Assembly: GCA_045811485.1 (NCBI GenBank)
Contig: JBJMTX010000021.1
Span: 18,570 to 82,569 of the forward strand
Length of the DNA: 64,000 nt
Direction of reading: 5' to 3'
From: Allosphingosinicella sp.
Lineage (GTDB): Bacteria > Pseudomonadota > Alphaproteobacteria > Sphingomonadales > Sphingomonadaceae
Made by a program: the position numbers and the translations under genes. The stretch's first letter is position 1. Each line of letters opens with the position of its first letter. A model generated the notes under the pieces. The model worked only from the letters and a program-made list of their open reading frames with translations, was not told the DNA's origin and did not search any database. This document shows, in pieces, positions 1 to 64,000 of the stretch.

Positions 1-1
1 T

Positions 2-379
2 GGGATCAAGACGGTCGACGGCCCCTGCTCGGCCGTCGCCGCGCACGAGGATTGCATCGTCGTCGACACGGCGGACGGCCATTACACGTTCGACAGCGTC
101 TATCCGGCGCTCGGCTCCGATACCCACACCGAGCTCGCCGAGCAGGTCGGCGCCGAGCTCTCCGGCGATTCCGGCTGCATCCTGGTCGACAGCCACCAGC
201 GCACCAGCGTGCCCGGCCTCTACGCCGCCGGCGACGTCGTCCTCGGCCTCGACCAGATCAGCCACGCCATGGGCGAAGGCGGAGTCGCGGCGACGACGAT
301 CCGCAACGATCTCGCGCGGGAGCGGCCGATCCTTCGCGAGGCGCTGAGCGGGTCGGTTCGGGCGAAGGGTTCGGGCTAG
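2..379 (+). CDS. NAD(P)/FAD-dependent oxidoreductase (thioredoxin reductase-like), C-terminal part; 5' end is outside the window
   Basis: Manual translation of frame +2: ...ILVDSHQRTSVPGLYAAGDVVLGLDQISHAMGEGGVAA...; the TSxPGxYAAGD FAD-binding motif; TAG at 377-379. Not in the ORF track. Confidence 0.85.
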   Translation, partial: GIKTVDGPCSAVAAHEDCIVVDTADGHYTFDSVYPALGSDTHTELAEQVGAELSGDSGCILVDSHQRTSVPGLYAAGDVVLGLDQISHAMGEGGVAATTIRNDLARERPILREALSGSVRAKGSG

Positions 380-858
380 GCGAGGAAATCGGGGTCGACG
401 ACGATTCGGCCGTCGATCAGGTCGGCGATCCCCTCCCGGAACGGGACCATCGAACGGCGACCGCCCGGCCTCTCGATCTCGAGCAGGTCTCCGGCCCCGA
501 AATTCTCGACCGCCGCGACCGTACCGAGCGATTCTCCGCCGCGATCCTCGCAGGCGAGGCCGATCAGGTCGGAATGATAATATTCGCCCTCGTCGAGCGG
601 CGGCAAAGCGGACCTGGGGACGCTGAGCAGCTCGCCGCGCAACGCCTCCGCCGCGCTCCGGTCGGCGACCTCGGCGAAGCGCACGATCGGCATCCGCCCG
701 TCCTTCACCGAAGCGAGGGTGAGGATTCGGTCCCCTACCCTCACCTGGCTGTGCCGCTTCAGGCTGCCCGCCCCCTCGGCGAACAATTTAAGCCGCACCT
801 CGCCGCTTATGCCGTGGGCTCCGGCAACAGCGGCGAGGGCGACCTGCTCTTCAGACAA
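376..858 (-). CDS. rimM: 16S rRNA processing protein RimM
   Basis: GAHGISGEVRL, EGEYYHSDLIGL and NFGAGDLLEI motifs; directly downstream of rpsP. Confidence 0.97.
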   Translation of the reverse strand: MSEEQVALAAVAGAHGISGEVRLKLFAEGAGSLKRHSQVRVGDRILTLASVKDGRMPIVRFAEVADRSAAEALRGELLSVPRSALPPLDEGEYYHSDLIGLACEDRGGESLGTVAAVENFGAGDLLEIERPGGRRSMVPFREGIADLIDGRIVVDPDFLA

Positions 859-860
859 AG

Positions 861-1652
861 TTACTCGGCCTTCTCGGCGCCTTCCGCCGGAGCGGCCTCA
901 TCCGAGCCTTCGGCCGGCTCGCTGGTCGACACGCCCTCATTGGGCGCCTCGTCGGCCGGAGTCGCCTCGGCCTCGGCGGCAGGCGCCTCGGCAGCGGGAG
1001 CTTCCTCGGCAGCGGGCGCCTCCTCGGCGGCCGGAGCCTCCTCGGCGACAGTGGCTTCCTCCGGAGCCGGAGCTTCTTCGGCCGCGGGAGTCTCCTCAGC
1101 GGCCGGGGCCTCCTCAGCGGCCGGAGCTTCCTCAGCGGCCGGAGCTTCCTCAGCGGCCGGAGCTTCCTCAGCGGCCGGAGCCTCTTCCGCAGCGGGAGCT
1201 TCCTCAGCGACCGGCGCTTCCGCAGCGGCCTCTTCGGCAACGACCTCTTCGGCCGGAGCCTCCTCGGCGGCAGCCTCTTCGGTCACTTCTTCCTCGGCCG
1301 GAGCGGCGGCGGCCTCGACCTCGCGGGCGGCCCGCTCCTCGGCGCGCTCCTTCGCCTTCTCGCCCGGCTCGCCCTTCTTCGGGTTGCTCCGGGCGGGACG
1401 CTCCCTCACACCGGCGGCGTCGAGGAAACGGGCGACCCGGTCGGTCGGCTGAGCGCCGACCGACAGCCAGTAATTGGCGCGGTCGGCGTCGAGCTTCACG
1501 CGCTCCGGGCTGTCCTTGGGAAGCAGCGGATTGTAGCTTCCGATCCGCTCGAGCACCTTGCCGTCGCGGGCGGTGCGGGCGTCGGCGACGACGATCTTGT
1601 AATAGGGGCGCTTCTTCGCGCCGCCCCGGGAAAGCCGGATTGAAACTGCCAT
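861..1652 (-). CDS. rpsP: 30S ribosomal protein S16 with a long acidic Ala/Glu/Pro tail
   Basis: [26 protein letters not shown]...GSYNPLL; about 140 aa of low-complexity C-terminal extension. Confidence 0.98.
985..1225 (-). repeat. Coding tandem repeat, 18-bp unit (APAAEE), about 13 imperfect copies
   Basis: The unit gcggccggagcttcctca recurs on the + strand; the protein reads APAAEE repeatedly. Confidence 0.9.
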
Positions 1653-1679
1653 TTTATATTCCTTCTCTGATGCTTAAAT

Positions 1680-3152
1680 CTATTTCTTCATGAATTTTTC
1701 GAAACCGGGCGGGAGGTTCATCGGCGCTCCGCTCTGGCCGGGAAGTCCGGGCATGCCGCCGCCGCCGGGCATTCCGCCCATCCCGCCCATTCCGCCGAAG
1801 CCGCCACCGCCGCCGCCGCCGCCGAACAGGGCGCCGAGCTTGCCGAGGCCGCCCATCTTCCGGATCTTCTTCATCGCCCCGGCCATGTCCTGGTGCATCT
1901 TGAGGAGCTTGTTGACCTCCTGCACCGTCCGCCCGGAGCCCTTGGCCACCCGGATCTTGCGCTTGGCGTTGAGCAGCTCGGGGCGCGAACGCTCCTTCGG
2001 GGTCATCGAGCCGATGATCGCGTCGAGATGGACGAGCACCTTGTTGTCCATCCCGCTCGCCTCCATCGCGCCGGAAATCTTCTTCATCCCGGGAAGCATG
2101 GCGGCGAGGCCCGTGATTCCGCCCATGCGCTGCATCTGGCCGAGCTGGGCGCGAAGGTCGTTGAGGTCGAACTGGCCCTTGGCCATCTTCCGGGCGAGGG
2201 CTTCCGCCTCCTCGACCTGGATCGTCTCCTGGGCGCGTTCGACGAGGCCGACGACATCGCCCATGCCGAGGATCCGTCCCGCCACCCGCTCGGGGTGGAA
2301 GGCCTCCAGCGCCTCGATCCCCTCGCCGACGCCGGCGAACTTGATCGGCTTGCCGGTGACGGCGCGCATCGACAGGGCCGCGCCTCCGCGGGCGTCGCCG
2401 TCGAGACGGGTGAGGACGATTCCGGTCAGCGGCACCTGCGACGAGAAGCTCGAGGCGACGTTGACCGCGTCCTGGCCGGTCAGTGCGTCGACGACGAGCA
2501 GGATTTCCTGAGGCGCCGAGACGTCGGCGACCGCCTTCATCTCGTCCATCAGCGCCTGATCGACGTGGAGCCGACCGGCGGTGTCGAGGAGAAGCACGTC
2601 GAAGCCCTGGAGGCGCGAAGCCTGGAGCGCGCGCCGGGCGATGTCGACCGGCTGTTGGCCGGCGACGATGGGAAGCGTGGCGACCTCGGCCTTCTCGCCG
2701 AGCACCCGCAGCTGCTCCTGGGCGGCGGGCCGGGCGACGTCGAGCGACGCCATCATCACCTTCTTGCCGCCCTTCTCGCGAAGCCGGCGGGCGATCTTGG
2801 CGGTGGTCGTCGTCTTGCCCGAGCCCTGAAGGCCGACCATCATCACCACCGCCGGCGGAGTGACGTCGATCTCGAGCTCCGAGGCGTCGGCGCCGAGCAT
2901 CTCGACGAGCGCGTCGTGGACGATCTTGACGACCTGCTGGCCCGGCGTGACCGATCTCAGCACCTGCTGGCCGACGGCCTGCTCGGTCGCCCGGTCGACG
3001 AACTCGCGGACGACGGGCAGCGCCACGTCCGCCTCGAGCAGGGCGATCCGGACCTCGCGCATCGCCCCGCGCACGTCGGCCTCGCTGAGCGCGCCGCGGC
3101 CGCGCAGGCGTTCGAAGACGGCGCCGAGGCGGTCGCTGAGACTGTCGAACAT
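1680..3152 (-). CDS. ffh: Signal recognition particle protein Ffh
   Basis: GLQGSGKTTT, DTAGR and GDARGGAALS motifs; Met/Gly-rich M domain. Confidence 0.99.
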   Translation of the reverse strand: MFDSLSDRLGAVFERLRGRGALSEADVRGAMREVRIALLEADVALPVVREFVDRATEQAVGQQVLRSVTPGQQVVKIVHDALVEMLGADASELEIDVTPPAVVMMVGLQGSGKTTTTAKIARRLREKGGKKVMMASLDVARPAAQEQLRVLGEKAEVATLPIVAGQQPVDIARRALQASRLQGFDVLLLDTAGRLHVDQALMDEMKAVADVSAPQEILLVVDALTGQDAVNVASSFSSQVPLTGIVLTRLDGDARGGAALSMRAVTGKPIKFAGVGEGIEALEAFHPERVAGRILGMGDVVGLVERAQETIQVEEAEALARKMAKGQFDLNDLRAQLGQMQRMGGITGLAAMLPGMKKISGAMEASGMDNKVLVHLDAIIGSMTPKERSRPELLNAKRKIRVAKGSGRTVQEVNKLLKMHQDMAGAMKKIRKMGGLGKLGALFGGGGGGGGFGGMGGMGGMPGGGGMPGLPGQSGAPMNLPPGFEKFMKK

Positions 3153-3320
3153 GCTCTTCCTTCCTCGGCCTTGCCTCGAACGCGAAAAACGCCGGCGGGC
3201 GAAACCTCGCCGGCCAGCGCGCGCCCCCAGAGGCGCTGTTCTTATCCCTCAAGGGATGTGGGGGCGCATAGCCGCGAGGGGAAGAGATGGCAAGGGTAGC
3301 TCCCTAAGACCGGATGAGGA

Positions 3321-3500
3321 CTACCACGACGCGGGTGGGGGTCCCGTCCGTCGGCTGACCCGATTTTCGACCTCCTGCAGCTGGGCGCTGGTGAGGACAC
3401 CCGCGTCCAGCAGCTCTTGCATCAGTTCGTGCACCATCGCCTGGATATGCTCGAGTGCGATGTTGTGATCTACTTGGCGTTCTTCAATCGATCGGATCAT
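3321..3500 (-). CDS. Small hypothetical protein, 59 aa
   Basis: MIRSIEERQVDHNIALEHIQAMVHELMQELLDAGVLTSAQLQEVENRVSRRTGPPPASW; AAGGGAG SD-like sequence upstream; below the ORF-track cutoff. Confidence 0.6.
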   Translation of the reverse strand: MIRSIEERQVDHNIALEHIQAMVHELMQELLDAGVLTSAQLQEVENRVSRRTGPPPASW

Positions 3501-3593
3501 AGCGCTGCTCCCTTAAACGCGCGGCTGTCGGTTGGCGCACTTTGACCTCTACAGCCTTACGGGAACCTGTCGGCCTGGCTGGCGAACGTGAAG

Positions 3594-3746
3594 TCACGTG
3601 ATCGTATAGACACTCGTCGGGTCGCTGGCGGGGAAAGTCTCCTTCAGCGCTTCGTCGAGCAACTCGTCCTGGGTGGGGCCGCCAGGCCGCTCCCGCAAAG
3701 GCGCGGCAGAACCGCGGAGTGGAGGCGAAGGGCGAGGCTTGGTCAT
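3594..3746 (-). CDS. Small hypothetical protein, 50 aa, with a DEALxETFPASDP motif
   Basis: MTKPRPSPPLRGSAAPLRERPGGPTQDELLDEALKETFPASDPTSVYTIT; I recognise the motif from small bacterial hypothetical proteins. Confidence 0.7.
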   Translation of the reverse strand: MTKPRPSPPLRGSAAPLRERPGGPTQDELLDEALKETFPASDPTSVYTIT

Positions 3747-3945
3747 GATTTGATATTCCCCGTCATTTCCTGAACCGTCGCTGCTTCTCAGCCGCCGGTG
3801 GCGTCGTCCTCGCTGTAGCTCTGGGCGCCCACTCCGGCGAGGCGGCCGCTCTCGACGATCAGATATTGGTTGCCGATCGACGCCCTCATCTTACACGAGA
3901 TCGTTCCGGCTGGCGAACGATCCGATTAGGGCGCATGACCGCCCG

Positions 3946-4590
3946 ATGAAACGCATCTTGGTCCTCGCTGCCTTGCTCACGCTGGCGGCGCCTTCCATCG
4001 CGGCCGGACCCAACCCTGTCGGTCGCTACCGCCTGACGGGGGAGCAGGATGCGGCCTCAGAGCTGATAATCCGCAAGGACGGCCATTTCGCCTACGCCCT
4101 CGCCTACGGCGCGCTCGACGAGCAGGCGGAGGGGCGCTGGCGGCGGGAGGGCGGCAGGATCTACCTCACCACCGAGCCCAAGCCGGTGCCGGCCGCCTTC
4201 GCCGCGGGCGAAGCGACCCGGACGGACGAGACTCCGCTTCGCCTTCGGGTGGTCTGGGACGGCACCGATCGCGGGGTCGCCACCGTCGACCTGCGGGTCG
4301 GCTTCACCGACGGCGGAACGGTCGAGGACTATACGCAGGAGGACGGCTGGTCGCTCGACCCGGCGGAAACCAGGAAACCGGCGTGGGTCGAGCTGTGGCT
4401 CGGCATGTTCGGCCTCCCCCCGACCCGGTTCCCGGTCGATCCCGCGCGCTGGAATTCACTCACATTCAGGCTGATCCCGCACGACCTCGGCACTTACGAT
4501 TTCGAGGACATGCAGCTCGACATCGCCCCCGGGCGGCTGGTGATGCATCGCGGCGAGGCTTTGCTCGTCTACCAGCGCCTCGGGAAGTAG
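3946..4590 (+). CDS. Secreted hypothetical protein
   Basis: Signal peptide MKRILVLAALLTLAAPSIAA; plausible globular sequence. Confidence 0.8.
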   Translation: MKRILVLAALLTLAAPSIAAGPNPVGRYRLTGEQDAASELIIRKDGHFAYALAYGALDEQAEGRWRREGGRIYLTTEPKPVPAAFAAGEATRTDETPLRLRVVWDGTDRGVATVDLRVGFTDGGTVEDYTQEDGWSLDPAETRKPAWVELWLGMFGLPPTRFPVDPARWNSLTFRLIPHDLGTYDFEDMQLDIAPGRLVMHRGEALLVYQRLGK

Positions 4591-4623
4591 ACCGGCGGCC
4601 TGTCGGCGCCTAAGCGGCCGTCC

Positions 4624-5082
4624 ATGAGCGAGCCTTTGATCCTCGTCGACGCCGACGCCTGCCCGGTGAAGGAAGAGATCTACAAGGTCGCCTTCCGCCA
4701 CGGCGCTTCGATCAGGATCGTCAGCAACGCCCATCTTCGAGTGCCCGAGCATCCGTCGATCGAACGGGTGGTCGTGAGCTCCGGGTTCGACGCCGCGGAC
4801 GACTGGATCGCGGAAAGGGCCGGTCCGGCCTGCGTGGTGGTCACCGGCGACATCCTGCTCGCCGACCGGTGCCTGAAGGCGGGCGCGACCGTGATCGCCC
4901 CCAACGGCCGACCCTTCACCTCCGCCTCGATCGGCGCGGCGGTGGCGACTCGCGCGATCATGGCGGACCTGCGCGCCGGGATGGACGGACCCGGCGGCGG
5001 CCCGCCGCCCTTCGCCAAAGCGGACCGCTCGCGCTTCCTCTCAGCGCTCGACGAGGCGCTGGTGCGGCTGAAGCGCCGCTAG
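4624..5082 (+). CDS. YaiI/YqxD (UPF0178) family protein
   Basis: ILVDADACPVK, DAADDWI and VVTGDILLA motifs. Confidence 0.93.
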   Translation: MSEPLILVDADACPVKEEIYKVAFRHGASIRIVSNAHLRVPEHPSIERVVVSSGFDAADDWIAERAGPACVVVTGDILLADRCLKAGATVIAPNGRPFTSASIGAAVATRAIMADLRAGMDGPGGGPPPFAKADRSRFLSALDEALVRLKRR

Positions 5083-5321
5083 CGGCCGCCGATATTCTCG
5101 CGGACGAGCACCGGTTCGATGCAGCGGCCGCGCGTCTGGACCACGGCGAAGATCAGATCGGCGGGCGGCTCCTCGTCGAGCCGGCGCGGCCGGGCCGGCT
5201 GGCCTTTGACCGCCTCGCGGACCAGACCGCCCGGCTTGCACAAAGGCGAAGCCGGCGCCGGCGCCGGAGCGGCGGCCGCGGCCGGAACCGCCAGCAGGGA
5301 CAGAAGCAGGATCGCTCTCAT
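5079..5321 (-). CDS. Small secreted hypothetical protein, 80 aa, two Cys
   Basis: MRAILLLSLLAVPAAAAA...LDEEPPADLIFAVVQTRGRCIEPVLVRENIGGR; GGGAG SD; it is the tail of shadow ORF 5079..6587. Confidence 0.75.
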   Translation of the reverse strand: MRAILLLSLLAVPAAAAAPAPAPASPLCKPGGLVREAVKGQPARPRRLDEEPPADLIFAVVQTRGRCIEPVLVRENIGGR

Positions 5322-5381
5322 GACGTCTCCCTTTCCTTCCATTAGATTAGCCCAAACGCTCAGGAATTGGGAGAGGTCGCG

Positions 5382-5780
5382 ATGAAAAGGACGGCGAGCT
5401 GCCGCTGCGGCGCGCTCAAGGCGACGGTGACCGGCGAGCCCGAGCGCATATCGGTCTGCCATTGCCTTCACTGCAAGACGCGGACCGGAACCGCCTTTTC
5501 GTGGAACGCCACCTATGCCGAGGACCGGGTCGAAACCCACGGCGAAGCCTCCAGCTGGACCCGCCATACCGAGGAAGGGGGCCGCTGGTGCACCTACCAT
5601 TTCTGCCCCGTCTGCGGTTCGACCGCCTGGTACCGGATCGAGGCGCGGCCCGGAATGATCACGATCCCGGCCGGAAATTTCGCCGATCCCGGCTTCGGCG
5701 AGCCCGTCGTCTCCTGGTTCGCGGGGAGGCAATGCCCGTGGCTCAGGATCGAGACGGAGGGACCGCTTCGCGAGGGCTGA
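5382..5780 (+). CDS. GFA/CENP-V family Zn-binding protein
   Basis: ASCRCG, CHCLHCK and FCPVCGS motifs. Confidence 0.92.
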   Translation: MKRTASCRCGALKATVTGEPERISVCHCLHCKTRTGTAFSWNATYAEDRVETHGEASSWTRHTEEGGRWCTYHFCPVCGSTAWYRIEARPGMITIPAGNFADPGFGEPVVSWFAGRQCPWLRIETEGPLREG

Positions 5781-5822
5781 GAGTGGACTTGCTCCACTCC
5801 CCTCCCTAGATGGCGCCGAGCG

Positions 5823-6614
5823 ATGAAGCGGCACTTCCTCAAGATGCACGGCCTGGGCAACGACTTCGTCATCTTCGACGCGCGCGAGGCGCCGCTGGAG
5901 ATGGACGAAGCGAAGGCGCGCGCCCTCGCCGACCGGCGAACGGGCATAGGCTGCGACCAGCTGATCCTGCTCGAGCCCTCGGCCGAGGCCGACGTCAGGA
6001 TGCGGATCTGGAATTCGGACGGCGGCGAGGTCGAATCCTGCGGCAACGCCGCGCGCTGCGTCGCCCTCCTGCTCGGCGGCAGGGCCCGGATCGAGACCGC
6101 GGGCGGTCTTCTCGCGGCGGAAGCGAACGGCGAAGCGGCGACGATCGACATGGGCGAGCCGCGCTTCGGCTGGGACGAGATCCCGCTCGCCTACCCGATG
6201 GACACGGCGGCGATGCCGGTCGGCTGGGAGGCTCTGCGCGAGCCTTTCGCGGTCAATGTCGGCAACCCGCACGTCGTCTTCTTCGTCGAGGATAGCGAAA
6301 AGGTGCCGCTCGACCGGCTCGGGCCGCTGATCGAGAGTGATCCGCTTTTCCCCGAACGGGTCAACGTCAACGTCGCCAGCGTCGAGGCCGGCGCCCTCCG
6401 GCTCCGGGTCTGGGAGCGCGGTGCCGGCCTCACCCGCGCCTGCGGCACCGGAGCGTGCGCGACCGCGGTCGCCGCAGTGCGGCGCAAGCTGGCCGCCAGC
6501 CCCGTCGAGGTCAGGCTTCCCGGCGGCGTGCTGACCATCGCCTGGGCGCCGGGCGGGACGATCCGGATGAGCGGCCCCGCCGCCCACGTCTTCGAGGGCG
6601 AGGTGGCGCTGTGA
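5823..6614 (+). CDS. dapF: Diaminopimelate epimerase
   Basis: KMHGLGNDF, SCGNA, VGNPH, ERG and ACGTGA motifs. Confidence 0.98.
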   Translation: MKRHFLKMHGLGNDFVIFDAREAPLEMDEAKARALADRRTGIGCDQLILLEPSAEADVRMRIWNSDGGEVESCGNAARCVALLLGGRARIETAGGLLAAEANGEAATIDMGEPRFGWDEIPLAYPMDTAAMPVGWEALREPFAVNVGNPHVVFFVEDSEKVPLDRLGPLIESDPLFPERVNVNVASVEAGALRLRVWERGAGLTRACGTGACATAVAAVRRKLAASPVEVRLPGGVLTIAWAPGGTIRMSGPAAHVFEGEVAL

Positions 6615-7975
6615 GCGGGCTCGAGGTCATCACTTTGGGCTGCCGGCTCAACGCCGCCGAGAGCGAGGCGATGCGCGCGCTGGCGGGCGGCGAGGACGAT
6701 CTCGTCATCGTCAACAGTTGCGCCGTCACCAACGAAGCGGTGCGCCAGACCCGCCAGGCGATCCGCAAGGCCAAGCGCGCCCGGCCCGAGGCGCGCGTCG
6801 TGGTGACGGGCTGCGCGGCCCAGATCGAGCCGGAAACTTTCGCGGCGATGCCGGAAGTGGACGGGGTCGTCGGCAATGGGGAGAAGTTCGACCTCTCGTC
6901 GTTCCAGCGCAGGCTGGAACCCCAGGGGGCGAAGACTTCGGAGCCTGTTCTCGCTGGGGCCCCAGCCTTCGCTGGGGCGACGGTTTCCGATATCTTCGCC
7001 GTGCGCGAGACCGCGCCGCACCTCGCCGTCGGCTTCGCCGAGCGCCACCGCGCCTTCGTCGAGGTGCAGAATGGCTGCGACCATCGCTGCACCTTCTGCA
7101 TCATTCCCTACGGGCGCGGGAACAGCCGAAGCGTGCCGGCGGGGCTGGTCGTCGAGCGGATCAAGGCCTTGGCCGGCGAGGGCTTCCGCGAGGTGGTGCT
7201 GACCGGGGTCGACGTGACCAGCTACGGCCCGGACCTCCCCGGCGCGCCGACCTTGGGCATGCTGATCGAGCGAATCCTTCGCCACGTGCCGGAGCTTGAG
7301 CGCCTCCGCCTCTCCTCGCTCGACTGCATCGAGATCGACGAGCGGCTTGAGGACATCGTCGCCCACGAGCCGCGCTTCATGCCGCACCTCCATATGAGCT
7401 TCCAGTCCGGCGACGACATGATCCTCAAGCGGATGAAGCGCCGCCACTGCCGCGCCCAGGCGGTCGCGACGGTCGCCCGGCTCAAGGCGAGGCGGCCGCA
7501 GCTGGCGATCGGCGCGGACCTCATCGCCGGCTTCCCCACCGAGACCGAGGCGATGCACGAGAACAGCGTCCGGCTGGTCGACGAGTGCGATATCGTCATG
7601 GGGCACATCTTCCCCTTCTCGCCGAAGCGGGGCACGCCGGCGGCGCGGATGCCGCTGGTCGAGCCGGCGGTGGTCAAGGAGCGGGCGCGGCGGCTGCGAG
7701 AGGCTTGCGCGCGGCGCAAGGCGGGGTGGCTGCACGGACTGGCGGGGACGACTCAGCGTGTGCTGGTGGAGAAGGACGGTCGCGGTCACGCGGAGAATTT
7801 CGCGCCGGTGGCAATGTTCCGTCACCCCCGCGAAAGCGGGGGTCCCGCTTCTTCGTCTGACACGGCGCCGGAAGAGAAGAAGCGGGATTCCCGCTTTCGC
7901 GGGAATGACGGGGAGATAATCTCCGTCCTCATCACCGCCGTCGAAGCCGGCACCCTCGTCGGGACCCCCGTATGA
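6611..7975 (+). CDS. mtaB: tRNA t6A37 methylthiotransferase MtaB, carrying two in-frame palindromic insertions
   Basis: GTG start at 6611; TLGCRLN, VNSCAVT and QNGCDHRCTFCIIP (radical SAM) motifs; dapF-mtaB-ftsY order. Confidence 0.95.
   Translation: MSGLEVITLGCRLNAAESEAMRALAGGEDDLVIVNSCAVTNEAVRQTRQAIRKAKRARPEARVVVTGCAAQIEPETFAAMPEVDGVVGNGEKFDLSSFQRRLEPQGAKTSEPVLAGAPAFAGATVSDIFAVRETAPHLAVGFAERHRAFVEVQNGCDHRCTFCIIPYGRGNSRSVPAGLVVERIKALAGEGFREVVLTGVDVTSYGPDLPGAPTLGMLIERILRHVPELERLRLSSLDCIEIDERLEDIVAHEPRFMPHLHMSFQSGDDMILKRMKRRHCRAQAVATVARLKARRPQLAIGADLIAGFPTETEAMHENSVRLVDECDIVMGHIFPFSPKRGTPAARMPLVEPAVVKERARRLREACARRKAGWLHGLAGTTQRVLVEKDGRGHAENFAPVAMFRHPRESGGPASSSDTAPEEKKRDSRFRGNDGEIISVLITAVEAGTLVGTPV
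6897..6982. repeat. CGTC-tagged palindromic dimer (family A) inside mtaB
   Basis: CGTC-GTTCCAGCGCAGGCTGGAAC...GGGGCCCCAGCCTTCGCTGGGGC-GACG. Confidence 0.85.
7820..7910. repeat. CGTC-tagged palindromic dimer (family A) inside mtaB
   Basis: CGTC-ACCCCCGCGAAAGCGGGGGTCC...GGATTCCCGCTTTCGCGGGAAT-GACG. Confidence 0.9.
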
Positions 7976-8901
7976 GCGAGGCGACGTGGCTCGACCGGCT
8001 GCAGGCCGGGTTCAGGAAGACTTCGGAACGGCTCGGCGACAATCTCACCGGCCTGTTCACCAAAGCGGCGCTCGACGAGGCGACGCTCGAGGAGATCGAG
8101 GAGGCGCTGATCGCCTCCGACCTCGGCCCGGCCACGGCGGGCAAAATCCGCAACCGTCTCGCCGCCGAGCGATTCGAGCGCGGACTTTCCGAATATGCGG
8201 TTCGCGAGATCGTCGCCGAGGAGCTCGAGAAGGTGCTCGCGCCGGTCGCGGTACCGCTCCAGATCGACGCTTTCCCCCGCCCCCAGGTGATCCTCGTCGT
8301 CGGAGTGAACGGCTCGGGCAAGACGACCACCATCGCCAAGCTCGGCCACCTCCTGCTCGAGCAGGATTACGGAGTCCTGCTCGCCGCCGGCGATACGTTC
8401 CGGGCCGCCGCGATCGAGCAATTGAAGATATGGGCTGACCGGATCGGAGTCCCCGTCATCGCCGGTCCCGAGGGCGGCGACAGCTCGGCGATCGTCTTCG
8501 ACGGGGTCAAGAAGGGCACCGCCGAGGGCATCGACACGCTGATTGTCGACACGGCCGGCCGGCTTCAGAACAAGAAGGTGCTGATGGACGAGCTCGCCAA
8601 GATCCGGCGGGTGCTCGGCCGGCTCAATCCCGAAGCGCCGCACAATGTCGTGCTGGTGCTCGACGCCACCACCGGGCAGAACGCGCTCAGCCAGATCGAG
8701 GTGTTCAAGGAGGTGGCGGGCGTGACCGGGCTGATCATGACCAAGCTGGACGGCACGGCCCGAGGCGGGATCCTCGTCGCGGCGGCGGAGCAGTTCAGGC
8801 TTCCGATCCACGCCATCGGAATCGGCGAGGGCCTCGATGATCTGAGGCCCTTCGACGCGCGGGAAACCTCCCGGGCGATCGCCGGGCTTGGAAGGGAATG
8901 A
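7972..8901 (+). CDS. ftsY: SRP receptor FtsY
   Basis: GVNGSGKTTT, DTFRAAA, DTAGRLQ and TKLDGTARGG motifs. Confidence 0.98.
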   Translation: MSEATWLDRLQAGFRKTSERLGDNLTGLFTKAALDEATLEEIEEALIASDLGPATAGKIRNRLAAERFERGLSEYAVREIVAEELEKVLAPVAVPLQIDAFPRPQVILVVGVNGSGKTTTIAKLGHLLLEQDYGVLLAAGDTFRAAAIEQLKIWADRIGVPVIAGPEGGDSSAIVFDGVKKGTAEGIDTLIVDTAGRLQNKKVLMDELAKIRRVLGRLNPEAPHNVVLVLDATTGQNALSQIEVFKEVAGVTGLIMTKLDGTARGGILVAAAEQFRLPIHAIGIGEGLDDLRPFDARETSRAIAGLGRE

Positions 8902-9524
8902 ACGTGGATCAGGCGAAGAAGGAACCCTCGGCTTTCGGGCGGCTGATGATCGACCTCGGGCCGCTCGTCGTCTTCTTCCTGGTCAACTTCCTCGCGCCCG
9001 TTCCGGATTTCCTTCGAATCTTCTACGCCACCGGGGCTTTCATGGCGGCGATGATCGCGGCGATGCTGATCTCCTACCTCCGCTACCGCCAGATTTCGCC
9101 TTTGCTCTGGTTCTCCGGGATCATGGTGGTGATCCTCGGCGGGGCGACGATCTGGCTCCACAACGACGTCTTCATCAAGATGAAGCCGACAATCTATTAT
9201 CTGTTCGTCGCCGGGCTCCTCACCTTCGGCCTGATCACCCGCCGCAACCTGCTCAAGATGGTGCTCGGAAGCGCCTATCCGGGCCTTTCGGAGCGCGGCT
9301 GGATGCTTCTCTCGCGCAACTGGGCGGTCTTCTTCGCGGTGATGGCGGTGGTCAACGAAGCGGTATGGCGGAGCACTAGCACCAATTTCTGGATCGGCTT
9401 CAAGCTCTGGGGCTTCCTCCCCGCCACCTTCCTGTTCGCCCTCGCCAACGTGCCGATGCTGATGCGCCACGGCATGCAGATCGACACGGCGAAGGCCGAC
9501 CCGCCGGTGCCGCCGTCGCAATGA
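8898..9524 (+). CDS. yciB: Inner membrane YciB/IspZ septation protein
   Basis: [17 protein letters not shown] and WIGFKLWG motifs; several TM segments. Confidence 0.93.
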
Positions 9525-10456
9525 CCGCGCGATCCGTCGTATCGATCCGCAACCTCTCCAAGGTCTATGCCGGGGGCCATGAGGCGCTGAAGGATGTCAG
9601 CCTCGACATCGCCAAGGGCGAGATCTTCGCCCTGCTCGGCCCCAACGGCGCCGGCAAGACGACGCTGATCAGCATCGTCTGCGGGATCGTCACCGCGACC
9701 TCGGGCGAGGTCGAGGCCGACGGCCGCGATATCGTTCGCGATTATCGCTGGGCGCGAAGCAGGATCGGGCTGGTGCCGCAGGAGCTCCACACCGACGCGT
9801 TCGAGAGCGTGTGGTCGACGGTGAGCTTCAGCCGCGGCCTGTTCGGAAAGCCGCCCTCGCCTGCGCATATCGAGAAAGTGCTCAAGGACCTGTCGCTGTG
9901 GGACAAGCGCAAGTCGAAGATCATGGAGCTTTCGGGGGGAATGAAGCGCCGGGTGATGATCGCGAAGGCGCTCAGCCACGAGCCCGACATCCTCTTCCTC
10001 GACGAGCCCACCGCCGGAGTCGACGTCGAGCTTCGCCGCGACATGTGGGCGCTCGTCCGCCGCCTTCGCGAGAGCGGAGTGACGATCATCCTCACCACCC
10101 ATTATATCGAGGAAGCGGAGGAGATGGCGGACCGGGTCGGGGTCATCTCGAAAGGCGAGCTGATCCTCGTCGAGGAGAAGACCGAGCTGATGAAGAAGCT
10201 CGGCAAGAAGGAGCTCACGCTCCACCTCGCCGAGCCGCTCGCCGCGATCCCGCCCGAGCTCGCCGAATGGGAGCTCGAGCTCCGCGCCGACGGAACCGAT
10301 CTCCTCTACGTCTTCGACGGCAAGGCGGAGCGGACCGGCATTCCCTCCCTACTCTCGCGGATGCGGGACCTCGGAATCGCCTTCAAGGACCTCAACACCC
10401 GGCAGAGCTCGCTCGAGGACATCTTCGTCTCCCTCGTCCACGGGAGGGCGCGATGA
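9521..10456 (+). CDS. ABC-2 transporter ATP-binding protein (YadG-like)
   Basis: [17 protein letters not shown] and LDEPTAGVD motifs. Confidence 0.95.
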
Positions 10457-11220
10457 CCTTCAACGGCTACGGCGTCTGGGCGATCTATCGCTTTGAAATG
10501 GCCCGGGCGCTCCGCACCCTGTGGCAGAGCCTGGTCACTCCGGTGATCACCACTTCGCTCTATTTCGTCGTCTTCGGCTCGGCGATCGGATCGCGGATGA
10601 CCGAGGTCCAGGGCGTCCCCTACGGCGCCTTCATCGTGCCGGGCCTGGTCATGCTCTCCTTGTTCACCCAGAGCCTGTTCAACGCCAGCTTCGGGATCTT
10701 CTTCCCCAAGTTCACCGGCACCATCTACGAGGTCCTCTCGGCACCGATCTCGCCCTTCGAGATCGTCCTCGGCTATGTCGGCGCGGCGGCGACCAAATCG
10801 GTCGCTCTGGGCCTGATCATCCTCGCGACGGCGGCCTTCTTCGTTCCGATCCACATCCTCCATCCGCTCTTCATGGTCGGCTTCCTGGTGCTCGTCTCGC
10901 TCGCCTTCAGCCTGTTCGGCTTCATCATCGGCATCTGGGGCAAGAATTTCGAGCAGATCCAGTTCGTGCCGATGCTGATCGTCACGCCTCTGACCTTCCT
11001 CGGCGGCGCCTTCTATTCGGTCGACATGCTGCCCGCGCCGTGGCGGACCGCGACCCTGTTCAACCCCGTCGTCTACCTGATCAGCGGCTTCCGCTGGGCC
11101 TTCTATGGAGTGGGCGACGTCGCGGTGGAGGCGAGCCTCGGGGCGACCCTCGGCTTCCTACTGGTCTGCCTCGGAGTCGTCGCCTGGATGTTCAGGACCG
11201 GATACCGGCTGAAGACGTAG
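10453..11220 (+). CDS. ABC-2 transporter permease (YadH-like)
   Basis: ATG at 10453 overlaps the ATPase stop; six hydrophobic segments; [11 protein letters not shown]. Confidence 0.93.
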
Positions 11221-11227
11221 GGCCCGC

Positions 11228-11311
11228 CGTCATTGCGAGCGAAGCGAAGCAATCCAGTACGGCCTCTGAGGCCCGCTGGATTGCTTCGTCGCTACGCTCC
11301 TCGCAATGACG
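11228..11311. repeat. CGTC-tagged palindromic dimer (family B)
   Basis: CGTCATTGCGAGCGAAGCGAAGCAATCCAG...CTGGATTGCTTCGTCGCTACGCTCCTCGCAATGACG, between convergent genes. Confidence 0.92.
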
Positions 11312-11313
11312 AC

Positions 11314-11862
11314 CTATTCCACCCGGAACCGGGCCAGGTCCGCCTTCGGCTCGCGCCATTTGGGATCGATCCGGCTCGCCTCGCGATAATCGTGATAGGC
11401 GGCGGCGGCGCGTCCGGTGAGCTCGTTGGCCATCGCCCGCCCGTAATAAGCGAGCGCGGGCTTGCGGGTCCGCTTGGCAAGCGCGCTGTCGAACATCGGC
11501 ACCGCCTGCTGCGCCGCGTCGGTTCGGTTGAGCAGGGCGAAGCCCTTGTTCAGATAGGCCTCCGCCTCGTTCGGATCGTTGCGCAAGGCCAAATCGTAAT
11601 CGGCGATCGCTTCGTCGACATTGCCGAGCCGGGCCTTGAGTATGCCTCGATTGACCAGGGTCGCGGTGAGGTCGTTGTCGCTCAGAGCGTCATGCGTGAT
11701 CGCCTCGTTGCACTCGCGAAGCGAGTCCGGAAGCGGCTTGCTGCGCGACTCCGCCGCGAGATAGCAGAGTCGGGCGGAGCTGCTTCCGAGGACTGAGACC
11801 GCCGCAGCGGCCGGGGATGCCGCGGCGATCGCCGCGACGGCTAAGAGGAATTTACGGCCCAT
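11314..11862 (-). CDS. Secreted TPR-repeat protein
   Basis: Signal peptide; TPR-like helices (ATLVNRGIL..., AEAYLNKG..., ALAYYGRA...). Confidence 0.88.
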   Translation of the reverse strand: MGRKFLLAVAAIAAASPAAAAVSVLGSSSARLCYLAAESRSKPLPDSLRECNEAITHDALSDNDLTATLVNRGILKARLGNVDEAIADYDLALRNDPNEAEAYLNKGFALLNRTDAAQQAVPMFDSALAKRTRKPALAYYGRAMANELTGRAAAAYHDYREASRIDPKWREPKADLARFRVE

Positions 11863-11962
11863 GGCTGTCCTCCTTGCTGGATGCGACCTTATAACACGAT
11901 CGGATTCGTTCCGCCATCGGCACGGTCGCGGCTTCGTCGCAGCGAGCGGCGGTTTGATCGCT

Positions 11963-12072
11963 TCCTTCGATACGGGCCTTCGCCTTCGCTCAGTCCCTAC
12001 TCAGGATGAACGGTGGTTTGATCGCTCATCCTGAGTAGCCGGTGAGCGTAGTCGAACCGGCGTATCGAAGGA
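11963..12072. repeat. Inverted pair of CCTGAG/CGAAGG-type palindromic units (family C)
   Basis: TCCTTCGATACG...TACTCAGGATGA / TCATCCTGAGTA...CGTATCGAAGGA. Confidence 0.8.
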
Positions 12073-12073
12073 C

Positions 12074-13105
12074 CTAGCCCTGGAGCCGGTGCCGCTTCAG
12101 CGCGTGGCGGAGCTGGTCGTAGCTGAGGCTGAGGGCGGCCGCGGCGGCGCGCTGGTTGTAGCGGCATTTCTCGAGCGCGGCGGCGAGTATGGCCTTCTCA
12201 TATTCGGCGATGGCAAGCCGGAAGTCGGCGCAGGATTCGGGATTCCAGCTCGATCCGGCGGAGGCGGAGGTGCCGGCGGGCTCGGGCGGCAGGATTTCGA
12301 CCGTTCGCGGCTCGCTCGCCGATTGCGGCCGCCAGGGGGATTCGAACGGATCGAACTGGACCCGGTCGATCGGCTGCTCGTGATTCTCCCAGCGATAGAC
12401 GGCGCGCTCGACGACGTTCCTCAGCTCGCGGACGTTGCCGGGCCAGGTGTAGTTGAGAAGCCTGTCCATCGCGCCGGTGCTGAACCCCGGCCAGCTCGGC
12501 CATTCGAGCTCGAGCGCCATGCGGCGGGCGAAGAAATCGGTGAGGACGGGAATGTCGCTGCTCCGGTGGCGGAGCGGCGGAAGGGTGACCACCTCGAACG
12601 AGAGCCGGTCGAGCAGATCGGCGCGGAATCGGTGCCGCTCGGCGAGGCGCGGCAGGTCCTCGTTGGTGGCGGCGACGATCCGGACGTCGACATTGACCGG
12701 ACGCGAGGCGCCGATCCGGGTCACCTCGCCATATTCGACGACCCTCAGAAGCCGTTCCTGAGCGGCCTGGCTCAGGGTGGCGAGCTCGTCGAGGAACAGG
12801 GTTCCCGCGTCGGCCTCCTCGAAGCGGCCGGCGCGGGCCTTGGTGGCGCCGGTGAAGGCGCCGGCCTCGTGGCCGAACAATTCGGCCTCGATCAGGGTCT
12901 CGGGAAGAGCGGCGCAGTTCATCGTCACCAGCGGCCCGTCCCACCGCGAGGAGAGGTGGTGGAGGCGCTCGGCGATCAGCTCCTTGCCGGTGCCGCGCTC
13001 GCCGATGACGAGGACCGGGCGGTCGAGCGGCGCCGCCCGGCTCGCCCGCTCGACCGCGTCGAGGAAGGAGGAGGATTGGCCGACCAGCTGGGTATTGCGT
13101 TCCAT
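12074..13105 (-). CDS. pspF: Phage shock protein operon activator PspF (sigma54 bEBP)
   Basis: GERGTGKE, GAFTGA and FLDE motifs plus HTH; divergent from pspA; start assigned to MERNTQ. Confidence 0.95.
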   Translation of the reverse strand: MERNTQLVGQSSSFLDAVERASRAAPLDRPVLVIGERGTGKELIAERLHHLSSRWDGPLVTMNCAALPETLIEAELFGHEAGAFTGATKARAGRFEEADAGTLFLDELATLSQAAQERLLRVVEYGEVTRIGASRPVNVDVRIVAATNEDLPRLAERHRFRADLLDRLSFEVVTLPPLRHRSSDIPVLTDFFARRMALELEWPSWPGFSTGAMDRLLNYTWPGNVRELRNVVERAVYRWENHEQPIDRVQFDPFESPWRPQSASEPRTVEILPPEPAGTSASAGSSWNPESCADFRLAIAEYEKAILAAALEKCRYNQRAAAAALSLSYDQLRHALKRHRLQG

Positions 13106-13206
13106 GCCCAAATATTGGGACGATCTCCCACGGATTGGCAAGAAAAAGCTGGCGGAGAAACGGCCGAAATCGCGGGAAATCGCGGTTTTCCGCCACTTTC
13201 GCCAAC

Positions 13207-13221
13207 TGGCACGCGCCTTGA
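13207..13221 (+). promoter_or_regulatory. Putative sigma54 -24/-12 promoter of the psp operon
   Basis: TGGCAC-GCGCC-TTGA against consensus TGGCAC-N5-TTGC (one deviation); divergent bEBP pspF. Confidence 0.7.
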
Positions 13222-13279
13222 AAGAGATTGGGCATACCGTCGCAAGGCGGAGACGAATTCAGGGACCAGGGAGGAAGAA

Positions 13280-13441
13280 ATGGTCGACATGGGCAAGATG
13301 GGGCAGATGGTGGTGGCGACGGTCGGAGCGATGCTCCTGACCGCGACCGCGGTGGGAGCGGCCGTCGGGCCGGCCCGGGCGATCGAGACCGCTCCGGTCA
13401 GCCTTGTGGCGACTTCGGTTTCGGGGCAGGCTTTGGCCTGA
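13280..13441 (+). CDS. Small membrane or secreted peptide, 53 aa, first in the psp transcript
   Basis: MVDMGKMGQMVVATVGAMLLTATAVGAAVGPARAIETAPVSLVATSVSGQALA; GGAGG SD upstream. Confidence 0.7.
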   Translation: MVDMGKMGQMVVATVGAMLLTATAVGAAVGPARAIETAPVSLVATSVSGQALA

Positions 13442-13522
13442 ACCGAGGGCGGCGGCGCGGGAAGGTTCGCCCCCTTGCCTTTCCGGCCGCCGCCTCAGCA
13501 ATGCGTTCCAAGGAGTGACTGA

Positions 13523-14194
13523 ATGGGCATTTTCTCCCGCACCCGCGACATCGTGGCGGCCAATTTCGCCGACCTGCTCGACAAGGCGGAAGACCCGGCA
13601 AAGATGATCCGGATGATCATCCTCGAGATGGAGGAGACTTTGGTCGAGGTCCGCGCCTCCGCGGCCCGGACGATCGCCGACCAGAAGGAGATGCGCCGGC
13701 AGATCGCCCGCCTCGACAAGCTCCAGGAGAGCTGGACCGAGAAGGCCGAGCTCGCGCTTTCGAAAGGGCGGGAGGATCTCGCCAAGGCCGCGCTGGTCGA
13801 GAAGCAGAAGGCGGGCGACATGGGCGACAGCCTCAAGTCCGAGATCGAGCTTCTCGACGACGCTCTTCGCGCCTCCGAAGCCGACATCGCCAAGCTCCAG
13901 AACAAGCTTCGCGAGGCCCGCACCCGCCAGAACGCGATCCAGAGCCGGCTCGAGAGCGCCAACCAGCGCGCCCGCCTCCGGGAGATGTATGCCGGCCCCA
14001 AGGTGGACGAGGCCTTCTCGCGCTTCGATGTCCTCGAGCGGCGCGCCGACCAGGCCGAAGGCCGTGCCGACGCGCTCGCGCTCGGCGCTCCGCCCAAGAC
14101 GCTGGAGGAGGAGATCGCCGAGCTTCGCAATTCCGAGAAGGTCGATGCCGAGCTCGAGGCGCTGAAGGCGCGCCTGGGCAAGAAGGAGGGCTGA
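13523..14194 (+). CDS. pspA: Phage shock protein A
   Basis: MGIFSRTRDIVAAN...AEDPAKMIR; coiled coil. Confidence 0.97.
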   Translation: MGIFSRTRDIVAANFADLLDKAEDPAKMIRMIILEMEETLVEVRASAARTIADQKEMRRQIARLDKLQESWTEKAELALSKGREDLAKAALVEKQKAGDMGDSLKSEIELLDDALRASEADIAKLQNKLREARTRQNAIQSRLESANQRARLREMYAGPKVDEAFSRFDVLERRADQAEGRADALALGAPPKTLEEEIAELRNSEKVDAELEALKARLGKKEG

Positions 14195-14198
14195 GGCG

Positions 14199-14510
14199 AT
14201 GGATACCCAACCGATATTCGTCGTCGTGCTGGTGATCGGGATCCTCGGAATCCTGTTCGTCGCTCTGCCCTGGCTGGTTTTCCACTACATTACGCGCTGG
14301 AAGACCGCTGCGACTCTGACCCACGAGGACGAAAAGCTGATGGAAGAGCTTTACGACCTTGCCCGCCGCCTAGACGAACGCATGTGCACGCTCGAGCGGA
14401 TCCAGACCGCCGAGAACCCGAACTGGCGGCAGGTCGCCTGCGACCCGGTCTCGACCGGAATCGAGGACCGCACCGTCACCAACCAGGCCGCAGGAAGGAT
14501 CGGTCGATGA
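14199..14510 (+). CDS. pspB: Phage shock protein B
   Basis: TM segment, HYITRWK, RMCTLERI; lies between pspA and pspC. Confidence 0.9.
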   Translation: MDTQPIFVVVLVIGILGILFVALPWLVFHYITRWKTAATLTHEDEKLMEELYDLARRLDERMCTLERIQTAENPNWRQVACDPVSTGIEDRTVTNQAAGRIGR

Positions 14511-14890
14511 GCGCCCGCCACACCAAATTCTACCTCGACAAGCAGAACCGCAAATGGAAGGGCGTCTGCGCCGGCATCGCCGACTATACCGGGGTCGACG
14601 TCACCATCATCCGGATCGGAATGGTCCTGCTGACCTTCCTGGGCGGCTTTCCCTGGACGTTCATCGCCTACTGGGTGATCGCCTGGATGGCGCCGGTGAA
14701 GCCCTACGATCTCGCCACCGAGACGCCCGAGCAGGCGAAGTTCTGGCAGGGCGTGCGAGCCTCGCCGGCGCGGACCGTCCGCGACGTTCGCTCGCGCTTC
14801 CGCGACATCGATCGCCGCCTCGCTGAGGTCGAGACCTATGTGACCAGTTCGAACAGCCGTCTCGCCCGCGAGATCGATCAGCTGCGCTGA
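14507..14890 (+). CDS. pspC: Phage shock protein C
   Basis: YLDKQNRKWKGVCAGIADYTG PspC motif; ATG at 14507. Confidence 0.93.
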   Translation: MSARHTKFYLDKQNRKWKGVCAGIADYTGVDVTIIRIGMVLLTFLGGFPWTFIAYWVIAWMAPVKPYDLATETPEQAKFWQGVRASPARTVRDVRSRFRDIDRRLAEVETYVTSSNSRLAREIDQLR

Positions 14891-14913
14891 CGGCTAAAAG
14901 GGGGAATTGCAAC

Positions 14914-15183
14914 GTGGACAATCTCGGCATCCTGATACCGATAGCCGCCATCACGATCGGTCCGCTCGCCTGGGTCGCCAACAACTGGATCCGTGCCCGC
15001 CACGGCTATCCGCTCGCCGATCGCAAAGGCCGGTTGACCGAGCATGACGCGCCGGCGCTTCGCGCCGAAAATGAGGCGCTGAAGAGCGACGTGCAACGGT
15101 TGGAGGAAAGGCTGCGAGTGCTCGAGCGGATCGCCACCGATCCCGCCGAGCGCACCGCGCGCGAGATCGAAAGCCTCCGCTGA
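14914..15183 (+). CDS. PspB/C-like small membrane protein, paralogue 1
   Basis: N-terminal TM, RHGYPL, RLRVLERIATD...REIESLR. Confidence 0.85.
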   Translation: MDNLGILIPIAAITIGPLAWVANNWIRARHGYPLADRKGRLTEHDAPALRAENEALKSDVQRLEERLRVLERIATDPAERTAREIESLR

Positions 15184-15205
15184 GGCTGGAACAGGGGAAG
15201 GGACA

Positions 15206-15526
15206 ATGGAAAATTTCAAGCTCATATCGGAGCTCATGCCGCTCGTCGGGGTCATCGCTCTGGTCGGAGTCGGCGGCTGGGTGTTCACCACCTGGCTCAG
15301 GATCAAGAACGGCTATCCGCTCGACGGAGCCTGGGGCCAGGCCGTCTATCCCAGGACCAGCGACGAGGCGATGGAGCGGATCAAGCTCATCTCCGCTGAA
15401 AACGCCCAGCTCCGAGCCGAGCTGGGCTCGGTCAAGGACCGGCTCGCGACGATCGAGCGGATCGTCACCGACGACAGCCACCGCCTGACGCAGGAGATCG
15501 AAGCCCTGCGCCTGCCGAAGAATTGA
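15206..15526 (+). CDS. PspB/C-like small membrane protein, paralogue 2
   Basis: TM, KNGYPL, RLATIERIVTD...QEIEALR. Confidence 0.88.
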   Translation: MENFKLISELMPLVGVIALVGVGGWVFTTWLRIKNGYPLDGAWGQAVYPRTSDEAMERIKLISAENAQLRAELGSVKDRLATIERIVTDDSHRLTQEIEALRLPKN

Positions 15527-15536
15527 GGAGGAAGAA

Positions 15537-15788
15537 TTGATCGCCACCTGGATCTGGGTGCTCATCCCCATTGCCGCCATCCTGGCCGGCGTGATGAAGC
15601 GCTACCTCGACATCAAGGAAAAGCAGATCGAAGCGGTAACCCACCAGTCGGCGGAGAAGGCGGCGCAATATGCCGCCCATACCGAACGGCTCGAGCAGCG
15701 TATGCGCGTGCTCGAGCGGATCGTCACCGACAAGGGCATCGACGTCGCCGACGAGATCGGGCGGCTTCGCGACCAGTCGTCGCATTAG
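15537..15788 (+). CDS. PspB/C-like small membrane protein, paralogue 3
   Basis: TTG start after GAGGAGG; TM; RMRVLERIVTD...DEIGRLR. Confidence 0.85.
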   Translation: MIATWIWVLIPIAAILAGVMKRYLDIKEKQIEAVTHQSAEKAAQYAAHTERLEQRMRVLERIVTDKGIDVADEIGRLRDQSSH

Positions 15789-15803
15789 GCCTGGAGGCGT
15801 AAC

Positions 15804-16058
15804 GTGAACAAGTTCGAGTTCGTCATCGCCATCGTCGCCATCGTCATGGTCGCGAGCGTCCTCAAGGCGCGCTACGGAGTCCATCATCGCCGCAACCGCG
15901 GCGAGGCAGGCGAGCAAGGCGAAGCGGCCGCGGTCGAGAACGACCGCCTCAGGGAGGAGGTGCGAGCGCTTCGCGACCGGATCGCCGTGCTCGAGCGGAT
16001 CACGGTCGAGAAGGAGAGCAGCCTCGAGCGGGAGATCGAAAGGCTTCGCGACCGGTGA
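15804..16058 (+). CDS. PspB/C-like small membrane protein, paralogue 4
   Basis: GTG start after GGAGG; TM; RIAVLERIT...REIERLR. Confidence 0.85.
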   Translation: MNKFEFVIAIVAIVMVASVLKARYGVHHRRNRGEAGEQGEAAAVENDRLREEVRALRDRIAVLERITVEKESSLEREIERLRDR

Positions 16059-16273
16059 TCGACCCGGGCCTCCTCGCTTTGTCCGCGTCCGGGCTTATCG
16101 GGGTCGCGCTCGCAAGCGCGGCGGCCTTGAAGGGCTGGAGCGGCTGGCTGGAGCTTCGGCGGCTGGATATCGCCCGCCGGGGCCCTGTCCCATCGGATGC
16201 CCGGCCGCAGCTCGGCGAGCTTCGCGCCCGGGTCCGGCGGCTGGAAGCGATCGCCAGCGGCGTGGAACACTAG
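16055..16273 (+). CDS. PspB/C-like small membrane protein, paralogue 5
   Basis: GTGA overlap with the previous gene; TM; RVRRLEAIA. Confidence 0.8.
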   Translation: MIDPGLLALSASGLIGVALASAAALKGWSGWLELRRLDIARRGPVPSDARPQLGELRARVRRLEAIASGVEH

Positions 16274-16413
16274 CGTCATTGCGAGCGGAGCGAAGTAATC
16301 CTGAGCACCGGCCCGTTCACGCGCCTTGTCTGGATTGCTTCGTCGCTGCCGCGCAGCGGCAGTTTATCCTGAGCGCCGCCGCGGGCGGCGTCGAAGGGCT
16401 CCTCGCAATGACG
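16274..16413. repeat. Family B dimer with an extra CCTGAG...GTCGAAGG segment nested in the right arm
   Basis: CGTCATTGCGAGCGGAGCGAAG...TGGATTGCTTCGTCGCT[about 55 nt including ATCCTGAGCGCCGCCGCGGGCGGCGTCGAAGG]GCTCCTCGCAATGACG. Confidence 0.85.
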
Positions 16414-16438
16414 GATGGGCTCTGCTACCCGCGCCCCC

Positions 16439-16843
16439 ATGCAATCCCTCGCCGACGTCCAGGCCGATTACGAGCTGCTGGAGCCCGACGACCGCTACCG
16501 GCTGCTGATCGATCTCGGCCGGGCGCTCGAGCCGATGCCCGACGCGCTCAAGACCGATGCGACCCTGGTCCGCGGCTGCTCGGCCTCGGTCTGGCTCTAC
16601 CCCGTGCCGGGCGCGGACGGCCGGCTCCATTTCCTCGCCGACAGCAACGCTGCCATCACCAAGGGCATCGTCGCGCTCGTCCTGCTCACCGTCCAGGACC
16701 GCTCGCCCCAAGAGATACTCGCCACCGACATCGGGGCGGCGCTCGCGCCCTTCGACCTCCGCAACCAGCTCAGCTCGAACCGCACCCAGGGCATCCCCAA
16801 CATGATCGCCCTGGTCCGAGAGACCGCGGAGCGGCTGGCGTGA
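16439..16843 (+). CDS. sufE: SufE family Fe-S assembly sulfur acceptor
   Basis: RYRLLIDLG, VRGCSASVW, ADSNA and LSSNRTQG motifs. Confidence 0.93.
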   Translation: MQSLADVQADYELLEPDDRYRLLIDLGRALEPMPDALKTDATLVRGCSASVWLYPVPGADGRLHFLADSNAAITKGIVALVLLTVQDRSPQEILATDIGAALAPFDLRNQLSSNRTQGIPNMIALVRETAERLA

Positions 16844-17259
16844 CCGGCTTCGACCCCGAGCGGTTCACCGAATATGCCCGCCAGGTCGGCCATGGCGGCG
16901 CTCTCGGCATCCTCTACGTCGGCCACGGCGAGGACTGGGTCGAGCTCGGCCTCGACTGGCAGGAGAAGCTGGTGGGCGTTCCCGACACGGGCGTGCTCGC
17001 CTCGGGTCCGATCATCAGCCTGATGGACATGGCGACCAGCATGGCGATCTGGGTCCGCTTGGGCCATTTCCGCCACCAGGCGACGCTCGACATGCGCATC
17101 GACTATCTTCGCCCCGCCGAGCCCGGCAGGCGAATCGTCGGCCGCGGCGAATGCTACGGCGTGACCAAGAGCGTCGGCTTCGTGCGGGGAATGGCGCACG
17201 ACGGCGATGCGGCCGATCCCGTCGCCCATGTCACAGGTACGTTCATGTTTACGGCGTGA
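16840..17259 (+). CDS. PaaI-family thioesterase
   Basis: GTG overlaps the sufE stop; SGPIISLMD and ATLDMRIDYLRPA hotdog-fold motifs. Confidence 0.9.
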   Translation: MTGFDPERFTEYARQVGHGGALGILYVGHGEDWVELGLDWQEKLVGVPDTGVLASGPIISLMDMATSMAIWVRLGHFRHQATLDMRIDYLRPAEPGRRIVGRGECYGVTKSVGFVRGMAHDGDAADPVAHVTGTFMFTA

Positions 17260-17343
17260 CGTCATCCCGGCGGAAGCCGCCAGGAACCAATGCCGGTTCG
17301 GAAAGTCCGGTGTTCCTGGGCCCCGGCTTTCGCGGGGGTGACG
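17260..17343. repeat. CGTC-tagged palindromic dimer (family A, same subtype as the GIY-YIG flanks)
   Basis: CGTCATCCCGGCGGAAGCC..CAGGAAC...GTTCCTGGGCCCCGGCTTTCGCGGGGGTGACG. Confidence 0.85.
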
Positions 17344-17344
17344 A

Positions 17345-17875
17345 TCAAATCCCGTTTTTGCGCTCCTCAGCCTTCCTCAGCACCTCGTAAGCCGCCTGTA
17401 CGGCCTGGAAGCGAACCGCCGCCTCCGCGTCGCCCGGCGCGGCATCCGGGTGGTTGGCCTTGGCGAGGCGGCGCCAGGCGGCCTTTATCTCGGTGAACTC
17501 GGCGTCGTTTTCGAGCTCGAGCACATCGAGCGCTCGGATCTCGTCGCGGCTTCGGCTGCCGTCGCCCGGCCCGCCCCAGGCGTAATGCTGCGACTGGCGG
17601 AAGCCGTTGGCGCCGCGCGTCTCGTCCGCCTCGCGGGCGGCGGCGTCCTCCGCGGTCAGCCCCTCGAAATAATTCCAGTTGCGGTTGTACTCGGCGGCAT
17701 GGGTCTCGCAGAAATACCAGCGGTCGGGGCTGTTGGGCGATTTGGGCGCCGGGCGGTCGCCGGGCCGGTCGCAGCCGTCGCGGTCACAGGGGCGCACCTG
17801 CGCCGCCTCGCGCTTCGAGCCGTAGCCGCGCCAGCGCGGAAATCCCCAGTCGTTGGAGCGGGTCTGTCGAGCCAT
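17345..17875 (-). CDS. DnaJ-domain protein with an N-terminal Cys/His motif
   Basis: C-terminal J domain with HPD; CDRDGC...FCETH; start MARQTRS. Confidence 0.9.
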   Translation of the reverse strand: MARQTRSNDWGFPRWRGYGSKREAAQVRPCDRDGCDRPGDRPAPKSPNSPDRWYFCETHAAEYNRNWNYFEGLTAEDAAAREADETRGANGFRQSQHYAWGGPGDGSRSRDEIRALDVLELENDAEFTEIKAAWRRLAKANHPDAAPGDAEAAVRFQAVQAAYEVLRKAEERKNGI

Positions 17876-17911
17876 TATCGTCTTCTTGTCCAAACCCTTC
17901 GACGCAAAAAT

Positions 17912-18321
17912 GCCAGAGGATCTATAAGCCGGGTTCTGTCCACCCCGTAAAGGGCTGGGCGACCATTCCTCTGGGAGACGGATCGCTCCACCCCTCAAGC
18001 AACCAACCCGGACGGCATCGGCCGCAGCAGGCCCCCGTCCCTATTCGGTCTTGCTCCCGGTGGGGTTTGCCCTGCCGGCCGCCGTTGCCGGGGCCGCGGT
18101 GGGCTCTTACCCCACCCTTTCAACGTCGCAGGGCCGAAGCCTTTGCGACCTGCTTTCTGTGGCACTTTCCCTGGGGTCGCCCCCGCCGGGCGTTACCCGG
18201 CACCGTCGCTGCGCGGAGCCCGGACTTTCCTCCCGCCTACGCCAAGGCTTCGGCGGGTAAACCCTTTCGAGCTTGCCCGCCGTAGCTTCAGCGAAGGCGG
18301 GCAGCCGCCCGATCCTCTGGC
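17912..18321 (-). ncRNA. rnpB: RNase P RNA (bacterial type A)
   Basis: Minus strand contains GAGGAAAGTCCGGGCTCC and ACAGAACCCGGCTTAT; P1 ends GCCAGAGGATC / GATCCTCTGGC pair perfectly. Confidence 0.97.
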
Positions 18322-18326
18322 GGGGC

Positions 18327-19022
18327 CTATCTAGGCGGTGCGCTTTTACTATCCAAGAGCAAACCGAGCAGGATGGCGCGAGTCTCGCCGTCGATCTTGC
18401 CGTCGAGCAGCTCGGGGCGGAAGCGGCGCTGGAAGGCGATCACCGCCGCCTTCGGGTCGTGGACGTCGTAGCCGTAGCGCTCGAGCGCCAGGAGGAAACC
18501 GCCGTCGGTCCATAAAGGATCGATCAGCTTCTCGGTTGGCCGCGGCATGGCGAGGCCGAGCTTGGCAAGCCGCGCCCAGTCGAACAATTCGCCCGGATCC
18601 TCCTTGCGGGTCGGGGCGATGTCGGAATGACCGACGACGTAGGGCGGCCGGATGGCGTGGCGCCGGACGATGTCCGCTACGAGCGGGATAAGGGCGTCCA
18701 TCTGCGGCTCGGGAAAGGGGCGGTAGCCGAATTCGTGGCCAGGATTGACGATCTCGATCCCGACGCTCGCCGAGTTGATGTCGGTCAGGCCCCGCCAGTA
18801 GGAGCGGCCGGCGTGCCAGGCGCGCTTCTCCTCGTCGACCATCCGAAGCACCTGCCCGTCCTCGGCGACGAGATAATGGCAGGAGACCTTCGCTGCCGGA
18901 TCGCGAAGCCTTTTGATCGCCAAATCGGCGTCTTCCATCCCGGTATAATGGAGGACCAGCATCGACACCGGCAGGTGGCGGTCATCGAAATTGGGGGAAG
19001 GACTTTCGATGATGCGGTCCAT
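18327..19022 (-). CDS. N-acetylmuramoyl-L-alanine amidase (AmpD/Amidase_2) with a PG-binding domain
   Basis: SPNFD, VLHYT, AWHAG, SVGIEIVNPG and GHSDIAP.RK.DPG motifs. Confidence 0.95.
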   Translation of the reverse strand: MDRIIESPSPNFDDRHLPVSMLVLHYTGMEDADLAIKRLRDPAAKVSCHYLVAEDGQVLRMVDEEKRAWHAGRSYWRGLTDINSASVGIEIVNPGHEFGYRPFPEPQMDALIPLVADIVRRHAIRPPYVVGHSDIAPTRKEDPGELFDWARLAKLGLAMPRPTEKLIDPLWTDGGFLLALERYGYDVHDPKAAVIAFQRRFRPELLDGKIDGETRAILLGLLLDSKSAPPR

Positions 19023-19053
19023 GTCCACTTCCCGCCGTAAAAAGGCGGGGACG

Positions 19054-19905
19054 TCAAGAGGCGGCGCGGCGCTCGCGGGCGCGATCGGGCGCGCGCACAT
19101 AGAGGCCGCGGCATTCGGGATCGGCGATAAAGGCGTCGGTCTGGCCGATCACCGTCTCGCCGGCGCCGAGCATCAGGGCGCCGTCGGGGGCGGCTGCGGA
19201 CTCGAGCCGGCCGAAGGCCGCGCGGCGGATCTCGGGGGAAAAATAGAGGAGGACGTTGCGGCACAAGATGATGTCGAACCGCCCGTCCGGAGCCCCCGGG
19301 CCGAGCAGGCTTCCGACCTCGAACCGCACCGAGCGCCGAAGCTCCGGCGAGATTCGCCACGCCTGGCCGGGAAACTCCTCGAACCAGCGCATCATCTGCA
19401 TCACCGAAAGCCCGCGCTGGACCTCGAACTGCGAATAGACGCCGCATTTCGCCTGGTCGATCGCGCCTCGCGCGACATCGGTGCCGAGTATGTCGATCGT
19501 CCACCCGCTCCAGCGCGCCTTCTGCTCGGCGAAGTGCATGGCGATCGAATAGGCCTCCTGGCCGGTCGAGCAGCCCGCGCACCAGATGGCGAGCCGGCGC
19601 TCGCGGCGGCGCGCCTTCTCGAGGCGGGCGAGGCCCGGCCCAAGCAGCAGCTCGAACGACTGCCGGTCGCGGAAGAAGAAGGTCTCGTTGTTGAGCAGGG
19701 CCTCGACCACCTCGTCGGCGATGCCCTCGTCGCTCCGGGCGATGAGCGTTGCCACCAGCTGGTCGAGCGAGGCGAGGCCGCGCTCGCGCATCAGCGGCTG
19801 GAGCGCGGTCTCGATCCGCCACCGCCGGCTCATCGTCAGTTGCTGGCCGGTACGGGCCTCGAGCAGGCCGGCGAGGATTCGGCTCGACGCGTCGCTCACC
19901 TGCAT
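19054..19905 (-). CDS. cheR: Chemotaxis methyltransferase CheR
   Basis: NNETFFFRD, WCAGCSTGQEAYS and DIILCRNVLLYF motifs. Confidence 0.97.
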   Translation of the reverse strand: MQVSDASSRILAGLLEARTGQQLTMSRRWRIETALQPLMRERGLASLDQLVATLIARSDEGIADEVVEALLNNETFFFRDRQSFELLLGPGLARLEKARRRERRLAIWCAGCSTGQEAYSIAMHFAEQKARWSGWTIDILGTDVARGAIDQAKCGVYSQFEVQRGLSVMQMMRWFEEFPGQAWRISPELRRSVRFEVGSLLGPGAPDGRFDIILCRNVLLYFSPEIRRAAFGRLESAAAPDGALMLGAGETVIGQTDAFIADPECRGLYVRAPDRARERRAAS

Positions 19906-20969
19906 GCGGCGGCCTCCATCCGACCGGCGATGCAGGCGGCGATCTCCGCCGGCGGAAGGACGGCCGAGGCGAGGCCGGCTTCGGCGACCACACGGGGCAT
20001 GCCCCAGACGGCGGCGCTGGCGCGATCCTGGGCGAGCATGGTTCCGCCGCTCTCGACGAGGAGGCGGCTTCCGGCGAGGCCGTCGCGGCCCATTCCGCTC
20101 AGCATCACGCCGATCGCCCCGCCGCCATAGATCCGGGCGACGGCCTCCAGCATGACGTCGACCGAAGGCAGGCAGCCGGCGGGCGCCGGGTTGCGATCGA
20201 GGCGGATCAGGACGCTGTCGCCCTGTCGCTCGAGGACGAGATGCGCATCGCCGGGCGCGAGGATTATCTCTTCCGGCACGAGCGCCCGGCCCGGCTCCGC
20301 GACCGTCACGGTTCGGCCGGAGGCGGCCTCGAGCTGACGGGCGAAGAAAGGCACGAAGACCGTCGGCAGATGCTGGGTGATGAGGATCGGAACCCCGATC
20401 CGCGCCGGCAGCGCCCGAAGCAAGGCGGTGACGGCGTGAAGGCCGCCGGTCGAGGCGCCGATGGCGAGGCAGCTCATCTTCGACTCCGCCGGAGCCTCGA
20501 CGGCGATCACCGGCTCGGCGGCGCTTCGCCGGCGGCCGATGCCCCGAAGCCGGCCGGCGAGCACTTCGGAGAAACGGCCGTTGAAGCTTTCGGCGCCGGG
20601 CTTTGAGAGAGTCTCGACGGCGCCGGGCGCGAGCTCGCCGACCGCGGCGTCGACGCCCCGGTTGCAGAAGGAGGAAACGATGAGGACGCGCGCCCCCCGC
20701 CCTTCCCGGACGATCTCAGGCAAAGCCTCGACACCGGTGGCGCCGGGCATCTCGACGTCGAGCAGGACGATGTCCACCACCGTCTCGCGAAGCAGCCGGA
20801 GCGCCTCGCCGGCGTCGCTCGCGGTGGCGACGATCTCGAAATCGGGGAAGGTCGCCAGCATCCGCGACAGCACCGCCCGGGCCACCTGCGAATCGTCGAC
20901 GATCATCAGCCTCAGCGGGGATTGGCCCGGTACCGGATCCCCCGCCGCGCGGGCGGCGGAGCGGGTCAC
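19896..20969 (-). CDS. cheB: Chemotaxis methylesterase CheB
   Basis: Receiver (IVDDS, LLDVEMP) plus GASTGG, TQH and SGMGRDG catalytic motifs. Confidence 0.95.
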   Translation of the reverse strand: MTRSAARAAGDPVPGQSPLRLMIVDDSQVARAVLSRMLATFPDFEIVATASDAGEALRLLRETVVDIVLLDVEMPGATGVEALPEIVREGRGARVLIVSSFCNRGVDAAVGELAPGAVETLSKPGAESFNGRFSEVLAGRLRGIGRRRSAAEPVIAVEAPAESKMSCLAIGASTGGLHAVTALLRALPARIGVPILITQHLPTVFVPFFARQLEAASGRTVTVAEPGRALVPEEIILAPGDAHLVLERQGDSVLIRLDRNPAPAGCLPSVDVMLEAVARIYGGGAIGVMLSGMGRDGLAGSRLLVESGGTMLAQDRASAAVWGMPRVVAEAGLASAVLPPAEIAACIAGRMEAAACR

Positions 20970-21331
20970 GCGACCCCGACGATCTGCAGCTTGCTTTCGA
21001 GCGTCTCGCGATCGAACGGCTTCATCACATATTCGTCCGCGCCGGCGTCGATCGCGGCGCGGATGTGGGCGGCGTCGTTCTCGGTCGTGCAGAAGACGAC
21101 CTTGGGCTGAGCCTCGAACTTCTTCTGGCGCAGCGTCCGGAGGAACTCCATCCCGCCCATCACCGGCATGTTCCAGTCGAGCAGGACGACGTCCGGCATG
21201 TGAACCTCGCAGCGGGAGAGGGCTTCGCGGCCGTCCTCCGCCTCGTCGACGGAGAAATCGAGCGTTTCGAGTATGTGCCTGGCGACCTTTCGGATCACCT
21301 TCGAATCGTCGACGACTAGACAGCTTTTCAT
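20966..21331 (-). CDS. cheY: Chemotaxis response regulator CheY
   Basis: MKSCLVVDDS...LLDWNMP...YVMKPF. Confidence 0.95.
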   Translation of the reverse strand: MKSCLVVDDSKVIRKVARHILETLDFSVDEAEDGREALSRCEVHMPDVVLLDWNMPVMGGMEFLRTLRQKKFEAQPKVVFCTTENDAAHIRAAIDAGADEYVMKPFDRETLESKLQIVGVA

Positions 21332-21394
21332 GGTCGCTCTCGCTCGTTTGTGCGGCCTGTCTAGCCGCAAATCGTAATCACGCCCTTAAGGCGC

Positions 21395-21829
21395 TCAGGC
21401 GGGTTCGCGCGCCGGGCCGGCGATCAAAGCCTCGACGTCGGCCAGGAGAAGCAGGTCGCCTTCGGCCTCGACCGTCCCGCGGCCGATCCGCCGCCAACCG
21501 CCGTGAAGCGAGGCGGCCGGGGCGCGGGATTCCGCTTTCGCCTCGACGACGTCCTCGACGGCCTCGACCAGCAAGGCATAGGGATGGCCGTCGACGACGG
21601 CCATGACGGCCTCGCTGGCGCTTTCGTCGAGCCGCCGCGAGGGATCGAGCGAGGCGAGACAGTCGATCACGGTCAGCACCCGGCTTCGAAGGGCGGCGAG
21701 CCCGGCGACATGGGCTGGAGCCCCCGGCACCGGGGTCAGGGCCTCGATCTCGACGACCGATTCCACCTCGGCCGCGCGAAGGGCGATGCGCTCCCCGGCG
21801 AGCCGGACGATGAGCAGAAGCTCAGCCAT
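21395..21829 (-). CDS. cheW: Chemotaxis coupling protein CheW
   Basis: MAELLLIV...LTPVPGAPAHVAGLAALRSRVLTVID. Confidence 0.92.
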   Translation of the reverse strand: MAELLLIVRLAGERIALRAAEVESVVEIEALTPVPGAPAHVAGLAALRSRVLTVIDCLASLDPSRRLDESASEAVMAVVDGHPYALLVEAVEDVVEAKAESRAPAASLHGGWRRIGRGTVEAEGDLLLLADVEALIAGPAREPA

Positions 21830-24182
21830 GCCGGCGCCTCCGTCCCGCGGTCGGCTTGCCGGCGATCGCGGCGAGCAGGGCTTCGCGATCATAGCGATGA
21901 ATGCTTCCATCCTCCTCGGAGAGCGGTTCGGGACCGTTGCGTATGCGGACGACGCGCGAGGCGCCCGGAAGCTCTGGCGCGGCGCCGTCGTCGGCGCTGA
22001 CGATCGCGACGGCGGCCGCTTCGCTCCGCCCGGAGCCGAGAGCGACGACCTCATAGCCCGCGCCTTCGAGCAAAGGCCGAAGGATCGCCTCCATGAACGG
22101 ATCGCCGCTCGGAATGGCGCAGATCGGCCGCTCAACCTGGCGGGGCCCCTGCCCTCCGTGGCGGGCGAACAGCCAGTGAAGATCGAGCAATTCGGCCTGT
22201 TCCGGGCCGACCCGGACGACTCCCCGGACCTCGCCCGGCTCGGCGGCGGCGATGAGGCCGCCCGGAAGCGGGATGATGTCGACGACCTCGGCGAAGCCGT
22301 AGGCGATCTCCGCCGCTCCGTCGCTGAGGCGGAGAAGACGGATCGGGCGCTCCGGCGCCGTCGTTCCGCAGCCTTCGAGCGGAAGCAGGGCCTCGCCGAC
22401 GCAGACGTGGAGACGCCCGGCGCTGAGCCGGACCGAGTCCGCGGCGACGTCCTCGATGCGCTGGACGGCCGCGACCGGCACCAGCCGCTTGCGCCCGTCG
22501 AGGGTGGCGAAGAGCAGGGCGGCGGGGCCTTCGCTTTCCGCGCTTGCGGGGCGAGAGACCAATTCGGGTTCGGAATGCTCGCGATGAAGGGCCAGCCTCG
22601 CCTTGGCGGCGATTCCGGGCGGATCGAGCAGAAGGACGGGCTTGCCGTCGTCGGCGATGGTGGTTCCGGCATAGAGGCCGATCGCCATCACGGCGGGCGC
22701 CGCGGGCTTCACCACCAGCTCCTCATGATCGTGAATATGGTCGACCGCGAGCGCGTAGAGATCGGCGCCGGCCGGCTTGAGCAGAACCAGGCTCTGGGCC
22801 GCCGGATCCTCGGCTTCGCCGCGGCCCAGCGCCTCGCGCAGATAGACGAGCGGCACCCGGCGGCCGCGGATGGTGGCGACGGTGCCCCCGCCGACCTGCT
22901 CGACCCGCACGCCGCCGCCCTTGACCCGGACGATCTCCTCGATCGCCGAGCGAGGGATGGCGTAGACCTGGCCGGCGGCGCGGACGGTGAGGGCGGGAAT
23001 GATGGTGAGGGTGAGCGGGACCTTGAGGGTGAGGCAGACGCCCTGCCCCAGCCGGCTCTCGACCTCGACGAGGCCTCCGATCCGCTCGATATTGGCCCGG
23101 ACGACGTCCATCCCGACGCCCCGGCCCGAAAGGTCGGTCACCTCGGCGGCGGTGGAAAGTCCCGGCTCGAACACCAGGGCCGTCTTCTGAGCTTCGCTGA
23201 GGCGTTCGGCGCGCTCGGGCGTGAGGATTTCGGCGGCGAGGGCCTTCCGGACGAGCTTCTCGCCGTCGATCCCGCGGCCGTCGTCGGAGATCTCGAGCAA
23301 TATCTGGTTTCCGGCCTGGCGGGCGCAGACGCGAAGGCAGCCCGTCTCGGCCTTGCCCGCCCGCTTGCGCTGCGCCGGGGCCTCGATCCCGTGGTCGACG
23401 GCGTTGCGGATCATGTGGGTCAAAGGATCGCGGATCATCTCGATCATCTCGCGATCGATCTCGACGTCCCCGCCGTCCATCTCGAGCGCGACCTGCTTGC
23501 CGGTCTGGCCGCACAGGTCGCGGACCATTCGCGGAAGCGGCGCGAAGAGGTTGTCGATCCGCTGCATTCGGGTTCGGGTGACGGCCTCGCGAAGGTCGGC
23601 GATGGTCGCGGAAACCCGGTCGAACGCCGTCTCAAGCTCCGTGCCGGCGCCGCGCTCGCGGATCCGGCGGGAGAGCTCGTTGCGGGCGAGCACGAGGTCG
23701 GAGACCCCGCTCATCATCCGGTCGAGCAGCTCGACGGGAAGCCGGATCGTCCGGCTCGAGGATTTCGCGGCGTGGCTGGCGGGCGCGGCTTCGGTCTCGG
23801 CGGTCTCGACGGGCGCGTTCTCGGCCAGCGCCTCGATCAGGGCGCTGTCGTCCTCGCTGGCGAGGGCCTCGCCGGTCTCGAGCGCCTCGACCAGCTCGCC
23901 GAGGCGGTCGATGACGGCGAGGACGGCGCTGACCAGGGCCGCGTCGGGCTCGCGCGTCCCCGAGCGGACGGCGGCGAGCGCATCCTCGGCGGCATGGCTG
24001 AGGGCGCGGATCCTGGGCAGGTCGAAGAAGCCGCTATTGCCTTTGACGGTGTGGACGAAGCGGAAGATCTCGTCGAGCCGGGCACGATCGTCCGGCGCCC
24101 CTTCCCACGCGACGATCTCCCCGGAGAGCGCTTCGAGCATCTCCCGGGTCTCGGCGATGAAATCGTTGATGAGATCGTCCAT
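21822..24182 (-). CDS. cheA: Chemotaxis histidine kinase CheA (HPt, HATPase, CheW-like domains, degenerate C-terminal receiver)
   Basis: FRFVHTVKG, HMIRNAVDHGIE and SGRGVGMDVV motifs. Confidence 0.97.
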   Translation of the reverse strand: MDDLINDFIAETREMLEALSGEIVAWEGAPDDRARLDEIFRFVHTVKGNSGFFDLPRIRALSHAAEDALAAVRSGTREPDAALVSAVLAVIDRLGELVEALETGEALASEDDSALIEALAENAPVETAETEAAPASHAAKSSSRTIRLPVELLDRMMSGVSDLVLARNELSRRIRERGAGTELETAFDRVSATIADLREAVTRTRMQRIDNLFAPLPRMVRDLCGQTGKQVALEMDGGDVEIDREMIEMIRDPLTHMIRNAVDHGIEAPAQRKRAGKAETGCLRVCARQAGNQILLEISDDGRGIDGEKLVRKALAAEILTPERAERLSEAQKTALVFEPGLSTAAEVTDLSGRGVGMDVVRANIERIGGLVEVESRLGQGVCLTLKVPLTLTIIPALTVRAAGQVYAIPRSAIEEIVRVKGGGVRVEQVGGGTVATIRGRRVPLVYLREALGRGEAEDPAAQSLVLLKPAGADLYALAVDHIHDHEELVVKPAAPAVMAIGLYAGTTIADDGKPVLLLDPPGIAAKARLALHREHSEPELVSRPASAESEGPAALLFATLDGRKRLVPVAAVQRIEDVAADSVRLSAGRLHVCVGEALLPLEGCGTTAPERPIRLLRLSDGAAEIAYGFAEVVDIIPLPGGLIAAAEPGEVRGVVRVGPEQAELLDLHWLFARHGGQGPRQVERPICAIPSGDPFMEAILRPLLEGAGYEVVALGSGRSEAAAVAIVSADDGAAPELPGASRVVRIRNGPEPLSEEDGSIHRYDREALLAAIAGKPTAGRRRRHG

Positions 24183-24223
24183 CGGCCCCGCGCACCTGTC
24201 GGGACGACGCTTAGGAGCGGATG

Positions 24224-24239
24224 GTTAAGGAGGTGTTTA
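24224..24239 (-). promoter_or_regulatory. CtrA-like box upstream of cheA
   Basis: Minus strand TAAA-N7-TTAAC(CAT) against TTAA-N7-TTAAC, one mismatch. Confidence 0.55.
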
Positions 24240-24243
24240 CGCC

Positions 24244-24277
24244 CGTCATCCCGGCGAAAGCCGGGACCCAGGAACAC
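24244..24277 (+). repeat. Single CGTC REP arm left of the GIY-YIG gene
   Basis: CGTCATCCCGGCGAAAGCCGGGACCCAGGAACAC; 33/34 identical to 24645-24678. Confidence 0.92.
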
Positions 24278-24326
24278 CGCGCTGCCATCGCTTTCACCCG
24301 ACGGCGGCCCATGTTAGTGGAAACCG

Positions 24327-24698
24327 ATGGGCGGGCACGTCTATATCCTCGCAAGCCGAAAACACGGCACGCTCTACATCGGCGTCACCTCCGACCTTCC
24401 GAAACGCATTTACGAGCATCGCGTGGACGCGGTGCCAGGATTCACCCGCCGCTACGGCGTCAAGCGGCTCGTCTATTTCGAAACGTTCGATGACATCGAA
24501 GCCGCGATCGTGCGCGAGAAGCGAATGAAGGAATGGCAGCGCAGCTGGAAAATCCAGCTGATCGAGCGCGCCAATCCCGACTGGACCGATCTCGCCGTGA
24601 AGCTCCTGGGCTTCGAACCGCTTCCGTCGCCGCCGGTCCTCCACCGTCATCCCGGCGAAAGCCGGGACCCAAGAACACGAAAATACCCGATCCGATGA
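24327..24698 (+). CDS. Small stand-alone GIY-YIG nuclease
   Basis: GHVYILAS...TLYIGVTSDLPKRIYEH; LVYFE; AIVREKRMK; LIERANPDW. Confidence 0.95.
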   Translation: MGGHVYILASRKHGTLYIGVTSDLPKRIYEHRVDAVPGFTRRYGVKRLVYFETFDDIEAAIVREKRMKEWQRSWKIQLIERANPDWTDLAVKLLGFEPLPSPPVLHRHPGESRDPRTRKYPIR

Positions 24699-24759
24699 GG
24701 GCGCTTGCTCGCTACGGAGAAGCCTTCGTTCCTGGGTCCCGGCTTCCGCCGGGATGACG
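24645..24759. repeat. CGTC REP dimer right of the GIY-YIG gene (family A)
   Basis: CGTCATCCCGGCGAAAGCCGGGACCCAAGAACAC...GTTCCTGGGTCCCGGCTTCCGCCGGGATGACG. Confidence 0.93.
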
Positions 24760-25395
24760 TCAGGTGGGAATCGCCGCGCCGATGAGGAGCGTCCCCTCCT
24801 CCTGGTCGGCGACCTGGACCTCGCCGCCGCATTCGTCGAGCAGGCTGTGGACCAGCCAGGCGGCGGCGCCGCGCGGGGCGATCGATTCTTCGCTGCTCTC
24901 GCCGAGCAGGGCGCGCTTCAGCTCCGGATCGAGGACGATCCGGGGCCCGTCGGCGCGGACGACGATGTCGAGGCCGGAATCGTGCTTCTCGGCGCCGACG
25001 TCGAGCCGGCCGCCGCGGACGAGGGCGTCGCCGGCGATGAGGACGAGGTTCAAGAGGATCTTGAGCGCCGACTTGCTCATCGTCGGCTCGTCGACCATCC
25101 AGCCCAACTGGATCCGGCCGTCGCCGCCGAACAGCCCCTCGATCGCCACCCGCGCCTCGCGCGTGTCGACCTCGTCGCCGAAGCCGCCCGCGGCGCCGAA
25201 CGCCAGGCGGAAGAATTTGAGCTTGTTGGCGCTGGCCCGAGCGCTCTCCCCGAGCAGGTCCATGCAGCGCGCCCGCATCTCGGGATCATGCTCGTCGGCG
25301 AGCAATTCGATGCCGTTGTTGAGCGCCCCGACCGGTGACAGCAGATCGTGGCAAAGACGTGAGCACAGCAGGCTGGCAAATTCGTGGGATTTCAT
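24760..25395 (-). CDS. chpT: Histidine phosphotransferase ChpT
   Basis: ASLLCSRLCHDLLSPVGALNNGIELL and KLKFFRLAFG motifs. Confidence 0.95.
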   Translation of the reverse strand: MKSHEFASLLCSRLCHDLLSPVGALNNGIELLADEHDPEMRARCMDLLGESARASANKLKFFRLAFGAAGGFGDEVDTREARVAIEGLFGGDGRIQLGWMVDEPTMSKSALKILLNLVLIAGDALVRGGRLDVGAEKHDSGLDIVVRADGPRIVLDPELKRALLGESSEESIAPRGAAAWLVHSLLDECGGEVQVADQEEGTLLIGAAIPT

Positions 25396-25657
25396 GGCGA
25401 TTGGAGCCCCTGTCGCGCCGGTTTCACCCCTATTGGCCGGATGGGAATCGAGTTGCAAGGCGGGACGGGTGGCCGGGGCGGAAGCGAAGGCGGATCGGCC
25501 CAATGCCCGGGCGCGCGGCAGTGTCCCGATGTGGATTTTAGAGCGAGTCGGATGGATGACGGCCTGCGCCAGTTTGGCCGTGACGCTGCCAGCGGGTCCT
25601 CCTAAAAGCAGACCTTGGCGTGTAATTCTGCTCAAGGGCTCAAAAATCTGCAGCCTT

Positions 25658-26965
25658 TCAGGCGACTTCGAGCTGGTCGTCTAACGTCTCAGGCGGCAGC
25701 ACATACTTATAGACAAGCAGATTCCGAACCACATGAGGATGGACATGGAATGCTTCCGCGCATGCTCGGATGTCCTCTGATTTCGGGTTATCGAAATCCA
25801 CAAACTCCCGTACGCCGCGAAGCGGACAAAGGAAACTCTGTGCAAAAGCGCGCTGAAACTTCTGACGGTCGGACTTCGCGGAGCTGATCGGGCCGAATGC
25901 AGATTCGTCTGTCCAAATCGCATCGCCAAGCAATCGAGACACTTCGAAGCGAACCGCATCCGTTCGCGTGGAGATGAGAGTGACCTTCTGCTTGGATTGT
26001 GTAGTGCGCAGCCTAGTAGCATAGGGTAGATTCCGCCCTGTCTCGGTGGTTGCCTTCAGATCGTCCCAACGAGCGAGCAGCAAGTCTGAGAGTGATTTAT
26101 CACTGATCGGAGCGGAGTGAAGGCCGAAGCCATCACGAAGTTGGGACGCAGCTAGTTCGGCAAGCTGCCATGGGCTCGGGTAAGCCAGTTCTGTTTTTGA
26201 GAGATCGACGCGCTCCGCAAGTTTGAAGTCGAGCACGACGTCGGATGCTTCGGAAGCAGCAATCGCGCTCTCCAGTATATCAGCCGAATGGGCCCCCTGC
26301 GCCGCGATAGCGGCCTCCTCCAGATCGCGCTCATTGAGCCGATCCGAGATTGCTAGAAAGCGTTCGACAACTTCACTTGGCGCCTCATCGGCATCATATC
26401 CAAGGCAGGCTTCCAGCCGCCGCCATGCCGTGAGCTCCGGTTCTTTGCGTTCGACTACGAGCTGATCGACAAGCTCGCGCAGAACCGGGGCGTCATTCGA
26501 GTGCGCGCAACTTTCTAGCACGAGGTTGAAGAAGTTATCGATCCCGACCTCGAATTGCGAGGCCTGGATCGTCCGGACGCGCGTATCGAGGTAGCGCAGC
26601 TTCGCGGCCGCGTGCTGCCGGCTAAGGCTTGGAGCGAAGGTTACACGATCACCCCCGGAATAGATCATAACAGGGGGCCATTGCGTGCCGCCGGAGGCCG
26701 CGCTCAGCTCATGGCGCATGCGCCAGTCAACGGACGGAAGACTGGTATTATCAACGGGTTCGCAGCGAAGCCGCCACCAATTATCAGCAAACCATAAGCT
26801 CAGACTTACAGCCGATGCTCGAAAGTATTCGCGATTTGTATTCGATTCGAGATCTGCGATCCGCGTTAATATTTCATCGCCAAGGCGAATAGAAATCTCA
26901 GCGACATCTGCTTGGCGCTCACTCGGCTCCGGCCATGAGGCTGAAATTTCGAAGTAGCCGCTCAT
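25658..26965 (-). CDS. Hypothetical 435-aa protein with a degenerate ImmA/IrrE-like C-terminal domain
   Basis: ATG at 26965 overlaps the upstream stop (ATGA); RFEVSRLLGD...RQKFQRAFAQSFLCP resembles the M78 pattern without HExxH; lower GC and atypical codon usage. Confidence 0.75.
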   Translation of the reverse strand: MSGYFEISASWPEPSERQADVAEISIRLGDEILTRIADLESNTNREYFRASAVSLSLWFADNWWRLRCEPVDNTSLPSVDWRMRHELSAASGGTQWPPVMIYSGGDRVTFAPSLSRQHAAAKLRYLDTRVRTIQASQFEVGIDNFFNLVLESCAHSNDAPVLRELVDQLVVERKEPELTAWRRLEACLGYDADEAPSEVVERFLAISDRLNERDLEEAAIAAQGAHSADILESAIAASEASDVVLDFKLAERVDLSKTELAYPSPWQLAELAASQLRDGFGLHSAPISDKSLSDLLLARWDDLKATTETGRNLPYATRLRTTQSKQKVTLISTRTDAVRFEVSRLLGDAIWTDESAFGPISSAKSDRQKFQRAFAQSFLCPLRGVREFVDFDNPKSEDIRACAEAFHVHPHVVRNLLVYKYVLPPETLDDQLEVA

Positions 26966-27534
26966 CTGCCGTATCGTCCCTGTGCTGCATCTGCCAGCGT
27001 AATCGCCGCCTGCACCGTCATGGCGAGTCTTTGCGTTATCACCGCTGAGTCTCGCGCGTAAGCCCAATCACGGAATCGTGAAATTACTTTAATCGCGACT
27101 GGATCGCCAGGAAGCAGGGGATAGCCATGGTAAAGCGCTTGCCCCTCATTGGTAAGCCGAGCCTCGTATACCCAGCCATTGTCGTCGATGGACCATAGCA
27201 ATCGAGGAACCCCCTTGGCCTCCGCTTCGCTTGTAAGTCCTGCGACGATCCCTCGCTTTATCAAACCGGGAACGCGTTTCATGTCATCCGGCGTAAAACC
27301 GGCATGCTCGTCGCAATATGTTGGATCGTCCGAAATGCCAGGAATAGGCTCCAGACCGAAGGCCCGCGGATTGCGCTTGTGTTTGGCGTAAGGCTGGTGG
27401 CGCGCCTGCGCGCTCAACGCATCCAATGCATCGTCGCCGAGCGGGGGCGTGCGGAGCCGGCGCTTCACATTCGTGCCATGGCGCTCGGCGTTCGTTCTCG
27501 TGGGTGGACGCCGACCGGTCATTCGCGAGGGCAT
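26962..27534 (-). CDS. Hypothetical 190-aa protein (possible toxin or nuclease)
   Basis: YAKHKRNP...TYCDEHA...WSIDDNGWVYEARLTN...YHGYPL; translationally coupled to the next gene. Confidence 0.75.
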   Translation of the reverse strand: MPSRMTGRRPPTRTNAERHGTNVKRRLRTPPLGDDALDALSAQARHQPYAKHKRNPRAFGLEPIPGISDDPTYCDEHAGFTPDDMKRVPGLIKRGIVAGLTSEAEAKGVPRLLWSIDDNGWVYEARLTNEGQALYHGYPLLPGDPVAIKVISRFRDWAYARDSAVITQRLAMTVQAAITLADAAQGRYGR

Positions 27535-27955
27535 AAACTACGAGCATCTAGGTGCAATAGGTGAGCGAGCATCCGAAAGGACGGTGGTGCGCGATGGCAT
27601 CTGCTGGACGCAAAACCATCAACTGCCGGTCCGGTAACGGCCAGAAGCCGCCATCTGGGGCTGTGCTGCGGATCGACGGCCTTTCGCCCTTGGCGGACAG
27701 CTTCGTACCGGCCTCCAGTGCGATCCCCCGTCCAGTCGCACCCTTGCTGGACAGGTAATCTGTTTATGCTATGTTCCAGCTATGGGCAGCTACGGACTCA
27801 TCAAGGCTTGGAGCGTCGCGAGACGCTCCGGACCGCTTTCGCCGCGAAAGCTCGGGGAAAAAGCTCGACATCGTGAACTTCGTGAACTTCGCAGGGGGAT
27901 AGCGCCGGTTCGGGCCGCTTGAATTCACTGCGCGCAACGCCACATCGGATCCGGA

Positions 27956-28906
27956 ATGACCCGGGGGGAGTCGAACATCGCCGCCACGATCGCCGCCGAT
28001 GCCGCCGGCCAGCGTCTCGACCGGGCGCTTGCCGCCGCTTTGCCGGCGCTGTCTCGCGAGCGGCTGAAGGCGCTGATCTCGAGCGGTCGGGTGACCGGTC
28101 CTGTCGGCCTGGTCCGCGATCCTGCGACGAAGGCACTGGCCGGCGACTATGAAGTGACGGTGCCAGCGCCGGCGCCAGCCCATAACGAAGCACAGGACAT
28201 TCCGCTCGAGATCGTCTTCGAGGACGAGCATCTCCTCGTTGTCGACAAGCCGGCGGGGATGGTCGTCCATCCCGCCGCGGGCAATGCCGACGGGACCCTC
28301 GTCAACGCCCTCCTCCACCATTGCTCGGGGCGGCTTTCGGGGATCGGCGGCGTGGCGCGGCCGGGCATCGTCCACCGGATCGACAAGGACACGTCCGGGC
28401 TTCTCGTCGTCGCCAAGACCGACGTCGCGCATGAGGGGCTTTCCGCCCAGTTCGTCCGGCACAGCATCGACCGCCGCTACCGCGCGATCGTCGCCGGACG
28501 GCCCAACCCGCCGGCGGGGACGGTCGACGCCCGGCTCGCCCGCTCGTCGGTCAACCGCCAGAAGATGGCGATCGTCGAGGGCGATCGGGGCAAACGGGCC
28601 GTCACGCATTATCGCCTGCTCGACCCGCTGCGCGAGGCGGCTTTGGTCGAATGCCGGCTCGAGACCGGGCGGACTCACCAGGTGCGGGTCCATATGAGCT
28701 CGATCGGCCATGCCCTGCTCGGTGATCCGACCTACGGTGGAACCCGAAAGGCTCATCGTGAGTTATTGAAAAGATTGGGTTTTGAACGGCAAGCCCTGCA
28801 CGCGGCCGAGCTCGGCTTCATTCATCCCGTGACAAATCAGGCCTTGTCGTTCAAAAGCGCCGTTCCGTCCGATATGCAGGAACTGTTAAGCGCGCTCGCG
28901 CTATAA
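27956..28906 (+). CDS. rluD: 23S rRNA pseudouridine synthase RluD
   Basis: S4 domain; VVDKPAGMVVHP, VHRIDKDTSG and GRTHQVRVH motifs. Confidence 0.96.
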   Translation: MTRGESNIAATIAADAAGQRLDRALAAALPALSRERLKALISSGRVTGPVGLVRDPATKALAGDYEVTVPAPAPAHNEAQDIPLEIVFEDEHLLVVDKPAGMVVHPAAGNADGTLVNALLHHCSGRLSGIGGVARPGIVHRIDKDTSGLLVVAKTDVAHEGLSAQFVRHSIDRRYRAIVAGRPNPPAGTVDARLARSSVNRQKMAIVEGDRGKRAVTHYRLLDPLREAALVECRLETGRTHQVRVHMSSIGHALLGDPTYGGTRKAHRELLKRLGFERQALHAAELGFIHPVTNQALSFKSAVPSDMQELLSALAL

Positions 28907-28959
28907 GCGGCACGGACCGGCACATCAGAAAATTCCGGACCAGGGAGTGAGTGAAGACG

Positions 28960-29862
28960 ATGGCTAGCGGTAAGAACGTGGCGACCATTCCCGCCATGGG
29001 CGGCGAGGCGGGCCTCAACCGCTATCTCGCCGAGATCAAGAAATTCCCGATCCTCGCCCCCGAGGAGGAATATATGCTGGCCAAGCGCTGGACCGAGCAT
29101 CAGGACACCGATGCCGCGGCCAAGCTGGTCAACTCGCACCTCAGGCTCGTCGCCAAGATCGCGATGGGGTACCGGGGCTACGGCCTCCCCGTCTCCGAGC
29201 TGATCTCGGAGGGCAATATCGGCCTCATGCAGGGCGTGAAGAAGTTCGAGCCCGAAAGGGGCTTCCGGCTCGCCACCTACGCGATGTGGTGGATCCGCGC
29301 CTCGATCCAGGAATTCATCCTTCGCTCCTGGTCGCTGGTGAAGATGGGCACCACCGCGGCGCAGAAGAAGCTCTTCTTCAACCTCAGGCGGATGAAGAAT
29401 CAGATCGAGGCGTTCGAGGACGGCGATCTGAAGCCCGCGGACGTGACCAAGATCGCGACCGATCTCGGAGTCTCCGAGGAGGACGTCATCTCGATGAACC
29501 GGCGGATGGCGATGGGCGGCGACACTTCGCTCAACGTCTCCCTGCGGGAGGAGGGCGAGGGCCAGTGGCAGGACTGGCTGGTCGACACCGATCCGCTCCA
29601 GGACGAAAGGGTCGCCGAGGCCCAGGAGAGCCAGGTCCGCCACGAGCTCCTCGTCGAGGCGATGAAGGCCTTGAACGACCGCGAGAAGCATATCCTCACC
29701 GAGCGGCGGCTGACCGACGATCCCAAGACGCTCGAGGAACTGAGCCAGGTCTATGACGTCAGCCGCGAGCGGATCCGCCAGATCGAGGTCCGGGCCTTCG
29801 AGAAGCTCCAGAAGGCGCTGATGGGCCTCGCCGGCGAGCGGCGCCTGCTTCCGGCGAGCTAG
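28960..29862 (+). CDS. rpoH: RNA polymerase sigma-32 factor
   Basis: RpoH box QKKLFFNLR; follows rluD; alternative GTG start at 28951. Confidence 0.97.
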   Translation: MASGKNVATIPAMGGEAGLNRYLAEIKKFPILAPEEEYMLAKRWTEHQDTDAAAKLVNSHLRLVAKIAMGYRGYGLPVSELISEGNIGLMQGVKKFEPERGFRLATYAMWWIRASIQEFILRSWSLVKMGTTAAQKKLFFNLRRMKNQIEAFEDGDLKPADVTKIATDLGVSEEDVISMNRRMAMGGDTSLNVSLREEGEGQWQDWLVDTDPLQDERVAEAQESQVRHELLVEAMKALNDREKHILTERRLTDDPKTLEELSQVYDVSRERIRQIEVRAFEKLQKALMGLAGERRLLPAS

Positions 29863-29878
29863 GCGCCGCACCGGCAGG

Positions 29879-30778
29879 ATGCCCCGAGTGAGGGCCCGCA
29901 AGCGCGGCTGGCTCGGCCGAGCGGTCGGCTGGATCGCGGCCGGCTTCTTCCTGTTCGTCCTGCTCAGCCTGGCCTGGGTCCTCCTCTACCGCTTCGTGAA
30001 CCCGCCTTTCACCTTCACCATGCTCGGCGACCGGCTGAGCGGGCGGCACGTCACGCGCGCCTGGATGCCGATCGAGCGGATCGACCGCGACATGGTCCGC
30101 GCCGCGATCGCCGCCGAGGACAGCAAGTTCTGCTTGCACTGGGGCTTCGACCAGGATGCGATCGCCGCGGCGATGCGGCGCAACGCGCGGGGCGGCTCGG
30201 TCATACGCGGCGGCTCGACGATCAGCCAGCAGACGGCGAAGAACGCCTTCCTGTGGCAGGGCGGAGGCTATGCGCGCAAGGGGCTCGAGGCCTGGTTCAC
30301 CCTGCTGATCGAGAATCTGTGGGGCAAGCGCCGGATCATGGAGGTCTACCTCAACCTCGCCGAGACCGGGATCGGCACCTACGGCGCCAATGCCGGATCG
30401 CTTCGCTACTTCAATCACGACGCCAGCGCGATGAGCGCGATCGAGGCGGCTCGGATCGCGGCCGTCCTGCCTCTGCCCAAGAAGCGCGGGGCGACCGCGC
30501 CGAAGGGCTTCACCCGGCGCTACGGGAACGCCATCGCGGCCCGGATCGGGGTGGTGGCGAGGGACGGGCTCGACGGCTGCGTCTATGCGGGGCAAGCGGT
30601 GGCGCCGGAACGGCAGCCCGCTCCGCCGCCCCCGCGCAGGGTCAGGACCAGGGCCGCGCCCACGCCGCCCGTCCAGGTGCCGGGCGAGGAATATGAGCAG
30701 CCCCAGGCGGCGCCCGAGGCGGCCCCTCCTCCGCTGCCCGGGCCGCCCGCGCCCCCCGAGGGCAATTCGGGCGGCTGA
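29879..30778 (+). CDS. mtgA: Monofunctional peptidoglycan transglycosylase with a Pro-rich tail
   Basis: AAEDSKF, GGSTISQQTAKN, RKGLE and EVYLN motifs. Confidence 0.95.
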   Translation: MPRVRARKRGWLGRAVGWIAAGFFLFVLLSLAWVLLYRFVNPPFTFTMLGDRLSGRHVTRAWMPIERIDRDMVRAAIAAEDSKFCLHWGFDQDAIAAAMRRNARGGSVIRGGSTISQQTAKNAFLWQGGGYARKGLEAWFTLLIENLWGKRRIMEVYLNLAETGIGTYGANAGSLRYFNHDASAMSAIEAARIAAVLPLPKKRGATAPKGFTRRYGNAIAARIGVVARDGLDGCVYAGQAVAPERQPAPPPPRRVRTRAAPTPPVQVPGEEYEQPQAAPEAAPPPLPGPPAPPEGNSGG

Positions 30779-31102
30779 TCAGAAGGGAAGCTTGAACCCC
30801 GGCGGGAGCGGGAGGCCGGCGGTCATCTTCTGCATCTCGCCCTGCGCGGCCTGATCGGCCTTGGCGCGGGCGTCGTTGATCGCGGCGGCGACGAGATCCT
30901 CGACCATCTGCTTTTCGGACGGTTGGAGAAGGCTCTCGTCGATCTCGACCGAGATGATCCGGCCCTTGGCGCTGGCGCGGATCTTGACGAGGCCGGCGCC
31001 GGACGCACCCTCCACCTCGATATGGTCGAGCCCTTCCTGGGCCTTCATCAGCTCGGCCTGGGCGTTCTGGGCCATCTTCATCAGCTCGTCGATATTCTGC
31101 AT
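30779..31102 (-). CDS. ybaB: YbaB/EbfC nucleoid-associated protein
   Basis: GASGAGLVKI and EDLVAAAINDA motifs; downstream of dnaX. Confidence 0.95.
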   Translation of the reverse strand: MQNIDELMKMAQNAQAELMKAQEGLDHIEVEGASGAGLVKIRASAKGRIISVEIDESLLQPSEKQMVEDLVAAAINDARAKADQAAQGEMQKMTAGLPLPPGFKLPF

Positions 31103-32764
31103 TCAGGCGCTCCGTTGTGAATCGAGGGTGAAGCCGGCAAGCTCGGCGTCGGGAAAGGCTTCGAAGGCGGCCTTGACCAGGGGCGATTCGAGCACCTGGT
31201 CGCGAACCGCGGCCTCGGCGGCGAGCTCCTGCTCGCGAAGCGTCGGCTTCGCCTCGCCATCGGAGATCGCCACCTGCCACTTCTGGCCGAACAGGGCATC
31301 GGTCGCCTCGCGGACGCTGCGAAGGAAGGCGTCGACGTCCCTGACCGGGCGAAGGTTGCCGGTCTGCTGCAGAAGCAGATTGGGCGGTCCGTATTCGACC
31401 AGCCGGTAATTCTCGCGAAGCTCGTGGGCGAGGATCTTCTTGCCCTGCCGCTCGATCAGGTCGGCGAAGCCCTCGAACGACGGCGGCGCCTGGAGCAGGG
31501 CGTCCTGCCCCTCGCCCTTCGGCGCGGCCGGCGCCGCTACGGCCATCCCCTGCCCGCCCGCCAGCCGCTCGAGCAGGGCGCCGGGATCGGGAAGCTCCGA
31601 GGCGTGGATCAGCCGGAGCAGCGCCATCTCCGCCGCTTCGAGCGGCATCGGCGCGACATGGACCTCGCCGAGGCCCTTGAGCAGCAATTGCCAAAGGCGG
31701 TGGACGGCGGCGTAGGAGAGGCGGCTCGCCCATTCCGAATAAGCTTCGCGCTCCTCGGCCGACTGCGCCGGGTCGTCGGCGCCGCCGACCTTGGCGCGGG
31801 TGACGGCGTGGACGCTCTCGAGCAGGCCGCGGATCACCGCCGCGGGTTCGACTCCGAGATCGTATTGGTCGCGAAGCGCGGCGAGAGCCGCCGGGGCGTC
31901 GCCCGAGAGCAGGATCCCGAGCAGGCGGCGGATCGCGCCTCGGTCCGAGAGGCCGAGCATGGCCCGGACCTGCTCGGCGGTCACGCCTGCGGGCCCGTGG
32001 GCGATCGCCTGGTCGAGGATGGAAAGCCCGTCGCGCGCCGAGCCCTCGGCGGCGCGGGCGATCAGGGCGAGCGCCTCGGGCTCGACCTCGACGCCTTCCT
32101 TCGCCGCAACATCGCCAAAGTGGGCCATCAGCTTCTCGGCCGGAATTCGCCTCAGATCGAACCGCTGGCAGCGTGAGAGGACTGTGACGGGGACCTTGTT
32201 GACCTCGGTCGTCGCGAACAGAAACTTAACGTGCGCAGGGGGTTCTTCGAGAGTCTTGAGAAGCGCGTTGAATGCGTTCTTGGACAGCATATGGACTTCG
32301 TCGACGATATAGACCTTGTAGCGCGCCGAAACCGCGGCGTAGCGCACCGCCTCGATGATCTCGCGGACGTCGTCGACTCCGGTATGGCTCGCGGCGTCCA
32401 TCTCGACGACGTCGATATGGCGGCCTTCGGCGATCGCCCGGCAGGGCTCGCAGATTCCGCACGGCTCGATGGTCGGGCCGCTTTGCCCGTCCGGGCCGAT
32501 GCAGTTCAGGGCCTTGGCGATCAGCCGCGCCGTCGAAGTCTTGCCGACCCCGCGGACTCCGGTGAGCAGGAAAGCGTGGGCGAGCCGGTCGCGGGCGATC
32601 GCATTGCCCAGCGTCTGCACCATCGCGTCCTGCCCGATCAGCTCGGCAAAGCTCTGGGGGCGGTATTTGCGGGCGAGCACGCGGTAGGGCTGCGCCCTGG
32701 CGGGCTGAGGCGGCTCGTCGAGGCCCAGGCCGAAGGAATCGGGGGAATCGGGGGAATCGGACAT
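31103..32764 (-). CDS. dnaX: DNA polymerase III gamma/tau
   Basis: LARKYRP, GVRGVGKT, DAASHTGV and DEVHMLS motifs. Confidence 0.98.
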   Translation of the reverse strand: MSDSPDSPDSFGLGLDEPPQPARAQPYRVLARKYRPQSFAELIGQDAMVQTLGNAIARDRLAHAFLLTGVRGVGKTSTARLIAKALNCIGPDGQSGPTIEPCGICEPCRAIAEGRHIDVVEMDAASHTGVDDVREIIEAVRYAAVSARYKVYIVDEVHMLSKNAFNALLKTLEEPPAHVKFLFATTEVNKVPVTVLSRCQRFDLRRIPAEKLMAHFGDVAAKEGVEVEPEALALIARAAEGSARDGLSILDQAIAHGPAGVTAEQVRAMLGLSDRGAIRRLLGILLSGDAPAALAALRDQYDLGVEPAAVIRGLLESVHAVTRAKVGGADDPAQSAEEREAYSEWASRLSYAAVHRLWQLLLKGLGEVHVAPMPLEAAEMALLRLIHASELPDPGALLERLAGGQGMAVAAPAAPKGEGQDALLQAPPSFEGFADLIERQGKKILAHELRENYRLVEYGPPNLLLQQTGNLRPVRDVDAFLRSVREATDALFGQKWQVAISDGEAKPTLREQELAAEAAVRDQVLESPLVKAAFEAFPDAELAGFTLDSQRSA

Positions 32765-32785
32765 CGGGGCGAGCCTAGACTATTC

Positions 32786-32873
32786 CGTCATGCCAGCGAA
32801 GGCTGGCATCCCAGGGGGTGAGTTGCGCAGGAGCCTTATCCTCGCTGGGGCCCCAGCCTTCGCTGGGGTGACG
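32786..32873. repeat. CGTC-tagged palindromic dimer (family A)
   Basis: CGTCATGCCAGCGAAGGCTGGCATCCC...GGGGCCCCAGCCTTCGCTGGGGTGACG. Confidence 0.9.
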
Positions 32874-32874
32874 T

Positions 32875-32963
32875 GGGAGCCGGAACGACCCGGGGCGAAA
32901 TCGTTACGGCTGCTTCCTTCCGGATCTGACCGGGTTGGCGACAGCACCGTCCGCCCGACTCCC
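32875..32963 (-). ncRNA. ffs: SRP RNA (4.5S)
   Basis: Minus strand CGGTCAGATCCGGAAGGAAGCAGCCG domain-IV motif; GGGAG/CTCCC ends pair; upstream of dnaX. Confidence 0.95.
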
Positions 32964-33004
32964 GCGGCGCATATGGGGAAAGCGAGCGGGTGGCGCAAGA
33001 TACC

Positions 33005-33134
33005 CCCTCTCCCTGTAGGGGAGAGGGAGGGGCCCGCCGCGGAGCGGTGGGAGGGGTAAGGGACTGTCGGCGCCGAAAATGCCCTCACCCCGCTCGCCTT
33101 CGGCGAGTCGACCCTCTCCCCTGCAGGGAGAGGG
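33005..33134. repeat. CCCTCTCCC...GGGAGAGGG palindromic dimer (family D)
   Basis: Two CCCTCTCCC-N-GGGAGAGGG hairpins about 110 nt apart, with GAGGGGTAAGGG / CCCTCACCCC inner arms. Confidence 0.85.
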
Positions 33135-33139
33135 TTTGG

Positions 33140-34036
33140 CTAGGCGAAGACCTTGGCGACCAGCCGTCCGACCGAGGCGTGGGCGGCGAAGCGGGCGGGG
33201 GGTTCGGCGGTGCCGCCGCTGAGGTAGCAGGCGATGACGATCGGCGCCTTGCCCGACCGCCAGCCGATAGCGACGTCGTTGACCCCGCCGTTGGCGGCGG
33301 TGCCGGTCTTGTGCCCGATCAGCCAGGGCGGCGCGGGCAGGCCGGCCTTGAGCCGGTCGGGCCCGGGCACCGACTTCTTGAGCCAGACCTGGAGGCGGTT
33401 GCGATTCTCCTCCGTCAGCACGTCGCCGAGAACGAGCTTGCGGACGAGCGCGGCCATTGCGGCGGAACTGGTCGTGTCGCGCGGATCGCCGGGAAGGTTG
33501 GACCCCAGCTCCATCTCGAAGCGGTCGAGACGGGTGACGGGATCGCCGCAGGCGCGGATGAAGCGGGTGAGCGCGGCGGGCCCGCCGGTTCGGCGGAGCA
33601 GGATGTTGGCGGCGCTGTTGTCGCTGACCTCGACGATCGCGGCGCAAAGCTGGCGGACCGGAAGCCGGCCGAGCGCCCGATTGGCCTCGACGGTCGGCGA
33701 ATTGTCGAGCGGATCGCCGGAGGCGAAAGGCAGCTCCTCGTCGAGCGAGAGCTCGCCTCTCTCCACAAGGCGGAGAATGAAGGCGGCGAGCGGAAGCTTG
33801 AAGGTCGAGGCCAAGGGATAGAGGGAATCGGCGTCGAAGCGCAGCTCCCGGCCCGAGCCGGTGTCGATCGCCGCGACTCCGAGCCGGCCGCCCGGGCCGA
33901 GGGTCGATCGAATGGCCTCGAAATCGGCGGACGCCTCGCGCGCGACCTCGTCCGGAGCCGGCTCGCCGCGGCGGCCGGCGCCGCAACCGGCCGCGAGCGC
34001 CGCGCCGGCGACGATCAGCGTCCTTCGGTCGATCAT
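33140..34036 (-). CDS. Class A beta-lactamase, probable Tat-exported lipoprotein
   Basis: STFK (SxxK), SDN, RFEMEL (E166) and KTG; RRTLI and LAAGC at the N-terminus. Confidence 0.93.
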   Translation of the reverse strand: MIDRRTLIVAGAALAAGCGAGRRGEPAPDEVAREASADFEAIRSTLGPGGRLGVAAIDTGSGRELRFDADSLYPLASTFKLPLAAFILRLVERGELSLDEELPFASGDPLDNSPTVEANRALGRLPVRQLCAAIVEVSDNSAANILLRRTGGPAALTRFIRACGDPVTRLDRFEMELGSNLPGDPRDTTSSAAMAALVRKLVLGDVLTEENRNRLQVWLKKSVPGPDRLKAGLPAPPWLIGHKTGTAANGGVNDVAIGWRSGKAPIVIACYLSGGTAEPPARFAAHASVGRLVAKVFA

Positions 34037-34037
34037 C

Positions 34038-34373
34038 TCACCTCCCCTGCATGTTATGGGCGCCGCCCGGAATGCGGACGGTCAGGCTGTCGAGCTCGGG
34101 CGTCAGCCTGATCTGGCAGGCGAGCCGCGACGTCCGGGTGACGTGGGAGGCGAGGTCGAGCAGGTCCTCCTCGTCCTCGCTCGCCGGCGGAAGACTCGCG
34201 AAATCCACGGCGGCGACGATGACGTGGCAGGTCGAGCAGGCCATCTGGCCCTCGCACGTGCCCTCGAGCGGCTGGCCGTGGGCCTGGGCGAGGTCGAGCA
34301 GGCGCTCGCCGTCGGCGCCGCGAACCTCTTGGATATGGTTGCCGTCGGCGGAGATGAAGCGGACCAGGGTCAT
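34038..34373 (-). CDS. [2Fe-2S] ferredoxin (adrenodoxin-like)
   Basis: CEGQMACSTCH...SRLACQ. Confidence 0.95.
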   Translation of the reverse strand: MTLVRFISADGNHIQEVRGADGERLLDLAQAHGQPLEGTCEGQMACSTCHVIVAAVDFASLPPASEDEEDLLDLASHVTRTSRLACQIRLTPELDSLTVRIPGGAHNMQGR

Positions 34374-35491
34374 GCGGCGAAGCTCAACTGGCGGCTGGCG
34401 GCGGAGTCGATCAGGCCGAGCGCTTCATCGAGCTCCGCTTCGGTCGTGTAGCGGCCGAAGCCGAGGCGGATGCTCGAGCGCGCCTCGCGGTCGGAGAGGC
34501 CGAGGGCGGCGAGGACATGGCTCGGGCGGCCCGAGCCGCTGGCGCAGGCGGAGCCGGCGGAGAAGGCGATCGAGCGGAGCTCGGAGATGAGGCGGGCGGA
34601 ATCGACGCCCTCGCGGCGAAGGTTGAGGTTGCCGTGGTAACGTCGTTCCGCCGATCCGTTGAGGAGCCAGCCGGACATACGCTCGAGCGCCCTGTCCCAC
34701 AGCCGCTCGACATGGTCCCTGTCCTCGACCGCCCCCTCAACGACCAGGCGCGCGGCCTCGCCGAAGCCGACGCAGAGCGCGGGCGAGAGCGTGCCCGAGC
34801 GCAGACCCCCCTCCTGGCCGCCGCCGTGGAGGAGCGGTTCGAGTGCGACGCCTTCGCGCACCCACAGGGCGCCGATACCCTTGGGTCCGTGCACCTTGTG
34901 GGCCGAGACCGCGACCATGTCGCAGGCGTGGAGGGGGATCGGGACCCGCCCAAGTCCCTGCACGGCGTCGCATAGGAAGAGCGCGCCCGCCGCCCGGGCA
35001 ATGGCGGCGATCCCCTCGACCGGCTGGACGACCCCGATCTCGTTGTTGACGAGCATGGCGGCGACGAGACCGGTACGCCCGTCGACGGCGGCTTCCAACG
35101 CGGCGAGCTCGACGAGGCCGTCGGGAGCGACGGGGAGGATTTCCACCTCCAAGCCCTGCTCGCCCAGATAGGCGACCGTATCGAGAATGGCGGCATGCTC
35201 GGTGGCAAGGGTGACGATTCGACGCCGGTCCGGCGGCAGCCGCGTCGCCGCGCCCTTCAGGGCCCAGTTGATCGCCTCGGTGGCCCCGGAGGTGAAATAG
35301 ACCTGTCCACGCCCCCCGCTGCCCAGCGCTTCAGCCAATCTTTCCCGCGCCGCCTCGACCGCCGCTGCGGCCTCGCGGCCCATTCGATGGCTGCTGTGGG
35401 GGTTGGCGAAGCCCGTCTCGAGCCAGGGCCGCATCGCCGCCGCTACTTCGGGAGCGAGCGGAGTGGTCGCCTGATAGTCCAGGTAGATCAC
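34370..35491 (-). CDS. Cysteine desulfurase (IscS-like), copy 2
   Basis: GTG start IYLDYQATTP; ANPHS, SAHKVHGPKG and SAGSACASG motifs. Confidence 0.93.
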   Translation of the reverse strand: MIYLDYQATTPLAPEVAAAMRPWLETGFANPHSSHRMGREAAAAVEAARERLAEALGSGGRGQVYFTSGATEAINWALKGAATRLPPDRRRIVTLATEHAAILDTVAYLGEQGLEVEILPVAPDGLVELAALEAAVDGRTGLVAAMLVNNEIGVVQPVEGIAAIARAAGALFLCDAVQGLGRVPIPLHACDMVAVSAHKVHGPKGIGALWVREGVALEPLLHGGGQEGGLRSGTLSPALCVGFGEAARLVVEGAVEDRDHVERLWDRALERMSGWLLNGSAERRYHGNLNLRREGVDSARLISELRSIAFSAGSACASGSGRPSHVLAALGLSDREARSSIRLGFGRYTTEAELDEALGLIDSAASRQLSFAA

Positions 35492-36552
35492 GCGGCCCGG
35501 CGCTTCCCGTACAGCGCGGTCCATTCGGCCAGCAGGGCATCGATGTCGCTCTCGCGCGTCTGCGGGCCGAAGCTGACCCGGATGACCTCGCGCGCCGCCT
35601 CCTCGGGCCAGCCCATGGCGGTGAGGACGTGGCTGGTCTTGAGGCTTCCCGAGGCGCAGGCGCTTCCGGCGGTGACCGCGATCCCGGCGAGATCGAGCTG
35701 CATCATCTGGGCGGCGCCGGGCACGCCCGGCATCCGGTAGCAGGCGATGGTCGCGATTCGCGGCGCCTCTCCGGCGACGATCTCGCCGCCGGCGGCGAGC
35801 ACGCCCGAATCGAGCCGGTCGCGAAGCCGCTTCGCTTCCTCGTACCACCCGTGATCCGCCTCGGCGGCAGCGGCGAAGCCCATGATCGAGGGAACGGCGG
35901 CGGTTCCGGGGCGGTAGCCGCCCTCCTGTCCACCGATCGCCTCCAGGGTGGCAGTGTCCTTGACCAGAAGGGCGCCGATGCCGGGCGGGCCGCCGAACTT
36001 GTGGGCGGCGATGACGAGGAAATCGGCGTCTGGAAGCGGAAGCTTGCCCGCGCTCTGGGCGCAATCGGTGAGGAGCAGCCCGCCGGCGGCCCTTACCCGC
36101 TCGGCGACCGAATCGATGGCGAAGACGACCCCGGTCTCGTTGTTGACCGACTGGACCGCCACCAGCGGCGATTTGGCGCCGTCCAGGGCGCGATCGAGAT
36201 CGTCGAGATCGAGCGTTCCGTCGGCCTTGACCGCGATCTGGCGGGCGCCGGGCGCGCTCCGGAGCACCGCCGGATGCTCGGCGGCGCCGATGATCCGGTC
36301 CTCGTGGCGCGCGCGCTCGAACACCAACGAGATGGCCTCGGTCGCGCCGGAGGTGAAGATGAGCGTGGAGTCGGAGCCGAGAGCGCTCGCGATCCGCCGC
36401 CTTGCGTCCTCGAGCTGGGCTCGAACCGCCCTTCCCTCGGCATGGGGCGAGGAGGGATTGGCCCAGCTCCCGCACGCCTGTGCCATCGCCGCCGCCGCCT
36501 CCGGCAGGATCGGCGTGGTCGAGGCATGGTCGAGATAGATGCGTTGAGGCAC
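35488..36552 (-). CDS. Cysteine desulfurase, copy 1
   Basis: IYLDHASTTP, ANPSS, AHKFGGPPG and TAGSACASG motifs; start uncertain (36552 or 36573). Confidence 0.92.
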   Translation of the reverse strand: MPQRIYLDHASTTPILPEAAAAMAQACGSWANPSSPHAEGRAVRAQLEDARRRIASALGSDSTLIFTSGATEAISLVFERARHEDRIIGAAEHPAVLRSAPGARQIAVKADGTLDLDDLDRALDGAKSPLVAVQSVNNETGVVFAIDSVAERVRAAGGLLLTDCAQSAGKLPLPDADFLVIAAHKFGGPPGIGALLVKDTATLEAIGGQEGGYRPGTAAVPSIMGFAAAAEADHGWYEEAKRLRDRLDSGVLAAGGEIVAGEAPRIATIACYRMPGVPGAAQMMQLDLAGIAVTAGSACASGSLKTSHVLTAMGWPEEAAREVIRVSFGPQTRESDIDALLAEWTALYGKRRAA

Positions 36553-36652
36553 GACTTCCCTTTCAAATTGCACGTCGGGCGCGCAGCCCTATATAGAGCG
36601 GCACGCGCGCGGGGGCAGCCCCGCTCTTTCTCCTCAGCGATCCGCAGGTCAA

Positions 36653-37309
36653 ATGCCCGAAGTCATCTTTCCCGGCCCGGAAGGCCGCCTCGAAGGCCGT
36701 TTCAGCCCCGGACCCCGCCCGCGGGCTCCGGTCGCGCTCATCCTCCACCCCCATCCGCAGGGCGGCGGGACGATGAACAACGCCATCGTCCAGGCGCTCT
36801 ACAAGACCTTCGTCAGGCGCGGCTTCGCGACCCTGAGGTTCAACTTCCGCGGAGTCGGCAAGAGCCAGGGCGTGTTCGACAACGGCATCGGCGAATTGTC
36901 CGACGCCGCCTCGGCGCTCGACTGGGTCCAGCAGATCCACCCCGAGGCGGAGACGACCTGGATCGGCGGCTTCAGCTTCGGTGCCTGGATCGGAATGCAA
37001 CTCTTGATGCGGCGGCCCGAGGTGCGCGGCTTCATCTCGATCGCGCCGCCGGCCAACATGTACGATTTCACCTTCCTCGCCCCCTGCCCCGCCTCCGGGA
37101 TCATCATCCAGGGCGACGGCGACGAGGTGGTGACTCCGGGCGCCGTCCAGAAGCTGGTCGACAAGCTTCGCACTCAGAAGCACATCACCATCCACCACTC
37201 GACCATCCCGCAGGCCAACCACTTCTTCATCAACGAGATGCCGCAGCTGATGAAGGCGGTGGACGATTATCTCGACTTCAGGCTGGATCCGAGCTGCCCG
37301 ATACGGTGA
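36653..37309 (+). CDS. Alpha/beta hydrolase (conserved, divergent from iscS)
   Basis: LHPHP.GGGTMNN, GFSFG and ANHFF motifs. Confidence 0.92.
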   Translation: MPEVIFPGPEGRLEGRFSPGPRPRAPVALILHPHPQGGGTMNNAIVQALYKTFVRRGFATLRFNFRGVGKSQGVFDNGIGELSDAASALDWVQQIHPEAETTWIGGFSFGAWIGMQLLMRRPEVRGFISIAPPANMYDFTFLAPCPASGIIIQGDGDEVVTPGAVQKLVDKLRTQKHITIHHSTIPQANHFFINEMPQLMKAVDDYLDFRLDPSCPIR

Positions 37310-37318
37310 AGCGCGTCG

Positions 37319-38095
37319 TCAGCGTTGAGAATGCCAGCGAAGCGACATGCAGGAGAGACCTGCGTCGATCTTGGCGATCTCCGAGGCGGGGGTTTCGGCC
37401 ACTTCGAGACCCCGTTCGCGCAGCATTGCGGCCGTCTTCGGGAAGGCGTCTCCCATCAGGATCCGATCGTTGACCCGGATGAGGTTGGCCGAATGCTCTT
37501 CGCCCTCGGGCGTGACCACAAGCTCATAGCCGGGGAAGAGCGGGGCCAGGGCCGGCACGGCGATCAAGGTGCGCTCGTCGATCAGGGCGCAGCCGGTCTT
37601 GAGGTGGAGGAGCCCCGGGGGCGGTTCGACGATCCGGGCTCGGCGGCCGAGATCGCCGACGAGGTCGCAAAAGCGCCCGGCGCCCGTTGGGTCCGTGCGA
37701 GCGGACAATCCGACCAGGATCTCGTCCGGCAGGATGAGGATGTCGCCGCCGTCGACGAAGCCTTCGTCGACCTCGGCGACGTCGGCGAAATGGCGGCGGA
37801 GCGCCTGCGCCAGCGAAGCGGCTTCGGCGAACCGGCTCGGCGCTCCCGGGCGGAGCAGGATCGCGCCTTCGGGCAGGACGAAGGCGGGATCCTCGACGAA
37901 GACCGAATCGGGGAAGCCGGGAAGCGGCGGAAGGATTTCGACCGCCACACCGGCTGCCTCCAGCGCCGCGACATAGGCGCGGTGCTCGGCGAGGATGCGG
38001 TCGTGGCGAGGCGGCTCGGAGCCGGTTCGAAGGCCCTCGACGACGCTCTCCGCGGGCTCGCGGACGATGGCGCGGTCGAAATCGAAGATTCTCAC
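37319..38095 (-). CDS. Amidinotransferase / DDAH-ADI superfamily protein
   Basis: FVEDPA, DGGD, HLKTG and GLSCMS motifs; GTG start overlaps the upstream stop. Confidence 0.9.
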   Translation of the reverse strand: MRIFDFDRAIVREPAESVVEGLRTGSEPPRHDRILAEHRAYVAALEAAGVAVEILPPLPGFPDSVFVEDPAFVLPEGAILLRPGAPSRFAEAASLAQALRRHFADVAEVDEGFVDGGDILILPDEILVGLSARTDPTGAGRFCDLVGDLGRRARIVEPPPGLLHLKTGCALIDERTLIAVPALAPLFPGYELVVTPEGEEHSANLIRVNDRILMGDAFPKTAAMLRERGLEVAETPASEIAKIDAGLSCMSLRWHSQR

Positions 38096-38259
38096 AGCGT
38101 CCACACCAGCACGTTGGCGAGAAGGACGAGGGCGGCGACCAGCATGAGCAGCCCCTGCCTGCGCTCGCTTCGCTTGACCAGCAGGTACAGCCCGCCTGCC
38201 GCCAGGGCGAACGTCCCCAGGACGGCGATCGAGAGCAGGGCCGAGGCGAATCCGGTCAT
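38092..38259 (-). CDS. Small two-TM membrane protein
   Basis: Two hydrophobic helices separated by KRSERRQ. Confidence 0.7.
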   Translation of the reverse strand: MTGFASALLSIAVLGTFALAAGGLYLLVKRSERRQGLLMLVAALVLLANVLVWTL

Positions 38260-38347
38260 GGCGACGGCTTGTGCCATCCAAAATCGCGAGAAAACAGGGC
38301 CCGGCTTTTACGAAGGGTTAAAGCGCGAGGCATAGCTTCGTCCCGCA

Positions 38348-38605
38348 ATGCCCCATTCGGAGAGACAAAGGCAGCTGGAGGAGGCTTTCGAGCGGATCGA
38401 GGAGACGATCCTGCCGAGCCTGTCGATCCTCCTCGACGCCCTGCTCGAGGCGGCGGCGCTGGCTCGCCCGGGGCATGACGGCGACGCCTTCGCGGCCGAG
38501 CTTCGGACGCTCGGACTCCAGCTCGAGGAACTGACCCGCGAGGTCGAATCGCTCTCGCCGATCCGGATCGATCCCGCCGGCTACCGGTCGGTCTCGGCCG
38601 CCTGA
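38348..38605 (+). CDS. Small helical hypothetical protein, 85 aa
   Basis: Amphipathic Leu/Glu-rich sequence filling the gap between two minus-strand genes; CtrA-like box upstream. Confidence 0.65.
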   Translation: MPHSERQRQLEEAFERIEETILPSLSILLDALLEAAALARPGHDGDAFAAELRTLGLQLEELTREVESLSPIRIDPAGYRSVSAA

Positions 38606-39552
38606 CCGGCCAGGATCCGCGCGTAGAGCGCCGGGTCGACGTTCCCCCCCGAAACCACCAGCACGGTCCGTTCGGTCACCGGCCCCGCCTTTCCGGCGAG
38701 GAGGGCGGCAAGGGCTACCGCTCCGCCGGGCTCGGCGACGATCCTGAGGGCCCGGGCGGCGAAGGCGATGGCGGCCTCGATCTCGGCCTCGGTGACCGAG
38801 ATGCCGCTCGCACCGGCGGCGTGGAGCGCGCCGAGAGTCAGCGGCGAGACCAATCTGGTCTGGAGGGCGTCGCAGCGCGTCGGCGGCGCCGGCTCGCGCA
38901 CCGGCACCGGGATTCCCGCGGCGAGCGAGGCGGCCATGTCGTCCCACCCCTCCGGCTCGACCGTGACGACGTGCGCCTCGGGCAAGGCAAGCGCGATCCC
39001 GGCGGAAAGGCCGCCGCCGCCGCACGGGACCAGCACCTTGTCCGGGCTTCCGCCGAGCTGCGCGGCGATCTCGACCCCGGCGCTCCCCTGCCCTTCGATG
39101 ACGTCGACGTCGTCGAAGGACGGGACCAGGGTCGCCCCCCGCTCGGCGGCGAGGCGGGCCCCGATCGCCTCGCGGCTCTCGCCGGCGCGGTCGTAGAAGA
39201 CGATCTCGGCGCCCGCGGCGCGGGTTCCCTCGACCTTCACCGAGGGGGCGTCGGCGGGCATGACGATCGTCGCCGGGATGCCGAGCCGGCGGGCGGCGAT
39301 CGCCACGCCCTGGGCATGGTTGCCGGACGAGAAGGCAACCACTCCGCGCCGTCGCTCCGCCTCGCCGAGCAGGAGGAGGCGGTTGGTCGCTCCGCGAAGC
39401 TTGAAGCTTCCGCCCTGCTGGAGGCATTCGGCCTTCACCCACAGCCGCACGCCTTCCCAGTCGAGCGGAAGCAGCGGGGTTCGGGTGACATGCTCGGCGA
39501 CACGCTTCGCCGCAGCGTCGACACCCTCCGGCTTGGGCTTCCTCTCTGTCAT
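38581..39552 (-). CDS. PLP-dependent threonine/serine dehydratase
   Basis: GSFKLRG, SSGNHA, CGGGGL and SGGN motifs. Confidence 0.93.
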   Translation of the reverse strand: MTERKPKPEGVDAAAKRVAEHVTRTPLLPLDWEGVRLWVKAECLQQGGSFKLRGATNRLLLLGEAERRRGVVAFSSGNHAQGVAIAARRLGIPATIVMPADAPSVKVEGTRAAGAEIVFYDRAGESREAIGARLAAERGATLVPSFDDVDVIEGQGSAGVEIAAQLGGSPDKVLVPCGGGGLSAGIALALPEAHVVTVEPEGWDDMAASLAAGIPVPVREPAPPTRCDALQTRLVSPLTLGALHAAGASGISVTEAEIEAAIAFAARALRIVAEPGGAVALAALLAGKAGPVTERTVLVVSGGNVDPALYARILAGQAAETDR

Positions 39553-39622
39553 GCAAATCCTTGGTTTAGCGCGTGAAAATGCGGGTCTTTACAGGGGGGG
39601 ACGGCGGCCATATATCGCCCCC

Positions 39623-39690
39623 GCTGCCCCATGGGGACTTCCAACAACCGCAAGGCAGCTTTTTCGTCAACTACCCGCCTTTGGAGGTCC
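39623..39690 (+). promoter_or_regulatory. Structured 5' leader of the ornithine decarboxylase gene (possibly the alphaproteobacterial speF leader)
   Basis: GCTGCC...GGCAGC stem enclosing the CCCCATGGGG palindrome; position matches the known speF leader; not model-tested. Confidence 0.5.
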
Positions 39691-39696
39691 CTTGAG

Positions 39697-40917
39697 TTGC
39701 ACAAGCACCATAGCGCGCTGGGGCTAGCTTCGCTCCCCTTCGGCGGCATCGACGCCGCCGCGATCGCCAGGCAGCTTCCGGTCCAGCCGGTCACGCTCCT
39801 TCGTCCGCACGCCGCAAAGCGCGCCGCCCGCTTCTTCGTCGAGAAGTTTCCGGGCCGGTCGCTCTATGCCGTCAAGGCGAATCCCTCGCCCGAGCTGCTT
39901 CGAATCCTGTGGGATTCGGGCGTGACCCATTACGACGTCGCCTCGATCGCCGAGGTGCGCCTGGTCGCCGAGACCCTTCCTGAGGCGGTGCAATGCTTCA
40001 TGCATCCGGTGAAGGCCGAGGAGGCGATCGCCGAAGCCTATGCGCTCGGCGTGCGCACCTTCTCGCTCGACACGATGGAGGAGCTGGACAAGATCGTCCG
40101 GGCCACCGGCGGCGCCACCGACCTCAACCTGTGCGTTCGCATCCGGGTCTCTTCCGACCATTCCAAGCTGAGCCTCGCCTCCAAGTTCGGGGCCGACCCG
40201 GCCGAGATGAAGGCTTTGCTGTTCGCGACCCGGCAGGCCGCGGACGCGCTCGGGATCTGCTTTCATGTCGGAAGCCAGGCCATGTCTCCGGCCGCCTATC
40301 ACGAGGCGATGGAGCGGGTTCGCGCCGCGATCGTCGAAGCGGCGGTCACGGTCGACATCGTCGACGTCGGCGGAGGCTTTCCCTCCGTCTATCCGGGCAT
40401 GGAGCCGCCGCCGCTCGAAGCCTATTTCGACGTCGTCTCGCGCGGCTTCGAGAGCCTTCCGATCAGCTATTCCGCCGAGCTCTGGTGCGAGCCGGGCCGG
40501 GCGCTGTGCGCCGAATATGCGAGCCTTCTCGTTCGAGTCGAGAAGCGCCGGGGCGACCAGCTCTACATCAACGACGGCGCTTACGGGGCGCTGTTCGACG
40601 CCGCCCATATCGGCTGGCGCTTCCCGGTGAAGCTGGTCCGCGAGACGCCGTCGGACGCGCGCGACATGGCGTTCAGCTTCTACGGGCCGACCTGCGACGA
40701 TCTCGACCATATGGCGGGGCCGTTCCATCTTCCGGCCGACATCGGCGCCGGCGACTATATCGAGATCGGGATGCTCGGCGCCTATGGTTGCGCCATGCGG
40801 ACCGGCTTCAACGGCTTCGGAACCGTCGCCAGGGTCGAGGCCGGCGACGAGCCGATGGCGACTTTGTACGGCGCGAGCGAGGAACGGCCCGCCCCGTCGC
40901 ACGTCGTCACGCTTTGA
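39697..40917 (+). CDS. Ornithine decarboxylase, alanine-racemase fold (type III PLP)
   Basis: YAVKANP, FHVGSQ, DVGGGF, EPGR and GPTCD motifs; TTG start after GGAGG. Confidence 0.93.
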   Translation: MHKHHSALGLASLPFGGIDAAAIARQLPVQPVTLLRPHAAKRAARFFVEKFPGRSLYAVKANPSPELLRILWDSGVTHYDVASIAEVRLVAETLPEAVQCFMHPVKAEEAIAEAYALGVRTFSLDTMEELDKIVRATGGATDLNLCVRIRVSSDHSKLSLASKFGADPAEMKALLFATRQAADALGICFHVGSQAMSPAAYHEAMERVRAAIVEAAVTVDIVDVGGGFPSVYPGMEPPPLEAYFDVVSRGFESLPISYSAELWCEPGRALCAEYASLLVRVEKRRGDQLYINDGAYGALFDAAHIGWRFPVKLVRETPSDARDMAFSFYGPTCDDLDHMAGPFHLPADIGAGDYIEIGMLGAYGCAMRTGFNGFGTVARVEAGDEPMATLYGASEERPAPSHVVTL

Positions 40918-40918
40918 C

Positions 40919-40988
40919 CGTCATGCCAGCGCAGGCTGGCATCCCAGTGAGAATTCCCCCTGGGGCCCCAGCCTTCGCTGGGGCGACG
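40919..40988. repeat. CGTC-tagged palindromic dimer (family A)
   Basis: CGTCATGCCAGCGCAGGCTGGCATCCC...GGGGCCCCAGCCTTCGCTGGGGCGACG. Confidence 0.9.
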
Positions 40989-41005
40989 GGGGTTTGGAGA
41001 ATCAA

Positions 41006-42061
41006 GTGAACACCGAGACGAAGATCAACGACACCCGCAAGGCCGAGCTGCTCTCGAGCGTCGTCGAGCATATCGACATCAAGAGCTTCGATGCGCGCCC
41101 GATCGTCGATGCGATGAAGAAGATGAGCTTCACTTCGCGCGACCTCGGCCGGGCGGCGGAGATCTACAACCAGATGCTCGCCGATCCCGATTGCTCGATC
41201 TTCCTGGTCGTCGCCGGCTCGACCTCGGCCGGCGGCTGCATGGACCTCTATGCCGATCTGGTCAGGAACAACATGGTCGACGCCATCGTCGCCACCGGAG
41301 CGACGATCGTCGACATGGATTTTTTCGAAGCGCTTGGCCACAAGCACTATCAAGCGCTTGAAATCCCTGACGACGACACCCTTCGCTCGCTCTATATCGA
41401 TCGCATCTACGACACCTATATCGACGAGGAATCGCTCCAGGAGACCGATCACACGATCGGCGCCATCGCCGATTCGCTCGAGCCCCGCCCCTATTCCTCG
41501 CGCGCCTTCATCCGCGAGATGGGCAAGTGGCTGCAGACGAACGGCAAGAAGGAGAACAGCCTCGTCAAGCTCGCCTACGAGCATGACGTGCCGATCTTCT
41601 GCCCGGCCTTCACCGACAGCTCGGCGGGCTTCGGCCTGGTCAAGCACCAGGTCGACGCGATGAAGGCGGGCCGCCCCTACATGACGCTCGATTCGATCGC
41701 CGATTTCCGCGAGCTCACCGACATCAAGATCAAGGCGGGCACCTCCGGCCTGCTGATGATCGGCGGCGGCGTTCCCAAGAACTTCGTCCAGGACACGGTC
41801 GTCTGCGCCGAGATCCTCGGCCATGACGACGTCGAGGTTCACAAATATGCGGTCCAGATCACCGTCGCCGACGTCCGCGACGGCGCCTGCTCATCCTCGA
41901 CCCTCCAGGAGGCGGCGAGCTGGGGCAAGGTCTCGACCGCGATGGAGCAGATGGTGTTCGCCGAAGCGACCAGCGTCCTCCCGCTGCTCGCCTCCGACGC
42001 CTATCATCGCGGCCACTGGCGCGAGCGGGCGGAGCGCCGCTTCTCCAAGATGTTCGACTGA
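41006..42061 (+). CDS. Deoxyhypusine synthase-like protein (probable homospermidine-pathway synthase)
   Basis: GGGVPKNF, YAVQIT and EAASWGK (Lys present) motifs; follows ODC. Confidence 0.92.
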   Translation: MNTETKINDTRKAELLSSVVEHIDIKSFDARPIVDAMKKMSFTSRDLGRAAEIYNQMLADPDCSIFLVVAGSTSAGGCMDLYADLVRNNMVDAIVATGATIVDMDFFEALGHKHYQALEIPDDDTLRSLYIDRIYDTYIDEESLQETDHTIGAIADSLEPRPYSSRAFIREMGKWLQTNGKKENSLVKLAYEHDVPIFCPAFTDSSAGFGLVKHQVDAMKAGRPYMTLDSIADFRELTDIKIKAGTSGLLMIGGGVPKNFVQDTVVCAEILGHDDVEVHKYAVQITVADVRDGACSSSTLQEAASWGKVSTAMEQMVFAEATSVLPLLASDAYHRGHWRERAERRFSKMFD

Positions 42062-42062
42062 C

Positions 42063-42130
42063 CGTTCCCCGGCGAAGGCCGGGGCCCAGTTCCGAGGCAG
42101 CCTGGTCCCGGACTTCGCCGGGAAACGACG
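42063..42130. repeat. Family A variant palindromic dimer (CGTT-tagged)
   Basis: CGTTCCCCGGCGAAGGCCGGGGCCCAG...CTGGTCCCGGACTTCGCCGGGAAACG. Confidence 0.8.
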
Positions 42131-42132
42131 GC

Positions 42133-42546
42133 TCAATAGCCGCAGGGATAGCTGGCCTTCAGCCCCGCGAGGACGATGAGGGCGGCGTTGGTGTTCGTCT
42201 CCTCCGGATGGGCGCGGAGGAAGCGGACGACCGACTGAGCGACCTGGTCGTTGGTCGTGCCCGGCGGAATGCAGAAGGCCTGCGGGCGTCCCGCGGCGAC
42301 CAGCGCGCTCGCAAAAGCATCGGTCGCGCCCAATATGTAGGTGAGGCAGGCCGAGCGGTCCTGGCTGCAGACATTGCCCAGGGTGCCGGCGAGGAGCCGG
42401 GTCGGCACCTTCGGAGCCGCCGGCCGTTGCGCCGGGACGGGCGCCGGAGCCTGGGCCGGGGGCCGGGCCGGCTGGGTCTGGGGCCGGGGCGCCTGCGCCG
42501 CCATCAGCATCGTCGCCGTCGCAGCGACCGCCGCAATCCTTCTCAT
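42133..42546 (-). CDS. Secreted Rap1a/Tai-like protein
   Basis: Signal peptide; C..C.TYILG..D, FCIP and L...YPC four-Cys pattern. Confidence 0.8.
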   Translation of the reverse strand: MRRIAAVAATATMLMAAQAPRPQTQPARPPAQAPAPVPAQRPAAPKVPTRLLAGTLGNVCSQDRSACLTYILGATDAFASALVAAGRPQAFCIPPGTTNDQVAQSVVRFLRAHPEETNTNAALIVLAGLKASYPCGY

Positions 42547-42665
42547 CTTGCCACTCCTCCACTCGCCGCCGCCTGTTTAGCAGGGATTTTCAAAGGCTAA
42601 AGCGCGCTTTGACTCGCGGCTGCGGCGCGGTCACTCTGCACGGGCAAAAGGGGGAGGTCAAAGCC

Positions 42666-43106
42666 ATGAACAGTCCCATTCTCGAACCGGTCGTCGTGCT
42701 CGTCGCCTGGACGCTTCTGATCATGATCTGGATGATCGTCACGCGGTTCGCGGCGATGCGGCGCAAGGGCATCTCGCTCAAAGGCCGGGTCGGCGGCCGC
42801 GGCGGAGTCGCGCTCGAAGGGGTGGTCGAGGACGACGTCATGTGGAAGGCCCACAATTACATGCACCTGGTCGAGCAGCCGACGCTGTTCTACGCCATCG
42901 CCCTGACGCTGGCGGTGGGCCATGGCGGCGGCGGCTACAGCACGATCCTCGCCTGGGCCTATGTCGTCCTGAGGATCCTTCACAGCCTGGTGCAGGCCAC
43001 GGTGAACGTCGTGGCCTATCGCTTCCTCCTCTTCGCGCTGTCGTCGCTGGCGCTGATCGGGCTCACGATCCAGGCGGCCCGTATGGTGTGCCACCACATC
43101 CCCTAG
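42666..43106 (+). CDS. MAPEG family membrane protein
   Basis: HNYMHLVEQPTLFY and AWAYVVLRILHS motifs. Confidence 0.9.
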   Translation: MNSPILEPVVVLVAWTLLIMIWMIVTRFAAMRRKGISLKGRVGGRGGVALEGVVEDDVMWKAHNYMHLVEQPTLFYAIALTLAVGHGGGGYSTILAWAYVVLRILHSLVQATVNVVAYRFLLFALSSLALIGLTIQAARMVCHHIP

Positions 43107-44290
43107 CGGGAGAAGGCGCCGACCAGCTCGACGTGGATCGACCAGCGGAACTGGCCGACCGGGCGGATCCAGTCGAGCCGGTAGCCGCCGTCCACCAGCG
43201 TCCGTGCATCGCGAGCGAAGGTCGCGGGGTTGCAGGAGACGTAGGCGAGGCGCGGAACGGAAGCGCCGGCGAGCAGGGCCGACTGCTCCTTCGCGCCGGC
43301 CCGCGGCGGATCGAGCACGACCGCCTCGAACCGGTTCAGCTCCGACGCGTCGAGCGGCCGCCGGTAGAGATCGCGGTGATCGACGAAAACCGTCCGCTGC
43401 GCCCGGCCGGCGGCGGCCTTGAGCGCCAAAGCGGCGTCGCGGGCGCCTTCAGCGGCGAGGATCCGGCCCTCCAGCGCCAGGGCGAAGGTGCCGAGACCGG
43501 CAAACAGGTCCGCGACGATCCTGGCGCCGCCGACGCCCGTCCGCACCGCCTCGACCAGCGCCGCCTCCCCTTCCGCGGTCGCCTGCAGGAAGGCGCCGTG
43601 GGGAAGCGGCACCGGGACGCCGCCCAGCGCGATCGTGACCGGCTCGGGCTCCCAGCGCGTCTGCGGCCCGTAGCCGTCGTCGAGCGCAAGGCGGGCGAGC
43701 CGGTTCTCCTCGGCGAAGCGCCCAAGCCGCTCGGCGGCGGCCAGACCGTCCGCGGTCACCTTCTCGAGCAGCAGGTCGACCCCCTGATCGGCCAGCGTCA
43801 GGCGAACGCCGGCGCCGGTGGGCGCATCCAGGGCGCGAAGCATGGCCCGCAGCGGCGCGACCAGCGCGAACAGTTCGGGGTGGAGGATATGGCATTCGCG
43901 CATGTCGACGACCCGGTGGCTCGCTTCGGCGTTGAAGCCGAGCCCCCCTCCCCGCTCCCAGCGCAGCGACGCTCGACGGCGGCTGTTCGGCGGCGAGATG
44001 TGAGCGGGCAGGATGTCCGGCGCGGCCAAGCCCTGCGCCGCGAGCGCGGAGGCGATCCGGTCGCGAAGGAAGGCGGCATAGGCCTCGTCGTCGACATGCT
44101 GGAGCTGGCAGCCCCCGCATTCGGGGAAGTGACGGCACGGCGGCACCTGCCGATGCGGGCCGCGCAGGACGGTTCCGTCCGCGAGAACTCGGTCGCCCGG
44201 CGCGGTCAGGGGGAAAAAGCCGCCTTTCTCCCCGACCCCGTCGCCACGCGCGGCGAGGCGAAGAACGGTCTCGCTTTCCTCTACCGGCAT
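43103..44290 (-). CDS. TrmA/RlmD-family RNA m5U methyltransferase
   Basis: CRHFPECGGC, DLFAGLG, LDPPRAG and VSCNP motifs. Confidence 0.93.
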   Translation of the reverse strand: MPVEESETVLRLAARGDGVGEKGGFFPLTAPGDRVLADGTVLRGPHRQVPPCRHFPECGGCQLQHVDDEAYAAFLRDRIASALAAQGLAAPDILPAHISPPNSRRRASLRWERGGGLGFNAEASHRVVDMRECHILHPELFALVAPLRAMLRALDAPTGAGVRLTLADQGVDLLLEKVTADGLAAAERLGRFAEENRLARLALDDGYGPQTRWEPEPVTIALGGVPVPLPHGAFLQATAEGEAALVEAVRTGVGGARIVADLFAGLGTFALALEGRILAAEGARDAALALKAAAGRAQRTVFVDHRDLYRRPLDASELNRFEAVVLDPPRAGAKEQSALLAGASVPRLAYVSCNPATFARDARTLVDGGYRLDWIRPVGQFRWSIHVELVGAFSR

Positions 44291-45654
44291 TCGGCAAGCG
44301 CAGCCGGGAGCCGATCGAGGAGGTCGTCGGCGATGAGGCCCGGTCCGGCGAGCGCCGCGGCGCGGCCGTGAAGCGAGACCCCCGCGCAGGCCGCCTCGAA
44401 CGGCTCCATCCCTCTCGACCGCATCGCCGCAATGATCCCGGTCAGGACGTCGCCCGTCCCGGCCGTGGCGAGCCAGCTCGAAACGGGCGGCGCGATCGCG
44501 GCACGGCCGTCCGGCGCGGCGACGACGGTATCGGCGCCCTTGAAGACGACGACCGAGCGCGCCGCCTCGGCCGCGGCGCGCGTGCGTTCGACCTTCGAGC
44601 CGCCAAGATCAGGGAAGAGGCGCTCGAACTCGCCGGCGTGGGGCGTGAGGATCGGAGTCCCCGGCGCACGGTGGAGCCACTCCAGCCCGCGGCTCGCAAC
44701 GATGGTGAGCGCGTCCGCGTCGAGCACCGCCGGCCTTCCAGAGCGAATGACCGCGTCCAGAAGGTCGACCTCGCCGGTCCCGAGGCCGGGCCCGGCCGCG
44801 ATCGCACCAACCCGGGGATCGTCCAGAACCTCGATCCCGCCGCCCTGCACCACGGCTCGCGCGACCCCGGCAACCCCGCGCGGCGCGATCAGCTTCACAT
44901 AGCCGGCCCCGCCCCTCAGCGCGGCATCGGCGGTCAGCGCCGCGGCGCCGTCCATGACTCCGCCGAGGACCGCGACGAAGCCGCGGCTATATTTGTGATC
45001 CGCCGGCCCCGGCGGGGCGAGAAACGGCCGGCCGATCTCGGCGAGCCGGCTCGCCGCCTCGATGCCGATGTCGGCGACGACGAGCCGTCCCATCCGGCTC
45101 GCGGCGGGCTGGAGAAGATGCGAGGGCTTGAGCGTGGCGAAGGTCACGGTGAGGTCGAATAGGGGAACGGGCGACAGGATCGCGCCGTCGTCGGTCGCCA
45201 CTCCGCTCGGAAGGTCGACGGCGACCCGGACTCGCGCCTCGGCGGCGAGCTGGGCGAGGCGGTCGGCGACCGGCCCGTCGAGCGGGCGGGCAAGGCCGGT
45301 GCCGAACAGGGCGTCGACGAGCAGCGGCGCCGCTCGCGCCGACTCGAGGCTCTCGACCGGTCCCGTCCACGCCTGGCGGGCGGCGCTCGCCGCGCCGCTC
45401 TTCGGCTCTCCCAGAGCGGCGATGCGCACCTTGCTGCCGGTTTCGGCCAAACGCCGGGCGATCACATAGCCGTCGCCCCCATTATTGCCCGGCCCGCAGA
45501 GGACCAGAGCGGGCACGGTCGCGGCAAACCGGCGGATCGCCTCGGCCGCCGCGGTGCCCGCGCGGTCCATCAGCGTTTCCACCGGAGTCCCGGCGGCGAC
45601 GGCCGCCGCCTCCGCCGAGCGCATTTCATCCGCGGTGAGGACTGGACGGCTCAT
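44281..45654 (-). CDS. nnr: Bifunctional NAD(P)H-hydrate epimerase/dehydratase
   Basis: GPGNNGGDG, DALFGTG, TPHAGEF and ATAGTGDVL motifs. Confidence 0.95.
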   Translation of the reverse strand: MSRPVLTADEMRSAEAAAVAAGTPVETLMDRAGTAAAEAIRRFAATVPALVLCGPGNNGGDGYVIARRLAETGSKVRIAALGEPKSGAASAARQAWTGPVESLESARAAPLLVDALFGTGLARPLDGPVADRLAQLAAEARVRVAVDLPSGVATDDGAILSPVPLFDLTVTFATLKPSHLLQPAASRMGRLVVADIGIEAASRLAEIGRPFLAPPGPADHKYSRGFVAVLGGVMDGAAALTADAALRGGAGYVKLIAPRGVAGVARAVVQGGGIEVLDDPRVGAIAAGPGLGTGEVDLLDAVIRSGRPAVLDADALTIVASRGLEWLHRAPGTPILTPHAGEFERLFPDLGGSKVERTRAAAEAARSVVVFKGADTVVAAPDGRAAIAPPVSSWLATAGTGDVLTGIIAAMRSRGMEPFEAACAGVSLHGRAAALAGPGLIADDLLDRLPAALAECR

Positions 45655-45971
45655 TGCGGGCTTCCGGCGATGCGATAGCGGTCCCGGCCCACACTCACCT
45701 CGACCCTGTCGTCGGCAAGCAGCTCGGCCTTAGCCGGCTCGGCGCCGTCGGCGGTTTCGATCGCTCCATTGGAATCCGAGCGAAGCCGCCGAAAGCGTCC
45801 GTCCGGCCCCCGCACCACGAGCAGCGAGGGGTCGTTCCGGTCGCGCTCCACCGTGCAGGAAGGCTTGAAGACGGCCGCTCCGTCGAGCGCGCATTCGATC
45901 CGCTCGCCCGCGCTCGGCGAGGGACCGCCGCAGCCCGCGACGAGGAGGAAAAGAGCGGCCAGGCGCTTCAT
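45651..45971 (-). CDS. Small lipoprotein, hypothetical
   Basis: Lipobox LVAGC; ATGA overlap with nnr. Confidence 0.8.
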   Translation of the reverse strand: MKRLAALFLLVAGCGGPSPSAGERIECALDGAAVFKPSCTVERDRNDPSLLVVRGPDGRFRRLRSDSNGAIETADGAEPAKAELLADDRVEVSVGRDRYRIAGSPQ

Positions 45972-46007
45972 GCGCGGCTTGTCCCCGATTGCCGGAGTGC
46001 AGGCAAG

Positions 46008-46739
46008 TCAGCGCCGCGGCCGAAGCGCGGCGAACCGCTCGCCGAGGCCGGAGCCGCCGAACAGGGCGTCGAAGCGCTTATCCTGCGTCTCGTCGCGAGG
46101 GACGCCCGCCGCCGCGAGCCGGATCCCGCGCTTCAATGTGGCGATGCTTTCGGGGCTGTTGGCGAGAATGGCCTCGGCCAGCGCGGCGACGGCCGACGCC
46201 GGATCCTCGGCGAGGATCTCGACCAAGCCGATCCGGGCCGCCTCGCCGGCATCGATGCTCCCGGCGCCGAGCAGGAGCCGCGACGCCTGGCCGGGGCCGA
46301 CCAGAGCGACGAGGCGCGCGACGTCCTCCTGGGGATAGGAGATGGCGAATTTGGCGGGCGTGACGGCGAAGCGGGCGCCGGGCCCGGCAATGCGCAGGTC
46401 GCAGGCCATGGCGAGCGCGACCCCGGCGCCGTAGCAGGGGCCCTCCACCAACGCGGCGGTGACGATCTCGAGCCCCGCCAGCGCATCGAGGGCGGAGCGC
46501 ATCGCAAGGCGGAAGCCGCTCGCGGCCGCTTCGTCCTCCATCAATCGCGGGAAATCCTCGAGATCCGCTCCGGCGCAAAAGGCCTCGCGCTCGCCGCTGA
46601 GCAGGAGCAGGCGGGCGTCCCCAAGCTCGCCGAGAAGCTCCGCAAGCCGCTCCCAGCCCTCGACGGGGATGGCGTTGCGCGCTCGCGGGCGATCGAGGCG
46701 AAGCCGGGCGACGCCCTCGCTGACGGCAAGATCGAACAT
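46008..46739 (-). CDS. Enoyl-CoA hydratase/isomerase family protein
   Basis: FCAGADL, GPCYGAG and ACDLRIA motifs; start assigned to MFDLAV. Confidence 0.92.
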   Translation of the reverse strand: MFDLAVSEGVARLRLDRPRARNAIPVEGWERLAELLGELGDARLLLLSGEREAFCAGADLEDFPRLMEDEAAASGFRLAMRSALDALAGLEIVTAALVEGPCYGAGVALAMACDLRIAGPGARFAVTPAKFAISYPQEDVARLVALVGPGQASRLLLGAGSIDAGEAARIGLVEILAEDPASAVAALAEAILANSPESIATLKRGIRLAAAGVPRDETQDKRFDALFGGSGLGERFAALRPRR

Positions 46740-46776
46740 CGGCCGATTTGACGCGGGCGAGCCGCTTTGTCGCCAC

Positions 46777-46818
46777 AAAAAAAGAGCCGGCCGCCCGGTC
46801 GGAGGCAGCCGGCTCTTC
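46777..46818 (-). terminator. Rho-independent terminator
   Basis: Minus strand AAGAGCCGGC...GCCGGCTCTT followed by a T run. Confidence 0.85.
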
Positions 46819-47001
46819 AGGGAGCCATGGCGCCGCCTGCGCGCGCGGCGGAGGCGGGACCAAGCGCGAATGTCCACAAGCCCCCTCGGGTCTCGTTTCG
46901 ACTCGTCGCCCCACGCGCAGCAAGGAGCGTGCCACGACGCATTAGTCCGGGTTGCGATGGTTAAGAGGTTGAAAATGCTGTGCCGTGGCGGGACTCGCGG
47001 G

Positions 47002-47775
47002 TCACCTCAGACGGCTGGCGAGCCGCCACCAGCCTTCCCGGCGGCCGATCGCGGAGGCGGCGGAATCGCGCGCGGCCTCGCTTTCGAACAGACCGAAGCA
47101 GGTCGCGCCGGAGCCCGACATTCGCACCAGCCGCGCCCCCGGCTGGGCTCGGAGGGCGGCGAGCACCTCGCCGATCTCGGGCGCCAGAGCGAGCGCGGGC
47201 GGCTCGAGATCGTTGCCGTCCGTCGCGATCCCCCTCCATCCGGCGAACACCTCGGCCGTCGCGAGCGGCACCCCGGGATTGACGAGGAGGACCGGAGTGC
47301 CTGCGGGCTCGCCCTCGGCGGGTTCGATTATGTCGCCCCGGCCGGTGCCGCGGACGGTTTGGGAGAGGAGGCAGGCGGGCACGTCGGCGCCGAGACGGCG
47401 GGCGAGCGCGAGCATCTCGGCTTCGCCGAGGCCGAGGCCCCACCAGCGGTTCAGAAGCCTCAGCGCCGCCGCCGCGTCGGCTGAGCCGCCGCCGATCCCC
47501 GAGGCCACCGGAAGCCTCTTGTCGAGCGTCAGAGCCGCGCCTCGATCCCCGCCGAGCAGGCGCGCGGCGCGAAGCACGAGATTGTCCTCAGCCGGGCCGA
47601 GCCGGTCGGCGAAGGGGCCGGCGACGGCGAGGCTGAGGCCCTCCCCTTCCTCGACCCGCAACCGATCCCCGTCCTCGCAGAAAGCGAAGAGCGTCTCGAT
47701 ATCGTGGAAGCCGTCCGCCGCCCTTCCCCGCACCCGGAGCGCGAGGTTGATCTTGGCGTAGGCGATCTCCTCCAT
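47002..47775 (-). CDS. ispE: 4-diphosphocytidyl-2C-methyl-D-erythritol kinase
   Basis: AYAKINLAL, PVASGIGGGSADAAA, NDLE and MSGSG motifs. Confidence 0.96.
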   Translation of the reverse strand: MEEIAYAKINLALRVRGRAADGFHDIETLFAFCEDGDRLRVEEGEGLSLAVAGPFADRLGPAEDNLVLRAARLLGGDRGAALTLDKRLPVASGIGGGSADAAAALRLLNRWWGLGLGEAEMLALARRLGADVPACLLSQTVRGTGRGDIIEPAEGEPAGTPVLLVNPGVPLATAEVFAGWRGIATDGNDLEPPALALAPEIGEVLAALRAQPGARLVRMSGSGATCFGLFESEAARDSAASAIGRREGWWRLASRLR

Positions 47776-49445
47776 CAGGGCGCGGCGAGCTCCGGCCTCA
47801 AGCCCGAATCGATCTTGCCGCGAAGCCGCTCGGCGGCGGGGCCTTCGGCATAAGGCAGAGCCGCCCGCCAGGCGTAGCGCGCCTCGTAGCGTCGCCCGGC
47901 GCTGTAATAGGCGTCGCCGAGATGCTCGGCGATGGCGGCGTCGGCAGGCTGGCCCTGCGAGGCGGTCTCGAGCAATTCGATAGCCTTGGGCAGGTCGCCT
48001 CGGACGTAATGGGCCCAGCCGAGCGAATCGGTGATCGCCGAATCGTCGGGCTGGAGCCGGCTCGCCTCGCCGATCATCTTCTCCGCCTCGGCGAGATTCT
48101 CGCGGCGCTCGAGCTCGGAATAACCGAGGAAGTTGAGGACGACGGGCTGGTTGGGGGCGAGCTTCTGGGCCTCGAGCAGGGCCGCCTTGCCCTCGGGCCA
48201 TTGGCCCGCCTGGGTGAGCGCGCTCCCGCGCAGGAGCCAGAGCGCCCATAAGGGCTGAGGCGGCTCGGCCCCGGCCTTGGCGAGATCGAGCGCCTTGCCA
48301 TAGGCCTCGGCCGCTTCCTGATGGCGGTCGGACTGGTTCAGTATGTCGCCGAGCCGGGTCCAGTTGTCGATCTCGGCCGGGGCCTCGGCGGCGGCCCGGC
48401 GGGCCTCGGCGAGCGCCTCGTCGGTGCGTCCGGCCTCGACGAGGATGGTCATCCGGCGGTCGGCGGCGGTGGCGGCGAAGAGATCGTCGCCCCCGACCTT
48501 TGAGAGCGCGTCCAGGGCCGCCTCGTAGCGGCCCTGGCCCGAGAGCAGGTCCGAGGCGATCAGCCAGGTCTCGGCATTGTCGGGGGCGAGGAAGGTGGAG
48601 AGCCGGGCGAAGCTGAGGGCCAGCTGCGGCACCTCCTGGCCGTTGAGATCGAGCGCGATGCGGGTGAGGAGCTCGGCCATGCCCTCCGCCGGCGTGGCGA
48701 TCGCCCCACCGAGGGGCTTGCCCGCCTGGACGCGGCGCCGGGCTTCGGCGAGCGCTTCATCCTCCCCGTCGAGAAGCGCCAGCGCCTGGGCGCGATCGCC
48801 CTTGCGCTCGAGCGCGGTCGCCGCGGCGATCCGGAGCCGCTGGGTGCGGATGGTCGCTTCCTGTATCGCCGGAACGAGCGCCTCGGCGCCTTCGGCGGCC
48901 TTGCCGCGGGCGAGAAGGAGGAGCGGGCGATGCTCGGCCGCGTAGGTGGCGGCGAGCGCGTTGCCCGAGGTTCCGCCGATGAGGGCGAGCGGATCGCCCT
49001 TGCCGCTGCCCTGGGCGAGCCAGGCGCGGAGCAGCGGAGTCATGAACGAGAAGACCTCGTCCTGGTCGAGCCGGTCGATCTGCCGGCTCGCCTCGCGCCA
49101 TTGTTTGGTTCGAAACGCCTCGCCGATCAGGAGAAGGCGGCCGTCGGGCGCGAGCTTGCCCGAGGAATCGAGAAGCTTCGCCGCCTCGAGCGCGAGCGGC
49201 CTGTCGCCCGCCGCGATCGCCTGGGAAAGCGCGCGGCCGGCGAGCACCTCGTTGCCCGGCGCGAGCGCCATCGCCGCCCCGTAGCTCTTCGCCGCCTGCT
49301 CCGCCGCGCCCGAGCTGTCCGCGGCCCGTGCACGGACATATGCGGCGAGCGCCGAGGTCTCGTCGAGGCTCGCGGCGGCGGGGGTGGCGGAAAGAAGGAG
49401 AGCGCCCGATAGCGGGGCGGCCCAAAGCTTACATGTTGGGATAAT
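47775..49445 (-). CDS. Secreted TPR protein, probable AUU start
   Basis: The frame continues 58 codons upstream of the first ATG (49271) through a signal-like segment; GGAGG SD lies 5 nt before ATT at 49445. Confidence 0.85.
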   Translation of the reverse strand: MIPTCKLWAAPLSGALLLSATPAAASLDETSALAAYVRARAADSSGAAEQAAKSYGAAMALAPGNEVLAGRALSQAIAAGDRPLALEAAKLLDSSGKLAPDGRLLLIGEAFRTKQWREASRQIDRLDQDEVFSFMTPLLRAWLAQGSGKGDPLALIGGTSGNALAATYAAEHRPLLLLARGKAAEGAEALVPAIQEATIRTQRLRIAAATALERKGDRAQALALLDGEDEALAEARRRVQAGKPLGGAIATPAEGMAELLTRIALDLNGQEVPQLALSFARLSTFLAPDNAETWLIASDLLSGQGRYEAALDALSKVGGDDLFAATAADRRMTILVEAGRTDEALAEARRAAAEAPAEIDNWTRLGDILNQSDRHQEAAEAYGKALDLAKAGAEPPQPLWALWLLRGSALTQAGQWPEGKAALLEAQKLAPNQPVVLNFLGYSELERRENLAEAEKMIGEASRLQPDDSAITDSLGWAHYVRGDLPKAIELLETASQGQPADAAIAEHLGDAYYSAGRRYEARYAWRAALPYAEGPAAERLRGKIDSGLRPELAAP

Positions 49446-51075
49446 TCGGCCCTCCTCCGCCTTCCGGGACGACCCAATTGATGTTCTGGGTCGGGTCCTT
49501 GATGTCGCACGTCTTGCAGTGGACGCAATTCTGGGCGTTGATCTGGAGGCGGGTGCGGCCGCCTTCCTCGACGAACTCGTAGACTCCGGCCGGACAGTAT
49601 CTCTGCTCGGGCCCGTCGTAGAGCGGGAGGTTGATCTCGGTCGGGATCGCCGGGTCCTTCAGCGTCAGGTGGACCGGCTGGTCCTCCTCGTGATTGGTGT
49701 TCGAGATGAACACCGAGGACAGCCGGTCGAAGCTGATCACCCCGTCCGGCTTGGGATAGGCGATCGGCGGCACCAGGTCCTTGCGGTAGAGCGTCTCGCT
49801 GTCCGCATGGTGGCGAAGCGTGAACGGCAATCCGATCCTGAGGGTCCGCATCCACATGTCGATTCCGGCGAGCAGGGTGCCCATCGTTCCGCCGAAGCGG
49901 GCGACCAGCGGCTCGACGTTGCGCACCGTCTTAAGCTCGGTCGCTATCCAGCTGTTCCTCAAAGACTCTTCGTAAGCCGCGAGCTCGTCGCCGCCGCGCT
50001 CCGCGGCGATCGCCGCGAAGGCGGCCTCGGCGGCGAGCATTCCCGATTTCATCGCCGTGTGGCTGCCCTTGATCCGGGGCACGTTGACGAAGCCGGCGGC
50101 GCAGCCGATCAGCGCCCCGCCCGGGAAGGCGAGCTTCGGCACGGCCTGCCAGCCGCCCTCGTTGATCGCCCGGGCGCCGTAGCTGACCCGGCGGCCGCCC
50201 TCCAATATCTCGCGGATCGCCGGATGCTGCTTCCAGCGCTGGAACTCCTCGAACGGCGAGAGATGCGGGTTGCGGTAGTTGAGCGCCACCACGAAGCCGA
50301 GCGCGACCTGATTGTTCTCCTGATGGTAAAGGAAGCCGCCGCCCCAGGCGTCGTCGAGCGGCCAGCCCTGGGTGTGGATGACCCGGCCTGGGCAATGCTT
50401 GGCCGGCTCGATGTCCCACAGCTCCTTGAGGCCGATTCCGTAGACCTGCGGCTCGCTCTCGCGGTCAAGGTCGAAGGTCCGCCTTATCTGCTTGGTGAGA
50501 TGGCCTCGGGCGCCCTCGGCGAAGAAGGTGTAGCGGCCGTGAAGCTCCATTCCCGGCTGGTAGTCAGGCTTGTGGGTGCCGTCGTATGCGACTCCCATGT
50601 CGCCGGTGGCAACTCCCTTGACCGAGCCGTCATCGTTGAACAGCACTTCCGCCGCCGCGAAGCCGGGGAAGATCTCGACTCCGAGCGCTTCCGCCTGACC
50701 CGCCAGCCAGCGACAGAAATTGCCGAGGCTGACCGTATAGGTGCCCTTGTTGTTCATGAAGGGCGGCATCATCAGGTGCGGCATCGAATATTTCTTGCGC
50801 TCGGTGAGCACCCAATGGTGGTTCTCGACCACCGGCACGGTGAGCGGGCTGCCGAGCTCGCGCCAATTGGGGATCAGCTCGTCGATCGCGCGCGGATCGA
50901 CCACCGCGCCGGAGAGGATATGGGCGCCGACCTCCGAGCCTTTCTCGAGGATGCAGACGCTGAGCTCGCGGCCCGCTTCGTCGGCGAGCTGCTTGAGCCG
51001 GATGGCGGCGGCGAGGCCGGCCGGGCCGGCGCCGACGATCACCACATCGTACGGCATCGACTCGCGTTCGGACAT
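49429..51075 (-). CDS. Electron transfer flavoprotein-ubiquinone oxidoreductase
   Basis: GAGPAG, HILSGA, YCPAGVYE and CVHCKTC motifs. Confidence 0.97.
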   Translation of the reverse strand: MSERESMPYDVVIVGAGPAGLAAAIRLKQLADEAGRELSVCILEKGSEVGAHILSGAVVDPRAIDELIPNWRELGSPLTVPVVENHHWVLTERKKYSMPHLMMPPFMNNKGTYTVSLGNFCRWLAGQAEALGVEIFPGFAAAEVLFNDDGSVKGVATGDMGVAYDGTHKPDYQPGMELHGRYTFFAEGARGHLTKQIRRTFDLDRESEPQVYGIGLKELWDIEPAKHCPGRVIHTQGWPLDDAWGGGFLYHQENNQVALGFVVALNYRNPHLSPFEEFQRWKQHPAIREILEGGRRVSYGARAINEGGWQAVPKLAFPGGALIGCAAGFVNVPRIKGSHTAMKSGMLAAEAAFAAIAAERGGDELAAYEESLRNSWIATELKTVRNVEPLVARFGGTMGTLLAGIDMWMRTLRIGLPFTLRHHADSETLYRKDLVPPIAYPKPDGVISFDRLSSVFISNTNHEEDQPVHLTLKDPAIPTEINLPLYDGPEQRYCPAGVYEFVEEGGRTRLQINAQNCVHCKTCDIKDPTQNINWVVPEGGGGPNYPNM

Positions 51076-51215
51076 CCAGGCGCTCCCTTGGCGACGCCGC
51101 CCGCAACTCGCGTCGTCGCAGGCAGCCAACGACTGGCAGATAGATAGAGATTTCAGGGTTGACCAGCCCGGCCCGAGCCGACTCCATTGCGATCGTGGAG
51201 CGGGGAAGCGACCCA

Positions 51216-51926
51216 ATGACGCCGGCGGACGCGGCAAGCGTCCTGCAATGGTGGAGCGAGGCGGGCGTCGACACGCTCGTCGAGGAGGCCCCGCGCGACT
51301 GGCTGCGGCCGACGACGCCGGAGCCGGCCCGCTCGGCGGCGCCCGCCGCACCCGAGGCGCCCGCCGTCGAGTGGCCGGGCCAGCTCGACCTCTTCCGGGC
51401 GTGGCTGTCCAGCTCGGACGCCGTCCCCCTCGCCTCTCCCGCCGCGCCGCGGATCTGCCCGGAGGGCGATCCCGCCTCGGGACTGATGATCGTCGCCGAC
51501 ATGCCCTCGGGCGAGGATTGCTCGGCGGGCACATTGATCAGCGGCGAGTCAGGGCGGCTGTTCGACCGGATGCTCGCCGCGATCGGGCGAGAACGGGGCA
51601 GCATCTATCTCGCCGCCCTCTCCTGCATCCGCTCGCCCTCGGGGCAGCTCAACGACGCGGCGGCGCGGGGCTGCGCGGCGCTCGCCCGCCATCATGTCGG
51701 GCTGGTGGCGCCGAAAGCTTTGCTTCTTTTCGGCGACGCCTGCGCCAAGCCCCTGCTCGGCCTCTCGGTGCCGCAGGCGCGCGGTCGCTGGCACGAGCTC
51801 GCCACCCACGCCGGGCCGGTCAAGACTTTGGCAACCTTCGCGCCCCGACAATTGCTGGAGGCGCCGCGGCTCAAGCCGCACGCCTGGGCCGACCTCCAGA
51901 TGCTGATCGAAGAGGTACAGACATGA
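51216..51926 (+). CDS. Uracil-DNA glycosylase family-4-like protein with divergent motifs
   Basis: SG.LFDRML.AIG and LLLFG motifs; typical N-terminal WW.EAGVD segment. Confidence 0.8.
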   Translation: MTPADAASVLQWWSEAGVDTLVEEAPRDWLRPTTPEPARSAAPAAPEAPAVEWPGQLDLFRAWLSSSDAVPLASPAAPRICPEGDPASGLMIVADMPSGEDCSAGTLISGESGRLFDRMLAAIGRERGSIYLAALSCIRSPSGQLNDAAARGCAALARHHVGLVAPKALLLFGDACAKPLLGLSVPQARGRWHELATHAGPVKTLATFAPRQLLEAPRLKPHAWADLQMLIEEVQT

Positions 51927-53674
51927 TCAAGCTCCGACCGCTTCTGCTCGCCGCCGCGCTCGCCTTGCCCGCCGCTCCGGCCTTCGCCGACGACGCGGCA
52001 TCGGCAGCGCCGTCCTCCTCGCTGAGCGCGGCCGAGCGCAGCCTCTATCGCGACGTCTTCGCAGCGATCCGCGCCGGCGACTGGGCGGGCGCGTCGGCGA
52101 GGCTCGATTCGATGCCGGGCGGAGCGCTCGACAATGTCGCCCGGGCCGAGCTCTATCTCGCCAAGGGCTCGCCGCGAGTCGAATTACCCCAGATCATGGC
52201 CGTGCTCGAGCGGGCGCCGGAGCTTCCCAAGGCCGACCAGCTCGCCCGCCTGGCGCAGAGCCGGGGCGCGACGGACCTTCCCGCCCTTCCCCAGGCCCAG
52301 ACGCTGCTGTGGGTCGGAAGCCAGCCGCGGCGCGAGCGCGCGGAGTCGACCAGGAACGATCCCGTCGCCGGCGAGATCGAGCCGAGGGTCCAGCCGCTGA
52401 TCAAGGACAACCGGCCTTTCGAGGCGGAGACGGCGTTCCTCGAGCGCCAGGACGCTCTCGGCCCCGACGCCCGAACCGAATTCCAGCAGCGCCTCGCCTG
52501 GTCCTATTACACGATCGGAAGCGACAGGGACGCCCGTCGGCTTGCCGCCCTCGCCCGCGCCGGAACCGGCGACTGGGCGATCCAGGGCGCCTGGACGGAA
52601 GGTCTCGCCGCCTGGCGGCAGGACGATTGCAAGGCCGCGGCGGACGCATTCGATTTCGTCGCCGGGCGCTCGAGCGACGTCGAGCTCAACGCCGCCGCGC
52701 ATTACTGGGCGGCGCGCGCCGAGATGATGTGCGGCCGTCCGGAGCGGGTTCAGGCCCATCTGCGCTCCGCCGCCCGCCAGAAGGAGACCTTCTACGGCCT
52801 CCTCGCCGTCACCGCGCTCGGAATTCGCGGCCGCGAGGCGACCGGCCTCCACGATTATCGCGACTCGGAATGGCGGAGCGTCGCGGGCAAGCCCAATGTC
52901 CGCGCCGCGCTCGCGCTGGCCGAGATCGGCGAGACCGACCTCGCGGACCAGTTCATCCGCTACCAGGCGCGGATCGGCGGCCCGGCCGACCACAATGCCC
53001 TCCTCCACCTCGCCGCCGACCTCAATCTCGCCTCGACCCAATACTGGCTCGCCCACAACGCGCCGCGCGGGGCGAGCGTCAATTTTGCCGCCCGCTATCC
53101 GCGCCCCGACTGGCAGCCGACTCGGGGCTGGCGGGTCGATCCTTCGCTCGCTTTCGCCCACGCCCTGCAGGAGTCGAATTTCCGCACGTCGGTGGTGAGC
53201 CCGGCCGGAGCGGTCGGGCTGATGCAGGTTCGGCCCGGAACCGCCGGCGACATTGCCCGCGCGCGCGGCGAGGCGTTCGACAGCCGGATGCTGACCAGCC
53301 CGGCCGCGAACATCGAGTTCGGCCAGAGCTACATAGAAAGCCTTCGCGACAACGGCGCCACCGGCGGCCTGCTCCCCAAGGTGATCGCCGCCTACAATGC
53401 CGGCCCGGTGCCGGTCGCCGAATGGAACAGCCGCCGCTTCGACCGCGGCGATCCCCTGCTCTACATCGAGTCGCTGCCTTATTGGGAGACTCGCGGCTAC
53501 GTCCCGATCGTCCTGCGGAACTACTGGATCTACGAGGAGGAGGCGGGGAAGACGGGCCCGAGCCGGGCCGCGCTGGCGCAGGGCATGTGGCCGAGATTCC
53601 CGGGCATGGCGGGAGCGACCGCCGTGCGGCTCATGGCGGACGAGACGAAGCTGGCCTCCCGCGAGGGCGAATAG
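51923..53674 (+). CDS. Lytic transglycosylase (SLT domain)
   Basis: Signal peptide; QESNF, GAVGLMQV, AAYNAG and ETRGYV motifs. Confidence 0.95.
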   Translation: MIKLRPLLLAAALALPAAPAFADDAASAAPSSSLSAAERSLYRDVFAAIRAGDWAGASARLDSMPGGALDNVARAELYLAKGSPRVELPQIMAVLERAPELPKADQLARLAQSRGATDLPALPQAQTLLWVGSQPRRERAESTRNDPVAGEIEPRVQPLIKDNRPFEAETAFLERQDALGPDARTEFQQRLAWSYYTIGSDRDARRLAALARAGTGDWAIQGAWTEGLAAWRQDDCKAAADAFDFVAGRSSDVELNAAAHYWAARAEMMCGRPERVQAHLRSAARQKETFYGLLAVTALGIRGREATGLHDYRDSEWRSVAGKPNVRAALALAEIGETDLADQFIRYQARIGGPADHNALLHLAADLNLASTQYWLAHNAPRGASVNFAARYPRPDWQPTRGWRVDPSLAFAHALQESNFRTSVVSPAGAVGLMQVRPGTAGDIARARGEAFDSRMLTSPAANIEFGQSYIESLRDNGATGGLLPKVIAAYNAGPVPVAEWNSRRFDRGDPLLYIESLPYWETRGYVPIVLRNYWIYEEEAGKTGPSRAALAQGMWPRFPGMAGATAVRLMADETKLASREGE

Positions 53675-53677
53675 CCC

Positions 53678-53768
53678 CGTCATTGCGAGCGGAGCGAAGC
53701 AATCCAGCGTCGGCATTTGTCGCAACCGCTGAGCTGGATGCCGCGTCGCTTCACTCCTCGCAATGACG
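53678..53768. repeat. CGTC-tagged palindromic dimer (family B)
   Basis: CGTCATTGCGAGCGGAGCGAAGCAATCCAG...CTGGATGCCGCGTCGCTTCACTCCTCGCAATGACG. Confidence 0.92.
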
Positions 53769-53769
53769 G

Positions 53770-53784
53770 GTTCTTGATCTGTTC
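53770..53784 (+). promoter_or_regulatory. Alphaproteobacterial LexA (SOS) box
   Basis: GTTC-TTGATCT-GTTC, an exact GTTC-N7-GTTC match, 24 nt before the start codon. Confidence 0.75.
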
Positions 53785-53808
53785 CACGTGTAACGCTATA
53801 GCGGCCCC

Positions 53809-54885
53809 ATGCCCCGTCCCGACGTCCATCACGGCCGCGGCGCGCCCGAGAATCGGACGCCGACGCGCTTCAACCTGCGGGTTCGCGAGGCCGACGGCGA
53901 CTGGCTCGACGCGCGCGACGAGGTGGACGATGGGCCGCCGCCGCTTCGAACCACGGTCACCGTCGAGAAGCCCAAGACGATCATTGCGTGGAACCGCTCG
54001 CCGGACATCGGCTTCGACCGCTCGATCAATAGCTACCGGGGCTGCGAGCATGGCTGCATCTATTGCTTCGCCAGGCCCACCCATGCCTTCCACGATCTCT
54101 CGCCCGGGCTCGACTTCGAGACCAAGCTGTTCGCCAAGCCGGACGCGGCGAAGATCCTGCGCGAGGAACTGGCCAAGCCGGGCTACGCCGTGCGGCCGAT
54201 GGCTCTGGGCACCAACACCGATCCCTACCAGCCGATCGAGGGCAAATGGCGGATCACCCGGTCGGTGCTCGAGGTGCTCGCCGAAACGAAGCATCCGGTG
54301 ACGATCACCACCAAGTCGGACCGGGTGCTCCGGGACCTCGACATATTGGCGCCGATGGCGGCGCAGGGGCTGGCGTCGGTCGCCTTGTCGGTGACCTCAT
54401 TGACGCCGGAAATCTCGCGCACCCTCGAGCCGCGGGCACCGGCCGGGCGCAAGCGGATTGCGGCGGTGAAGGCGCTGGCCGGGGCCGGAGTGCCGGCCCA
54501 TGTCGCGATCGCCCCGGTCATCCCCGGGATCACCGACCATGAGGTCGAGCATATCGTCGAGGCGGCGGCGGAGGCCGGGGCGATCGGCGCCTTCTTCCTC
54601 CCCGTCCGCCTTCCCCACGAGGTCGCGCCGCTGTTCCGGGCGTGGCTCGACGAGCATTTCCCCGACCGCGCCGACAAGGTGATGAACATCATCCGGGCCA
54701 TGCGCGGAGGGAAGGACAATGACCCCAACTGGTTCACGAGGATGCAGGGCTCCGGACCGTGGGCCGAGCTGATGCGGGTCAGGTTCGAGGTGGCGGCGAA
54801 GAAACACGGGCTGAACCGGGAGAAGAGGAAGCTTCGCTGCGATCTGTTCGAGCCCCCGCAGGGGCCGCAGCTGAGATTGCTTTGA
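53809..54885 (+). CDS. PA0069/SplB-like radical SAM protein
   Basis: NSYRGCEHGCIYCFAR, GTNTDPYQP and LEPRA motifs. Confidence 0.93.
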   Translation: MPRPDVHHGRGAPENRTPTRFNLRVREADGDWLDARDEVDDGPPPLRTTVTVEKPKTIIAWNRSPDIGFDRSINSYRGCEHGCIYCFARPTHAFHDLSPGLDFETKLFAKPDAAKILREELAKPGYAVRPMALGTNTDPYQPIEGKWRITRSVLEVLAETKHPVTITTKSDRVLRDLDILAPMAAQGLASVALSVTSLTPEISRTLEPRAPAGRKRIAAVKALAGAGVPAHVAIAPVIPGITDHEVEHIVEAAAEAGAIGAFFLPVRLPHEVAPLFRAWLDEHFPDRADKVMNIIRAMRGGKDNDPNWFTRMQGSGPWAELMRVRFEVAAKKHGLNREKRKLRCDLFEPPQGPQLRLL

Positions 54886-54886
54886 C

Positions 54887-54977
54887 CGTCATTGCGAGCG
54901 GAGCGAAGCAATCCAGTCCGGCCTATATCGCAAGCGCTGCGCTGGATTGCCGCGTCGCTTCGCTCCTCGCAATGACG
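54887..54977. repeat. CGTC-tagged palindromic dimer (family B)
   Basis: CGTCATTGCGAGCGGAGCGAAGCAATCCAG...CTGGATTGCCGCGTCGCTTCGCTCCTCGCAATGACG. Confidence 0.93.
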
Positions 54978-54979
54978 GG

Positions 54980-56572
54980 CTACGCCGCGCTGGCCAGCTT
55001 ATAGTCCCGGTACTGCTCCCTCAGCGCCGTCTTGAGCAGCTTGCCGGTCGCGGTGTGGGGGAGGCTGTCGACGAAGAGTATCTCGTCGGGGAGCCACCAG
55101 CGGGCGACGCAGCCGGAGAGGTGGTCGAGGATCTGCTGCGGAGTGACGTCCGAGCCCGTCTTCCTCACCACCAGGAGGATCGGCCTTTCGTCCCACTTGG
55201 GGTGCCTGACCCCGACCGCCGCCGCCTCGGCGACGCCCGCGCAGCCTACCGCGGCGTTTTCGAGGTCGATCGAGCTGATCCATTCGCCGCCCGACTTGAT
55301 CACGTCCTTCGAGCGGTCGGTGATCTGGAGGACTCCATCGGGGTGGAGCGCAGCGACGTCGCCGGTGTCGAACCAGCTCTCCTCGTCGATCGAGTCGCCG
55401 GCTTCGTCCTGGAAATAGCGGCGGATGATCCACGCCCCGCGAGTCTGCAGGCGGCCCGAGCTCTTGCCGTCGCGGGGAAGGACCCTGCCCTCCTCGTCGA
55501 CGGTGCGGAGCTCGACTCCGAACGGCACCCGGCCCTGCTTGCAGAGCAGGTCGACGCGCTGCTCGCGGCCGAGCTCGTCCCAGTCGCCGCTGCCGGCGCC
55601 GACCGTTCCGAGCGGCGACATCTCGGTCATCCCCCAGGCGTGGCCGACGCGGATGCCCCGGTCCATGAACCATTCGATCATCGCCCGCGGCGCCGCCGAG
55701 CCGCCGATATGGACGGTGCCCAGCTTGCCGAGATCGGACCCGGTCGAATCGACATGGTTGATGAGGGCCAGCCAGACCGTCGGAACGCCGGCCGTGTGGG
55801 TCACGCCCTCCGCCTTCATCAGCTCGCACATCACCTCGGGCGTGTAATCGGCCGAGAAGACCATCTTCCCGCCCGCCATCGCCGTGCAGAAGGGAAGGCC
55901 CCAGCCGGCGGCGTGGAACATCGGAACCACCGGGAGAACCACCGAGCGGGCGGAGAGGTCGAAGACGTCGGGGCTCATCTGGACCATCGAATGGATCATC
56001 GCCGAGCGATGCTCGTAGAGCACGCCCTTGGGATTGCCGGTGGTCCCGCTCGTGTAGCAGAGCATCACCGGGTCGCGCTCGTCGCCCTCCAGCCAGCCAT
56101 AATCGGCGCTCTCGCCGGCGACGAGCGAATCGAACTCGCCATCGTCGAAGCAGATATAATGCTCGATGCTCGTCCAGCGCGGCTTGAGCCGCTCGACGAG
56201 CGGCGCGAAGGCCTTGTCGTAGAGCAGCACCCGATCCTCGGCATGGTTGGCGATGTAGACGAGCTGCTCGTCGAACAGGCGCGGGTTGATCGTGTGGATG
56301 ACGCCGCCCATCCCGATCGCGCCGTACCATGCGACGACGTGGCGGGCATGGTTCATCGCCAAGGTGCCGATGCGGTCGCCGGGCCTGAGATCGAGCCGCT
56401 CGAGCGCGCGGGCGAGCTTTCGCGAGTCGCGGGCGATTTCGGCCCAGTTCGTGCGCGCGGTCGTTCCGTCGGCGTAGCGGGAGACGAGCTCGCGCGTTCC
56501 GTGCTCGCGCGCCGCATGGTCGAGGATCCGCATGATCCTGAGCGGCCAGTCCTGCATCCCCCCGAGCATCAA
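54980..56572 (-). CDS. Acyl-CoA ligase (long-chain/medium-chain fatty acid-CoA ligase family)
   Basis: YTSGTTGNPKG, WGMTE, TGD and DRSKDVIKSGGEWISS motifs. Confidence 0.95.
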   Translation of the reverse strand: MMLGGMQDWPLRIMRILDHAAREHGTRELVSRYADGTTARTNWAEIARDSRKLARALERLDLRPGDRIGTLAMNHARHVVAWYGAIGMGGVIHTINPRLFDEQLVYIANHAEDRVLLYDKAFAPLVERLKPRWTSIEHYICFDDGEFDSLVAGESADYGWLEGDERDPVMLCYTSGTTGNPKGVLYEHRSAMIHSMVQMSPDVFDLSARSVVLPVVPMFHAAGWGLPFCTAMAGGKMVFSADYTPEVMCELMKAEGVTHTAGVPTVWLALINHVDSTGSDLGKLGTVHIGGSAAPRAMIEWFMDRGIRVGHAWGMTEMSPLGTVGAGSGDWDELGREQRVDLLCKQGRVPFGVELRTVDEEGRVLPRDGKSSGRLQTRGAWIIRRYFQDEAGDSIDEESWFDTGDVAALHPDGVLQITDRSKDVIKSGGEWISSIDLENAAVGCAGVAEAAAVGVRHPKWDERPILLVVRKTGSDVTPQQILDHLSGCVARWWLPDEILFVDSLPHTATGKLLKTALREQYRDYKLASAA

Positions 56573-56605
56573 CCCCTCCCTCCTCAGCGGGGCCAGTCTA
56601 TGCGG

Positions 56606-59600
56606 TCAGGAGACGAGCGCAAGCCGGGGCTGGGGCGCGACGGCGAGGCGCACCGCGGCGACTCCGTCCAGCCGCTCGATCCGGGCGGCGAGCTCGGCGT
56701 CGAGCCGGAAGTCGCGGCCGAGCACGAGGTCGGCCTCGCCACGGTCGATCGAGACTCGAAGCCGGAGCTCCCCCTGGCCGCCGCGCTCGGCCGATACGAG
56801 GGCGGCGAGACGGCCGATCGCGTCCGCCTCGTCCACGTCGACGATGAGCTGGAGGCGGGTTCGCCGCGACAGGCTCTCGAACAGCTGAAGCGACCGGATC
56901 GTGACTCGCGGCGTCTCTTCGCCCGGGCGGCGGTCGAGCTCGACCGTCAGGAGCGCGCAGGCGCCCGACTTGGCGGCGCTCTCGACCTGGGCGCAGGCAT
57001 CGTCGTCGAAGACGGTGGCGGCGAACTGGCCGGAGGAATCGGAGACGGTCGCCATCAGGTAGCGCCGGCCCCGGGCTGAGGTGCGCCAGCGCGCCTCCTC
57101 GACGAGCCCGGCCATCATCGCTCCGGTCCGGCCGCCGTCGGCCGGCGGCGGGAGCGAGGCCAGCGCGGCGAAGCTCCGCGCTCCGTGCGCCTCGGCGAGG
57201 TGGCGGTAGCGGTCGACCGGATGGGCGGAGAAATAGAAGCCGAACGATTCCTTCTCCGCCGCCATTCGCTGGGCGAGGCTCCAGGTCGCCGCCGCCGGCA
57301 TGCGGATCGGGACGACGTTCGATTCGCCCCCGCCGAACAGCCCGCCCTGGCCGCTCTCGCGGGCGTCGGCGGCGCTCGCGGCGTGGGCGAGCAGGGTCTC
57401 GGCCGCGGCGAAGACCGAGGCGCGGTTGGGATCGAGCGGATCGAACGCGCCGCCGCCGGCGAGGCTCTCGATCTGGCGCCGGTTGAGGAGGCGCGGATCG
57501 ACCCGCTCGGCGAAGTCGGCGAGCGACTTGAAGGGGCCTTCGGAGCGCCTTTCCTCGACCAGTTGCTCCATCGCCTTCTCGCCGACGCCCTTGAGCGCTC
57601 CGAGCGCGTAGCGGACCGCGAGCCCCTCCCCCGCCGCCTCGACCGCGAACTCGGCCTCGCTGGCGTTGATCGAGGGCGGGAGGCATTCGACCTCCATCCG
57701 CCGCATGTCGTCGACGAAGATCGCGAGCTTGTCGGTCTGGTGGATGTCGAAGCACATCGAGGCGGCGAAGAACTCGACCGGGTGGTGCGCCTTCAGCCAG
57801 GCCGTCTGGTAGGCGACGAGCGCGTAGGCGGCGGCGTGGCTCTTGTTGAAGCCGTAGCCGGCGAATTTGTCGATCAAGTCGAACAGTTCGTTTGCCTTGG
57901 CCGAGGGGATTTGGTTGACGCGCTCGCAGCCGGCGACGAATCCGGCGCGCTGGGCGTCCATCTCGGACTTGATCTTCTTGCCCATGGCGCGGCGGAGAAG
58001 GTCGGCCTCGCCGAGGCTGAAGCCGGCCAGCACCTTGGCCGCCTCCATCACCTGCTCCTGGTAGACGAAGATCCCGTACGTCTCCCTGAGCACGTTCTCG
58101 AGCAGGGGATGCGGGTAGGTGATGTCCTCGCGACCGTTCTTGCGGGCGCCGAAGGTCGGGATATTGTCCATCGGCCCCGGCCGGTAGAGCGAGACGAGGG
58201 CGATGATGTCCTCGAAGCAGGTCGGCTTCACCGCCGCCAGCGTTCGCCGCATGCCTTCGGATTCGAGCTGGAAGACCCCGACCGTCTCGCCGCGCTGGAG
58301 GAATTTGTAGACTTCGGCATCGTCCCATTCGAGCCGGTCGAGATCGACCACGACGCCGCGCCGGGCAAGCATCTGAACCGCCTTCTGGAGGACCGACAGG
58401 GTCTTGAGGCCGAGGAAGTCGAACTTCACCAGCCCGGCCGCCTCGACATATTTCATGTCGAACTGGGTGACCGGCATGTCCGAGCGCGGATCGCGGTAGA
58501 GCGGGACGAGCTTGTCGAGCGGCCGGTCGCCGATCACGACCCCGGCGGCGTGGGTCGAGGCGTGGCGCGGAAGGCCCTCGAGCTTCATCGCGAGGTCGAA
58601 CAGTCGGCGCACCTCCGGCTCGTTCTTATATTCCGCCGCGAGTTCGGAGACCCCGTTGAGGGCGCGATCGAGCGTCCAGGGATCGGTCGGATGGTTGGGG
58701 ATGAGCTTGGCGAGCCGATCGACCTGGCCGTAGGGCATCTGGAGCACCCGGCCGGTATCCTTGAGCACGGCCCTCGCCTTCAGCTTCCCGAAGGTGATGA
58801 TCTGGGCGACCTTGTCGGTGCCGTAGCGCTGCTGGACGTAGCGAATGACCTCGCCTCGCCGGGTCTCGCAGAAATCGATGTCGAAGTCCGGCATCGACAC
58901 TCGCTCGGGATTGAGGAAGCGCTCGAACAGCAGGCCGAGGCGGATCGGATCGAGATCGGTGATGGTGAGCGCCCAGGCGACCACCGAGCCGGCGCCCGAG
59001 CCGCGGCCGGGGCCGACGGGAATGTCGTTCTCCTTGGCCCATTTGATGAAGTCGGCGACGATCAGGAAATAGGCGGAAAAGCCCATTCGGACGATGATGT
59101 CGGCCTCGTAATCGAGCCGGTCGAAATAGGCCTTGCGCTCTGCCTCCGGAAGGTTCGCGTAGCGGGCGAGCCGCGCTTCGAGCCCGGCCCGGGCATCGCG
59201 GCGAAGCTGCTCGGCTTCGGCGTCGGTATCGCCGGCGATGCTGGGGAGGATCGGCTTGCGCTTGGGCGCTCCGAACGCGCAGCGGCGCGCGACGATTCCG
59301 CTATTCTCGATCGCCTCGGGCAGATCGGCGAACAGCCGGCGCATCTCGACCGCCGGCTTCAGCCAGGCTTCGGGCGAGGAGCGGACTCGGTCGTCGCGGT
59401 CGAGCTGGCTCGACTGGGCGATGCACAGCATCGCGTCGTGCGCCTGATGGAAGGAAGCGTCGGCATAGGCGGCAGGGTTGGTCGCCACGAGCGGCAAATC
59501 GTGCTCGTAGGCGAGCGCGAGCAGGCGCGGCTCCGCCCGGGTCTCGACATTATCCCCGCGGCGGCTGAGCTCGATATAGAATCGGCCGGGGAAGAGCGAT

Positions 59601-60085
59601 TTCAGCCGCTCCAATATGTCGGCGGCCGCGCTCTCCTGCTCCTCGGCGAGAAGGCGGGCGAGCGCCCCCTCACCGCCCCCGCTCAGCGCGATCAGGCCCT
59701 CGCTTCGCCCGTCGAGCGCCTCGAGGCTGACATGGGCCGGCTCCTCGACCGGCCGGCCGAGATGGGCGGCGGAGACGAGGGTGCACAGATTGTCGTAGCC
59801 GCGATCGTTCTGGGCATAGAGGGCGAGCCAGTCGAGCGGCGGCTGGTTGCCGCCATGGGCACCGGGCCGCGCCACCGCCAGCATCGTCCCGACGATCGGC
59901 TGAACCCCCGCCTCGCGGCAGGCATCGGTGAACGCCATGGCGGCGTAGAGGCCGTTGCGATCGGTGAGCGCGGCGGCCGGGAAATCGAGCCTTTTCGCAT
60001 GCTTGGCGATCGCCTTCGGCTCGATCGCGCCTTCCAGCATCGTGTAGCTCGAGAAGATTCGCAGGGGAACGTAGGGGCCGGCCAT
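56606..60085 (-). CDS. dnaE: DNA polymerase III alpha subunit
   Basis: PHP domain; GPGRGSGAGS, PDFDIDF and KFDFLGL motifs; start MAGPYVPL. Confidence 0.98.
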   Translation of the reverse strand: MAGPYVPLRIFSSYTMLEGAIEPKAIAKHAKRLDFPAAALTDRNGLYAAMAFTDACREAGVQPIVGTMLAVARPGAHGGNQPPLDWLALYAQNDRGYDNLCTLVSAAHLGRPVEEPAHVSLEALDGRSEGLIALSGGGEGALARLLAEEQESAAADILERLKSLFPGRFYIELSRRGDNVETRAEPRLLALAYEHDLPLVATNPAAYADASFHQAHDAMLCIAQSSQLDRDDRVRSSPEAWLKPAVEMRRLFADLPEAIENSGIVARRCAFGAPKRKPILPSIAGDTDAEAEQLRRDARAGLEARLARYANLPEAERKAYFDRLDYEADIIVRMGFSAYFLIVADFIKWAKENDIPVGPGRGSGAGSVVAWALTITDLDPIRLGLLFERFLNPERVSMPDFDIDFCETRRGEVIRYVQQRYGTDKVAQIITFGKLKARAVLKDTGRVLQMPYGQVDRLAKLIPNHPTDPWTLDRALNGVSELAAEYKNEPEVRRLFDLAMKLEGLPRHASTHAAGVVIGDRPLDKLVPLYRDPRSDMPVTQFDMKYVEAAGLVKFDFLGLKTLSVLQKAVQMLARRGVVVDLDRLEWDDAEVYKFLQRGETVGVFQLESEGMRRTLAAVKPTCFEDIIALVSLYRPGPMDNIPTFGARKNGREDITYPHPLLENVLRETYGIFVYQEQVMEAAKVLAGFSLGEADLLRRAMGKKIKSEMDAQRAGFVAGCERVNQIPSAKANELFDLIDKFAGYGFNKSHAAAYALVAYQTAWLKAHHPVEFFAASMCFDIHQTDKLAIFVDDMRRMEVECLPPSINASEAEFAVEAAGEGLAVRYALGALKGVGEKAMEQLVEERRSEGPFKSLADFAERVDPRLLNRRQIESLAGGGAFDPLDPNRASVFAAAETLLAHAASAADARESGQGGLFGGGESNVVPIRMPAAATWSLAQRMAAEKESFGFYFSAHPVDRYRHLAEAHGARSFAALASLPPPADGGRTGAMMAGLVEEARWRTSARGRRYLMATVSDSSGQFAATVFDDDACAQVESAAKSGACALLTVELDRRPGEETPRVTIRSLQLFESLSRRTRLQLIVDVDEADAIGRLAALVSAERGGQGELRLRVSIDRGEADLVLGRDFRLDAELAARIERLDGVAAVRLAVAPQPRLALVS

Positions 60086-60434
60086 CCCGCCTTTATGGTT
60101 GCAAGCCCGCGGGGAGGAAAGCGGCGAGCGTCGGGTTTTCCACATCTAATCCGCCGACGAGCAAGAAAGACGCCATAGTGCATACCCGCGATGGCGTCGA
60201 TCAGTCCAGTCCGGATGAAAGTTACCCAGCAATTACTGTTCTTTATCCCTTATCCGGTCGGTAATACTCCAATCTGGTTTAATCTAACTCGACAAAACCG
60301 AGCCGCGTGATCTCAGTCACGCCGATCTCGTTCCTATCATCGTCATTATCCGTGGGTGAGATGTTACTACATTCTCGCGCCTGAGGGGGGATAATTTCGC
60401 TTAGGTTCAACCGATACACATAGGGAGATTCATC

Positions 60435-61334
60435 ATGTACTTTATCAAATCGGCCACCGGCCGAATGCCCCGCCGCCGCCTCGCCGGCGCCTCGTGGCTT
60501 GCCTTGGCGGCCGTAGGGCTGCCGCTCGCCGCGATGTCGCCCGCGAGCCTGGCCCAGGAGCGGGCTGCCGCACAGGCTCCAGCCGCCCGGGCAATCGCCC
60601 CGGACGCGCAGGGCGCCGTCGACCTTCAGGCGACTCTGCCGCCTCCGGGCAAGTGCGTGGCGCCGCCGCCGGACATGGACGCCTGGTACCCGTTCGACGG
60701 CAACGGGAACGATCTCATCCTGGGCAAGAACGCGACCGCAAGCGGCTCCGTCACCTTCCCCGGCGCGGTCGTCCAGCAAGGCGGACTGCTCCTCGCGCCG
60801 AACAGCTATTTCTCGATCGCTGCGGGACCGGTGCTGAACCAGGGTCTCGGCGATTTCTCGATCGACATGTGGCTGTATGTGCCCCCGCACTGGCTGCCGG
60901 GACCCCATCCGGTGCGCACCCTGATCGAGAAACGCACGAACGCCGCCGGCAACGCCCGCGGCTACAGCCTGTTCGTCTACAACAGCCGGATCGGGCTGCA
61001 GCTCGGGGACGGGACCTTCACCAATTACGGGCAGGTGCCGGCCTCCGCCGCTCTAACCCCGGGGTGGAATCACATCGCCGTCACCGTCGACAGGGACAAT
61101 CCCAAGGGGATCGTCTTCTATCGCAACGCGGCGATCACCGACACGGGGGATCCGACCAACCATCAGGGCAATCTCGACAACACGTCCCCGACGCTGATCG
61201 GCCGGAACGCCTTCGGCGACGGCGGCACCAGCGAGAGGGCGATCTTCGACGAGATCGAATTCTTCGACCGGGTGCTCCAGCCCGCGGAGATCAAGGCGAT
61301 CTACGGAGCCGGCCGCGCCGGCAAGTGCAAGTAA
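60435..61334 (+). CDS. Secreted LamG/concanavalin-A-like domain protein
   Basis: Signal peptide; WYPFDGNGND, FSIDMW, WNHIAVT and FDEIEFFDRVL...EI motifs. Confidence 0.85.
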   Translation: MYFIKSATGRMPRRRLAGASWLALAAVGLPLAAMSPASLAQERAAAQAPAARAIAPDAQGAVDLQATLPPPGKCVAPPPDMDAWYPFDGNGNDLILGKNATASGSVTFPGAVVQQGGLLLAPNSYFSIAAGPVLNQGLGDFSIDMWLYVPPHWLPGPHPVRTLIEKRTNAAGNARGYSLFVYNSRIGLQLGDGTFTNYGQVPASAALTPGWNHIAVTVDRDNPKGIVFYRNAAITDTGDPTNHQGNLDNTSPTLIGRNAFGDGGTSERAIFDEIEFFDRVLQPAEIKAIYGAGRAGKCK

Positions 61335-61341
61335 GGGCTTT

Positions 61342-61369
61342 GCCCCCGGCCGGGAGATCGGCCGGGGGC
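61342..61369. terminator. GC hairpin between convergent genes
   Basis: GCCCCCGGCCG-GGAGAT-CGGCCGGGGGC, perfect 11-bp stem. Confidence 0.65.
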
Positions 61370-61377
61370 GACCCGTT

Positions 61378-62307
61378 TCATTGCCCGGCGGCGATGCTTC
61401 TGAGCTCCGCCACGCGCGCCGTATAGGCCGCCGCGACGCAATCCTCGCTTCCGCATCGCTCGCGGCTCGCCAGGAAGGCGTCGCGGCTTCGCCGCAGGTG
61501 GGCCCGGGTGCCCGGGTCGGCATCGGCGAGCAGGGCATAGAAGAGCGAGGCCATTTCCCGATCCTTGGCGGCCAGAACGGGCGAACCGCAGACCATCCGC
61601 TCGGTGCTCGTCCTGGCATAGCGGCAGTTGAAGCTCGGCCGAGCGGTCACCCGCAGCGGCTGCGGGGACGCCGTCTCGACCTTTGGCTTCGGCGGGGACG
61701 TGGCCTGCGGCCGCGCGGGCGTGGCCTGCGGCATTTCCGACGCCGCTGGCACAGGCGTTGCTGCGGCCGGCGCGGCGGGGGGAGCTTGGTGCACCGCGGC
61801 GATCTTCGGCATCGGCTGGCCTCGAAGACCCACCGCCGCCAGCCGGTAAATGATCGGCTCGGCGCCATCCATCTCGTAGACGAGCCCGCTGCCGTCGAGG
61901 GCCGCCTGGGCCGCATATTCGACGTTGGCCGTCAGCCGCCGCTCGCCATCGAAGGCGCTCTCGGCGCCGGGCGGAAGCTCGATGACGAAGCGGCCGGTGC
62001 AGACGGTGATGTTGAGAGTCTCGTCGCGGCTCTTCACCACCGGGTCTTCCATTCGCACCACCGTTTCGGCCGCGAGCGGATCGAGATTGCGCGGGTCGCC
62101 TTTGCGGATTCGCGTCGCTTCGTCGAAAACGAGCTCCTTAAGCCGTTCGTAGGTGCCCGTAGACGCGCAGGCGCGGCGGATACGCTCGTGCTGGGCGGCG
62201 AGAAGCTGCTCGCGGCTCTCCGTCGCCGGAGTCTCCTTCTTCTTCATCCAATTGCAGCCGCCAAGCAGCATGGCCGTACCGACGATGATCAACAGGATCC
62301 TGGACAT
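61378..62307 (-). CDS. Lipoprotein with a C-terminal LprI-like domain
   Basis: Lipobox LLGGC; PSFNC...E.MVC...L...D and RERC...C motifs. Confidence 0.8.
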   Translation of the reverse strand: MSRILLIIVGTAMLLGGCNWMKKKETPATESREQLLAAQHERIRRACASTGTYERLKELVFDEATRIRKGDPRNLDPLAAETVVRMEDPVVKSRDETLNITVCTGRFVIELPPGAESAFDGERRLTANVEYAAQAALDGSGLVYEMDGAEPIIYRLAAVGLRGQPMPKIAAVHQAPPAAPAAATPVPAASEMPQATPARPQATSPPKPKVETASPQPLRVTARPSFNCRYARTSTERMVCGSPVLAAKDREMASLFYALLADADPGTRAHLRRSRDAFLASRERCGSEDCVAAAYTARVAELRSIAAGQ

Positions 62308-62366
62308 CGAGCGCCAACGCGGGAAGCGCCGCATCTTTCCCGATCGGTCTCGTCAGTGTGTCGACG

Positions 62367-63038
62367 TCACTCGAGAATGCCCTCGTGAAGCCGGAGCACG
62401 CGGTCCATCTTGGCGGCGATCCGCTCGTTATGGGTGGCGACCAAGGCCGCGCTCCCTTCGTCGCGGACGAGCCGAAGGAACTCGGCGAAGACGATGTCGG
62501 CGGTCGCCTCGTCGAGATTGCCGGTGGGCTCGTCGGCGAGCACGAGGGGCGGACGGTTGGCGAGCGCACGGGCGACGGCGACCCGCTGCTGCTCGCCGCC
62601 GGACAATTTGCTCGGCCGGTGGGCGAGGCGATCGGCAAGGCCCAGCGTTCCGAGAAGCGAGCGGGCGCGCTCGTCGGCCTCGGCGCGCGACGCGCCGTGG
62701 ACGAGCTGGGGGAGGACGACATTCTCCATCGCCGTGAAATCCGGGAGGAGGTGGTGGAACTGGTAGACGAAGCCGAGCGCGTCGCGCCGCACCCGGGTCC
62801 GCTCGCCGTCGCTCAGGGTCGCCGCTTCCTCGCCGATGATGCGGATCGATCCCTGGAAGCCGCCCTCGAGCAGGCCGACCGCCTGGAGCAGGGTCGACTT
62901 GCCCGAGCCCGACGGTCCGAGCAGAGCCACGATCTCGCCCCGGCGGACGTCGAGATCGACCCCGCGCAGCACCTCGATCGTCACCCCGCCCTGCCGGAAG
63001 CTGCGCTGAAGGCCCCGGACCTCGAGCACCTCATTCAT
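62367..63038 (-). CDS. lolD: Lipoprotein release ATP-binding protein LolD
   Basis: [17 protein letters not shown] and ADEPTGNLD motifs; follows lolC/E. Confidence 0.95.
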
Positions 63039-64000
63039 AGCGGAGCACCTGCACCGGATCGGTGCTCGCCGCCTTCCAGGCCGGATAGAGCGTCGCCAGG
63101 AAGCTCAGAACGAACGCCATGGTGACGATGGCGGCCACCTCGAACGGGTCGGTCTTGGACGGAAGCTCGGTCAGGAAGCGGATCGAGGGATCCCATAGAT
63201 TCTGGCCGGTGATGAGCTGGACGAAATTGACGAAGGGCTGGCGGAAGTAGAGCAGCAGCGCGCCGAGCGCGAGGCCGGCGAGGATCCCGATCGTCCCGAT
63301 CGTCACGCCCACCGTCATGAAGACCTTCATCAGCCCTCGCCGGGTCGCGCCCATGGTTCGAAGGATGGCGATGTCGCGGGTCTTGGCGCGAACCAGCATG
63401 ATCAGCGAGGAGAGGATGTTGAACACGGCGACGAGGATGATGATCGAGAGGATGACGAACATCGCCACCCGCTCGACCTGAAGCGCCTCGAACAACGATG
63501 CGTTCATCGAGCGCCAGTCGGAGACGATGGCGCGGCCGCTGACGCTCGATCGAAGCGGCGCGAGGATCTCGCCGACCTTGTCGGCATTGACGGTCTGGAC
63601 CTCGACCATCCCGACCGAATCGCCCATCAGAAGCAGGGTCTGGGCGTCCTCGATCGGCATGATGACGAACGACTTGTCGTAATCGTAGACCCCGACCTCG
63701 AAGATGGCGACGACGTTGTAGGAGATGATCCGCGGGACGGTTCCGAACGGGGTCGTCCGACCCTCCGGGCTGATCAGGCTGATCTGGCCGCCGACATTGG
63801 CGCCGAGCGCCTCGGCCAGCCGGGCGCCGATCGCGACATTGCCGGAATTGGGCTGAAGCGCCTCGAGCGAGCCCGACAGCACCTTGCCCTTCAGCGTGTC
63901 GTTGCGAAGGATGTCCGAGCGTTCCATGCCGCGGACGAGAACGCCCTCGACCCGCCCCTCGTAGCTCACCATCAAGGGCTGCTCGATGAGCGGAAGCGCG
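63031..64000 (-). CDS. lolC: Lipoprotein release permease LolC/E (5' end is outside the window)
   Basis: [24 protein letters not shown] and LATLYPA.KAA motifs. Confidence 0.95.

Follow-up and report, generated by a model that had tools for sequence, protein, structure and literature searches.

In-frame CGTC-tagged REP dimers in the mtaB gene of an Allosphingosinicella species

How a gene for a tRNA-modifying enzyme comes to contain two palindromic repeats that are read through in frame is the question raised by mtaB of Allosphingosinicella sp. (GCA_045811485.1, JBJMTX010000021.1:18570-82569; the window, to which all coordinates refer, is the whole stretch of 64,000 nucleotides analysed here). 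The original prediction, made from the sequence, held that two REP dimers lie inside the gene without breaking it, that the second insert resembles the peptides of the Rickettsia palindromic elements, and that two independent hits by selfish palindromes are creating new protein sequence. What it said about the nature of the inserts and about the likeness to Rickettsia stood up to analysis; the idea of a private and recent double invasion that makes meaningful protein sequence did not. Most probably, two CGTC-1-type REP dimers are selfish DNA that is tolerated in permissive loops of a working mtaB.

The gene and its two inserts

The gene forms an operon with dapF and ftsY in which stop and start codons overlap, and both inserts are head-out dimers of CGTC-tagged REP units that lie wholly within it:

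5823–6614: dapF
6611–7975, plus strand: mtaB coding sequence, GTG start, TGA stop, 454 amino acids
6897–6982: insert 1, an 86-bp dimer with CCAGC stems; encodes residues 96–124, SSFQRRLEPQGAKTSEPVLAGAPAFAGAT, in the linker that joins the UPF0004 domain to the radical SAM domain
6897–6920, plus strand: left REP unit of insert 1, CGTCGTTCCAGCGCAGGCTGGAAC, with an 8-bp stem and a 4-nt loop
6959–6982, minus strand: right REP unit of insert 1, CGTCGCCCCAGCGAAGGCTGGGGC, with 19 exact copies in the genome
7820–7910: insert 2, a 91-bp dimer with CCCGC stems; encodes residues 404–433, RHPRESGGPASSSDTAPEEKKRDSRFRGND, in a loop that connects two strands of the TRAM-like domain at the C terminus
7820–7843, plus strand: left REP unit of insert 2, CGTCACCCCCGCGAAAGCGGGGGT, which matches the published Ssn-related motif
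7887–7910, minus strand: right REP unit of insert 2, CGTCATTCCCGCGAAAGCGGGAAT, with 24 exact copies in the genome, which also matches the Ssn-related motif
7972–8901: ftsY

Both dimers are read through in frame, and the insert peptides quoted in the original prediction recur letter for letter in the translation at residues 96–124 and 404–433; the predicted junction-spanning peptides of MtaB are ...FDLSSFQR, AGAPAFAGATVSDIFAVR and DSRFRGNDGEIISVLITAVEAGTLVGTPV. The open frame around the gene spans 6455–7975 on the plus strand and the actual start is the GTG at 6611, which overlaps the dapF stop, while the mtaB stop (7973–7975) overlaps the ftsY ATG. The product matches the TIGR01579 MtaB profile with 402.9 bits, above the curated cut-off of 357, and has the three-domain architecture of the family (UPF0004 at residues 6–88, radical SAM at 150–322 and TRAM-like strands at the C terminus) together with both cysteine triads; C37, C68, C156, C160 and C163 of the catalytic cluster are invariant and C11 is nearly so. 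In enzymes of the MiaB type, RNA is bound by the TRAM-like domain. The C-terminal strands past insert 2 stay in frame and are conserved across orthologues, and the last 20 residues, 3′ of both inserts, are likewise in frame and conserved. Given that the cysteines are kept and the C terminus is conserved in frame, the enzyme looks intact, and MtaB with both inserts is probably still active. Judging by conservation, translation would proceed through a hairpin of −75 kcal/mol.

All four REP units begin with an unpaired CGTC tag, followed by the stems GTTCCAGC, GCCCCAGC, ACCCCCGC and ATTCCCGC with the loops GCAG, GAAG, GAAA and GAAA. The hairpins of insert 1 are CGTCGTTCCAGC-GCAG-GCTGGAAC and, on the opposite strand, CGTCGCCCCAGC-GAAG-GCTGGGGC; those of insert 2 are CGTCACCCCCGC-GAAA-GCGGGGGT and CGTCATTCCCGC-GAAA-GCGGGAAT. 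Each dimer as a whole is an inverted repeat, with 29-nt arms that are 83% complementary in insert 1 (6897–6925 and 6954–6982) and 36-nt arms that are 89% complementary in insert 2 (7819–7854 and 7876–7911), the spacer of which is itself self-complementary (GCTTCTTC...GAAGAAGC). The predicted RNA folds have energies of −59.7 kcal/mol (z = −5.7) and −75.3 kcal/mol (z = −10.8), respectively, and in each case none of 200 shuffled sequences was as stable. Insert 1 combines CCAGC stems with CGTCG heads and insert 2 has CCCGC stems; on this difference in stem flavour the inserts represent two sub-types, and their assignment to a single family (A) in the original prediction has to be given up. Only the right unit of insert 2 starts its stem with the pairs A-T and T-A; the other three units are stem-start variants that are also found elsewhere in the genome.

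The units belong to a large family. In this genome of 3.6 Mb and 67.7% G+C, our own CGTC-hairpin pattern finds about 359 REP units compared with 52 in a reversed-genome control, and the published pattern of the Ssn-related motif (SRM) has 216 matches compared with 15; with counts so far above the control, the repeats are not due to chance. E-values and counts from the genome searches are bounded by how many candidates were scored. By stem flavour, the genomic units divide into CCGGC (175), CCCGC (94) and CCAGC (90). Head-out dimers number 106 genome-wide and mostly measure 80–99 bp, and the best paralogues of the mtaB copies in their own genome are 84–86% identical to them, that is, 14–16% diverged. 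Two further dimers of the same sub-family as insert 1 lie elsewhere in the window:

32786–32873: dimer of the insert 1 sub-family
40919–40988: second dimer of the insert 1 sub-family

By a rough filter on open reading frames and GC3 that covered dimers only, 4 of the 106 are in-frame occupants of recognisable genes: besides the mtaB pair, glyS and mutL have one each. The glyS dimer encodes PVAPAKAGA...GAPASAGAT, near the position reported for glyS of Erythrobacter litoralis, and the mutL dimer encodes RHSREGGNPASFWTPAFAGVT in an interdomain linker. The sequences flanking the 106 dimers, examined for a target motif, show only a weak C at −1 and a weak G at +1, a preference that extends the palindrome.

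To place the inserts in context, we compared mtaB in three sets: 80 named genomes (Sphingomonadales and other Alphaproteobacteria), 29 species-level relatives and the 120 closest database proteins. Alignment with orthologues, which the original prediction had proposed as a check, reveals clean indels: repeat-free orthologues have short loops at both places rather than the homologous segments of equal length that would have refuted the original prediction, with 7–12 residues compared with 27 in the query at site 1, and 8–10 compared with 35 at site 2. Both segments are therefore true insertions of about 19 and 25–27 codons, and relative to the closest empty alleles the query is longer by 57 nt at site 1 and by 75–81 nt at site 2.

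Structure prediction, also proposed beforehand, places both inserts as low-confidence loops on an otherwise normal MtaB fold. The AlphaFold2 model (91-sequence alignment; mean pLDDT 82.7, pTM 0.80) resembles a model of Bacillus subtilis MtaB (TM 0.83), MiaB (0.75–0.76) and RimO (0.77). Its pLDDT falls below 50 at residues 110–132 and 410–418, between confident domains, and the means of ten-residue blocks are 56, 43 and 42 across insert 1 and 67, 48 and 52 across insert 2. In the model, insert 1 sits in an already extended linker ahead of the radical SAM core, and insert 2 is flanked by the TRAM-like strands 399–402 and 436–445. The inserts are thus predicted to be disordered loops that leave the MtaB fold undisturbed.

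Occupancy and turnover of the two sites

Among the 120 closest homologues (74–86% identity), CGTC-type peptides are present at site 1 in 93 and at site 2 in 100. Because this search is biased towards proteins that resemble the query in length and have words in common with it, the species-level sets are fairer; in the set of 29 relatives, each site is filled in about 10. Most genomes outside the genus are empty. Within the genus, either site may be occupied, empty or collapsed, and these states are scattered patchily over the mtaB gene tree. In the two species that are listed first in the genus polytomy, both sites are either empty or free of any recognisable REP. Site 1 is occupied in all members of the seven-species clade of the query; G012, G004 and G002 are empty. 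G020 lies inside this clade, yet its site 2 is empty and ancestral-looking, as would be expected either after recombination or if its sisters gained their inserts independently. As the within-genus tree is built from mtaB, a single gene, and many of its forks are weakly supported, it gives no reliable count of gains and losses. With both sites occupied in most close relatives and polymorphic within the genus, the ‘two independent hits’ cannot be read as an event private to this genome.

The occupants themselves are diverse. They comprise the types of the query, other CGTC types and unrelated palindromic families (VRAEPVEA...LRQAQAER, VPSEVEG...STSLDTNG and PSPL.GEG), and at least four REP-dimer types occur at one and the same junction. 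Orthologous copies of the query’s own types with similar spacers are found at site 1 in G011 and at site 2 in G011, G023 and G003. Additional REP units have joined the resident element in L010, P0073 and P0086, and in G009 a second head lies beside the old one (ACGTCATTT ACGTCACCCCAGC). A 34-bp mini-palindrome is nested in a REP loop at site 2 of G005 and at site 1 of G020, and in G017 and G018 the element has collapsed to a single hairpin with the frame kept.

Across this diversity, the hairpin persists while the peptide does not. Every occupied orthologue forms a long hairpin, mostly with z of −4 to −9, despite arms that share just 65–77% identity with those of the query and spacers that share 26–57%, compared with 80–85% for the rest of the gene; this combination shows that renewal of the palindrome, and not inheritance alone, is at work. 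Identity at third codon positions, confounded by replacement with divergent types, is 0.56–0.71 in the arms compared with 0.65–0.73 in the rest of the gene, so the arms lack the excess conservation sought as a sign of DNA-level selection within mtaB. The left arm at site 1 is read in differing frames among orthologues (SFQRRLEP, VTPAKAGV and SPQRKLGS), which, together with the lack of a third-position excess, argues against a function of the peptide. New protein sequence in a functional sense, as first proposed, is likewise difficult to reconcile with peptides that vary in frame and type, spacers that cannot be aligned and segments that are predicted to be disordered.

The junctions bear on how one type came to follow another. 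At site 2, four dimer types (in G000, G022, G014 and G024) share the junction xTC|CGTC...GACG|GGGAR, and all of these occupied alleles lack 4–6 loop codons that are present in every empty allele; differences at the junction (6 or 9 nt on the left, 0–9 nt on the right) track the host lineage and not the type of element. The copy in mtaB of G022 has a paralogue in the same genome with 95% identity, whereas the mtaB genes of G000 and G022 agree at only 70% of third codon positions. Many copies of the 82-bp type 2 dimer, from several species, are 88–95% identical. Where type 2 occupies site 2, the genome contains few type 1 copies (4 in G022, 6 in G009 and 1 in G005) compared with 58, 17, 26 and 31 in carriers of type 1. 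The query’s own copies are older: orthologous copies match them at 81–83% identity, no better than the up to 86% reached by non-orthologous copies from other species. Replacement in place is favoured over separate insertion, and different types at one junction would have arisen in this way.

Alternative origins and the preferred reading

Several other accounts of the inserts have to be weighed. Palindromes can confuse assemblers, and a dead gene may keep an open frame by accident; we nevertheless regard an assembly artefact or a pseudogene as hardly credible, as inserts occur at the same sites in independent assemblies of many species, 454 codons are open, all catalytic cysteines are present, the conserved C terminus lies 3′ of both inserts and the gene still overlaps dapF at its start and ftsY at its stop. 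A recent double invasion private to the query’s mtaB would account for the long hairpins that both elements still form, and is very improbable given the orthologous same-type copies in G011, G023 and G003, with their similar spacers, and the 14–16% divergence from the nearest paralogues in the genome. Exaptation, in which the peptides or the mRNA or DNA hairpins have gained a function for MtaB or for the dapF–mtaB–ftsY operon (for example, in contacting a protein or RNA, pausing translation or stabilizing the mRNA), would explain persistence, and it draws on the near-perfect hairpins of every occupied orthologue despite sequence divergence, on the occupation of both sites in most close relatives and on the RNA-binding role of the TRAM-like domain in MiaB-type enzymes. 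We consider it improbable. Where a site is empty or collapsed in a congener, the gene is otherwise normal, the frame of the left arm at site 1 differs among orthologues, spacers retain only 26–57% identity to the query, the arms do not exceed the rest of the gene at third positions and both segments are low-confidence loops in the AlphaFold2 model. Intergenic copies of the same families also keep their hairpins equally well across the genus, so that hairpin maintenance is a property of the repeat and not of mtaB.

A stronger competitor is recurrent independent insertion at two hot spots, in which the different types entered empty alleles separately and none was replaced in place, the elements being either drawn by a target sequence or filtered by selection because only these loops tolerate inserts. 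Unrelated palindromic families occupy the same two loops in other, distant lineages, and separate hits do occur, in Sphingobium boeckii and S. naphthae at site 1 and in Sphingomonas echinoides, U848 and T1888 at site 2. Empty alleles are found inside occupied clades (G020, G012 and G004), and the host sequence at site 1 (C TCG TTC) resembles a REP head. Set against this are the loop-codon deletion and the right junction GACG|GGGAR shared by four types, as four identical events are unlikely, the junction differences that follow host lineage rather than element type and the flanks of the 106 dimers, in which the weak C/G preference amounts to no strong target motif. We regard separate insertion of this kind as rather doubtful. 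Somewhat more tentative still is the proposal that the two MtaB loops are reusable docking sites, at which the dimer type that is spreading through a genome would overwrite the resident one in situ. For example, an Ssn-type nuclease might nick the extruded single-stranded hairpin at its CGTC heads, and the break would be repaired from a paralogous copy; hairpins would then be renewed from a template, in a manner akin to homing, instead of by classical cut-and-paste into new targets. If this were true, the hairpin would stay perfect far beyond neutral decay, and the type found in the gene would track the repertoire of the genome.

We return to the reading that we prefer, tolerated selfish DNA in permissive loops. 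CGTC-1-type REP dimers, equivalent to the NTS or Ssn-related motifs, would have entered a flexible inter-domain linker and a TRAM-like hairpin loop, where they would be tolerated; the units contain no stop codon in the frames used and the net change in length is a multiple of three. The extra 19 and 25–27 residues would protrude as disordered loops. Acquisition would not have been private, both sites probably having been occupied already in ancestors within the genus, and in later lineages some elements would have survived, whereas others would have given way to REP dimers of another type, gained further units, shrunk to a single hairpin or disappeared. The elements may move, or be renewed, as single-stranded hairpins with the help of an Ssn-like GIY-YIG nuclease rather than a RAYT.

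Comparison with known repeat systems

The last step draws on a gene in the window and on the system of NTS or Ssn-related motifs and SsnA GIY-YIG single-strand nucleases (Nat Commun 2025; PMC11893778). The passages of that paper available to us deal with single-stranded DNA cleavage and transformation in Neisseria and mention no intragenic copies; in them, Ssn is shown to cut single-stranded DNA, not to mobilize repeats. According to the same passages, the Neisseria NTS consensus is CGTCATTCCCGCGMAVGCGGGAATCYRG, which contains the right unit of insert 2, CGTCATTCCCGCGAAAGCGGGAAT, identical to the NTS core. Under the Ssn-related motif given there, HGTCWYN(0-2)YYVSBRHN(0-5)WNVSBRGN(0-2)RNCYNB, both units of insert 2 match and neither of the two units of insert 1 does (their CGTCG heads have G at position 5). 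The gene is the following:

24327–24698, plus strand: small gene for a putative GIY-YIG nuclease, 123 amino acids (PF01541, 51.7 bits)

It is boxed by CGTC REP units at 24244–24266, 24645–24667 and 24737–24759, an arrangement like that described in those passages for the Ssn system, in which a small single-domain GIY-YIG gene (cd10448) has the motif on both sides, and its 123-residue product is a candidate Ssn-like partner of the repeat family. A RAYT was considered as the mobilizer and rejected, as none of the five Y1_Tnp genes found genome-wide (PF01797) has a CGTC unit within 1.5 kb; with CGTC units around the GIY-YIG gene and not near the Y1_Tnp genes, the likely partner is Ssn-like. The mtaB inserts nevertheless share with REPINs (Bertels and Rainey 2011; PMC3116915) the arrangement of two inverted REPs and a spacer in one long hairpin, and with the REPIN–RAYT system the long persistence of a family and its vertical inheritance at orthologous positions. 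Unlike in that system, no RAYT gene of this genome is flanked by the same REPs.

The Rickettsia palindromic elements (RPEs; Ogata et al. 2000, 2002; Claverie and Ogata 2003, as cited in PMC3733652) resemble the mtaB inserts, on the description given there, in being palindromic repeats that lie in frame in housekeeping genes and form extra loops, although translation is predicted here. The mtaB inserts are in-frame, clean indels and are predicted to form loops without disturbing the fold, as expected of RPEs, and the likeness noted in the original prediction is real: CGTC-1 has been equated with RPE-6, and R. conorii peptides end in LDSRFRGND, like insert 2. The hosts differ, a reduced intracellular genome in the one case and a free-living sphingomonad of 68% G+C in the other; in contrast to RPEs, only 4 of the 106 dimers are intragenic here, and the longer RPE-1 type is not involved. 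NCBIfam models of RPE domains gave no match to the two insert peptides at E values up to 10, and the peptides are too short for this result to be informative.

The closest precedent is the family of CGTC-tagged REPs defined by Di Nocera, De Gregorio and Rocco (2013, BMC Genomics 14:522; PMC3733652). CGTC-1 elements have 8-bp stems and 4-nt loops, mostly form head-to-head dimers and in most cases start the stem with A-T pairs; they occur in Sphingomonas wittichii, Sphingopyxis alaskensis, E. litoralis, Rickettsia and Neisseria, are equated with RPE-6 and dRS3, and are concluded by the authors to have no dedicated transposase (PMC3733652). The mtaB units belong to CGTC-1, as they have the tag, the stem and loop, and the dispersed, dimeric, multi-copy character of the family, here too in an alphaproteobacterial sphingomonad host. 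The intragenic dimers also agree, encoding 20–30 residues with words such as RHPRE.G.P, DSRFRGND, VxPAKAG and PAFAGMT/AT. Examples in the supplementary table of that paper include RHPREGGDPANLG...LDPRLRGG in truB and VVPAKAGTS...IPASAGMT in glyS of E. litoralis, and SFLRKQES...LLDSRFRGND in R. conorii; uvrA and uvrB are genes hit twice, and truB, rsmE, glyS and ileS are listed among hosts concerned with RNA modification or tRNA synthetases (PMC3733652). The table has no entry for mtaB, MiaB or a radical SAM protein, and our literature search for REPs in mtaB or MiaB-family genes returned nothing beyond the 2013 paper.

Translated CGTC-type REPs in genes are thus already in print, and mtaB is an additional host; together with glyS and mutL of the same genome, it extends the published list of housekeeping genes with translated REPs. 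For annotators, PAFAGAT or PAFAGMT, RHPRESG and DSRFRGND are to be expected as repeat-derived loops and not as domain features. As its two sites display empty, occupied, extended, nested and collapsed states, mtaB offers a compact natural system for the study of hairpin renewal and of a possible role of the Ssn nucleases in it. Beyond what the CGTC-1 paper describes are the recurrence of the same two mtaB sites, the several dimer types per junction across the genus, the collapsed remnants and the added units; of the whole case, only such turnover across the genus at fixed junctions, if borne out, may enlarge the known picture.

In-frame REP dimers in glyS and mutL

Head-out dimers of the CGTC REP, the CGTC-tagged repeat hairpin present in mtaB, also lie in frame in glyS and mutL of the same genome, the contigs of which are given as C-numbers.

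C21:93217-93334, minus strand: CGTC REP dimer in glyS, PVAPAKAGALGGEDFGARTGHRSETAAANPAGAPASAGAT
C38:29551-29613, minus strand: short CGTC REP dimer in mutL, RHSREGGNPASFWTPAFAGVT

The glyS locus is outside the window, about 10.6 kb past its end, and its product is 839 amino acids long when counted from the first ATG; the mutL dimer occupies the linker that joins the DNA_mis_repair domain to the C-terminal dimerisation domain. Near the C-terminus of glyS there is a second repeat-like segment, from another family (PSPSRGEGQVREANQGEGAGGEGQSLTLPPGSAGRGPPSPLQGEEQ).

Dimer conservation and elements nested in the hairpins

A genus-wide genome search showed that the type 2 dimer, one of several CGTC dimer types found at mtaB site 2, is an 82-bp unit (CGTCATCCCGGCGAAAGCCGGGACCTCGGG...CCCGAGGCCCCGGCTTTCGCCGGGGTGACG) with up to around 400 first-look candidates per genome, and that many copies share 88–95% identity both within and between species. 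Synonymous sites of mtaB are far less conserved than these copies.

Some of the REP hairpins carry smaller elements. One of these, GGGNNCCCATCAAAGTASTACTTTGATGGGNNCCC, is a mini-palindrome roughly 34 bp long that has about 9–11 copies in the Allosphingosinicella sp. genome.

C25:26175, C11:1918, C9:36858, C49:61821 and others: copies of the mini-palindrome

Most of the listed copies lie within the hairpin loop of a CGTC REP, a pattern that would fit the targeting of REP loops. The mini-palindrome is also nested inside a REP in the mtaB of two relatives (site 2 in L095 and site 1 in L102), where it lies in the reading frame and would be read as ...PSKYYF.... Another short element, CTTCGACGCCGCCTGCGGCGGYGCTCAGGATAAACT, read as PFDAACGGAQDKL, is present at mtaB site 1 in two Allosphingosinicella metagenome-assembled genomes, L003 and L013; in L003 it splits the left REP hairpin.

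Transposase-like and GIY-YIG genes

The genome has five Y1_Tnp (IS200/RAYT-like) genes, RAYT being the REP-associated transposase.

C6:43756-44076, C14:32342-32671, C14:40506-40832, C1:16013-16333 and C17:105357-105659: Y1_Tnp genes

None of the five has a CGTC REP within 1.5 kb. The GTTCGGGCTGAGCCTGTCGAAGCCC palindromes constitute another repeat family of this genome.

Window 24244-24759: small GIY-YIG gene with its boxing CGTC REP units

Both the Pfam match of this gene and the CGTC REP units on its two sides were confirmed; the arrangement, a gene boxed by repeats, resembles that of Ssn-type systems, in which a GIY-YIG nuclease gene is flanked by repeat motifs.

Follow-up and report, generated by a model that had tools for sequence, protein, structure and literature searches.

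Does a small nuclease gene lying among CGTC-tagged repeats belong to those repeats, as RAYT transposases belong to theirs? The question is raised by a cassette in Allosphingosinicella sp., in which a GIY-YIG gene is bracketed by such REPs between cheA and chpT. The cassette lies in a window of 64,000 nucleotides (the whole stretch of DNA analysed) and was studied together with the rest of the 3.6-Mb genome and with congeners. The original prediction proposed the GIY-YIG protein as a RAYT analogue and pointed to a survey of CGTC-tagged REPs that found no dedicated enzyme, which is correct (Di Nocera, De Gregorio & Rocco 2013, PMC3733652). As for the proposal, the gene for the GIY-YIG protein does form a specific cognate pair with the CGTC-tagged repeat, with one nuclease per repeat family in a RAYT-like arrangement. 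Its novelty is lost, since the pairing was published in 2025 as the Ssn/NTS-SRM system (Chenal et al. 2025, PMC11893778). Being already in print, the pairing opens no new field at this locus; the genome adds five such pairs and a comparative view of how they come and go.

The cassette and its site

The cassette (Table 1) ends in 32-nt terminal inverted repeats with CGTC tags pointing outward (24244-24275 and 24728-24759, 97% complementary), and its GC content is 61-63%, as against ~70% in the flanks. Its three repeats belong to one family, F1. The left copy has the stem TCCCGGC/GCCGGGA and the tail CCCAGGAAC. The near-identical 34-nt arms said to flank the gene are confirmed as a direct repeat (24243-24277 and 24644-24678) with 34 of 35 positions identical. 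The internal copy is at the same time the left arm of a REPIN-like doublet. Its inverted partner, with a complementarity of 97% to the left arm and 94% to the internal one, terminates in GACG at 24759 and touches the chpT stop codon (TCA on the plus strand, 24760-24762). This dimer, also seen in the original prediction, folds as single-stranded DNA into a long hairpin (24645/24759; -44.1 kcal/mol, z = -7.8; none of 200 shuffles did as well).

Table 1 Positions, in window coordinates, of the cassette, its parts and related features
Feature	Position	Strand	Remarks
cheA	21822..24182	-	left neighbour; Hpt, H-kinase_dim, HATPase_c, CheW
Whole cassette, 516 bp	24244..24759	.	REP(+) - ssn-like gene - REP(+) - 51-nt spacer - REP(-)
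Left F1 repeat	24244..24277	+	49 nt 5' of start codon; CGTCA tag, 7-bp stem, GAAA loop
Putative Ssn-family single-domain GIY-YIG nuclease ORF, 123 aa	24327..24698	+	conserved core = residues 1-94 (24327-24608)
Internal F1 repeat	24645..24678	+	direct copy of left repeat, 1 mismatch; overlaps ORF 3' end
Right F1 repeat	24728..24759	-	inverted; right doublet arm and right cassette end; abuts chpT stop codon
chpT-type histidine phosphotransferase (HPTransfase)	24760..25635	-	right neighbour; longest ORF 291 aa
Gene-less F1 doublet	17260..17343	.	left arm partly decayed; sole other F1 locus in window

Genome-wide, F1 has 137 copies at up to 3 mismatches, 57 of them exact, and CGTCA precedes 83 of the 90 exact F1 cores. 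Twenty '+-' doublets (spacing 53-89 nt) and about 50 singlets were counted. Across the copies compared, the inner tail is conserved while the sequence outside the tag is not, and the repeat boundary coincides with the CGTCA tag. One subtype, with the tail CCCA[G/T]GAAC, has ~60-96 copies, many of them exact. With its palindromic unit, CGTC at one end, extragenic position and high copy number, F1 belongs to the CGTC-tagged REP superfamily, as one family of about 100-140 copies.

Within the window, the scatter of F1 that had been claimed is limited to one further locus, the gene-less doublet of Table 1; the remaining ~13 REP sites belong to four other families. In congeners, the spacer orthologous to this doublet holds a different palindrome (G017) or a ~1-kb insert (G005, G009). 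REPs are extragenic, mostly just past stop codons, and several repeat families make use of the same intergenic spacers. At a nucleotide identity of ~80%, the repeat sites are specific to the lineage: none of the eight alignable REP sites of the window has the same family in relatives.

The genes chpT and cheA are adjacent in 18 of 18 congeners examined, as supposed beforehand. (Relatives align to the chpT-type ORF only from about residue 54-80 on.) The spacer between them is empty in at least nine congeners (72-92 bp), which supplies the unoccupied site sought among relatives. Three others hold a doublet without a gene, from three different repeat families, and two hold a different Ssn cassette (52-53% identity), which again has repeats of its own. 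The spacer is a hotspot at which cassettes and doublets were gained independently. Their turnover at one and the same spacer, among members of a single genus, bears on the question of mobility. The 516-bp cassette was acquired in this lineage only, between the chpT stop codon and the upstream region of cheA.

A candidate member of the Ssn family

A profile search finds PF01541 (GIY-YIG) at residues 3-76 of the ORF (E=1.1e-13) and no second domain besides it; an NCBIfam search of the ORF gave no match. The AF2 model (pLDDT 93.6, falling past residue 100) shows a single compact domain that extends to about residue 95. Residues ~101-123, about 23 amino acids, are read from the internal REP copy and form an unusual REP-encoded C-terminal tail. 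The nearest folds are those of the GIY-YIG proteins UPF0213 BH0048 and Slx1, and the I-TevI fold match is weak (E about 2.3).

Older annotation treats such genes as repair nucleases resembling the UvrC N-terminal part (PMC1839093). The Ssn proteins (cd10448, 'GIY-YIG_unchar_3') are single-domain GIY-YIG nucleases with flanking NTS/SRM hairpins that cut ssDNA site-specifically, a few nucleotides upstream of the hairpin (CGTCATTCCCGCG...) (PMC11893778). SsnA acts on ssDNA only and on the tag-bearing strand only, leaves duplex targets uncut, and is inactivated by mutation of Y6, Y17 or E64 (PMC11893778). In that work, 71% of Ssn homologues are flanked by the motif, Sphingomonas and Rhizorhabdus are listed among repeat-rich hosts, and an analogy with IS elements and RAYT/REP transposases is already raised in the discussion (PMC11893778).

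The protein assayed there is from N. meningitidis, whereas our homology reference is from N. gonorrhoeae. This ORF was taken since N. polysaccharea and N. lactamica, when searched, have no small GIY-YIG gene, in agreement with PMC11893778. The gonococcal protein, 94 residues long and of SsnA type, is itself ringed by canonical NTS. It aligns to the window nuclease without gaps over 94 residues at 53% identity (BLASTP, E=5e-36; tblastn against the NTS-flanked ORF, E=1.6e-31, 53-56% identity, no gaps), and the homology threshold used for Ssn (tblastn E < 1e-10; PMC11893778) is passed. With the window protein as reference, Y6, Y17, R27, H31 and E64 are invariant in two homologue alignments; Y6, Y17 and E64, the residues mutated in PMC11893778, do not vary among 38 homologues, of which the window protein is one. 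In addition, the core of ~90-100 residues is a single GIY-YIG domain with no separate DNA-binding domain. Ssn-related motifs lie both 5' and 3' of the gene (F1 at 24244, 24645 and 24759), as tagged hairpins of the form CGTCA-stem-loop-stem-CC with about a hundred dispersed genomic copies. F1 fits the published SRM motif HGTCWYN(0-2)YYVSBRHN(0-5)WNVSBRGN(0-2)RNCYNB.

Hence, the ORF is very probably an Ssn-family nuclease and the arms its cognate Ssn-related motif F1, the whole being an NTS-ssn-NTS-type cassette that entered the chpT-cheA spacer. Position and homology point to F1 as the probable target of this nuclease. By analogy with the characterised SsnA proteins, the enzyme would bind the tagged hairpin only in ssDNA and only on the tag-bearing strand, and would cut 5' of the CGTCA tag at a distance of a few nucleotides, which places the break just outside the element. 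Unlike the published case, there are five paralogues in a sphingomonad host, with one repeat family for each, the families F2, F4 and F5 lie outside the SRM motif, and the window ORF carries the REP-encoded tail. The host is also not known to link the system to natural transformation.

Other GIY-YIG proteins are more remote. The best structural and PDB sequence matches are Slx1 and the UPF0213 proteins (YhbQ, BH0048, EF2693), but they share only 24-32% identity with the window protein. Slx1, which acts structure-specifically on branched and hairpin DNA, needs Slx4 and a RING domain, and we know of no repeat association described for Slx1 or UPF0213 proteins. Homing endonucleases of the I-TevI type share a GIY-YIG core in a selfish, mobile context. 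They differ in having a separate DNA-binding domain, in cleaving duplex DNA and in residing in introns, inteins or phages, while the window protein is single-domain, chromosomal and encoded in an intergenic spacer.

One nuclease per repeat family

All five Ssn paralogues of the genome are boxed on both sides (within 160 bp), each by its own repeat family, and the five boxing families, F1-F5, are the most abundant repeats of the genome. By the same measure, boxing is seen at only 27 of 2771 crude genes (1%). Repeats were masked as 18-mers with at least 6 copies; a mask of 14-mers, which took in 12% of the genome (68% GC), was dropped as too noisy. A hairpin detector with loops of up to 21 nt was also dropped, for false matches inside genes. 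The detector used (loops 3-9 nt, perfect stems) misses F2, F4 and F5, which were therefore scored by motif.

The association extends to homologues from many phyla. The upstream and downstream flanks share at least 20 nt in 64 of 80 homologues (80%), compared with 3 of 800 control placements (0.4%), so the expected enrichment of repeats around homologues is present. Among homologue genes, 85 of 127 have a tagged hairpin in the 200 bp upstream and 85 of 123 have one in the 260 bp downstream; the background density is 0.4 per kb. Most tags near these genes point outward (62:23 upstream, 60:27 downstream), and at homologue loci the left and right cassette ends are heterotypic. Repeat types follow protein clades, with 19 label changes on the tree versus about 50 in shuffles, in line with the co-phylogeny that had been anticipated.

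Copy numbers in congeners agree with the link once proposed between nuclease presence and repeat number, the highest counts being found with the cognate gene. F4 has 220, 263 and 113 copies in the three congeners with its gene and at most 97 in the other 16 (p=0.003); F1-like hairpins number 233, 96, 55 and 26 in the four congeners with the cognate gene and at most 21 in the other 15 (p=0.0007). Ssn genes per congener vary from 0 to 7 within the genus. Their number correlates with matches to a truncated SRM pattern (rho 0.48-0.53), a pattern with unconstrained stems and a high chance background of about 50-110 matches per genome.

The arrangement is close to that of REPtrons (RAYT, TnpA-REP, HUH-Y1). 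In both, one single-copy enzyme gene per family is boxed by its own inverted repeats, members of the family are found elsewhere in the genome singly or as inverted doublets, and a tagged ssDNA hairpin is recognised, for the window nuclease presumptively. The differences are clear. The window ORF encodes a hydrolytic GIY-YIG protein and not the HUH/Y1 tyrosine transposase (PF01797) of REPtrons, which works through a covalent intermediate; the tag is CGTC and not the GTAG of REPtron REPs and REPIN doublets; and the genes are quickly gained and lost between congeners. Compared with the CGTC-tagged REP superfamily (PMC3733652), F1, F3 and F4 are likewise palindromic, extragenic and often in inverted pairs, with CGTC at one end, whereas F2 and F5 are without the tag. 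That survey lacked an enzyme, which the Ssn paper supplies. A text search shows that the latter (PMC11893778) neither cites PMC3733652 nor uses its nomenclature. Two literatures are thereby joined: the 'orphan' CGTC REPs surveyed in 2013 are the same kind of repeat as the NTS/SRM motifs published in 2025.

New from this genome are five orthogonal nuclease/repeat pairs and three repeat families beyond the published SRM motif. With these assembled in one genome, nature provides a compact test system in which a 5 x 5 specificity matrix could be drawn up and new ssDNA cutting specificities harvested.

Possible routes of repeat dispersal

That the nuclease mobilises the repeats is a tentative proposal. 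On this reading, the most probable of those considered here but still less likely than not, the nuclease may be the engine of repeat dispersal: the cassette would be autonomous, and the gene-less F1 singlets and doublets would be non-autonomous derivatives. Cuts at the outer tags would drive the copying of both. The geometry is IS-like, with tags outward and heterotypic left and right ends, and the gene lies within a doublet at several loci (C50 in this genome; L091). The repeat boundary at the tag lies beside the cut reported for SsnA. Repeat copy numbers peak where the cognate gene is present, and, of the 19 congeners searched, this genome alone combines the F1 subtype CCCA[G/T]GAAC with its gene. 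The independent gains at the chpT-cheA spacer also argue for mobility.

Several observations weigh against such an engine. GIY-YIG nucleases hydrolyse DNA, and we know of no strand-transfer or joining activity in them. Pairwise comparison of REP sites with syntenic relatives recovered no insertion footprint or target-site duplication, the spacers being too diverged (~80% identity in genes), which hides exact insertion boundaries. Repeats persist without the cognate gene: G003, G009 and G015 retain 71-97 F4 copies, with no cognate gene detected. Conversely, G006 has 7 Ssn genes, yet its count of SRM-type matches is near background. Each family has one gene copy, though it offers about 20 or more doublets in which a gene could lodge. 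Finally, the sole published function of the family, modulation of transformation, is a different one.

IS200/IS605 elements offer a partial parallel, as there too a small enzyme reads subterminal ssDNA hairpins and cuts beside them, and left and right ends are distinct. Their ends are both cut on one strand and joined via a covalent tyrosine intermediate, whereas the cassette ends are inverted and the cuts would fall on opposite strands. If the dispersal reading extends to the family, Ssn nucleases might be the engine so far missing for all CGTC-tagged REPs and for their untagged relatives (F2, F5), a hydrolytic, ssDNA-specific nuclease and not a transposase driving an IS-like element; this is about as likely as the dispersal reading itself. 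The element would then consist of tag-hairpin, gene and hairpin-tag, with REP singlets and doublets as its non-autonomous derivatives. Several orthogonal nuclease/repeat systems would run in parallel in one genome, here five, next to as many RAYT systems.

The sole demonstrated Ssn role is that of SsnA in N. meningitidis, which restricts ssDNA entering during transformation (PMC11893778). Accordingly, the nuclease might serve its host as a modulator of ssDNA restriction or recombination, with the repeats as cis marks that limit ssDNA integration and neither partner mobile today. The extragenic position of the repeats, mostly directly after stop codons, suits such marks. We consider this unlikely, given the patchy, selfish-looking distribution of 0-7 genes per congener, the independent gains of cassettes at one site and the lineage-specific repeat sites; moreover, five orthogonal systems per genome are hard to fit to a single host function.

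Slightly less probable still is a selfish gene of homing type, for which pre-existing REP doublets would be landing pads entered by cutting of the cognate hairpin and recombination across the short homology of the repeats, the repeats themselves having spread by other means. It would account for genes inside or beside doublets, for gene numbers from 0 to 7 within one genus and for different Ssn cassettes at the same hotspot in different congeners. The REP direct repeats, 401 bp apart around the window gene, are also what is expected if a gene with one arm was copied into a doublet. It sits poorly with the single gene copy per family despite many potential targets, and with the ssDNA-only cleavage by SsnA, in which classical homing endonucleases differ. 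Nor is any other candidate spreader tied to F1-F5, the RAYT-like genes having repeats of their own.

An incidental association, in which a small, dispensable repair gene of UvrC/Cho type merely lies in permissive intergenic DNA where REPs accumulate, recalls the older annotation and the re-use of spacers by several families, but chance and a plain repair role were rejected as highly improbable in view of the family-specific boxing against both controls, the tracking of repeat types with protein clades and the published cleavage specificity.

As a control, the five RAYT-like genes (PF01797) of the genome were compared. These lie outside the window, in which, as first noted, there is no RAYT, and each is boxed by its own low-copy repeats, distinct from F1-F5, a further novelty of this genome. 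Both systems, Ssn and RAYT-like, are found side by side here, with separate repeats.

Nuclease paralogues and repeat families in one genome

The genome holding the window (3.6 Mb, 68% GC, 53 contigs) encodes five paralogues of the small GIY-YIG nuclease, with mutual identities of 33-60%. All five have palindromic repeats at most 160 bp away on both sides, and the family differs at each (F1 to F5, F1 being the CGTC-tagged hairpin family at the window gene). Only 27 of 2771 genes (1%) in a crude gene set of this genome carry the same family on both sides, and the boxing of five of five paralogues is therefore far beyond chance. This upholds the original prediction that the nuclease and the CGTC repeat are paired. 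A de novo 18-mer census ranks F1-F5 as the genome's most abundant repeat families. The genome also encodes UvrC and a sixth small GIY-YIG ORF; the latter is of a different subfamily and no single repeat family boxes it. The most divergent paralogue, on contig C31, is 33% identical to the window protein. The F5 repeats around it have no CGTC tag, and its open frame (381 aa) runs on through the repeats into an ORF for a SpoU-like methyltransferase.

Five genes for RAYT-like Y1 transposases, the enzymes paired with REP repeats, served as an internal control. Each has a low-copy repeat of its own on both sides (e.g. GTGCCAGCTACGTGCCAG, AAAACGGGGACAGCATACATTTT, GTGCACTGTCACCG), and F1-F5 box none of the five. 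It follows that the abundant families go with the GIY-YIG genes rather than with the RAYTs, and classical REPtron-like units coexist with Ssn/REP units in one genome.

In the window, coordinates and arm matches were re-derived and agree with the arrangement first described of a GIY-YIG gene, flanking arms and an inverted partner. The unit (24244-24759, 516 bp) ends in 32-nt inverted repeats with the CGTC tags outward. Its internal and right F1 copies form a REPIN-like doublet with a strong ssDNA fold (-44.1 kcal/mol, z -7.8), and the internal copy encodes the final ~23 residues of the nuclease ORF. The chpT stop codon abuts the right end. The longest chpT ORF (291 aa) starts with TTG and probably extends too far 5'; its alignment with relatives begins only near residue 54-80.

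Features of the window and of the rest of the genome (C, contig; contig-prefixed positions lie outside the window)
Feature	Position	Strand	Description
cheA	21822-24182	-	neighbour of cassette
Left F1 repeat	24244-24277		CGTC-tagged hairpin, CGTCA-TCCCGGC-GAAA-GCCGGGA-CCCAGGAAC
GIY-YIG ORF	24327-24698		between left and internal F1 copies; PF01541, E 1e-13
Internal F1 repeat	24645-24678		direct copy of left; 34/35 positions equal, counted over 24243-24277
Right F1 repeat	24728-24759		inverted
ChpT-type phosphotransferase	24760-25635	-	other neighbour of cassette
Segment beside chpT	25461-27938		~2.5 kb
ORF in segment	25658-27067	-	469 aa, no Pfam family
ORF in segment	26962-27534	-	190 aa, no Pfam family
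Repeat sites compared with relatives	7877-7913, 11224-11313, 11963-12074, 16274-16416, 17260-17343, 33004-33134, 53674-53771, 54883-54981
F1	at 24327-24698		~137 copies
F2			(T/C)CCCGGCGAAGGCCGGG(A/G); ~215-233 copies
F3			CGTCATTCCCGCGCAAGCGGGAATCCCG; ~48 copies
F4			CGTCATTGCGAG...AATCCAG; ~180 copies (220 by looser pattern)
F5			GCTCATCCTGAGTAG...; ~56 copies
Most divergent paralogue	C31:15083-15346	-
Sixth small GIY-YIG ORF	C14:24027-24270	-	different subfamily
RAYT-like genes	C6:43516-44145, C14:32033-32731, C14:40191-40895, C1:15893-16633, C17:~105300-105872

Relation to the published Ssn family

As the original prediction stated, Di Nocera et al. 2013 (PMC3733652) concluded that there is no dedicated transposase for CGTC REPs. 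The Ssn family was described by Chenal et al. 2025 (Nat Commun 16:2388; PMC11893778), where Di Nocera, GTAG/CGTC tags and paralogues are not mentioned. Ssn proteins consist of a single GIY-YIG domain (cd10448). SsnA of N. meningitidis (94 aa; Y6A, Y17A and E64A mutants inactive) binds the NTS repeat CGTCATTCCCGCGMAVGCGGGAATCYRG solely as ssDNA and on one strand only, and homologues of other species cut their own repeats. A repeat with the degenerate 'SRM' motif lies in the flanks of 71% of homologues, on both sides in 42%; the gene is present in 81% of genomes with >200 repeats, and repeat-rich hosts include Rhizorhabdus and Sphingomonas (PMC11893778). The discussion of that paper likens NTS-ssnA-NTS to an insertion sequence and to REP-associated transposases. 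A literature search for later work on Ssn mobility found none.

The window protein is 53% identical to a 94-aa ORF of N. gonorrhoeae over all 94 residues without gaps (E 5e-36), and canonical NTS copies surround that ORF. Residues Y6, Y17, R27, H31 and E64 (window protein as reference) are invariant in 38 homologues. The nearest solved folds to an AF2 model (pLDDT 93.6) are UPF0213 BH0048, Slx1 and EF2693, in agreement with PDB sequence matches. Judged by sequence, the window locus belongs to the published Ssn/SRM kind. F1 and F3 fit the SRM motif, whereas F2, F4 and F5 of the same genome fall outside it.

Cognate pairing of nuclease and CGTC repeat is thus already known, not new. Several points go beyond PMC11893778. 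This genome has five orthogonal nuclease/repeat pairs, and three of its repeat families are not covered by the SRM definition. Element ends are heterotypic, one spacer is a hotspot at the level of the genus where gains occurred independently, the RAYT systems have repeats of their own, and there is an explicit tie to the CGTC REP superfamily.

Pairing across homologues and congeners

Homologues were collected at 80 loci from Alphaproteobacteria, Beta- and Gammaproteobacteria, Bacteroidota, Cyanobacteria, Planctomycetota, Patescibacteria and others. At 64 of the 80, the 350 bp upstream of the gene and the 350 bp downstream have at least 20 matched bases in common, against 3 of 800 placements made at random within these loci, which bears out the predicted enrichment. 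In almost every case this common sequence has the form (C/T)GTCA(Y)-stem-loop-stem-(R)(Y)CCA, and its stems vary in a compensating manner. When 40 congener and five own-genome loci were added (127 genes), a tagged hairpin was found within 200 bp upstream of 85/127 genes and within 260 bp downstream of 85/123 (background 0.4 per kb), at median gaps of 37 nt and 27 nt. The nearest upstream hairpin is mostly in coding-strand orientation (62:23) and the nearest downstream one mostly inverted (60:27). Left and right hairpins are often systematically unlike at the stem base (T..A vs C..G), a pattern resembling distinct left and right ends. The difference occurs within one element at loci L044, L052, L076, L133, L137, L144, L149 and own C44 (examples, CGTCATGCTGAA... 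vs CGTCACCCTGAA...; TCCCGGC vs CCCCGGC).

Relatives of the paralogues on C35, C44 and C31 carry F4, F2 and F5, respectively, down to ~63-72% identity. A maximum-likelihood protein tree requires 19 repeat-class changes vs ~50 in shuffles, a test confounded by host phylogeny; within-genome and within-genus contrasts are free of that problem. Repeat types are thus tracked by protein clades.

chpT adjoins cheA in 18/18 congeners. As anticipated, the spacer is empty (72-92 bp) in at least nine. Three hold only a doublet, each of a different family; two hold a nuclease cassette that differs from the window one (52-53% identical) and is flanked on either side by repeats of its own, one of these cassettes being on the other strand; the remaining ones hold unrelated inserts. 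At L091, one of the two cassette-bearing relatives, and at own C50, the gene sits between the left and right arms of a doublet.

Congeners have 0 to 7 nuclease genes. The expected link of nuclease presence to repeat number is seen in the highest counts: F4 has 220, 263 and 113 copies in the three genomes with the cognate gene and 97, 75, 71, 27, 11 and 0-4 in the other 16 (one-sided Mann-Whitney p=0.003), and F1-like hairpins number 233, 96, 55 and 26 in the four genomes where they flank a gene and at most 21 elsewhere (p=0.0007). It breaks down in G003, G009 and G015, which keep 71-97 F4 copies although a cognate gene was not detected. G014 and G022 combine many SRM-like matches with only a weak GIY-YIG match, and G006 has 7 Ssn genes with SRM matches near background. 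All of these mismatches, those of F4 included, may stem partly from assembly gaps at repeats. The exact F1 subtype of the window (tail CCCA[G/T]GAAC) and the window nuclease are both essentially confined to the own genome, the best congener match of the protein being 71% identical.

Proposed working and age of the repeats

From the literature, the protein is predicted to recognise the F1 CGTCA tag and hairpin on the tag-bearing strand when the DNA is single-stranded, and to nick just outside the tag. The conserved repeat starts at the tag, the sequence beyond varies, and in cassettes and doublets the tags at one end and the other sit on opposite strands, so that nicks would fall just outside each end, one per strand. 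Such nicks could set off copying or repair by which the cassette and its gene-less derivatives spread. We hold this role of the nuclease as spreader only tentatively, at somewhat below even confidence. It is favoured by the IS-like anatomy, by gene and expanded family occurring together and by the independent gains at one site. Against it, GIY-YIG enzymes are not known to join DNA, three congeners that lack the gene retain 70-100 F4 copies, and alignments of the window repeat sites to relatives recovered no insertion footprint. The original prediction of a CGTC-REP mobiliser was therefore right on cognate pairing, which had been published (PMC11893778), while mobilisation is unproven. There are two less probable alternatives: a homing-type gene could land in doublets already present, or the nuclease could have a host ssDNA-restriction role by analogy with Neisseria, where the role shown for SsnA is modulation of natural transformation (PMC11893778).

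The window was also compared with syntenic contigs of five relatives, ~80% identical in genes. Alignment breaks coincide with repeat sites, and at 0/8 alignable window sites does a relative carry the same family; the site is empty (3-49 nt) or holds another family. This argues that the repeats are recent compared with the species splits and that spacers just past stop codons are re-used hotspots. Site 33004-33134 has an untagged family (CCCTCTCCCCTGCAGGGAGAGGG) in the window and an F1-like doublet in relative G005. The segment beside chpT, absent in 5/5 syntenic relatives, is a lineage-specific islet; its GC content is 53-60% vs ~68%.
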